Virus record (IMG/VR): IMGVR_UViG_3300012275_000005
Source of the DNA: a virus
Lineage: Duplodnaviria; Heunggongvirae; Uroviricota; Caudoviricetes
Direction: 5' to 3' (one strand)
Length of the DNA: 16,164 bases
Both the position numbers and the translations under genes were made by a program. The notes beneath the pieces were generated by a model that was not told where the DNA came from, did not search any database, and worked only from the letters and a program-made list of their open reading frames with translations. Every line of letters begins with the position of its first letter. Positions within the stretch are counted from its first letter, which is position 1. Shown here one piece after another: positions 1 to 16,164 of the stretch.

Positions 1-69
<69 letters not shown>

Positions 70-75
70 GTTAGA

Positions 76-121
76 GTCTTTCAGTCTGCGATGATGGGAA
101 ATCCCGGAGTGACTGAAAGAC
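76..121. repeat. 11-bp perfect inverted repeat GTCTTTCAGTC / GACTGAAAGAC with 24-nt spacer containing a GGGA-AA-TCCC mini-hairpin
   Basis: Arms at 76..86 and 111..121 are exact reverse complements; located 7 nt after the tRNA CCA end. Confidence 0.6.
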
Positions 122-128
122 GTTTAAG

Positions 129-201
129 TTATGAATGATCGCTTTTTTTTGCAAAATTGCTGTGCAGAAATACTAACCTTCGGGCAGGCGATCATTCATA
201 A
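129..201. repeat. 14-bp perfect inverted repeat (TTATGAATGATCGC / GCGATCATTCATAA) flanking a 45-nt spacer that begins with a T8 run
   Basis: Arms 129..142 and 188..201 are exact reverse complements; spacer contains TTGCAA (149..154) and TACTAA (171..176), which are weak -35/-10-like hexamers with 16-nt spacing. Confidence 0.55.
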
Positions 202-278
202 GCACTCTGCTTTTATTCCGATTAACTGTGAGTGGTTTGTTGGATAGAGTGCTTTCCTTACTGTATATATCGTTTCGC

Positions 279-474
279 NNNNNNNNNNNNNNNNNNNNNN
301 NNNNNNNNNNNNNNNNNNNNNNNNNNNNNNNNNNNNNNNNNNNNNNNNNNNNNNNNNNNNNNNNNNNNNNNNNNNNNNNNNNNNNNNNNNNNNNNNNNNN
401 NNNNNNNNNNNNNNNNNNNNNNNNNNNNNNNNNNNNNNNNNNNNNNNNNNNNNNNNNNNNNNNNNNNNNNNNNN
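279..474. other. assembly gap (196 N)
   Basis: Run of N; true length unknown. ORFs 173..490(-), 228..524(+) and 232..543(+) in the supplied track are largely translations of N. Confidence 0.99.
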
Positions 475-543
475 CTGACTTATCTGACAAATCTGTACTT
501 CAAAATCAGAGAAGACAAGCGTAAGGCTGCACGGGGAGAGTAA
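475..543 (+). CDS. pinholin (S21-like class II holin), C-terminal fragment; 5' part lost in N gap
   Basis: Visible translation [22 protein letters not shown]-stop matches the C-terminal tail of phage 21 pinholin S21 as I recall it (…[22 protein letters not shown]). A highly charged C-terminal tail is typical of holins. It sits upstream of a SAR-type endolysin. Confidence 0.55.
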   Translation: [22 protein letters not shown]

Positions 544-547
544 TTCA

Positions 548-899
548 ATGACTCAAAACTATGAAGTGATTGTGAAAGGGATCCGCAATTTTGAGAATAA
601 AGTTACGGTAACTTTAGCGTTACGGGACAAAAAAACGCTTTGACGGTGAAATTTTTGACCTGGACATCTCGCTGGACCGTGTTGAAGGTGCCGCGCTGGA
701 GTTTTATGAGGCAGCAGCCAGAAGGAGCATCAGACAGGTCTTCCTGGATGTTGCTGCCGGGTTATGTGAAGGGGATGAGCAGTCGCCGGAAAAGCGCCCC
801 GTAATTTTAGATGCGCAGAATGTGTGGATAACCTACAAAGGAAAGCTACCAGGAAGAATTACTGGTTCTCTGAAGACTCCTCCGGAATCACAACCTTAA
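548..899 (+). pseudogene. hypothetical protein, reading frame disrupted at an A7 tract (629..635)
   Basis: ATG 548 with GGGGAGAG upstream opens a frame that stops at 641..643 (31 aa). A second frame is open 618..899 but contains no ATG and overlaps the first across A7. Removing one A joins them into a ~116-aa hydrophilic protein (MTQNYEVIVKGIRNFENKVTVTLALRDKK-RFDGEIFDLDISLDRVEGAALEFYEAAARRSIRQVFLDVAAGLCEGDEQSPEKRPVILDAQNVWITYKGKLPGRITGSLKTPPESQP). Function not recognised. Confidence 0.45.
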
Positions 900-962
900 G
901 TCACTGACCGGAACAGATAAACCTGTCCGTGGGCAGAAACCGATAAATCCTGATAAATATCC

Positions 963-1478
963 ATGAACGCAAAAATCAGATACGGCCTGTCGGCTGCCGT
1001 TCTGGCACTGATTGCCGTCGGTGCGCCCGCGCCTGATATTCTCGACCAGTTTCTGGATGAAAAAGAAGGTAACCACACAACGGCATACCGGACCATCTGT
1101 CGGGGTGCCACGATGGTGGATGGAAAACCCGTTTTTCCCGGTATGAAACTGTCGAAGGAAAAATGCGACCAGGTCAACGCCATTGAGCGTGATAAGGCGC
1201 TGGCATGGGTGGAGCGCAATATTAAAGTACCACTGACCGAACCACAAAAAGCGGGTATCGCGTCATTTTGTCCCTATAACATTGGCCCCGGTAAGTGTTT
1301 TCCGTCGACGTTTTATAAGCGGCTGAATGCCGGTGATCGTAAGGGCGCATGCGAGGCGATTCGCTGGTGGATAAAAGATGGTGGGCGCGATTGCCGCATA
1401 CGTTCAAATAACTGCTATGGACAGGTTATTCGTCGTGACCAGGAAAGCGCATTAGCCTGTTGGGGGATAGATCAGTGA
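963..1478 (+). CDS. endolysin, phage lysozyme (T4-lysozyme/GH24-like) with N-terminal SAR-like hydrophobic segment
   Basis: 171 aa. N-terminal Ala/Gly/Leu-rich stretch [18 protein letters not shown] resembles a signal-anchor-release domain. The C-terminal half is colinear with phage 21 R-type endolysin (…[13 protein letters not shown]…ALACWG). It is followed by Rz/Rz1. Confidence 0.85.
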
Positions 1479-1942
1479 GCAGAGTCGCCGCGATTATTTA
1501 TGCTCTGGTTATCTGCACTATCGTCTGCCTGTCGTGGGCGGTCAATCATTACCGTGATAACGCCATCGCCTACAAAGAACAGCGAGATAAAAAAGTCAGT
1601 GAGCTGAAGCAGGCGATCGCCACCATCGCTGACATGCAGCAGCGTCAGCGTGATGTTGCTGCGCTCGATGCAAAGTACTCGAGAGAATTAGCCAATGCGA
1701 AAGCTGAAAATGAAACTCTGCGCGCTGATGTTGCCGCTGGTCGTAAGCGCCTGCGGGTCAATGCCAGTTGCTCCGCAGCCGTGCGTGAAGCCACCGGCCC
1801 CACCAGCGTGGATAATGCAACCATCCCCCGGCTGGCAGACACCGCTGAACGGGATTATTTCACCCTCAGAGACCGATTGATGACGATGCAGAAGCAACTG
1901 GAAGGGGCACAGCTATACATTCGTGAGCAATGCCTCAGATAA
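1475..1942 (+). CDS. Rz: i-spanin Rz
   Basis: GTG start overlapping the endolysin stop; N-terminal TM segment [19 protein letters not shown] followed by a coiled-coil-like charged region; contains the embedded Rz1 gene in the +1 frame. The track ORF begins at an upstream TTG (1460), which I consider less likely. Confidence 0.85.
1695..1880 (+). CDS. Rz1: o-spanin Rz1 (outer-membrane lipoprotein), embedded in Rz
   Basis: 61 aa; signal peptide with lipobox LVVSAC; proline-rich mature part ([17 protein letters not shown]); wholly inside Rz in another frame, the classic lambda Rz/Rz1 architecture. Confidence 0.8.
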
Positions 1943-1950
1943 AAACCGGC

Positions 1951-1991
1951 NNNNNNNNNNNNNNNNNNNNNNNNNNNNNNNNNNNNNNNNN
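1951..1991. other. assembly gap (41 N)
   Basis: Run of N directly after the Rz stop. Confidence 0.99.
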
Positions 1992-2097
1992 ACTTATGAT
2001 AATTCAACAGACGAAGCGAGATATTCTGGCGCATAACAAAGCGTGGCAGGTGAACTGCAAACCTGAAGAGGCGCAAAAATCTGCGCCAGAATAGTAG

Positions 2098-2583
2098 TTA
2101 TTTTGTGGTTTTGAAAAGTTTCATGTACTGATTGATAGGTTTTCCTGAGTAAGAATCTGTCCCTGGCTCAGGATTATCAGATAAAACTTTTGCAGCTAAT
2201 TTGTTGGAGGCTTGATTACCAACCCCGACAATAGCCTCTACATAGAATTCATTGAAGGAATTTCTAAATCCGTATTGCATTTCTTCAATGCTGGCGATGA
2301 GAAGTTGAGTACCGATGCCTTGCGCTTTATATTCATCAGCTACTGCATAGCCAACGCCAAAGCATGGTTTACCTTCAACAAACTCTGCAGGGACATATAT
2401 AGCAACACCTTTAACATTTTCTCCTTCAAAGAATGCATAAGTAAACCGTGGTGTACCCTCTGCATCATCCAAAAGCACCTTCATATTTGGGTGAACTATG
2501 CATGGTGAAGGCTTAATCAGACCATTAGAAAAGGCGTATTGAAAACTAATTAATGAGTCTGTTGGATCAACGAGTTCTGGCAT
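2098..2583 (-). CDS. GNAT-family N-acetyltransferase (moron, AT-rich, antisense to the late operon)
   Basis: 161 aa; GNAT motif-A-like segment AVADEYKAQGIGTQLLIASIEEM; own RBS AGGA about 7 nt before the ATG; sequence visibly more AT-rich than all flanking phage genes; only minus-strand gene in the window. Confidence 0.75.
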   Translation of the reverse strand: MPELVDPTDSLISFQYAFSNGLIKPSPCIVHPNMKVLLDDAEGTPRFTYAFFEGENVKGVAIYVPAEFVEGKPCFGVGYAVADEYKAQGIGTQLLIASIEEMQYGFRNSFNEFYVEAIVGVGNQASNKLAAKVLSDNPEPGTDSYSGKPINQYMKLFKTTK

Positions 2584-2827
2584 TTTGAGTCCTATGTATT
2601 TTGATATAAGCGATTCAACATACTACTTTCTTACGTTTAATTCTTTAACATTAACGAGCCAGGATACGAAATTTTGAAAAAGAGTAAAGTTTTTAATAAT
2701 TCATTCAAAGCATATCGCATGTGCACATCTAAGAAAGGCTTTCAGCTGTGAGCCTGGGTAAACCGTAAACTTTCGGCGACTCTGCCGTGCGACAGGTTCA
2801 CGTCTAACATGTCTAAAAGGAAGAGTT

Positions 2828-3028
2828 ATGAAGTTTCAGGTCGCTAAACTGTATCGTGGTAAACATTTCGCAGGGTATGGGATTGCAGTTAATGGTGAGT
2901 TACTGGAAGGGCAGCTTTCCGCCAGGGCAGAGACACGCGGAGGCGAGCCACCAACAGTCACTGTGACTTTCAGACTGACAGCAGAACATATCGAGAATCA
3001 GCCCGTCATTCAACTGAACAGGGTGTGA
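2828..3028 (+). CDS. hypothetical small protein (66 aa)
   Basis: ORF with RBS AAGGAAG upstream of the ATG; ends 8 nt before the HNH gene; codon composition like neighbouring phage genes. No recognisable motif. Confidence 0.4.
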   Translation: MKFQVAKLYRGKHFAGYGIAVNGELLEGQLSARAETRGGEPPTVTVTFRLTAEHIENQPVIQLNRV

Positions 3029-3035
3029 GGTATTT

Positions 3036-3386
3036 ATGCCATCACGAATCCCACGCGCCTGCCGTAAGCGAGGATGTGCAGGTACAACCACAGACAGTTC
3101 TGGTTACTGCGATAAACATCGTGGCGAAGGATGGGAACAGCATCAACGCGGACTGAGCCGCCACCAGCGTGGCTATGGCTCGAAATGGGATGCCATACGT
3201 GCGCGCATACTGAAGCGTGATAATCATCTGTGTCAGAACTGCCTGCGCAATGGGAGAGCCGTTGAAGCCAGAACTGTGGACCACATCATTCCGAAAGCTC
3301 ATGGTGGCACGGATGCAGACAGTAACCTGCAGAGTCTTTGCTGGTCCTGCCATAAAGCAAAAACAGCACGCGAACGCATCAACTGA
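3036..3386 (+). CDS. HNH endonuclease (terminase-associated)
   Basis: C-terminal HNH motif DHIIPKAHGGTDADSNLQSLCWSCHKAK and N-terminal Cys-rich region (CRKRGCAGTT…YCDKH). Sits immediately upstream of terS/terL, the typical position in HK97-like phages. Confidence 0.85.
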   Translation: MPSRIPRACRKRGCAGTTTDSSGYCDKHRGEGWEQHQRGLSRHQRGYGSKWDAIRARILKRDNHLCQNCLRNGRAVEARTVDHIIPKAHGGTDADSNLQSLCWSCHKAKTARERIN

Positions 3387-3534
3387 TAACTGTTCTCATC
3401 TGTAGGGGAGGGGCGGGTCAAATCTCTGCAACCCTGGCTGCTCAGGACCGCCGCCTGACCCTTCCTCACATCGCCGCAGGTTCGAAAACTTTTTTTTGGA
3501 AATGTGAACAAACGATTGATAGGTAAGACCGATT

Positions 3535-4017
3535 ATGTCAGGACCTCCGAAAACCCCGCCACGCCTGCATTTGATTCGAGGCAACCCCTCAAAGCGCCCC
3601 GTTAAAGACCACAAAAAAACCGCTAAAAAGGATGAAAAAGGTCTTCCTAAAATTCCGCAGCATTTAGGGGCTCAGGGGAAGTACTGGTTCAGGCGAATGG
3701 CGGAAGAGCTGAATGCGGAAGGGATCATTTCTCAGCTTGATGCGCGTGCGCTCGAGTTGCTGGTGGAAGCCTACACCGAATATCGGCATCACTGCGAAAC
3801 ACTCGATGTTGAGGGGTATACCTACCGCACGGAAACGCAGAGCGGTGATGTACTGATTAAGGCGCACCCCGCGGCGGCAATGAAAGCGGATGCCTGGAAG
3901 CGGATCCGGGCAATGCTTGCAGAGTTTGGTATGTCACCGGCAAGCCGGGCTAAAGTAAATATCGCCGGACCGGATGATGTTGATCCGCTGGCGGAGCTTT
4001 TAAAAGCGAGAGACTGA
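3535..4017 (+). CDS. terminase small subunit (P27 family)
   Basis: 160 aa; basic N-terminus, central …LDARALELLVEAYTEY… and C-terminal …AEFGMSPASRAKV…, characteristic of P27-family TerS; stop overlaps the TerL start (ATGA). Confidence 0.85.
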   Translation: MSGPPKTPPRLHLIRGNPSKRPVKDHKKTAKKDEKGLPKIPQHLGAQGKYWFRRMAEELNAEGIISQLDARALELLVEAYTEYRHHCETLDVEGYTYRTETQSGDVLIKAHPAAAMKADAWKRIRAMLAEFGMSPASRAKVNIAGPDDVDPLAELLKARD

Positions 4018-5774
4018 TGGCAAAAGTGGCTGACGGGATCCGCTACGCCGAACGTGTTGTTGCAGGAGAAATTGTTGCTGGCGAATTTGTCCGCCTGGCC
4101 TGCCAGCGTTTTCTTGATGATCTGAAGTACGGCGAAGAGCGGGGGATTTATTTCAGTGAACCCCGTGCGCAGCACATCCTGAATTTCTACAAATTTGTGC
4201 CTCATGTAAAAGGGGCGCTGGCAGGCCAGCCCATTGAGTTGATGGACTGGCATGTATTTATCCTCATTAATATTTTTGGTTTTGTCATTCCGCTGGTCAA
4301 TGAAGAGACCGGGGAAGTTGTCATGCGCAGCGATGGCAGCGGACGTCCGGTGATGGTGCGCCGGTTCCGGACGGCGTACAACGAAGTCGCCCGTAAAAAC
4401 GCAAAATCAACTCTGTCATCGGGTATCGGCCTGTATATGACGGGGGCAGATGGTGAAGGCGGAGCTGAGGTGTATTCAGCCGCAACCACGCGTGACCAGG
4501 CCAGAATCGTGTTTGAAGACGCCAAAAATATGGTCAGAAAAGCCCGGTCGACACTCGGGCGGTTGTTTGATTTCAACAAGCTGGCGATTTACCAGGAGCA
4601 GAGCGCATCAAAATTTGAACCGCTTTCTTCGGATGCAAACAACCTAGATGGTCTGAACATCCACTGCGCCATTATTGATGAGCTGCATGCACATAAAACC
4701 CGTGACGTGTGGGACGTTCTGGAAACGGCAACCGGTGCCCGTCTGCAGTCCCTTTTATTTGGTATCACCACGGCAGGGTTTAACAAGGAAGGGATTTGTT
4801 ACGAGCAGCGTGATTACGCCATCAAGGTATTGCGTGGCTATAACAGCGACGTGGAGGGCGCGGTAAAAGACGACTCCTACTTTGCGATTATTTACACCCT
4901 CGATGAGGGAGATGATCCGTTTGATGAAACGGTCTGGCAGAAAGCGAATCCCGGCCTGGGCATCTGTAAACGCTGGGATGATCTGCGTCGCCTGGCGAAA
5001 AAAGCGAAAGAACAGGTCTCTGCGCGGGTGAATTTTTTTACCAAACACATGAATGTGTGGGTAACAGCAGAGTCTGCCTGGATGGACATGATTAAGTGGG
5101 AGAAGTGCGAATACATTGCCCCACGACATGAGCTGAAAACGTATCCCATGTGGGTCGGCGTTGACCTTGCTCATAAGATTGATATCTGTGCGGCGGCAAA
5201 ACTCTGGCGAACGGATAACGGGCATGTTCATGCCGATTTTAAATTCTGGCTTCCGGAAGGACGGCTGGAACGATGCTCGCGGCAGCAGGCAGAACTTTAC
5301 CGGAAGTGGGCGGAGATGGATAAGCTGATTCTGACGGATGGTGATGTTATCGATCATGCTCAGATAAAAAGTGACTTACTGGAATGGATTGGTGGTGAAA
5401 ACCTCAGGGAACTGGGATTTGACCCGTGGAGCGCGATGCAGTTCAGCCTGGCACTGGCTGAAGAAGGGATACCGCTGGTGGAGGTTCCGCAGACGGTTCG
5501 CAATCTGTCAGAGGCCATGAAGGAAACGGAATCACTGGTCTATGCCGGGCGTTTCCATCACAGCAATCATCCGGTCATGAACTGGATGATGTCTAACGTT
5601 ACGGTAAAACCGGACAAAAACGACAATATCTTCCCGAATAAATCCACGCTGGAAGCCAAAATCGACGGCCCTGTTGCGATGTTTACAGCAATGAGCCGGA
5701 TGCTGGTCAATGGTGGTGAACCGGAGCTGGATCTGTCTGAACATCTGGTCAGCGTGGGCATCCGCTCGCTTTAA
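4017..5774 (+). CDS. terminase large subunit
   Basis: 585-aa uninterrupted ORF directly after TerS and before the portal; length and position typical of HK97-type TerL. Confidence 0.9.
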
Positions 5775-5785
5775 CCGAGGTCATT

Positions 5786-5968
5786 ATGTTTCTGATAATT
5801 CTCGCGCCACTGGTGGGCGTGCTGGGTGCGCTTTTGCTGGCGTATGGTGCCTGGCTGATTTATCCCCCGGCGGGGTTTGTTGTTGCCGGGGCGTTGTGTC
5901 TGTTCTGGTCGTGGCTGGTGGCGCGATATCTCGACCGTACACAGCCGTCTTTCGGCGGAGGTAAATAG
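5786..5968 (+). CDS. hypothetical small membrane protein (2 predicted TM helices)
   Basis: 60 aa, [26 protein letters not shown]…[20 protein letters not shown] then charged tail; RBS GAGGT upstream; fills the terL-portal gap exactly, with its stop overlapping the portal GTG. Could still be a chance ORF in GC-rich DNA. Confidence 0.35.
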
Positions 5969-7092
5969 TGTTCTTTTCGGGATTATTTCAACGAAAAAGT
6001 GACGCACCGGTGACCACGCCAGCAGAGCTGGCGGATGCCATCGGGTTGTCTTACGACACCTATACCGGAAAGCAGATCAGCAGTCAGCGGGCCATGCGAC
6101 TGACGGCGGTTTTTTCCTGCGTCAGAGTGCTGGCAGAGTCGGTCGGGATGTTGCCCTGCAATCTGTATCACCTGAACGGCAGCCTGAAACAGAGAGCCAC
6201 CGGCGAACGTCTGCATAAGCTGATCTCCACGCATCCCAATGGCTATATGACGCCGCAGGAGTTCTGGGAGCTGGTGGTCACCTGTCTGTGCCTGAGGGGA
6301 AACTTTTACGCCTACAAAGTGAAAGCATTTGGCGAAGTGGCTGAACTGCTGCCCGTCGATCCCGGTTGTGTGGTACCGAAGCTTAACAGTAGCTGGGAGC
6401 CGGTCTATCAGGTCACATTCCCGGACGGCTCCACGGATGTGCTGAGCCAGGAGGATATCTGGCATGTGCGCACGCTGACGCTGGACGGACTGGTGGGGCT
6501 GAATCCCGTCGCCTATGCCCGCGAGGCAATATCGCTGGCGGCAGCGACTGAAGAGCACGGGGCCAGACTGTTCAGCAATGGTGCGGTGACGTCCGGTGTG
6601 TTGCGTACAGAACAGACGCTGTCGGATCAGGCTTATGAGCGCCTGAAGAAAGATTTTGAGGAGCGTCACACCGGGCTTGGCAATGCTCACCGCCCGATGA
6701 TCCTTGAGATGGGGCTGGACTGGAAGTCGATGGCGCTGAACGCCGAGGACAGCCAGTTCCTGGAAACCCGCAAGTTTCAGCTTGAAGAAATCTGTCGTCT
6801 GTTCCGGGTACCGTTGCACATGGTGCAGAACACCGATCGCGCCACCTTCAACAATATCGAAGAACTGGGGCTCGGATTTATCAACTATTCACTGGTGCCG
6901 TATCTGACCCGCATCGAACAGCGGATCAACACCGGACTGGTACGAAAAAGTAAGCAGGGCGTTTATTACGCCAAATTTAACGCCGGGGCGTTACTGCGCG
7001 GGGATATGAAGTCCCGTTTTGAAGCCTACGCCACCGGGATTACAACTGGGGAATTTACTCTCCCAATGACTGCCGCGACCTGGAAGATATGA
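5968..7092 (+). CDS. portal protein (HK97 family); 3' end apparently frameshifted, with a portal-like C-terminus continuing in another frame to 7211
   Basis: 374-aa ORF with GGAGG RBS and GTG start. The frame ends …EAYATGITTGEFTLPMTAATWKI-stop, but the next frame reads …NWGIYSPNDCRDLEDMNPRPGGDVYLTPMNMTTKPSDGSKAGKQKDNANADETTS-stop (7041..7211), which looks like the genuine hydrophilic portal C-terminus. Confidence 0.85.
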   Translation: MFFSGLFQRKSDAPVTTPAELADAIGLSYDTYTGKQISSQRAMRLTAVFSCVRVLAESVGMLPCNLYHLNGSLKQRATGERLHKLISTHPNGYMTPQEFWELVVTCLCLRGNFYAYKVKAFGEVAELLPVDPGCVVPKLNSSWEPVYQVTFPDGSTDVLSQEDIWHVRTLTLDGLVGLNPVAYAREAISLAAATEEHGARLFSNGAVTSGVLRTEQTLSDQAYERLKKDFEERHTGLGNAHRPMILEMGLDWKSMALNAEDSQFLETRKFQLEEICRLFRVPLHMVQNTDRATFNNIEELGLGFINYSLVPYLTRIEQRINTGLVRKSKQGVYYAKFNAGALLRGDMKSRFEAYATGITTGEFTLPMTAATWKI

Positions 7093-7188
7093 ATCCGCGT
7101 CCCGGTGGGGATGTCTATCTCACACCGATGAACATGACCACGAAACCCTCCGATGGCAGTAAAGCCGGTAAGCAGAAGGATAACGCCA

Positions 7189-7839
7189 ATGCAGACGAAA
7201 CAACGTCTTGATGTACCGCTGAGTCTGAAATCTGTCAGTGACTCCGGTGAGTTTGAAGGGTATGGCTCCGTCTTTGGTGTAAAGGACAGCCACGATGATG
7301 TGGTGATGTCCGGGGCATTTGCTGCTTCCCTGCGGGCGTGGAGTGACAGAAAAGCGTTACCTGCGCTGCTCTGGCAGCACCGCATGGATGAACCCATCGG
7401 TGTTTACACCGAAATGAAGGAAGACGATGTCGGGCTTTACGTCAGGGGGCGGTTGCTCATTGATGATGATCCCCTGGCAAAACGCGCACATGCACACATG
7501 AAGGCCGGTTCGTTAACCGGCCTTTCTATTGGGTACTTCCTGAAGGACTGGGAATACGACCGGACGAAAGAAGCCTTTCTGCTGAAAGAAATCGACCTCT
7601 GGGAAGTCAGTCTGGTGACGTTCCCGTCTAACGACGAGGCACGGATCAGCGACGTCAAGAACGCGCTGGCCCGCGGGGAAATCCCCGAACAGAAAAAAAT
7701 CGAAAGAGTCCTGCGTGATGTCGGACTCTCCCGTACCCAGGCCAAAGCATTCATGGCCGGGGGCTATAGCGCACTGTCCCTGCGCGACGCTGAGGATGTG
7801 AGCTCTGCACTGAATGCACTGAAAAATCTGAACTTCTAA
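7189..7839 (+). CDS. prohead protease (HK97 family)
   Basis: MQTKQRLDV…FEGYGSVFGVKDSHDDVVMSGAFAASL… motif typical of HK97-type prohead proteases; RBS AAGGA 6 nt upstream of ATG 7189. The track ORF starts at 7153 in the same frame; I prefer 7189. Confidence 0.8.
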   Translation: MQTKQRLDVPLSLKSVSDSGEFEGYGSVFGVKDSHDDVVMSGAFAASLRAWSDRKALPALLWQHRMDEPIGVYTEMKEDDVGLYVRGRLLIDDDPLAKRAHAHMKAGSLTGLSIGYFLKDWEYDRTKEAFLLKEIDLWEVSLVTFPSNDEARISDVKNALARGEIPEQKKIERVLRDVGLSRTQAKAFMAGGYSALSLRDAEDVSSALNALKNLNF

Positions 7840-7853
7840 TCAGGAGAAATACG

Positions 7854-9059
7854 ATGGCGGTAGATATTAAAGATGTCGAACAGGTCGCGCAGGAGCTGCA
7901 GCAGAAGTTTGACGACTTCAAAGCAAAGAACGACAAGCGCGTGGATGCGATTGAGCAGGAAAAAGGCAAACTTGCCGGGCAGGTGGAAACCCTGAACGGA
8001 AAACTCAGCGAGCTGGAAAATCTCAAAAGCGACCTTGAAAAAGAGCTGCTTGAGCTGAAACGTCCGGCAGGTGGTGCGCAGAATAAACTGGCCACCGAGC
8101 ATAAAGAAGCGTTTGTGGGCTTCCTGCGTAAAGGCCGTGAAGATGGTCTGCGCGATCTGGAGCGCAAGGCATTACAGGTGGGCACCGATGAAGACGGTGG
8201 CTATGCCGTGCCGGAAGCGCTGGATCGCAACATTCTGACCTTGCTGAAAGATGAAGTGGTGATGCGCCAGGAAGCCACGGTGATCACCGTTGGCGGTTCC
8301 GACTACAAAAAACTTGTGAATCTGGGCGGCACGGCTTCCGGATGGGTTGGCGAGACTGACGCGCGCTCCCAGACTGCCACCTCAAAACTGGGCCTGATTG
8401 AACCTTTCATGGGGGAAATCTACGGTAACCCGCAGGCCACCCAGAAAATGCTGGATGATGCCTTTTTCAACGTGGAGGCCTGGATCAACAGCGAGCTGGC
8501 AACCGAATTTGCCGAACAGGAAGAAATTGCCTTTACCACCGGCGATGGTACCAAGAAGCCGAAAGGGTTCCTGGCGTATGAGTCCACGGATGAAACAGAC
8601 AAGGTCCGGGCGTTCGGCAAACTTCAGCATATTGTATCCGGCGAAGCGACGGCGGTGACCGCAGATGCCATTATCAAACTGATTTACACGCTGCGTAAGG
8701 CACACCGCACTGGCGCGAAGTTCATGATGAACAACAACAGTCTGTTTGCCATCCGTCTGCTGAAAGACAGTGAGGGTAACTATCTGTGGCGTCCGGGGCT
8801 GGAGCTGGGGCAGCCGTCCTCTCTGGCGGGTTACGGTATCGCTGAAAACGAACAGATGCCGGATATCGCCGCTGATGCGAAAGCCATTGCATTTGGTAAC
8901 TTCAAACGGGGTTACACCATCGTTGACCGTATCGGTACCCGCATTCTGCGTGACCCGTACACCAATAAACCGTTTGTCGGTTTTTATACCACCAAGCGCA
9001 CCGGCGGGATGCTGGTCGATTCGCAGGCCATCAAACTGCTGAAGATTGCAGCGGCGTAA
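7854..9059 (+). CDS. major capsid protein (HK97 fold) with N-terminal delta/scaffold domain
   Basis: 401 aa; the first ~100 aa are a charged coiled-coil-like segment (…QELQQKFDDFKAKNDKRVDAIEQEKGKLAGQVETLNGKLSELENLKSDLEKELLELK…) as in HK97 gp5 delta domain; strong RBS AGGAG; follows the protease. Confidence 0.9.
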   Translation: MAVDIKDVEQVAQELQQKFDDFKAKNDKRVDAIEQEKGKLAGQVETLNGKLSELENLKSDLEKELLELKRPAGGAQNKLATEHKEAFVGFLRKGREDGLRDLERKALQVGTDEDGGYAVPEALDRNILTLLKDEVVMRQEATVITVGGSDYKKLVNLGGTASGWVGETDARSQTATSKLGLIEPFMGEIYGNPQATQKMLDDAFFNVEAWINSELATEFAEQEEIAFTTGDGTKKPKGFLAYESTDETDKVRAFGKLQHIVSGEATAVTADAIIKLIYTLRKAHRTGAKFMMNNNSLFAIRLLKDSEGNYLWRPGLELGQPSSLAGYGIAENEQMPDIAADAKAIAFGNFKRGYTIVDRIGTRILRDPYTNKPFVGFYTTKRTGGMLVDSQAIKLLKIAAA

Positions 9060-9066
9060 TCACTCA

Positions 9067-9086
9067 GGGGCGCGGAACCGCGCCCC
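9067..9086 (+). terminator. GC-rich hairpin (GGGGCGCG-GAAC-CGCGCCCC) immediately after the capsid gene; weak U-tract
   Basis: Perfect 8-9 bp GC stem located 8 nt after the MCP stop; followed by TGTT only, so at best a partial terminator or an mRNA 3'-stabilising hairpin. Confidence 0.4.
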
Positions 9087-9107
9087 TGTTCTGACGGGTG
9101 AAGAATC

Positions 9108-9296
9108 ATGATCCTGAAACAAGATCTGAAATGGTCACCGGACGGTATGCGTGTTGAGATTATTCGGGCCGGTGAGTATGAAGATAAAGAATTACCCGAA
9201 CGGGTACGCGAAATTGCCACTGCAGCTGGGATTGTCTCTGATAAGAGAACACCTGTTGCGCGGGGGGCTGATAAGTCTAAAAAACAGCATTCATAG
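9108..9296 (+). CDS. hypothetical protein (62 aa)
   Basis: ORF between the capsid and connector genes, hydrophilic and charged; no recognisable motif. Confidence 0.35.
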   Translation: MILKQDLKWSPDGMRVEIIRAGEYEDKELPERVREIATAAGIVSDKRTPVARGADKSKKQHS

Positions 9297-9307
9297 AGGT
9301 TGCCCAA

Positions 9308-9613
9308 ATGATGCCCACTCTGGAAGAGCTTCGTGTTCAGTGCCGGATTGATGATGACAATGAACAGGAGAATTCTCTTCTTATGATGTATCTGGCTGCT
9401 GCCAGGGAAGAGGCTGAAAAGTTTTTAAACCGGACGCTTTACGATGAAACTGTTTCTGAGCAGGATACGACCGGGCTTGTAATAACACCTCTGATAAAAC
9501 TGCGTCTTATGCAACTGGTTGGCTACTGGTACGAGAACAGGGAAATGCAGGATGCAGTGCCTGATTTTTTCTATACCGGACTGCGGATGTATCGATTTCA
9601 TCCCGGAACATAG
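9308..9613 (+). CDS. head-tail connector/adaptor protein (HK97 gp6-like)
   Basis: 101 aa; position immediately after the capsid gene and size typical of gp6-like adaptor proteins; …LMQLVGYWYENRE… region. Confidence 0.65.
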   Translation: MMPTLEELRVQCRIDDDNEQENSLLMMYLAAAREEAEKFLNRTLYDETVSEQDTTGLVITPLIKLRLMQLVGYWYENREMQDAVPDFFYTGLRMYRFHPGT

Positions 9614-9621
9614 GAGGATTC

Positions 9622-9967
9622 ATGCAGGCAGGAAGATTACGTGATCGTGTGGTTATTCTGAATGCCACCACCGTTCGGTCTCCGTCAGGGCACCCTGTGG
9701 AAACAATGACGGAGGGGGCAACCATATGGGCAGAAGTTAAGGGGNNNNNNNNNNAGTGGCAGGGAGAGAATATCCGGAGGCGCAGAAACTGCTCAGGCTA
9801 CAGTGAGGGTCTGGATGAGATTCCGGCGAGATGTAACAGCAACTTCATGTCTGAAAGTGCTGACTGGTGCATTCAAAGGCGCGATTCTGAGTATAGACGG
9901 TCCGCCGATACCGGATGCTCGTGCCACACGGCTTGAGATACTCTGTTCTCAGAAGGGGAATGTGTGA
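9622..9967 (+). CDS. head closure / head-tail joining protein (HK97 gp7-like), interrupted by an N gap and probably a frameshift
   Basis: N-terminus MQAGRLRDRVVILNATTVRSP…IWAEVKG in one frame. After the gap, …VAGREYPEAQKLLRLQ-stop (9756..9806) and …QATVRVWMRFRRDVTATSCLKVLTGAFKGAILSIDGPPIPDARATRLEILCSQKGNV-stop (ending 9967) lie in two different frames. The track translation after the gap (WQGENIRRRRNCSGY…) looks non-protein-like. Confidence 0.6.
9745..9754. other. assembly gap (10 N) inside the head-closure gene
   Basis: Run of N; true length unknown, so the reading frame across it is undefined. Confidence 0.99.
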
Positions 9968-10413
9968 TGGATTTCAGTCTTGATTTTTCAGGTCTGGCGG
10001 ATATTGCACGGGATCTGGAGACGCTCAGCAGGGCAGAAAATAATAAGGTACTGCGCGATGCCACCCGTGCCGGTGCTGAAGTTATGCGGGATGCAGTTGT
10101 TGAACGTGCGCCGGAGCGAACCGGGAAACTGAAGAAAAATGTGGTTGTTCTCACTCAGCGTTCAAAGCGTCGCGGGGAAATTATCTCGGGTGTCCACATT
10201 CGTGGACGGAACCTGCGAACCGGAAACAGTGATAACAGCATGAAAGCCAGTGATCCCCGAAATGCGTTTTACTGGCGCTTTGTGGAGCTGGGAACGATAA
10301 ACATGCCCGCGCATCCATTCATTCGCCCGGCTTTCGATACGACAGAGGAACTGGCAGCACAGATTGCCATACAGCGAATGAATCAGGCTATTGATGAGGT
10401 CTTAAGTAAATGA
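9967..10413 (+). CDS. tail-completion/neck protein (HK97 gp10 family)
   Basis: 148 aa; …FYWRFVELGTINMPAHPFIRPAFD… resembles the HK97 gp10 family signature; ATG overlaps the preceding stop (TGATG). Confidence 0.7.
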   Translation: MDFSLDFSGLADIARDLETLSRAENNKVLRDATRAGAEVMRDAVVERAPERTGKLKKNVVVLTQRSKRRGEIISGVHIRGRNLRTGNSDNSMKASDPRNAFYWRFVELGTINMPAHPFIRPAFDTTEELAAQIAIQRMNQAIDEVLSK

Positions 10414-10754
10414 GAGAGACCACACTGTATTCCCTGCTGTCTCAACTGGCCGGAGGACAGGTTTATCCTTATGTGGTCCCGCTGACGGAGGGAAAGCCTG
10501 CGGTATCTCCGCCATGGCTGGTATTTTCTGTGGTGTCTGACACTGCGTCTGATGTGCTTGATGGTCAGGCTGAATCCAGAATTACCGTGCAGATCGATGT
10601 CTGGGCAACAGTACCTGATGACGCAGATGATATCCGTGAGCAGGCGCTTGATGCGGTAAGGCAACTTGCACCCTCCGTTATTTCTAAAACTCAGGGTTAT
10701 GATCCTGATTCCCGTCTGAGCAGAGCCACGCTTGAATTTCAGGTAATAGCCTGA
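10410..10754 (+). CDS. tail terminator-like protein (DUF3168-like)
   Basis: 114 aa; position between the gp10-like gene and the major tail gene; ATG overlaps the upstream stop. Confidence 0.5.
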   Translation: MRETTLYSLLSQLAGGQVYPYVVPLTEGKPAVSPPWLVFSVVSDTASDVLDGQAESRITVQIDVWATVPDDADDIREQALDAVRQLAPSVISKTQGYDPDSRLSRATLEFQVIA

Positions 10755-10775
10755 GGTCGTTAATGATTTTACCCA

Positions 10776-10800
10776 CCCGCCGCTGGCGGGTTTTTTATTT
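10776..10800 (+). terminator. intrinsic terminator-like hairpin + T-run upstream of the major tail gene
   Basis: CCCGCC-GCT-GGCGGG followed by TTTTTTATTTT; lies in the 59-nt gap between the terminator-like gene and the major tail RBS. Confidence 0.6.
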
Positions 10801-10813
10801 TCAGGAGACGAGT

Positions 10814-11518
10814 ATGTCCTCTAATTTTGAGCGTTCGCAACTGACGAAAATTATGATTTCGTCTGCACCGGTAACAGCAGAAACCCTGGATTCTGCCAGC
10901 TATCTTGGCCTGAGCTGTACAATCAAAGAGGTGCAGTTTACCGCAGGACAAAAGCAGGATATTGATGTCACCACGCTGTGTTCTGTTGAGCAGGAAAATA
11001 TTAACGGCCTTGGTGCCGCGTCAGAGATTTCCATGTCAGGCAACTTTTACCTCAATGCTGCCCAGAACGCGTTGCGCAGTGCCTATGACAATGACACCAC
11101 GTATGGCTTTAAAGTTATTTTTCCGTCAGGCAACGGATTTACCTTTATGGCAGAGGTGCGTCAGCATACCTGGTCTGCAGGAACTAATGGTGTTGTGGCT
11201 GCAACGTTTTCCCTGCGCCTGAAAGGTAAACCTGTGCTGACGACAGAGCCGCTGAAAGTGAAGGTCGATTTAAACAGCACGCTGCAGGTTTCTGCCGGAG
11301 CGAAACTCGAAATGGTGGTTGAGGCTGCCGGTGGTGTGCCGCCTTATTCTTATGTCTGGAAGAAAGGTAGTTCTCCTGTTTCCGGACAGACGGCGGCAAC
11401 ATTCAGTAAGGCATCAGCAGCATCAGGTGATGCCGGTGCGTATACCTGCGAGATTTCTGATTCAGCAAGCCCTGTTAACAAGGTGACCTCCACTTCCTGC
11501 ACTGTTACCGTCAGTTAA
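10814..11518 (+). CDS. major tail (tube) protein with C-terminal Ig-like domain
   Basis: ATG 10814 preceded by AGGAGA; the track ORF starts earlier at 10763 and would overlap the terminator. C-terminal ~95 aa (…GGVPPYSYVWKKGSSPVSGQTAATFSKASAASGDAGAYTCEISD…) has the Y-x-W…DAGxYTC signature of Ig-like domains. Gene order matches lambda V. Confidence 0.75.
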   Translation: MSSNFERSQLTKIMISSAPVTAETLDSASYLGLSCTIKEVQFTAGQKQDIDVTTLCSVEQENINGLGAASEISMSGNFYLNAAQNALRSAYDNDTTYGFKVIFPSGNGFTFMAEVRQHTWSAGTNGVVAATFSLRLKGKPVLTTEPLKVKVDLNSTLQVSAGAKLEMVVEAAGGVPPYSYVWKKGSSPVSGQTAATFSKASAASGDAGAYTCEISDSASPVNKVTSTSCTVTVS

Positions 11519-11532
11519 TGAGGATAGATGTG

Positions 11533-11904
11533 ATGACTAAAAATATCCGCAATCTGGCACTGGCAACGATGTCGGGGTTTCGCCATAAAACTGTTGATGT
11601 GCCTGAATGGGAAGGGGCAACGGTTGTATTACGGGAACCTTCTGCAGAAGCCTGGTTGCGCTGGCAGGAGATCGTTAAAGCAAAAGATGATGAGACACCG
11701 TTATCCGTTGCGGAGCGCGCCCGCCGAAATCTGGAGGCAGATGTTGAACTGTTCATTGATGTTCTGTGTGATACCGGACTGCAACCTGTATTTTCAGAGG
11801 ATGATCGTGAACAGGTGATTGCCGTGTATGGCCCGGTGCATGCGCGGCTTCTTCGGCAGTCTCTGGAACTGATCAGTGATGCCGGCGAGGTTAAAAAAAA
11901 GTAG
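11533..11904 (+). CDS. tail assembly chaperone (lambda G-like)
   Basis: ATG 11533 with GAGGA 8 nt upstream (alternative ATG 11518); acidic 123-aa protein ending …EVKKK-stop on an A8 run; immediately upstream of the tape measure region. Confidence 0.7.
   Translation: MTKNIRNLALATMSGFRHKTVDVPEWEGATVVLREPSAEAWLRWQEIVKAKDDETPLSVAERARRNLEADVELFIDVLCDTGLQPVFSEDDREQVIAVYGPVHARLLRQSLELISDAGEVKKK
11895..11901 (+). promoter_or_regulatory. -1 programmed ribosomal frameshift slippery heptamer A-AAA-AAG (G/GT type)
   Basis: In the G frame the codons are AAA(11896) AAG(11899) TAG(11902). The -1 frame has a stop at 11892..11894 just before the site and is then open from 11895 through 12206, reading KK-VELPGMRFLMMLAL…. 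Confidence 0.7.
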
Positions 11905-12206
11905 AGCTTCCGGGGATGCGTTTTCTGATGATGCTGGCGCTCAGGATGGGGCGCACATTGTCAGAGTTACGCCGGGAAATGTCCGCATCAGAAATCATGA
12001 TGTGGGCAGAATTTGACAGGTTCAGCCCGCTGGGTGACGAGCGGGCTGATATCCGGGCTGCCCAGATAGTTTCTGCGGTTTACGGTGCGCAGGGTGTCAA
12101 AGTCCCACTGAATGATGCGCTTCTTCAGTGGGAACAAGAGCAGACAGAAGGCGTCTCAGATCCATTTGCCGGACTGGAAAACGCGCTTTTAATAGTGTCT
12201 CAGTGA
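11901..12206 (+). CDS. tail assembly chaperone T-like extension, expressed as a G-T fusion via -1 frameshift
   Basis: -1 frame ORF directly downstream of the slippery site; conserved G/GT arrangement upstream of the tape measure gene. The track lists it from an internal ATG at 11916. Confidence 0.65.
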   Translation, partial: VELPGMRFLMMLALRMGRTLSELRREMSASEIMMWAEFDRFSPLGDERADIRAAQIVSAVYGAQGVKVPLNDALLQWEQEQTEGVSDPFAGLENALLIVSQ

Positions 12207-12214
12207 GTCAACAT

Positions 12215-12236
12215 AACCGCTTCGGCGGTTTTTTTC
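12215..12236 (+). terminator. intrinsic terminator-like hairpin (AACCGC-TTCG-GCGGTT) + T7 run upstream of the tape measure gene
   Basis: Stem CCGC/GCGG with a TTCG tetraloop, followed by TTTTTTT; lies between the T-segment stop (12206) and the tape measure RBS. Confidence 0.6.
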
Positions 12237-12245
12237 GTCCGGAGA

Positions 12246-15200
12246 ATGAGTGTGGCGACATTACGTGAACTGATTATTAAAATCTCGGCAAATTCCCGGT
12301 CATTCCAGTCAGAGATCTCCCGGGCTTCGCGTATGGGGCAGGATTACTACCGTACCATGCAGAACGGAGGCCGGCAGTCCGCTGCTGCATCCCGTGAAAT
12401 GCGGCGTGCACTGGCAGAAGTGACGGATCAGATAAATACAGCTAAATCTTCGGCACTGAATATGGCGGGGGCATTTGCCGGAGCTTTTGCTACCGGTCAT
12501 CTTATTTCTCTCGCCGATGAGTGGAATTCAGTAAATGCCCGTCTGAAGCAGGCTTCACAGTCCAGTGATGATTTTCAGGTATCACAACGTGAATTAATGG
12601 CAATCAGCCAGAGAACGGGAACGGCGTTTTCTGATAACGCCAGCCTTTTTGCCCGCTCTGCAGCTTCCATGCGGGAGTATGGCTACAGTTCTGAGGAGGT
12701 ACTGAAAGTCACCGAGGCGATCTCCACGGGCCTGAAATTATCCGGTGCCAGTACAGCAGAAGCCAGTTCGGTGATCACGCAGTTCAGTCAGGCACTGGCG
12801 CAGGGAGTGCTGCGCGGTGAAGAATTTAACTCTGTGAATGAGAACGGCGATCGTGTTATTCGTGCGCTGGCTGCGGGAATGGGTGTTGCCCGTAAGGATC
12901 TGAAGGCCATGGCGGATAACGGAAAACTGACCGCCGATAAGGTTGTTCCTGCACTGATTAGTCAGCTTGGGGCGTTGCGTGATGAATATGCAGCAATGCC
13001 TGATACTGTTTCATCCTCTGCAACCAAAGTTGAAAACGCCTTTATGGCCTGGGTTGGTGGTGCGAACGAGGCAAGCGGAGTGACAAAGACACTCACCGGG
13101 GTGTTGAATGGTGTTGCAGACAATATTGATACCGTGGCTGCTGCAGCTGGCGCACTGGTTGCCGTCGGGGTAGCCCGATATTTTGGCAATATGGCGTCGT
13201 CTGCTGGATCTGCAACTGCCGGATTAATTACTGCAGCCAGAAACGAAGTGGCTCTTGCTGAAGCGCAACTTCGGGGGACACAGATAGCAACCGCCAGGGC
13301 GCGTGCGGCGGTTTATCGTGCGCAACAGGCGGTTGTTGCTGCTCGCGGTACCGAAAGGCAGGCCGCAGCAGAAGCGAAGCTGACAGCTGCCCAGGCGTCA
13401 CTTACCCGTAATATTGCGGCCAGAACAGCGGCACAGACAACGCTGAATACTGTCACGTCAGTGGGGAGTCGTCTGTTAAGTGGTGCGCTGGGGGTGGTTG
13501 GTGGTGTGCCGGGACTCGTCATGCTGGGGGCGACGGCCTGGTACACGATGTATCAGAATCAGGAGCAGGCCAGAGAATCTGCACGCCAGTATGCCGCAAC
13601 AATCGACGAAATTCGCCAGAAAACGTCGGCAATGTCGCTTCCTGAAGCGTCAGATAATGAGGAAAAGACGCGGCAGGCACTTGATGAACAAAACAGGTTA
13701 ATTGACGAGCAGAAAAGTAAGATTAAATCCTTACAGGAAAAAATTGCTGGCTATCAGTATGTGCTGGCAAACCCGGGCTGGACAACCGATAACGGTTTTA
13801 TGATTAACCACATGACGTCGGTAAAAGCTGTCACAGAAGGGCTTGCAGAAGCAACAAATCAACTGGCAGTTGAACAGTCCCGTCTCACACAAATGCAGGG
13901 CAAAGCGCAATCCATTCAGGATGTGCTTGCCGGGCTGGAGGAGCGACGGGTGGCGTTGATCCGTCAACAGGCCGCGGAACAAAACAAAGCGTATCAGTCC
14001 CTGTTGATCATGAATGGGCAGCATACCGAGTTTAATCGCCTTCTCGGGCTCGGTAATGAATTACTTCAGCAGCGACAGGGGCTGGTGAATGTACCGTTAC
14101 GGCTACCACAGGCAACCCTGGATGATAAACAGCAGACCGCACTGAATAACAGCGAGCGCGAACTGGCTCTGTCCCGCCTGAAGGGGGAAGCCCGTGAGCG
14201 TGCCCGCCTGGGTTATGCTGCGGATGATCTCGGCTTTGTGGGAGAGGCGTATCAGACAGCCAGACAGAATTATATCAATAACTCACTGGATGCCTGGCGA
14301 AATAATCAGGCAAATAAACCCAAAGCGCATAAAAAGACCGAAGCGGAAAAAACAGAAGATATTTATAAACGGCTGATTAAACAGCAAAAAGAACAAATAG
14401 CACTGGCAGGGCAGAATACTGAACTGGCTAAGATGAAATATCAGGTCAGTCAGGGCGAATTATCAACCCTGTCAGAAGCGCAGAAAAAAACGCTTTTGCA
14501 GAATGCAGCACTCATTGACCAGAAAAAGATTCGTGAGCAGCTTGCTGCGTATGAGAGCAGTCTGGCGGACAGTAATGCCAGTGCCCGGGCATCTGACGAA
14601 GCGCAGTTGCTGGGATATGGTGAAGGCTCACGGATGCGTGAACGACTCCAGGAAATGTGGAGTATCCGGCAGGCGTTTGAGCAGAAAAATAACGAGCTGC
14701 TGAGACAGTATCAGGCCGGAGAAATTGAAGAAGCCCTGTGGAAACAGGAGAAAGAACTGAATAAAAAATATCTGGAAGAGCGTCTCAGTGATCAGCAGGA
14801 TTATTATGCAAAGGCCGATGCTTTACGTAATAACTGGAATGCCGGACTCCAGGAGGGACTGACCAACTGGGCAGACAGTGCCACCGATTATGCTTCACAG
14901 GCGGCAGATGCTGTCGTTTCCACGATGGACGGGCTGGTATCAAATATTTCCGATGCACTGGCCGGGAATGTTGTGGACTGGAGGAACTGGGGGAGTTCAG
15001 TTCTCCGGGAAGTTTCAAAAATTCTGATGAATGCAGCCATTGTTAACGGACTGAAATCACTCTCCGGTGCCGGAGGGTGGCTTGGTACGGTCGGCGGATG
15101 GATTTCGGGGGCAGTGGCAAACGCAAAAGGTGGTGTTTACACATCGGCAAATCTGAGTGCTTACAGTAACACTATTGTGGATACACCGACGTATTTTGCT

Positions 15201-15479
15201 TTTGCGAAAGGTGCCGGGTTGATGGGCGAGGCCGGGCCTGAAGCAATCATGCCACTGACACGGGCAGCGGACGGCTCTCTTGGGGTCAGGGCCATTGGAA
15301 ATGTGAATGGTGGCGGTGGATTTGTTTATTCTCCCGTGTATCACATCAGCATTCAGAATCAAGGGAGCAATGGCGAGATAGATGCGCGCTCAGCCAGGGG
15401 ACTGGTGGATCTGATCGACAGCAGGGTTGTGTCAATTATGCAGTCATCGCGTCGGGATGGAGGATTGTACAGTGCCTGA
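12246..15479 (+). CDS. tail tape measure protein
   Basis: 1077-aa uninterrupted ORF, Ala/Gln-rich and largely helical in character; C-terminal …AIMPLTRAADGSLGV… region resembles lambda H; located after G/GT as in lambda. Confidence 0.9.
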   Translation: MSVATLRELIIKISANSRSFQSEISRASRMGQDYYRTMQNGGRQSAAASREMRRALAEVTDQINTAKSSALNMAGAFAGAFATGHLISLADEWNSVNARLKQASQSSDDFQVSQRELMAISQRTGTAFSDNASLFARSAASMREYGYSSEEVLKVTEAISTGLKLSGASTAEASSVITQFSQALAQGVLRGEEFNSVNENGDRVIRALAAGMGVARKDLKAMADNGKLTADKVVPALISQLGALRDEYAAMPDTVSSSATKVENAFMAWVGGANEASGVTKTLTGVLNGVADNIDTVAAAAGALVAVGVARYFGNMASSAGSATAGLITAARNEVALAEAQLRGTQIATARARAAVYRAQQAVVAARGTERQAAAEAKLTAAQASLTRNIAARTAAQTTLNTVTSVGSRLLSGALGVVGGVPGLVMLGATAWYTMYQNQEQARESARQYAATIDEIRQKTSAMSLPEASDNEEKTRQALDEQNRLIDEQKSKIKSLQEKIAGYQYVLANPGWTTDNGFMINHMTSVKAVTEGLAEATNQLAVEQSRLTQMQGKAQSIQDVLAGLEERRVALIRQQAAEQNKAYQSLLIMNGQHTEFNRLLGLGNELLQQRQGLVNVPLRLPQATLDDKQQTALNNSERELALSRLKGEARERARLGYAADDLGFVGEAYQTARQNYINNSLDAWRNNQANKPKAHKKTEAEKTEDIYKRLIKQQKEQIALAGQNTELAKMKYQVSQGELSTLSEAQKKTLLQNAALIDQKKIREQLAAYESSLADSNASARASDEAQLLGYGEGSRMRERLQEMWSIRQAFEQKNNELLRQYQAGEIEEALWKQEKELNKKYLEERLSDQQDYYAKADALRNNWNAGLQEGLTNWADSATDYASQAADAVVSTMDGLVSNISDALAGNVVDWRNWGSSVLREVSKILMNAAIVNGLKSLSGAGGWLGTVGGWISGAVANAKGGVYTSANLSAYSNTIVDTPTYFAFAKGAGLMGEAGPEAIMPLTRAADGSLGVRAIGNVNGGGGFVYSPVYHISIQNQGSNGEIDARSARGLVDLIDSRVVSIMQSSRRDGGLYSA

Positions 15480-15813
15480 GCCTGAAGTTTTTAACTGGAT
15501 CCCCCGTGAGGGGATGGAGACGACACGAAAGCCATCAGTTATTACGGTAAAGTTTGGTGACGGATATGAACAGCGACGGGCTGGTGGTCTGAATGCGGAT
15601 CTGAAAACGTTTAAACCGGTATTTCGTGTCACAGATGAATATTCCCGTGCCGCGCTGGACAGTTTTTTATCCCGTCATGCCGGGATTCGTGCTTTTTTGT
15701 GGCGTCCGCCAAAACACAACAGGACTGTCCGGGTTGTCTGCAGGGAGTGGAGCATTTCGGATAATGCCATGTATACCGATTTTAACTGTACCTTTGAAGA
15801 GGTCACTCACTGA
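15472..15813 (+). CDS. minor tail protein (lambda M-like)
   Basis: …VKFGDGYEQRRAGGLNADLKTFKPVF…FLWRPP… matches the lambda gpM pattern (…FGDGYSQRAPAGLNANLKTY…FLWTPP…) as I recall it. GTG 15472 has GGAGG 8 nt upstream and overlaps the tape measure stop; the track start is 15427, alternative ATG 15457. Confidence 0.8.
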   Translation: MPEPEVFNWIPREGMETTRKPSVITVKFGDGYEQRRAGGLNADLKTFKPVFRVTDEYSRAALDSFLSRHAGIRAFLWRPPKHNRTVRVVCREWSISDNAMYTDFNCTFEEVTH

Positions 15814-16164
15814 TGCAGGATATACAGCAGGAAACACTCAATGAGTGCACTAAAACGGAGCAATCCGCGCTGGTCGTGCTCTGGGAAATTGATCTGACAG
15901 AGGTCGGCGGAGATCGTTATTTCTTCTGTAATGAGCAGAACGAAAAGGGTGAACCAGTCACCTGGCAGGGGCGGCAGTATCAGGCTTATCCCATTCAGGG
16001 AAGCGGATTTGAGATGAACGGCAAAGGAGCCAGTGCAAGGCCAACGCTTAAAGTCTCTAACCTGTACGGCATGGTCACCGGGATGGCGGAAGATCTGCAG
16101 AGTCTGGTCGGCGGAACGGTGGTCCGGCGTAAGGTTTACGCCCGTTTTCTGGATGCGGTGAACT
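15813..16164 (+). CDS. minor tail protein (lambda L-like), 3' end beyond window
   Basis: ATG overlaps the M stop (TGATG). Translation MQDIQQETLNECTKTEQSALVVLWEIDLTEVGGDRYFFCNEQNEKGEPVTWQGRQYQAYPIQGSGFEMNGKG…VVRRKVYARFLDAVN is very close to lambda gpL as I recall it. Absent from the ORF track because no stop codon is reached before the window ends. Confidence 0.85.
   Translation, partial: MQDIQQETLNECTKTEQSALVVLWEIDLTEVGGDRYFFCNEQNEKGEPVTWQGRQYQAYPIQGSGFEMNGKGASARPTLKVSNLYGMVTGMAEDLQSLVGGTVVRRKVYARFLDAVN

Follow-up and report, generated by a model that had tools for sequence, protein, structure and literature searches.

A one-base insertion in an A6 tract very probably pseudogenises a YdfR-family gene in the lysis cassette of a lambdoid Escherichia coli prophage

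Introduction

The lysis cassette of phage 21 has the order S21-R21-Rz/Rz1, with no gene between S and R. The cryptic prophage Qin of Escherichia coli K-12 has the order essQ-ydfR-rrrQ-rzpQ, in which ydfR is located between the class II holin gene and the lysozyme gene. In two-hybrid and co-purification assays, Qin YdfR (b1555, P76160) bound the N-terminal, catalytic half of RNase E through a surface located within residues 1–72. RNA co-purifies with the protein, its overproduction barely alters the transcriptome, and the protein is unexpressed under standard conditions (PMC13232886). This binding to RNase E and RNA is the sole experimental lead on the function of the intact protein; otherwise, its domain family, DUF1327, is mentioned in a single paper, and there only in passing, and the relevant ydfR study is the one cited here (PMC13232886).

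Two other described systems bear on a gene whose reading frame is broken. The elements of the programmed +1 frameshift in prfB, which encodes RF2, have been defined (PMC13245932). Genes expressed by transcriptional slippage (IS elements, mxiE and Thermus dnaX) contain a conserved A/T run of approximately 9 bases, rarely 8, and productive slippage is documented for 9-base and sometimes 8-base runs (PMC1088944).

Here we analyse a stretch of 16,164 nucleotides (the window; IMG/VR record IMGVR_UViG_3300012275_000005, Caudoviricetes). A preliminary description of this DNA had placed a frame-disrupted gene between a pinholin gene and an endolysin gene. We conclude that the gene is a YdfR/DUF1327 late gene, very probably pseudogenised by a slipped-strand insertion of one A.

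Results and discussion

Organisation of the lysis cassette

The cassette is encoded on the plus strand. The 3´ end of a phage-21-type class II (pinholin-like) holin gene was identified by translation (475–543, with the stop codon TAA at 541–543), and the identical DNA in genome AR_0089 carries the annotation class II holin family protein (WP_000839572.1). A SAR-type endolysin gene (963–1478; Phage_lysozyme, PF00959, E 6e-19) is followed by an Rz spanin gene (1475–1942; PF03245, E 1e-47), in which Rz1 is embedded (1695–1880; PF06085, E 2.5e-17). These assignments confirm the two flanking genes that had been proposed. The window shares with phage 21 the class II pinholin-like holin, the nested Rz/Rz1 pair and a signal-anchor-release-like N-terminus of the endolysin. 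Relatives of this endolysin contain E35, D44 and T50 at R21 numbering, which we take to be the catalytic triad of R21.

Unlike the phage 21 cassette, the window contains a gene between holin and endolysin (548–899), as do Qin and many Stx and lambdoid prophages. The preliminary description regarded this gene as a departure from the phage 21 type. The arrangement is in fact ordinary: an 86-nt ydfR segment is present in 3296 of 5426 complete E. coli genomes (about 60%), and the window has the same gene order as Qin essQ-ydfR-rrrQ. Location between a class II holin and a lysozyme characterises the E. coli subgroup rather than the DUF1327 family as a whole.

A Shine-Dalgarno-like element read from the sequence (GGGGAGAG, 533–540) lies 7 nt 5´ of the ydfR ATG and forms a putative ribosome-binding site. 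The 63-nt spacer (900–962) between ydfR and the endolysin ATG (963) contains no obvious Shine-Dalgarno sequence (..CCTGATAAATATCCATG), whereas Qin ydfR overlaps rrrQ by 4 nt. Scanning of positions 1–2700 for promoters and terminators returned nothing above the shuffled expectation.

The 5´ end of the window falls within the final gene of a phage tRNA cluster located between Q and the holin gene (1–66; L001, 2251–2560), and a search of positions 1–2600 against Rfam returned this truncated tRNA and nothing else. The cluster comprises tRNAs CAU (Met/Ile2), Lys-UUU, Thr-UGU and Gly-UCC; the tRNA-Lys(UUU) reads the AAA AAA codons of the slippery tract described below. On the other side of the cassette, a GNAT-family acetyltransferase gene (2098–2583, minus strand) is located between Rz and the HNH/terminase genes. 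This gene is present in AR_0089-type prophages and absent at the same position in APEC O1, and it therefore looks like a moron-type insertion.

A single gene split at an A7 tract

Translation from the ATG at 548 gives a 31-codon open reading frame that terminates at TGA (641–643), and the resulting 5´ fragment (548–643) has the sequence MTQNYEVIVKGIRNFENKVTVTLALRDKKTL*. The +1 frame, in the phase of position 549, exhibits no stop codon from 619 until TAA at 897–899 and encodes the 3´ fragment RFDGEIFDL...TPPESQP* (636–899). Both frames overlap across a run of exactly seven A residues (A7, 629–635). No ATG, GTG or TTG was found in the downstream frame between 619 and the GTG at 822, which makes independent expression of this frame impossible. 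Re-initiation as a source of the 3´ fragment was rejected for the same lack of a start codon before 822. Frame reading thus reproduces the overlapping frames and the missing downstream ATG of the preliminary description.

Removal of one A joins the two frames into a 351-nt open reading frame of 116 codons. Residues 1–112 of the repaired protein align with positions 1–92/93 of the DUF1327 profile (PF07041), contiguously across the junction, with 142.4 bits (gathering cut-off 25) and an E value of 5.1e-42. The contiguous match of both pieces to one Pfam profile is not due to chance. The repaired protein also matches PHROGs 2091, 406 and 1085, all of unknown function, and the identical DNA is named 'YdfR family protein' by NCBI. 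The joined 116-aa protein, in which no motif had been recognised previously, is accordingly identified as YdfR/DUF1327 by profile search, although the function of the family is unknown.

The gene of APEC O1, located in the same place, has an A6 tract and encodes an intact 116-aa product (WP_000193274.1). Its alignment with the window contains a single-column gap at 629–635, the insertion site, where the wild-type A6 forms the codons AAA AAA for K28 and K29. The 3´ fragment of the window is 100% identical to that of AR_0089, and a single substitution, P79S, separates it from the intact APEC O1 sequence. The run is unremarkable by itself, since nine homopolymers of seven or more bases occur in the window.

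The window gene and Qin YdfR belong to the same family (E 5e-42), with the common N-terminal core MTQ.YEL.VKG.RNFENKVTVT.AL.DK.RFDGEIFDLD...DRVEGAALEFYEAAARRS.RQVF. Qin ydfR is intact and contains AAAGAA in place of the A6 tract (GAC AAA GAA CGC), whereas the window gene is frameshifted. The C-terminal tails also differ: Qin YdfR is a 103-aa protein with a distinct tail, and the window gene has the 116-aa '...TPPESQP' form. Instead of an uninterrupted frame for the ~72-aa YdfR core domain, translation in the window ends at codon 31. The window gene belongs to the YdfR family as a pseudogene.

The A7 allele in other genomes

The 526 bp around the window ydfR are 100% identical in five complete genomes (AR_0089, FDN-4, VTB96937v, GPEC172 and GPEC102). 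These genomes are 99.2% identical to the whole 16-kb window, and all five carry A7. The comparison with closely related prophages that had been suggested thus gives A7 in the five closest and A6 in APEC O1. RefSeq annotates the AR_0089 gene (AM468_RS22490) as 'YdfR family protein, frameshifted'. The E. coli 042 gene (EC042_RS07115), also an A7 allele, carries the same annotation, as does every A7 copy inspected.

Tract lengths were counted as exact-match records with 84- to 87-nt queries, in which flanks of 39 and 40 nt were kept identical. Among the E. coli records, A6 was found in 1379 (98.3%), A7 in 22 (1.6%), A5 in two (0.1%) and A8 in none, which, together with intact APEC O1, corroborates the earlier proposal of one gene with a 1-nt insertion whose A6 version is in frame. 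The A7 carriers include E. coli 042, the genome of which was finished by capillary sequencing, and poultry, pig, calf and human isolates from three continents. In IMG/VR, three contigs contain the A7 32-mer and at least 120 the A6 31-mer. The 85-nt A6 length was found in all 21 deposited phage genomes that carry the ydfR segment, and the exact A7 32-mer gave no match among GTDB species-representative genomes.

These data bear on a homopolymer error of sequencing or assembly, one of the causes raised in the preliminary description, by which the strain would truly have A6 and an intact gene. The difference is indeed a single base inside a homopolymer. Two further homopolymers differ from the closest relatives (T8 instead of T9 at 143–150, and T8 instead of T7 at 3490–3497), and lesions of the window that are found in no other genome could hint at a noisier assembly. 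However, the identical A7 allele in 22 complete genomes from unrelated projects and many laboratories, E. coli 042 among them, makes a sequencing error very unlikely. The five closest genomes over 16 kb and two IMG/VR contigs from samples with metagenome-type identifiers, all with A7, also speak against it. An intact gene hidden by an error is barely credible in our assessment. The comparisons instead indicate that A7 is, with high probability, a real and heritable slipped-strand insertion, and its presence in the strain of the window itself is supported by the identity to the other genomes. The AR_0089-type prophages, with their RefSeq frameshifted pseudogene, retain an intact 177-aa endolysin and an intact portal protein, whereas the window has private lesions in both genes.

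Spread and stability of the tract length

Fourteen A7 copies (the window and 13 fetched loci) were compared. They form seven haplotypes, belong to two classes by C-terminal allele (gene lengths of 316 and 352 nt) and occupy four cassette contexts: Q, tRNAs and holin WP_000839572; a SASA esterase gene and holin WP_000284510 with the short gene; holin WP_000284510 with the long gene and a different lysozyme; and a TolA-like gene that precedes essD. Because all A7 backgrounds share nearly the same first 228 nt of ydfR, recurrent insertion and recombinational spread of one allele are inseparable. Either process could account for A7 on several backgrounds, and the allele would be heritable in both cases.

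The 86-nt A7-length allele is uniform within clonal sets of isolates: ten bovine (OkiPb), three poultry (729_) and three calf-farm isolates. One OkiPb record was checked base by base (OkiPb01676; L006, 1459–1810). Its A7 allele exhibits three additional non-synonymous changes at conserved positions (D37A, D43G and P101L) and no private synonymous change, as expected after loss of constraint. Judged by these substitutions, this allele seems to represent the same pseudogene at an older stage of decay, and it is probably common to the ten related bovine isolates.

A third cause raised in the preliminary description was ON/OFF switching, in which the A-run would be a contingency locus that renders ydfR phase-variable. 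A coding homopolymer near the 5´ end could make expression dependent on the frame. Alleles with +1 (A7) and −1 (A5) lengths both occur in nature, A7 is present on several backgrounds, and the frame can be regained, as the compensated double-shift allele P0058 shows. By contrast, one tract length dominates, the tract is short, and the clonal isolate sets are uniformly A7. Contingency loci exhibit broad polymorphism of tract length between and within close isolates, and the census found instead a single prevailing length with rare neighbours. The A6 tract is also not conserved in the family, as Qin ydfR contains AAAGAA and many alleles encode DKE, and the further damaging substitutions of the OkiPb allele fit a dead gene rather than an OFF state. 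We consider a switch scarcely credible. Slipped-strand mutation is accordingly the one of the three proposed causes that stands; the 22 complete genomes make a sequencing error unlikely, and the length spectrum and the uniform clones do not support switching.

Frame errors at the same A-rich spot were also observed in proteins from other genomes. P0173 and P0185 continue in the third frame (...NALTVKFLTW...), and P0058 (DKNALTAKFLT-DISLDR, 115 aa) has the appearance of a −1 shift for which a second indel, approximately 10 codons later, compensates. From these cases, the A-rich stretch is a modest indel hot spot.

Resemblance of the new stop to the prfB site

The frame-0 stop of the A7 allele lies in the sequence CTT TGA C (638–644), which is exactly the prfB-type shifty stop with C as the fourth base. 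Three recoding routes were considered by which the A7 allele would still yield full-length YdfR. In the first, a +1 ribosomal frameshift at CUU UGA C would give DKKTL-DGEIF in place of DKKRF-DGEIF (R30T/F31L), with the predicted junction peptide DKKTLDGEIFDLDISLDR. In the second, a +1 ribosomal frameshift would occur on AAA AAA A, where tRNA-Lys re-pairs one base forward to give the wild-type product. In the third, RNA-polymerase slippage would generate A6 transcripts. The latter two routes share the predicted junction peptide DKKRFDGEIFDLDISLDR.

Several features favour recoding beyond the heptamer itself, which as in prfB calls for a +1 shift. The two residues changed by the first route are located in the loop between strand 2 and strand 3, where the family varies most, and P0042 and P0060 naturally have Leu at position 31. 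For 1-bp deletions in E. coli, non-programmed frameshift suppression has been measured at 1–10% (PMC10861913). Prophages of this type also carry a phage tRNA-Lys(UUU) gene a short distance upstream.

Two of the four prfB elements, the SD-like stimulator and the spacer, are nevertheless absent. The prfB gene has an AGGGGG SD-like element 3 nt upstream of CUU, which is missing from the upstream sequence of the window (AAAAAAACG). The best anti-SD duplex near the window CUU has −4.0 kcal/mol at GGGA, 10–13 nt upstream, compared with −10.3 kcal/mol at 3 nt in prfB, and the spacer codon is ACG (635–637) instead of UAU/UCU. Folding of positions 620–720 revealed no frameshift-stimulating RNA structure (z = −0.31), and the heptamer occurs at chance frequency (two in the window, 2.2 expected). 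A programmed frameshift of the prfB type would be conserved among homologues. That of the window is not: 98% of the alleles are in frame (A6 in 1379 records, A7 in 22), and the OkiPb allele decays downstream of the shift. For transcriptional slippage, the run of 7 is unconserved and shorter than the productive runs of 9, sometimes 8, bases (PMC1088944). A −1 frameshift was rejected because it leads into the wrong frame and lacks X XXY YYZ phasing.

The wild-type codons CGC TTT GAC give rise to CTT TGA C after the insertion, so the heptamer was created by chance. The stop resembles the prfB site without belonging to its class and was made by a recent mutation. Rescue of full-length YdfR by any of the three routes is very improbable in our estimate. 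Because CTT TGA C and AAA AAA A are both slippery for +1 shifts, the A7 allele may be leaky rather than null. Any rescue would plausibly be a low-level leak, with no sign of a selected mechanism. The more specific proposal that A7 is a leaky, RF2-sensitive hypomorph, in which the +1 shift occurs at CUU UGA C (R30T/F31L) or at AAA AAA A (wild-type protein), we regard as highly doubtful. If this were true, the RNase E/RNA-binding late protein would still be made at a reduced level that depends on the state of translation, and the A6 tract would function as a slow, evolutionary dimmer of a moron-like ydfR.

The YdfR family and its possible function

A homologue of YdfR is encoded by 101 deposited phage genomes, which are mostly Stx-converting and lambdoid phages. 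A search among 1.84 billion representatives gave 88 DUF1327 clusters at 50% identity. At 90% identity there are 311 clusters, nearly all from Escherichia or Shigella where the source names an organism. The family is thus very small and essentially enterobacterial.

In the AlphaFold model of YdfR, three antiparallel strands (residues 5–14, 18–27 and 34/37–43) are followed by a long helix (50–72/76), and the 116-aa form has a disordered tail after the helix. The pLDDT is 61 for the full-length protein and 89.8 for the 73-aa core. Distant DUF1327 members consist of this core alone, with 72–76 aa. The only invariant internal residues across the family are the Y and E of the 'FYE' motif, and the most variable stretch is the strand 2–strand 3 loop, the site of the frameshift.

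Comparison of the DUF1327 profile with PDB chain sequences found no match (best E 1.1, CENP-P). The fold-search matches represent a generic strand-strand-strand-helix arrangement and were rejected as an identity. A dsRBD theme would fit the reported co-purification of RNA, but the match was too weak and YdfR is devoid of the first dsRBD helix.

Over the first 76 codons, closely related intact ydfR alleles have a pN/pS of ~0.64. This is a descriptive figure, and it indicates from the alleles compared that constraint on the intact gene itself is weak.

The distant 72–76-aa DUF1327 proteins are encoded inside tail-gene modules, outside lysis cassettes. Five loci were examined (L021, 4001–4519; L017, 1636–2160; L019, 93–616; L020, 511–966; L018, 446–992), and the sites occupied are between chaperone G/T and the tape measure gene, between M and L, and downstream of an I-like gene. 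A small convergent open reading frame (70–99 aa) on the opposite strand follows the distant DUF1327 gene in all five contigs. Three of these partners are 44–52% identical to each other and have no Pfam match. The DUF1327 gene and its convergent partner may constitute a conserved two-gene moron. The occurrence of the core-only relatives in tail modules argues that the family behaves as a late accessory gene of the moron type and not as part of the lysis machinery. Our best guess, drawn from the RNase E and RNA binding of Qin YdfR, is that intact YdfR is a small, late-expressed modulator of host RNA metabolism that would be dispensable for lysis.

Mechanism and consequence of the insertion

The data are best explained by the following sequence of events. 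The window ydfR is an accessory gene of an E. coli prophage of the lambdoid, HK97-like kind and is located in its Q-dependent late operon, between the phage-21-type class II holin gene and the SAR endolysin gene. Strand slippage during DNA replication, the mechanism that we infer, would have added one A to the A6 tract at K28-K29. Translation from ATG 548 now departs from the frame at codon 30 and ends at TGA 641–643. The outcome is a 31-residue peptide with only strands 1 and 2 of the ~72-residue core of three strands and a helix. Since this product is devoid of the helix with the invariant FYE motif, it is expected to be inactive, and the A7 gene would be functionally null or nearly so on the structural model.

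Little effect of the frameshift on lysis is expected for several reasons. In closely related prophages, the cassette that surrounds the broken ydfR is otherwise intact. A 63-nt spacer is present instead of translational coupling to the endolysin gene, unlike in Qin, where the two genes overlap. Q-antiterminated late transcripts are resistant to Rho polarity. The distant family members, finally, are located in tail modules and not in lysis cassettes.

The feature is an ordinary pseudogene that was already known, as the identical sequence is annotated as frameshifted in RefSeq. It matters little in itself, being one more homopolymer frameshift in a dispensable prophage gene. The A6 tract is now documented with +1 alleles at ~1.6% of copies on several prophage backgrounds, and natural ydfR knock-outs in otherwise intact-looking prophages such as that of AR_0089 provide material for probing the role of the gene. 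The prophage of the window is decaying, with private endolysin and portal lesions, which tempers any functional reading of its lysis cassette.

Other lesions and assembly features of the window

Compared with AR_0089 and APEC O1, the endolysin gene of the window has an 18-bp in-frame deletion after position 1089 (1089/1090), which removes D44–W49 (DGSGIW) and with them the Asp of the E35/D44/T50 triad (phage 21 R numbering). The deletion was found in none of the top-listed matches of 1334 matching E. coli records, all of which span the undeleted 104 bp in two pieces. From the residues lost, the endolysin is probably inactive. The portal gene (5968–7092) contains a TA insertion relative to AR_0089 (7041–7042, GGGAT-TA-CAACTGG), which shifts the reading frame and truncates the product from 413 to 374 aa, with an altered C-terminus; none of 1065 matching E. 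coli records contains an exact match to this insertion.

The two lesions suggest a defective prophage or a noisy assembly. Should they be real, the ydfR frameshift is one lesion among several in a defective prophage copy. Should they be artefacts of assembly, the prior for an error at the A-run is slightly raised, but A7 is still independently verified in the closest relatives.

Three runs of N (279–474, 1951–1991 and 9745–9754; 196, 41 and 10 positions) correspond to AR_0089 stretches of 230, 64 and 3. The first masks most of the holin gene, namely its 5´ part. The T-run differences at 143–150 (T8, T9 in AR_0089) and 3490–3497 (T8, T7 in AR_0089) are intergenic indels, and three 1-nt gaps relative to AR_0089 occur between the capsid gene and the next open reading frame (9060–9105). 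A denser block of SNPs relative to AR_0089 spans approximately 5875–9210, and its distribution suggests a mosaic segment.

Follow-up and report, generated by a model that had tools for sequence, protein, structure and literature searches.

Endolysins of the T4 lysozyme (T4L) type share a short active-site signature, Glu-X8-(Asp/Cys)-X5-Thr, which is the triad motif of all T4L-like endolysins whose structures have been solved (PMC8228626; PMC9239132). In the R endolysin of phage 21 (R21) and in its DLP12 relative, the three residues are E35, D44 and T50 (PMC8228626, Table 3), and the catalytic Asp and Thr are borne by the beta1-beta2 hairpin (PMC8228626). For an inverting mechanism, the Glu carboxylate and its partner group have to lie 7-9.5 A apart across the cleft (PMC8228626). 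The D20C form of T4L keeps its activity (PMC8228626, citing Hardy & Poteete 1991), and lysozyme-like enzymes that have a single Glu have been described, namely goose-type lysozyme, lambda transglycosylase and AP3gp15 (PMC5674055). SAR endolysins are distinguished by sec-dependent export without cleavage and by release from the membrane on depolarisation (PMC9239132). The R proteins of Stx phages, which are homologous to the protein discussed here, are predicted to be SAR endolysins and are paired with pinholins (PMC8136144).

The gene considered here lies in a window of 16,164 bp, by which we mean the whole stretch of DNA that was analysed, and it encodes a lysozyme from which the catalytic Asp appears to be missing. 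The initial annotation had numbered the residues of interest as E35, T44, T50 and D53 and had seen no Asp nine positions after the Glu. Translation of the open reading frame confirms both points: the protein reads E35-GNHTTAYR-T44-ICRGA-T50-MVD53, and the residue at E+9 is Thr, neither Asp nor Cys. Hardy and Poteete are said to have found in 1991 that, of the substitutions made at Asp20 of T4 lysozyme, only Cys keeps substantial activity. The Glu-X8-(Asp/Cys)-X5-Thr motif is absent from the window protein, and Glu35 is kept. The Pfam model PF00959 (Phage_lysozyme) matches residues 39-161 of the 171-aa ORF at E = 6e-19, its 69 bits exceeding the cut-off of 22.3. Judged by its sequence, the gene is a member of the GH24 family by descent that no longer carries the family's active-site pattern, because of one recent lesion (Table 1). 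It is a common and well-known prophage endolysin, present either as a damaged copy or with an assembly error, and it is not a new kind of enzyme.

Table 1. Positions in the window of the endolysin gene, its active-site codons and the other genes of the lysis cassette, with the portal gene.
Feature	Position	Strand	Remarks
Holin gene, 3' end	475..543	+	Last 69 bp; the 5' two-thirds lie inside the N gap at 279-474
ydfR (DUF1327) pseudogene	548..899	+	+1 frameshift at an A7 run (about 629-635), relative to 606R7
Endolysin gene, rrrQ-type GH24 / T4-lysozyme-family prophage lysozyme	963..1478	+	171 aa, 516 bp; carries the 18-bp deletion
Candidate SAR segment	981..1034	+	Residues 7-24; weakly hydrophobic; 9/18 Ala/Gly/Ser
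Glu35 codon	1065..1067	+	General-acid Glu of the triad, kept; invariant column; aligns with R21 E35
Deletion junction in codon Arg43 (CGG)	1089..1091	+	From DNA alignment; pairwise with AR_0089
Thr44 codon	1092..1094	+	Thr50 of the intact form, the water-positioning catalytic Thr; 9 residues from Glu35, not 15
Thr50 through Asp53	1110..1121	+	Thr50 (1110-1112) is intact T56 and Asp53 (1119-1121) is intact D59; no catalytic equivalents
Rz i-spanin	1475..1942	+	Intact; PF03245 at 1e-47; reference length, no internal stops
Rz1 o-spanin lipoprotein	1695..1880	+	Embedded in Rz; intact; PF06085 at 2.5e-17
Portal gene	5968..7211	+	Private 2-bp insertion (TA) at 7041-7042; frameshifted ORF ends at 7092

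The nature of the lesion emerges from comparison with the closest homologues. A megablast search with the ORF matched 270 phage and 4,292 E. coli records. Among the best-ranked full-coverage matches listed, the homologous gene is 534 bp long and encodes 177 aa, against 516 bp in the window, and the top matches stand at 96.6% identity, which equals 516/534 and therefore denotes the same sequence but for the gap. A single E. coli record reaches 99% identity or more and falls outside the listed full-coverage matches; it is without the deletion junction, as established by the junction 40-mer search described below, and is probably a partial match. DNA alignment with phages vB_EcoM-606R7 and mEp460 yields a single clean gap of 18 bp, or six codons (DGSGIW), and a base-by-base comparison with the endolysin gene of E. 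coli AR_0089 yields zero substitutions over 516 bp and the gap only. The absent bases are GTGATGGTTCCGGCATCT in phage 606R7 and GCGATGGGTCCGGCATCT in AR_0089. The lost stretch comprises the third base of the Arg43 codon and the codons D44-G-S-G-I-W49, and the junction restores an Arg codon. Taken together, the alignments indicate that the Asp-less motif is the outcome of one in-frame deletion event of 18 bp. Two ways of aligning the region had been offered at the outset. The gapped one, in which a six-residue segment with the Asp is missing, is the one that holds against the closest homologues. The ungapped one, in which Thr50 stays in register with the catalytic Thr, rests on a coincidence, because T50 and T56 of the intact protein lie six residues apart, which is the length of the deletion.

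We also considered how such a gap might arise. Microhomology at the junction amounts to 1 bp (G), and we reject a slipped-strand or repeat-mediated hot-spot. A direct repeat, CGGCAT, is present nearby; its spacing of 19 bp would give a different, out-of-frame product, so it is not the cause of the gap.

Intact homologues read E35-GNHTTAYR-D44-GSGIW-T50-ICRGA-T56, the canonical E35-X8-D44-X5-T50 arrangement, and the triad numbering of the intact allele matches that of phage 21 R and DLP12 RrrD (E35/D44/T50). Among 62 cluster representatives of 73-95% identity, E35, D44 and W49 are invariant and T50 is nearly so. An alignment with R21 and the closest homologues had been proposed as a check; in it E35 is aligned, and D44 is absent from the window protein only through the gap. 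What the deletion removes is the Asp, the hairpin turn and the beginning of beta2, with Trp49 among the lost residues. Residues that might be thought to take over from the Asp are already present in the intact form: D59 (D53 in the window) is nearly invariant beside D44, and C52 (C46 in the window) occurs alongside D44 in every intact homologue. Because D59 coexists with D44 in the intact protein, D53 is not a relocated catalytic residue. It aligns with residues 39-40 of LysF1 (7M5I), close to where the ‘catalytic loop region’ (Glu15-Lys41) ends, and this part of the LysF1 structure has poor density, which its authors put down to flexibility (PMC8228626).

Structural models give a compatible picture. 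An AF2 model of the 171-aa protein, built from a 63-sequence alignment, has a T4L-like fold (pLDDT 82, pTM 0.82), and a Foldseek search with this model returned 7m5i (LysF1), 9kbs (PHAb11), 6et6 (an A. baumannii muramidase), 4zpu (DLP12) and 3hde (R21), all at a probability of 1.00 and with TMq values of 0.62-0.68. In the AF2 model of an intact representative (P0019), the hairpin is regular, with strands at 38-43 and 49-52. In the model of the window protein, residues 36-62 form isolated bridges with no strand of three residues or more, a result to be read with the insensitivity of AF2 to destabilising deletions in mind. The window model is weak evidence that agrees with loss of the hairpin.

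Matched letter for letter against ~15 billion proteins, the 171-aa sequence has a single entry, that of the JGI/IMG contig which constitutes the window; the intact 177-aa protein is encoded by 1000 contigs or more. A 40-mer with the junction at its centre, which can seed megablast in deletion alleles only, was unmatched in the 5,426 complete genomes of E. coli. Neither a junction 23-mer nor a degenerate 10-residue junction pattern, the latter meant to catch diverged alleles with the same gap, found a match in GTDB species genomes, IMG/VR or JGI metagenome contigs, the last of these collections having returned not even the source contig, which leaves the metagenome negative somewhat weaker than it looks. 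As positive controls, the degenerate junction pattern matches the window and the corresponding intact-form pattern matched at least 120 viral contigs. In a search of 5.8 billion clusters, every full-length sequence among the best 120 cluster representatives retains the Asp. The exceptions are further singletons, each with its own lesion. Singleton homologues with in-frame deletions are P0029 (8 aa, TAYRDGAG), P0036 (20 aa), P0075 (22 aa), P0089 (17 aa) and P0132 (19 aa), and P0016 has an internal duplication of 76 aa; the catalytic Asp is also lost in two of the singleton E. coli homologue deletions. This pattern suggests that sporadic damaged copies of prophage endolysins, or assembly errors in a repeated gene, form a recurring background.

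The genes around the endolysin are those of a lambdoid lysis cassette, which is recognized here by the spanin pair, Rz with embedded Rz1, directly downstream of the endolysin. The GTG start of Rz overlaps the endolysin stop codon, giving a 4-base overlap of the two genes. The visible part of the holin gene is identical to the gene for a ‘class II holin family protein’ in AR_0089 and to that of 606R7; we found no literature on the induced phage vB_EcoM-606R7. The rrrQ-type endolysin of the window is a probable SAR endolysin on the strength of its N-terminus, where the SAR-like segment has a mean Kyte-Doolittle hydropathy of 1.9 over 17 residues (2.3 in R21). The frameshift in ydfR recurs in E. 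coli AR_0089, whose genome is complete and has the gene annotated as a pseudogene; because AR_0089 has the same frameshift, it is a real feature of the lineage and older than the endolysin deletion.

Over its whole length the window matches, at 99.2% identity, a Qin-like lambdoid prophage present in E. coli AR_0089 and in several poultry isolates; in AR_0089 this prophage sits between the ydfA-D/dicB region and zinT. Its genes run from a tRNA cluster through class II holin, ydfR, lysozyme, Rz/Rz1, a GNAT acetyltransferase on the minus strand and HNH to TerS, TerL, portal, protease, major capsid, head/tail genes and tape measure. To judge gene integrity, every CDS of AR_0089 was mapped onto the window. 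Rz/Rz1, terminase, protease, capsid and tail genes are intact relative to AR_0089, and the holin and head-closure genes are broken by N gaps. Since most of the compared genes are intact, decay of the prophage is mild. The portal gene carries an insertion that, like the endolysin deletion, is private to the window: a 40-mer that spans it is absent from the 5,426 complete E. coli genomes. It represents either another lesion that inactivates the prophage or another error of assembly. Three runs of N (279-474, 1951-1991 and 9745-9754) measure 196, 41 and 10 bases, where AR_0089 has 230, 64 and 3 bp. Hidden under them are the first two-thirds of the holin gene and the stretch that follows Rz; the head-closure gene is interrupted as well. 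Because the lengths of these runs look like estimated scaffold gaps, we take the window to be a gapped draft metagenome scaffold.

Several other features of the prophage deserve mention in their own right. The window begins (1-69) six bases inside the last tRNA gene, tRNA-Gly, of a cluster that in AR_0089 reads Ile-Lys-Thr-Gly, and ARAGORN reports no tRNA in the window because the window starts at this point. Between the lysis cassette and the HNH/terminase genes, an intact 161-aa ORF on the minus strand (2098-2583) corresponds to a GNAT family N-acetyltransferase of AR_0089 and looks like a moron-type cargo gene. Just past the major capsid gene, a G+C-rich hairpin at 9060-9100 has several substitutions and single-base indels relative to AR_0089 and is still a perfect stem (GGGGCGCGG-AA-CCGCGCCCC against GGGGGCGCA-GAAG-TGCGCCCCC); it is probably a terminator kept through compensatory changes. 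Most of the 96 difference runs that separate the window from AR_0089 fall in the portal-protease-capsid block (5875-9100), a clustering that suggests a head module exchanged with another prophage in mosaic fashion, and not uniform divergence.

We consider it likely that the window gene carries a recent loss-of-function lesion in the rrrQ-type endolysin of a decaying Qin-like lambdoid prophage. An in-frame deletion of 18 bp with 1 bp of microhomology would have taken out D44-G-S-G-I-W49, and with them the catalytic Asp, the turn of the beta1-beta2 hairpin and the beginning of its second strand; this hairpin presents Asp and Thr to the substrate cleft. The 171-aa product can probably still be made and exported, and may fold in part, given that it keeps the SAR-like N-terminus, Glu35 and the helical lobe. 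It would be without the carboxylate on the base/nucleophile side and without the geometry that places the catalytic Thr and water, and we predict a protein that is catalytically dead or severely crippled. A prophage copy of this kind could then not lyse its host by itself, and with the portal frameshift it would make no particles either, as expected of ordinary prophage decay. An inactive enzyme in a decaying prophage had been one of the two readings in the initial annotation, and it gains support from the private deletion of an invariant Asp and Trp, from the portal frameshift and from the ydfR pseudogene, with an artefact as its rival. Counting against it are the overall fold that AF2 still assigns to the protein (pLDDT 82), the possibility that both private lesions are errors in a draft metagenome scaffold, and the fact that some lysozyme-like enzymes work with a lone Glu (PMC5674055).

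Under the rival just mentioned, an artefact of assembly or sequencing, the organism has neither the 18-bp deletion nor the +2 portal insertion; both would stem from assembly, gap-closing or consensus calling over a lysis cassette of which co-resident lambdoid prophages carry several copies. The window is the whole of a JGI/IMG metagenome contig with three N runs, the endolysin-Rz block lies between two of its gaps, E. coli genomes have up to 12 copies of the lysozyme gene each, which makes it a classic trouble spot for assembly, and both indels are private to this contig. However, the deletion lies 486 bp and 862 bp from the nearest N gaps, there is no flanking repeat able to collapse, neither indel is a homopolymer error, and chimerism between prophage copies cannot produce the junction, since no known paralogue has it. 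We regard such an artefact as unlikely, although credible enough to be kept in view when the gene is interpreted.

The remaining explanations accept the short protein as real and grant it a function. It might still be muralytic once the hairpin has re-packed locally, with Glu35 acting by itself or beside a residue that stands in for the Asp (D53, D32/E33 or Cys46, the last on the model of Cys51 in P1 Lyz), and it could even be an attenuated lysin retained by the host. In keeping with this are the preserved frame, the otherwise unchanged gene, the confident T4L-like fold predicted by AF2, and the precedents of single-Glu lysozyme-like enzymes (PMC5674055) and of active T4L D20C (PMC8228626). 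However, an in-frame result is expected for one in three random indels, no second sequence has the same architecture, hence there is no sign of inheritance or selection, and the invariant W49 and the hairpin turn have been lost along with the Asp side chain. The proposed substitutes fare no better: D59 and C52 stand beside D44 in intact homologues already and hence did not evolve for the role, and D53 aligns with a distal LysF1 loop of poor order. A functional variant is thus very unlikely, and so is the particular form in which the shorter protein is real and either still lytic or recruited by the host as a peptidoglycan-binding protein of attenuated or regulatory function, relying on Glu35 by itself or on a replacement nucleophile, for instance Cys46 or Asp53. 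If this were true, the T4-lysozyme fold would tolerate loss of the hairpin turn that bears the Asp. A natural endolysin subfamily with a relocated catalytic carboxylate, the other reading put forward initially, has in its favour the bare motif E35...T44...T50...D53 and nothing else. Outside the gap the gene is base-for-base the same as the intact allele, and the best 120 cluster representatives keep the Asp unless privately damaged. There are zero further occurrences in any collection searched: no other such sequence exists among ~15 billion proteins, and, with positive controls, junction and degenerate pattern are unmatched across the 5,426 E. coli genomes and the three contig collections (GTDB, JGI and IMG/VR). 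We have accordingly rejected this idea, whose probability we regard as close to negligible.

The window gene is thus best flagged as a probable non-functional allele or possible assembly error, and not as a new catalytic variant. More generally, the lysis genes of prophages gather sporadic in-frame lesions, and several singletons of this family have their own. Because such lesions accumulate, a motif call of the ‘missing catalytic residue’ kind should be checked against the nearest homologues before a mechanism is proposed.

Set among known systems, the window gene is the same gene as that of the 177-aa RrrQ-type lysozymes of Qin-like, Stx-like and mEp460-like E. coli phages and prophages, as exemplified by WP_000992100.1 (E. 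coli AR_0089), URC08755.1 (phage vB_EcoM-606R7) and AFM76093.1 (phage mEp460). The mEp460 gene has 89.5% nucleotide identity to it by megablast with the 18-bp gap counted. The gene context (holin, ydfR, lysozyme, Rz/Rz1, terminase) is shared as well, and the window copy differs in being without the six codons D44-W49, which include the catalytic Asp and the invariant Trp. The R endolysin of phage 21 and RrrD of DLP12 (PDB 3HDE, 3HDF and 4ZPU) share the GH24 T4L-like fold with the window protein and have, as the RrrQ type does, an N-terminal Ala/Gly-rich SAR-like segment and, as the AR_0089 allele does, a class II holin partner. They are only about 36% identical to the window protein, and the RrrQ type is set apart from R21 by eight Cys and by extra loops (an MVD insert and a 10-residue insert); unlike R21 and RrrD, the window copy has no equivalent of D44. 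The closest solved structure is that of LysF1 from the E. coli O157:H7 phage FAHEc1 (PDB 7M5I), with the best match both in sequence (7e-17) and, by E-value, in structure (TMq 0.63). LysF1 shares the architecture of catalytic loop, connector helix and helical bundle, but unlike the window protein it has no SAR domain and a full Glu15-Asp24-Thr30 triad. Goose-type lysozyme, the lambda R transglycosylase and gp15 of Burkholderia phage AP3 resemble the window protein in having an active site with Glu only (PMC5674055). However, those Asp-less enzymes form distinct families, each conserved and with a fold that evolution has shaped for catalysis by one Glu, whereas the window gene appears to have lost its Asp through a one-off deletion in a family where this residue is invariant.

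Follow-up and report, generated by a model that had tools for sequence, protein, structure and literature searches.

What does a membrane protein do between the genes for the large terminase subunit and the portal protein? The question is raised by a stretch of 16,164 nucleotides from a virus of the Caudoviricetes (IMG/VR record IMGVR_UViG_3300012275_000005), which is called the window in the following. An earlier note, made from the letters of this DNA, described a 60-aa open reading frame (ORF) between the terminase gene (terL) and the portal gene, and named as its possible nature a real small membrane protein, holin-like, superinfection-exclusion-like or other, or a chance ORF. The comparisons reported here leave hardly any doubt that the ORF is a genuine, conserved gene of the YmfR family. 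What its product does is a matter of more graded statements. A conserved membrane protein among otherwise cytoplasmic assembly proteins raises the question whether head assembly or packaging might include a membrane-bound step.

The reading frame and its signals

The ORF starts with an ATG behind a gap of 11 nt that follows the terL stop at 5774, and its TAG (5966-5968) has one G in common with the GTG of the portal gene (5968-5970). As the earlier note had stated, it fills the terL-portal interval and has its own ribosome-binding site, a GAGG placed 5 nt upstream of the ATG, which is retained in the enterobacterial relatives (Table 1). The stop codon overlaps the portal start by one base, and the small gene is thus read within the late-operon message. 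The only promoter-like match of a promoter scan spans the start codon of the small ORF.

The Shine-Dalgarno sequence of the portal gene is situated inside the last glycine codons of the small ORF, and all relatives have comparable purine-rich runs of G ahead of the portal start. The tails of the homologous proteins end in Gly-Gly plus a charged residue; this C-terminal pair of glycines is conserved because its codons are the portal ribosome-binding site.

A hairpin, CCCCCGGCGGGG, followed by TTTGTTGTT with its T-run (5862-5876), scores terminator-like within the small ORF. A terminator or attenuator at this place was rejected, since synonymous sites vary freely in the relatives, and for the same reason the hairpin is regarded as a by-product of the codons for Pro-Pro-Ala-Gly-Phe-Val-Val. 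In the record of phage SfII another putative terminator is marked, close to the 5' end of the orthologous ORF.

Table 1. Positions of the small gene, its predicted parts and the neighbouring head genes in the window.
Feature	Position	Strand	Basis and remarks
terL	4017..5774	+	Pfam TerL_ATPase, TerL_nuclease; last ~18 nt inside the block shared with SfII
GAGG Shine-Dalgarno sequence of the small ORF	5777..5780	+	5 nt 5' of the ATG; retained in enterobacterial relatives
YmfR-family small membrane protein gene, 60 aa + TAG	5786..5968	+	PHROG 502, identity to K-12 YmfR, in-frame purifying selection
Predicted transmembrane helix 1, residues 2-25	5789..5860	+	AlphaFold2, hydropathy; conserved G11, G14, G21, W23
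I-Y-P-P-A-G motif, tight interhelix turn, predicted periplasmic	5858..5875	+	Alignments; most conserved part
Predicted transmembrane helix 2, residues 30-46	5873..5923	+	AlphaFold2 (helix 27-52), hydropathy; conserved G35, C38, L39, W41, S42
C-terminal tail, residues 47-60, predicted cytoplasmic	5924..5965	+	pN/pS, pLDDT; variable, weakly basic, near-neutral evolution
GGAGG Shine-Dalgarno sequence of the portal gene	5957..5961	+	Inside the last Gly codons of the small ORF
Portal gene (PF04860)	5968..7092	+	Pfam Phage_portal, E=1.6e-101
Prohead protease (S78)	7153..7839	+	Pfam, annotation of a relative; coordinates from the first ATG, true start probably further in
HK97-type major capsid protein	7854..9059	+	Pfam Phage_capsid; last full gene of the head block

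Assignment to the YmfR family

The window protein and YmfR of Escherichia coli K-12 are identical at 55 of 60 positions (92%) in a gapless alignment and fall into the same 90% cluster. YmfR (b1150) is encoded by the cryptic prophage e14 and is annotated in the database record as 'IPR020297 domain-containing protein YmfR'. The window protein matches PHROG 502 ('membrane protein') with E=3.4e-27 over residues 1-55 of 60, and the PHROGs category of this group is 'moron, auxiliary metabolic gene and host takeover'. The family signature G..G..GAW-IYPPAG-G..CLxWS, a length of about 60 aa and a two-helix hydrophobic core are all present. Profile match, YmfR identity, signature and placement between terL and a PF04860 portal gene agree in this assignment.

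Orthologues carrying the annotation 'membrane protein' or 'putative integral membrane protein' are SfII_03 of Shigella phage SfII, L37 (P27p37) of phiP27 and Sb3 of Salmonella phage ST64B. The gene family is already known and catalogued, with a K-12 name, a PHROG number and these phage annotations. The view of the earlier note that membrane proteins are not expected inside a packaging module has to be revised for this lineage, in which such a protein is a common and already annotated feature.

The K-12 gene is the same gene in another prophage, with the same placement between terL and portal. In strain MG1655 (1205549-1205731) ymfR is intact with 60 codons within the decayed e14, where only remnants are left of the flanking genes for terL (aaaE/ymfN) and portal (beeE). 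The portal gene of the window is frameshifted. The intact state of ymfR in e14 may be due to chance given its small size, or may be a hint of a host function. The terL of the window is of another type than those of SfII and phiP27.

Other collections gave little. At E<=0.1 no holin or gpW family of Pfam matched the small ORF, and the only Pfam hit was a sub-threshold one to TctB. The small protein had no match in NCBIfam or PADLOC, and a profile search of PDB sequences gave nothing meaningful. A comparison of the AlphaFold2 model with viral structure models returned only uncharacterised small phage proteins, none of them at E<=0.001.

The phage records ON470580, ON470584, ON470603 and PQ793804 give the orthologous ORF the name 'head-tail joining protein W'. 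The likeness to lambda gpW consists only in the small size and in a location flanked by the terminase (A) and portal (B) genes. The small ORF differs from gpW in that it shows no sequence match to gpW and is predicted to be a membrane hairpin instead of a soluble fold; identity with gpW was rejected on the absence of a gpW match in Pfam at this threshold and on the predicted membrane hairpin. Judged by sequence and model, the label appears to be a positional mis-annotation, and for practical use the gpW labels of some GenBank entries would seem to be erroneous.

Selection on the protein

The openness of the frame by itself is not significant, since 20% of the shuffles of the 180 nt keep 60 codons open, and the case for a real gene therefore rests on conservation. 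A search of 5.8 billion proteins gave 163 homologues, nearly all of 59-61 aa and down to 58% identity, from the Enterobacterales Escherichia, Shigella, Salmonella, Citrobacter, Klebsiella, Enterobacter, Yersinia, Hafnia and Buttiauxella. Invariant or nearly invariant columns are G11, G14, G21 and W23, the I-Y-P-P-A-G motif, and G35, C38, L39, W41 and S42; they are followed by the variable tail. In the core, conservation at the amino-acid level extends to homologues of about 35-40% identity, and particular glycine, tryptophan and proline residues are invariant.

The comparison of synonymous and non-synonymous changes, which the earlier note had proposed as a check, came out clearly in favour of a coding function. 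Across 16 loci aligned by codon, the small ORF has a median dN/dS (Nei-Gojobori) of 0.27, versus 0.08 for the adjacent portal gene. Within the ORF, pN/pS is 0.32 for the core (residues 2-47) and 0.81, which is near neutral, for residues 48-57 of the tail. The mean pairwise differences at codon positions 1, 2 and 3 are 0.29, 0.15 and 0.55. In the two shifted frames of the plus strand the ratio exceeds 1. Stops are present in all five other frames among the relatives, and only the annotated frame stays open.

The ORF is intact in all 79 close IMG/VR relatives, with 60-61 aa in 77 of them and 86 aa, counted from an upstream Met, in the other two. One disrupted copy was seen among about 180 loci, namely the frameshifted second copy of Shigella flexneri CP182557 (~4001-4216). 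On this comparative sequence evidence the hydrophobic core is under purifying selection and the tail is evolving almost neutrally. Of the two possibilities weighed in the earlier note, a real small membrane protein is upheld by the conserved frame, the purifying selection and the hundreds of homologues in the same position; by the same sequence comparisons the chance ORF is excluded.

Predicted membrane hairpin

Hydropathy gives two hydrophobic stretches, at about residues 1-24 and 30-46 of the 60-aa product, as the earlier note had seen. AlphaFold2, run on an alignment of 24 sequences, predicts a helical hairpin with helices at residues 2-25 and 27-52 and a disordered end (mean pLDDT 73; below 50 at residues 58-60). 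The only charged residues are R47, D50, R51 and K60. The short tail of the earlier note is thus present, while its basic character is weak, with a net charge of +2.

From the positive-inside rule we infer that both termini of the modelled hairpin lie in the cytoplasm and that the conserved IYPPAG turn is at the periplasmic face. The glycines which are conserved on both helices suggest, as far as the alignments go, a tight packing or a self-association within the membrane.

Fixed position between terL and portal

The family extends far beyond the close homologues. When 1.84 billion cluster representatives were searched with a profile, 285 clusters (50% identity) matched at E<=0.001; of the 150 listed, almost all comprise proteins of 50-70 aa. 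In IMG/VR there are at least 548 relatives. The genomic context was examined in 159 viral contigs, 17 loci from genomes and 6 distant metagenomic members, and wherever the flanking DNA sufficed, terL preceded the small gene and a PF04860 portal gene followed it. A set of 80 diverse IMG/VR loci covers 48 distinct peptides of 52-65 aa and a locus GC of 0.45-0.64.

The order terL, small gene, portal was found in all 17 reference-genome loci. Among the diverse IMG/VR loci, the terL match ends beside the small gene and the portal match starts at its stop in 79 out of 80, and the lone exception stops at a contig edge. In each of the six distant metagenomic members the small gene lies between a large upstream gene and a downstream gene, which it abuts or overlaps; these neighbours were identified as terL and PF04860 portal in two members, as terL only in two and as portal only in two. 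The 1-nt overlap of stop and start (TAATG, TGATG or TAGTG) with the portal gene is present in 72 of the 80 diverse loci. The start of the small gene overlaps the terL stop by 7 nt in 61 of them, compared with the gap in the window. Even between phages with portals of only about 35% identity this position does not change.

ORF03 of Yersinia phage P840 is a clear member of the family. Weak members with two hydrophobic helices at the same position are a 46-aa ORF of E. coli phage vB_EcoS-733R4 and a 67-aa ORF of Vibrio phage K265. In HK97 and in Pseudomonas phi2 the small gene is absent and terL abuts the portal gene. The adjacency of the two genes, which the earlier note had named as evidence against the ORF, is therefore seen at long range only, and none of the close relatives examined lacks it. 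HK97 and phi2 share the portal family without having the small gene, which indicates that it is not required for HK97-type head assembly in general.

Moraxella phage Mcat3 and Streptococcus phage Javan65 have small non-hydrophobic ORFs at the terL-portal junction instead. The N-terminal MFxPxxF of the portal was considered as a link to the small protein and dropped, since it is similar in Mcat3 and Javan65, where the small ORFs are not membrane proteins.

A head block shared with phage SfII

The window and SfII are 96.6% identical across 5757..9184 only, a block that comprises the end of terL, the small ORF and the genes for portal, protease and capsid. The same block is 83% identical in phiP27. 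The terL and tail genes on either side of it show strong divergence or no relationship. The terL proteins of the window and SfII share 36% identity. The tail of the window is lambda-like and non-contractile, with a major tail protein, a tail assembly chaperone, a tail assembly protein and a tape measure of 1077 aa, and that of SfII is contractile with sheath, tube and baseplate. By these sequence comparisons the small gene is the first member of a head-assembly block which is swapped as a unit, independent of terminase and tail type. What the analysis adds to the known family is that the gene behaves as a fixed member of the head block and not as an accessory insertion.

The left junction of the block falls within the terminal ~18 nt of terL, a stretch conserved in both terL types. 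Its right end falls inside a 62-aa ORF just 3' of the capsid gene (9108..9296, plus strand), which matches PHROG 1020, a group of unknown function, with E=5e-35. Within the block, the portal gene of the window contains a 2-bp insertion (TA, 7041-7042) relative to E. coli SC516 and SfII. The resulting frameshift leaves a product of 374 aa as against 408-413 aa in the relatives; this truncation may reflect a defective prophage or a sequencing error.

Between the lysis cassette of the window and its HNH and terminase genes, an ORF of 160 aa for a GNAT acetyltransferase is located on the minus strand (2098..2583; PF00583, E=4e-6; no PHROG match). This ORF looks like a genuine moron.

Possible functions of the small membrane protein

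For no member of the family was a functional or proteomic study found in the literature searched (ymfR, ST64B, Sf phages, Yersinia phage P840). In K-12, ymfR was induced alongside other e14 genes by an SOS-inducing drug (PMC10012262).

The function that we tentatively put first, while holding it to be well short of probable, is that of a late-expressed membrane accessory factor for portal or prohead assembly or for packaging, by analogy with gp40 of phage T4. In T4 the inner membrane is the site where the portal protein gp20 is assembled, helped by the viral chaperone gp40 and by YidC of the host (PMC9958956, PMC4493910). By analogy, the hairpin of the small protein would insert into the inner membrane while being made. 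It would there serve as an accessory factor for the head genes with which it is inherited, and most plausibly would tether or nucleate the portal/prohead initiation complex, or else the packaging complex. The fixed position between terL and portal, the inheritance together with head genes and not with terminase or tail, the late expression and the T4 precedent of membrane-bound portal assembly all argue in this direction. T4 gp40 provides the precedent of a phage-encoded helper for portal/prohead initiation at the inner membrane, and a functional analogy is possible. It differs from the small gene in genome context and phage lineage, and the analogy does not extend to homology.

Several points weigh against an assembly role. 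HK97-type assembly proceeds without the gene in HK97 and Pseudomonas phi2. Overlaps of start and stop codons are usual in the late operons of phages and are hence weak evidence of a functional link, and the hydrophobic portal N-terminus (MFxPxxF) is also found in portals without such a neighbour. In addition, conservation is seen in the membrane part and the periplasmic turn and not in the cytoplasmic tail; the tail, from which contact with a cytoplasmic portal would be expected, is variable. This distribution fits a membrane partner or a self-interaction better than direct binding of the portal.

A bolder and less probable form of the assembly proposal regards the YmfR-family hairpins as dedicated inner-membrane anchors or nucleators of the portal ring, which are produced from one message with the portal and perhaps match its oligomer via their glycine-rich helices. 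If this were true, prohead initiation at the membrane, for which T4 is essentially the only documented case, would be common in temperate HK97-type phages of Gram-negative bacteria.

The absence of the gene from HK97 and the variable tail leave real room for a function with a host membrane partner. The small protein could protect the host or modulate a host membrane protein, by binding an inner-membrane protein of the host or by blocking incoming phage DNA in the manner of HK97 gp15 or T4 Imm, and merely ride in the head operon; we consider this to be unlikely, to about the same degree as the anchor proposal. A partner in the membrane or periplasm would fit the conservation of the membrane residues and of the periplasmic IYPPAG turn beside a variable tail. 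The PHROGs category, which includes morons and host takeover, and the survival of ymfR in e14 beside decayed terL and portal genes are in line with it as well. HK97 gp15 and T4 Imm, inner-membrane superinfection-exclusion proteins encoded in structural operons, resemble the small protein as small phage inner-membrane proteins that sometimes occur among structural genes. They are sporadic, lineage-specific insertions, however, while the small gene is fixed, has no regulatory space and is independent of tail type.

Further observations speak against protection of the host. The gene is separated from terL by 11 nt and shares 1 nt with the portal gene, which leaves no room for a promoter or terminator of its own. 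The invariant position over deep divergence, and the intact ORF in every close relative, are unlike the sporadic distribution of morons, and the GNAT gene on the opposite strand of the window looks quite different. The occurrence in phages with non-contractile as well as contractile tails argues against the blocking of one specific injection route. PADLOC gave no match, and K-12 ymfR is induced along with lytic genes. The suggestion of a superinfection-exclusion-like protein in the earlier note is disfavoured by the lack of room for regulatory elements, the fixed position and the inheritance with head genes whatever the tail type.

Improbable to a higher degree is a role of the small protein in lysis or membrane permeabilisation, be it as holin, antiholin, pinholin-like protein or late-acting depolarising factor. 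Class II holins and pinholins, such as S21 of phage 21, are small, late proteins with two transmembrane helices rich in glycine, and the window protein has this format in its size, its two predicted glycine-rich helices and its late expression. What it lacks is the position in a lysis cassette and a match to a holin family, and its tail is short and weakly charged, with four charged residues and a net charge of +2. It has a single Met start in the window; copies of the SfII type start with M-I-M, with no charged residue between the two Met. The window already has a lysis cassette about 4 kb upstream of the small ORF (~230-1940) with a holin match (~475-540), an endolysin (963-1478) and an Rz spanin (1460-1942), and a class II holin is annotated in a relative. 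In the loci examined the small gene is never beside an endolysin gene, no holin family of Pfam matched at E<=0.1 and the PHROG hits are to groups labelled 'membrane protein' or of unknown function, not to lysis groups. The holin-like reading in the earlier note is disfavoured by the separate cassette and the missing family match.

The only experimental hint that was found, an ambiguous one, is in favour of a permeabilising activity: with the ymfR clone of the ASKA collection, a halo of D-alanine leakage was seen in round one of a screening (PMC10299036). The clone was absent from the second round, and the authors attributed such halos partly to leakage or lysis from overproduction of membrane proteins (PMC10299036).

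Slightly less probable again is a virion-borne or DNA-entry protein at the portal vertex, which would aid infection at the membrane. In favour of this, the small gene and the portal gene are inherited together, and both products are probably made in similar amounts. About 46 of the 60 residues are hydrophobic, though, which makes a soluble state inside the capsid unlikely. The literature searched holds no proteomic detection of a family member, and the independence from tail type argues against a role in the ejection route.

At a marginally lower level of probability the ORF could be a translational relay, which passes ribosomes from terL to portal and sets the portal dosage with a peptide of little importance. 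The portal ribosome-binding site within the last codons and the overlap of stop and start in most of the diverse loci are in favour of a relay, as are the C-terminal glycines, which that site explains, and the nearly neutral tail. But the sequence of the core is itself conserved, with a pN/pS of 0.32 in frame and above 1 out of frame, and HK97 and phi2 couple terL directly to portal. A chance ORF in an intergenic spacer, for which only the share of open shuffles could be cited, has a negligible probability, as the comparative data on conservation, selection and gene order refute it.

Related database entries

Two entries with names from outside the Enterobacterales are about 92-94% identical to the region of the small ORF and the portal gene: OR844959.1 ('Enterococcus phage Efm 3-10', 1764 bp) and JAEWTL010000102, from a metagenome-assembled genome labelled 'Bacillota bacterium'. 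Both are probably mislabelled or contaminant sequences.

Follow-up and report, generated by a model that had tools for sequence, protein, structure and literature searches.

Two extra bases split the portal gene of a lambdoid prophage of E. coli type in a gapped draft sequence

The stretch of DNA analysed here, called the window throughout, is 16,164 nucleotides long (IMG/VR virus record IMGVR_UViG_3300012275_000005) and covers the late region of a lambdoid prophage of E. coli type. It carries, in this order, lysis genes, a GNAT gene on the minus strand, genes for an HNH endonuclease, a P27-family small terminase and the large terminase (4017..5774, plus strand), a 60-aa ymfR-like gene (5786..5968, plus strand), the portal gene, the genes for an S78 prohead protease (Peptidase_S78; 7189..7839, plus strand) and the major capsid protein (7854..9059, plus strand), connector and tail genes, and the gene for the tape measure protein. 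The portal gene sits in the head module of terminase, portal, S78 protease and capsid. The large terminase, 60-aa, protease and capsid genes of this region are intact, as are all other structural genes except for the portal gene itself and a head-closure gene that is broken by a sequence gap. The terminase and capsid proteins are widespread sequences, and for the capsid this holds for the exact sequence. Two starts can be assigned to the protease: the ATG at 7189 corresponds to the RefSeq style of annotation, and a longer form from the ATG at 7153 is the equivalent of the annotation in SfIV and ST64B. Counted from the 7153 start, codon 129 of the protease has a private T at 7537, where all of at least 25 relatives have G, and the predicted exchange is Val to Phe.

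Further features of the window surround this module. The GNAT-family acetyltransferase gene (2098-2583, minus strand) lies between the lysis genes and the HNH and terminase genes; it is present in AR_0089, L027 and L029-L031, absent in 606R7 and L026, and looks like a moron-type insertion. The capsid gene is followed by a GC-rich hairpin at 9064-9085 (GGGGCGCGGAACCGCGCCCC), whose stem has either 4+4 or 5+5 G/C in different loci, with a variable loop and with changes in both arms. It probably serves as an intrinsic terminator, and the variation would be compensatory. Among the tail genes, the sequence GTT AAA AAA AAG TAG at 11890-11904 places a canonical -1 slippery site just before the stop of the tail assembly chaperone gene (11518..11904), and the tail-T ORF, which extends to 12206, is in the -1 frame relative to the chaperone. 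Going by its sequence, A AAA AAG at 11895-11901 is a true recoding site, in an arrangement which we take to match the programmed frameshift of lambda G/GT.

The ORF that begins the portal gene runs from 5968 to 7092 on the plus strand. It has a GTG start preceded by a GGAGG ribosome-binding site, comprises 374 codons, and ends in ...RFEAYATGITTGEFTLPMTAATWKI at a premature TGA (7090-7092). The neighbouring frame, one base behind, has a TGA at 7020-7022, is open from 7023, encodes ...NWGIYSPNDCRDLEDMNPRPGGDVYLTPMNMTTKPSDGSKAGKQKDNANADETTS and terminates at the TGA at 7209-7211. Comparison with related portals divides the gene into a native part (5968..7040, residues 1-358, up to the Ile codon completed at 7041), a site with extra bases (7041..7044), an out-of-frame tail of 16 aa (TTGEFTLPMTAATWKI; 7042..7092, including the premature TGA) and a displaced 3' part in the shifted frame (7045..7211), which corresponds to native N359-S413 and includes the conserved NWGIYSPNDCRDLEDMNPRPGGD motif and the stop at 7209-7211. 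The product as written consists of 358 native and 16 out-of-frame residues, and 55 native residues are lost. Translation of the window as it stands would thus stop at 7092 and yield a 374-aa protein in which the final 55 portal residues, and with them the conserved C-terminal motif, are missing. When the two bases are removed, the gene has 1242 nt and encodes a portal of 413 aa. An earlier note on this DNA, made from its letters and ORFs, had already described a portal frame that ends early at 7092 and an adjacent frame, open over 7023..7211, that carries the portal C-terminus; both the ORFs and the alignment with relatives agree with this. Its estimate of about 414 aa for the repaired portal was about right, the exact length being 413 aa, and the overlap of 23 nt that it proposed between the repaired portal end and the protease start at 7189 matches the RefSeq annotation of relatives.

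The native part of the gene is recognised by the Pfam model Phage_portal (PF04860; E=1.6e-101) and is homologous to solved HK97-type portals (8cez/8fql, E=1.2e-51, residues 27-385; 9lbn, E=1.1e-49). The 374-aa product covers model positions 2-312 and scores 340.1 bits, and the repaired product covers positions 2-321 of 321 and scores 360.3 bits; both are above the gathering cut-off of 39.1. The whole Phage_portal domain is therefore found in a single ORF only after the two bases have been removed, and not in the sequence as written. The shifted frame aligns with the C-terminus of every related portal compared and, in the HK97 portal 8cez, up to residue 403 of 424. The lost segment can be aligned to HK97 gp3 (8cez/8fql) and to the 9lbn portal by way of the motif G..S/T.N..R..E/D.M/L.P.PGGD. 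Since the second frame matches all these portals and completes the Pfam model, it represents the portal C-terminus by more than chance. Judged from these alignments, the frame break is true and lies in an otherwise ordinary HK97-family portal gene. Pfam, 8cez and the alignment of relatives likewise agree with the earlier proposal of an HK97-family portal broken near its 3' end, with a switch at about 7042; the portal alignment and the comparison with related prophages that had been suggested as checks place the switch at 7041-7044 and show one continuous ORF in all relatives. Relative to these intact orthologues the gene has a broken frame, one of the features of a frameshift pseudogene.

Across the site the window reads GGGATTACAACTGG, that is GGGAT[TA]CAACTGG, and relatives read either GGGATCAACTGG or GGGATTAACTGG. 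In a multiple alignment that includes SfIV, ST64B, phiP27 and E. coli 2014C-3338, the window has two extra bases at 7041-7044, and a comparison of the whole window with the nearest complete genome, AR_0089 (99.2% identity), places the indel at 7041-7042. Moreover, a 701-nt query across the site pairs with exactly 699 nt in each of the 19 phage records and in every E. coli record listed. Alignment leaves the identity of the extra pair ambiguous: it can be TA at 7041-42, AC at 7042-43 or CA at 7043-44. The site coincides with a common synonymous C/T polymorphism, at which most loci have ATC and six (L002, L036, L037, L043, L044 and L046) have ATT. The TAC of the window can be read as the T allele, an A and the C allele, a two-allele reading that was noticed post hoc. 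A tandem duplication or simple slippage was considered and rejected, as doubling of adjacent dinucleotides in GGGATCAAC or GGGATTAAC does not yield GGGATTACAAC. The cause suggested in the earlier note, loss of one A near ACAAC, is not what we find. Every relative is 2 nt shorter here, not 1 nt longer, and the same 701 query bases face 699 in every listed match. A 1-nt loss and a 2-nt insertion shift the frame equally, which explains why the former was proposed.

The insertion is private to this sequence. A 70-nt probe across the site was matched to 1,211 places in 1,056 complete E. coli genomes, none of which carries the insertion; the best identity, 97.1%, corresponds to a 2-nt gap. The 19 phage records do not have it either, and exact matches to a 31-mer across the site are absent from 185,579 species-representative genomes and from viral contigs. 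An 18-mer gave 19 matches in metagenome contigs, all due to chance and none with further similarity to the portal gene, three of them sharing about 20 nt with the window. The 374-aa product has no exact record in a protein look-up or in a collection of 5.8 billion clusters. When the last 55 residues, out-of-frame tail included, were used for a protein search, no carrier turned up, which is a weak negative given that only three candidates were collected. The same search returned a Logan fragment (P0001, ending ...ATGINWEFTLPMTAATWKI) that reflects a different event, the loss of one G in a TGGGGAA run 8 nt downstream of the site in the window and within the same 20-nt stretch. Two frame breaks of other kinds were seen in the portal and protease genes of relatives, an extra T in the portal of L029 (CM142812.1) at the equivalent of 6757 and a missing A in the protease of L041 (CP164999.1) at the equivalent of 7693. 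Frame breaks in the portal/protease module are not rare in databases. Exact protein look-ups also returned no record for the tape measure protein of the window, with either of two starts, or for its endolysin.

The source of the window is a gapped draft with runs of N, a point that the earlier note had missed and that bears directly on whether the lesion is real. There are three, of 196 N (279-474), 41 N (1951-1991) and 10 N (9745-9754), and the corresponding stretches of relatives measure 230, 64 and 3 nt, respectively; since the runs differ from these in length, they look like scaffold gaps of estimated size and not like masking. The first of them obscures where the holin gene starts. Three private SNPs cluster at no more than 31 nt from the second gap, which ends at 1991. 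The run of ten N stands in for ATC in GGGGATCAGTGG, so that 7 nt are added and the frame of the head-closure gene (9622 to about 9967) is spuriously broken. A generally noisy window was considered as well and rejected, as the indels in the T runs at 143 and 3490 and in the hairpin region at 9067-9101 are common to other loci. A second private lesion is found in the endolysin gene (963..1478), where an in-frame deletion of 18 nt at 1089/1090 removes the residues DGSGIW; the lysozyme that it encodes is otherwise identical to those of relatives, and the deletion carries no N. It occurs in 0 of 10 loci compared and in none of the top matches listed among 1,795 places in complete E. coli genomes, where an exact copy would rank first. 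The Asp of the lost DGSGIW, in the catalytic Asp region of the endolysin, aligns with D20 of T4 lysozyme. On the sequence, the deletion may be either a second inactivating lesion or another junction artefact.

Four explanations of the frame break were weighed. If the portal were made from both frames by a programmed ribosomal frameshift or by transcriptional slippage, a shift of -1/+2 would be needed within the 70 nt over which the frames overlap (7023-7092), and this overlap and the size of the shift are the only points in favour of such a reading. No X XXY YYZ heptamer occurs in the native frame from 6990 to 7092, where the codons at the switch are GGG ATT ACA ACT GGG GAA, the switch point has no homopolymer run, and any switch outside 7041-7046 would change conserved residues. 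Moreover, the functional relatives SfIV, SfI, SfII, ST64B and phiP27 and about 1,200 prophage copies have one continuous ORF of 413 aa (1242 nt), and the -1 site of the tail genes at 11895-11901 shows in the same window what a genuine signal is expected to look like. For want of a slippery site and given the continuous ORF in relatives, we reject programmed frameshifting in the portal and give it almost no credence. It is very improbable, too, that the 374-aa portal is functional and the short form a tolerated natural variant. Such a protein would keep 312 of the 321 positions of the Pfam portal model. However, its tail is out-of-frame sequence, the segment it lacks holds the motif that even HK97 gp3 and the 9lbn portal share, and no such protein is found in the collection of 5.8 billion clusters. 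Portals that end at the equivalent of 7092, which would have spoken against a break, were searched for as the earlier note had proposed, and no homologue ends there. Taken together, a programmed frameshift and a functional short form claim only a slight share of the probability. The two readings that remain are an error of assembly, which we prefer by a small margin and to which we give about an even chance, and a genuine and very recent 2-bp mutation, which is a serious contender at somewhat under an even chance. An assembly error would mean that two contigs of a fragmented, gapped draft were abutted at 7042/7043, or a gap closed there, with a 2-nt overlap left in. On the left, one contig would stop at ...GGGATTA (T allele), and on the right the other would open with CAACTGG... 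(C allele or an error at the contig end); the mismatch at the polymorphic base would have blocked a clean merge; the real gene would then be intact and encode a portal of 413 aa. A genuine mutation would make the portal a pseudogene and the prophage defective, without a DNA-packaging vertex, by ordinary decay or domestication. The join itself is what we infer; the analysis shows that the insertion is there and is unique, that the source is a draft and that no frameshift signal is present.

For the join error we count that the insertion falls exactly on the C/T polymorphism and juxtaposes both alleles without a tandem duplication, and that a private lesion comes from a gapped draft. The same points, together with the uniqueness of the lesion among more than 1,200 loci, weigh against a genuine mutation, as do the rarity of non-templated 2-bp insertions outside repeats as a class of mutation and the identity of 7045-7211 with relatives, which means that no substitutions have accumulated downstream of the break. 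The three private SNPs beside the gap at 1991 and the intact state of the other structural genes also count for the join error. Little weight is given to a further point. Over 6625-7310 the window agrees with the closest haplotype, that of STEC388 with the T allele, at every position but the two extra bases; at the next variable sites, 7311 and 7392, it has the alleles seen in C-type relatives, and from 7449 it is again like STEC388. A switch of haplotype across the insertion that consists of two SNPs in a freely recombining phage population is suggestive at most, and a third haplotype will always resemble a mosaic of two others where the sites are biallelic. A junction mishandled in the same way as the proposed join could likewise account for the 18 nt missing at 1090 and the 3 nt missing at 9745. 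Against the join error it counts that graph-based short-read assemblers rarely emit sequence that is absent from the reads, and that an insertion of 2 nt outside a homopolymer is atypical of base-calling errors. The module is present in more than one copy in only about 15% of carrier genomes, and there is no sign of a second copy in the source genome, which again speaks against a join error. That all contig breaks lie at copy-variable sites was considered and found unsupported for the 9745 gap, where 208 of 220 records agree. GGGATCA occurs three times in the nearest relative (3996, 7311 and 10018 in L005), and two of these sites coincide with anomalies of the window, the portal insertion at 7041 and the 10-N gap at 9745. 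All 58 GATC sites that remain in the window (58/58) look normal, and this coincidence is weakened by the fact that the closest portal haplotype reads GGGATTA. In favour of a genuine mutation, the sequence as given is unambiguous, private SNPs such as that at 7537 show a lineage that has evolved on its own, and the other indels relative to AR_0089 are natural variants, so that the window is not generally noisy. Independent frameshifts have hit the same module in L029, L041 and P0001, and ST64B of S. Typhimurium SL1344/14028S provides a precedent for a defective prophage in the same phage group. Finally, the endolysin without DGSGIW would be a second private lesion in a lytic-cycle gene. Two loss-of-function lesions in such genes are what early prophage decay looks like, and the second one fits this decay as well as it fits a join error. 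If both lesions were real, the prophage would be at the very start of domestication, with packaging and lysis disabled and the other 20-odd late genes intact, possibly through selection by the host against lytic killing; we see only a slim chance of this. In a more speculative variant of the double-lesion reading, a site-directed process would have done the damage, given that two of the three GGGATCA sites coincide with anomalies.

Should the assembly be at fault, the gene is to be read as an intact portal gene of 413 aa and the prophage may be fully functional. Should the two bases be real, the prophage is packaging-defective, as many cryptic prophages are. Both main readings are well-known phenomena and add nothing new on portals or recoding. 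The importance of the case beyond annotation is little; it is that frame breaks in N-gapped drafts need confirmation at the level of reads before a pseudogene or a frameshift signal is called.

The closest known portals are those of the Shigella phages SfIV, SfI and SfII, Salmonella phage ST64B, phage phiP27 and E. coli prophages (WP_001407096.1, WP_021575729.1 and WP_000466255.1, annotated as 'phage portal protein'). The repaired 413-aa portal differs by one residue from those of STEC388, AR_0089 and 2014C-3338, by two from those of SfIV and ST64B, and by 48 from that of phiP27. The window shares with these relatives the gene order small terminase, large terminase, 60-aa gene, portal, S78 protease and capsid and, once repaired, the 23-nt overlap of portal and protease. 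In contrast, the split portal gene and its two extra bases are found in the window only, and not in SfIV, SfI, SfII, ST64B, phiP27 or the E. coli prophages. HK97 gp3 (8cez/8fql) is homologous but distant, and the product of the window as written has no equivalent of its residues from about 377 to 424, which, going by general portal folds, presumably form the C-terminal crown region. With the small indels that arise at contig joins and closed gaps in scaffolded drafts, the window has in common an N-gapped source, a lesion confined to one assembly, its location at a variable base, and further small losses at 1090 and 9745. The known case most like a genuine mutation is ST64B, which, according to the statement in PMC3853940 that cites Figueroa-Bossi and Bossi (2004), is defective in S. 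Typhimurium SL1344 and 14028S through a frameshift in ORF SB21. On that account, ST64B and the window belong to one phage group, and in each case an otherwise complete prophage has a virion gene with a single frameshift. As described there, however, the ST64B lesion lies in SB21, is present in several strains and was shown experimentally, whereas that of the window lies in the portal gene of one draft sequence.
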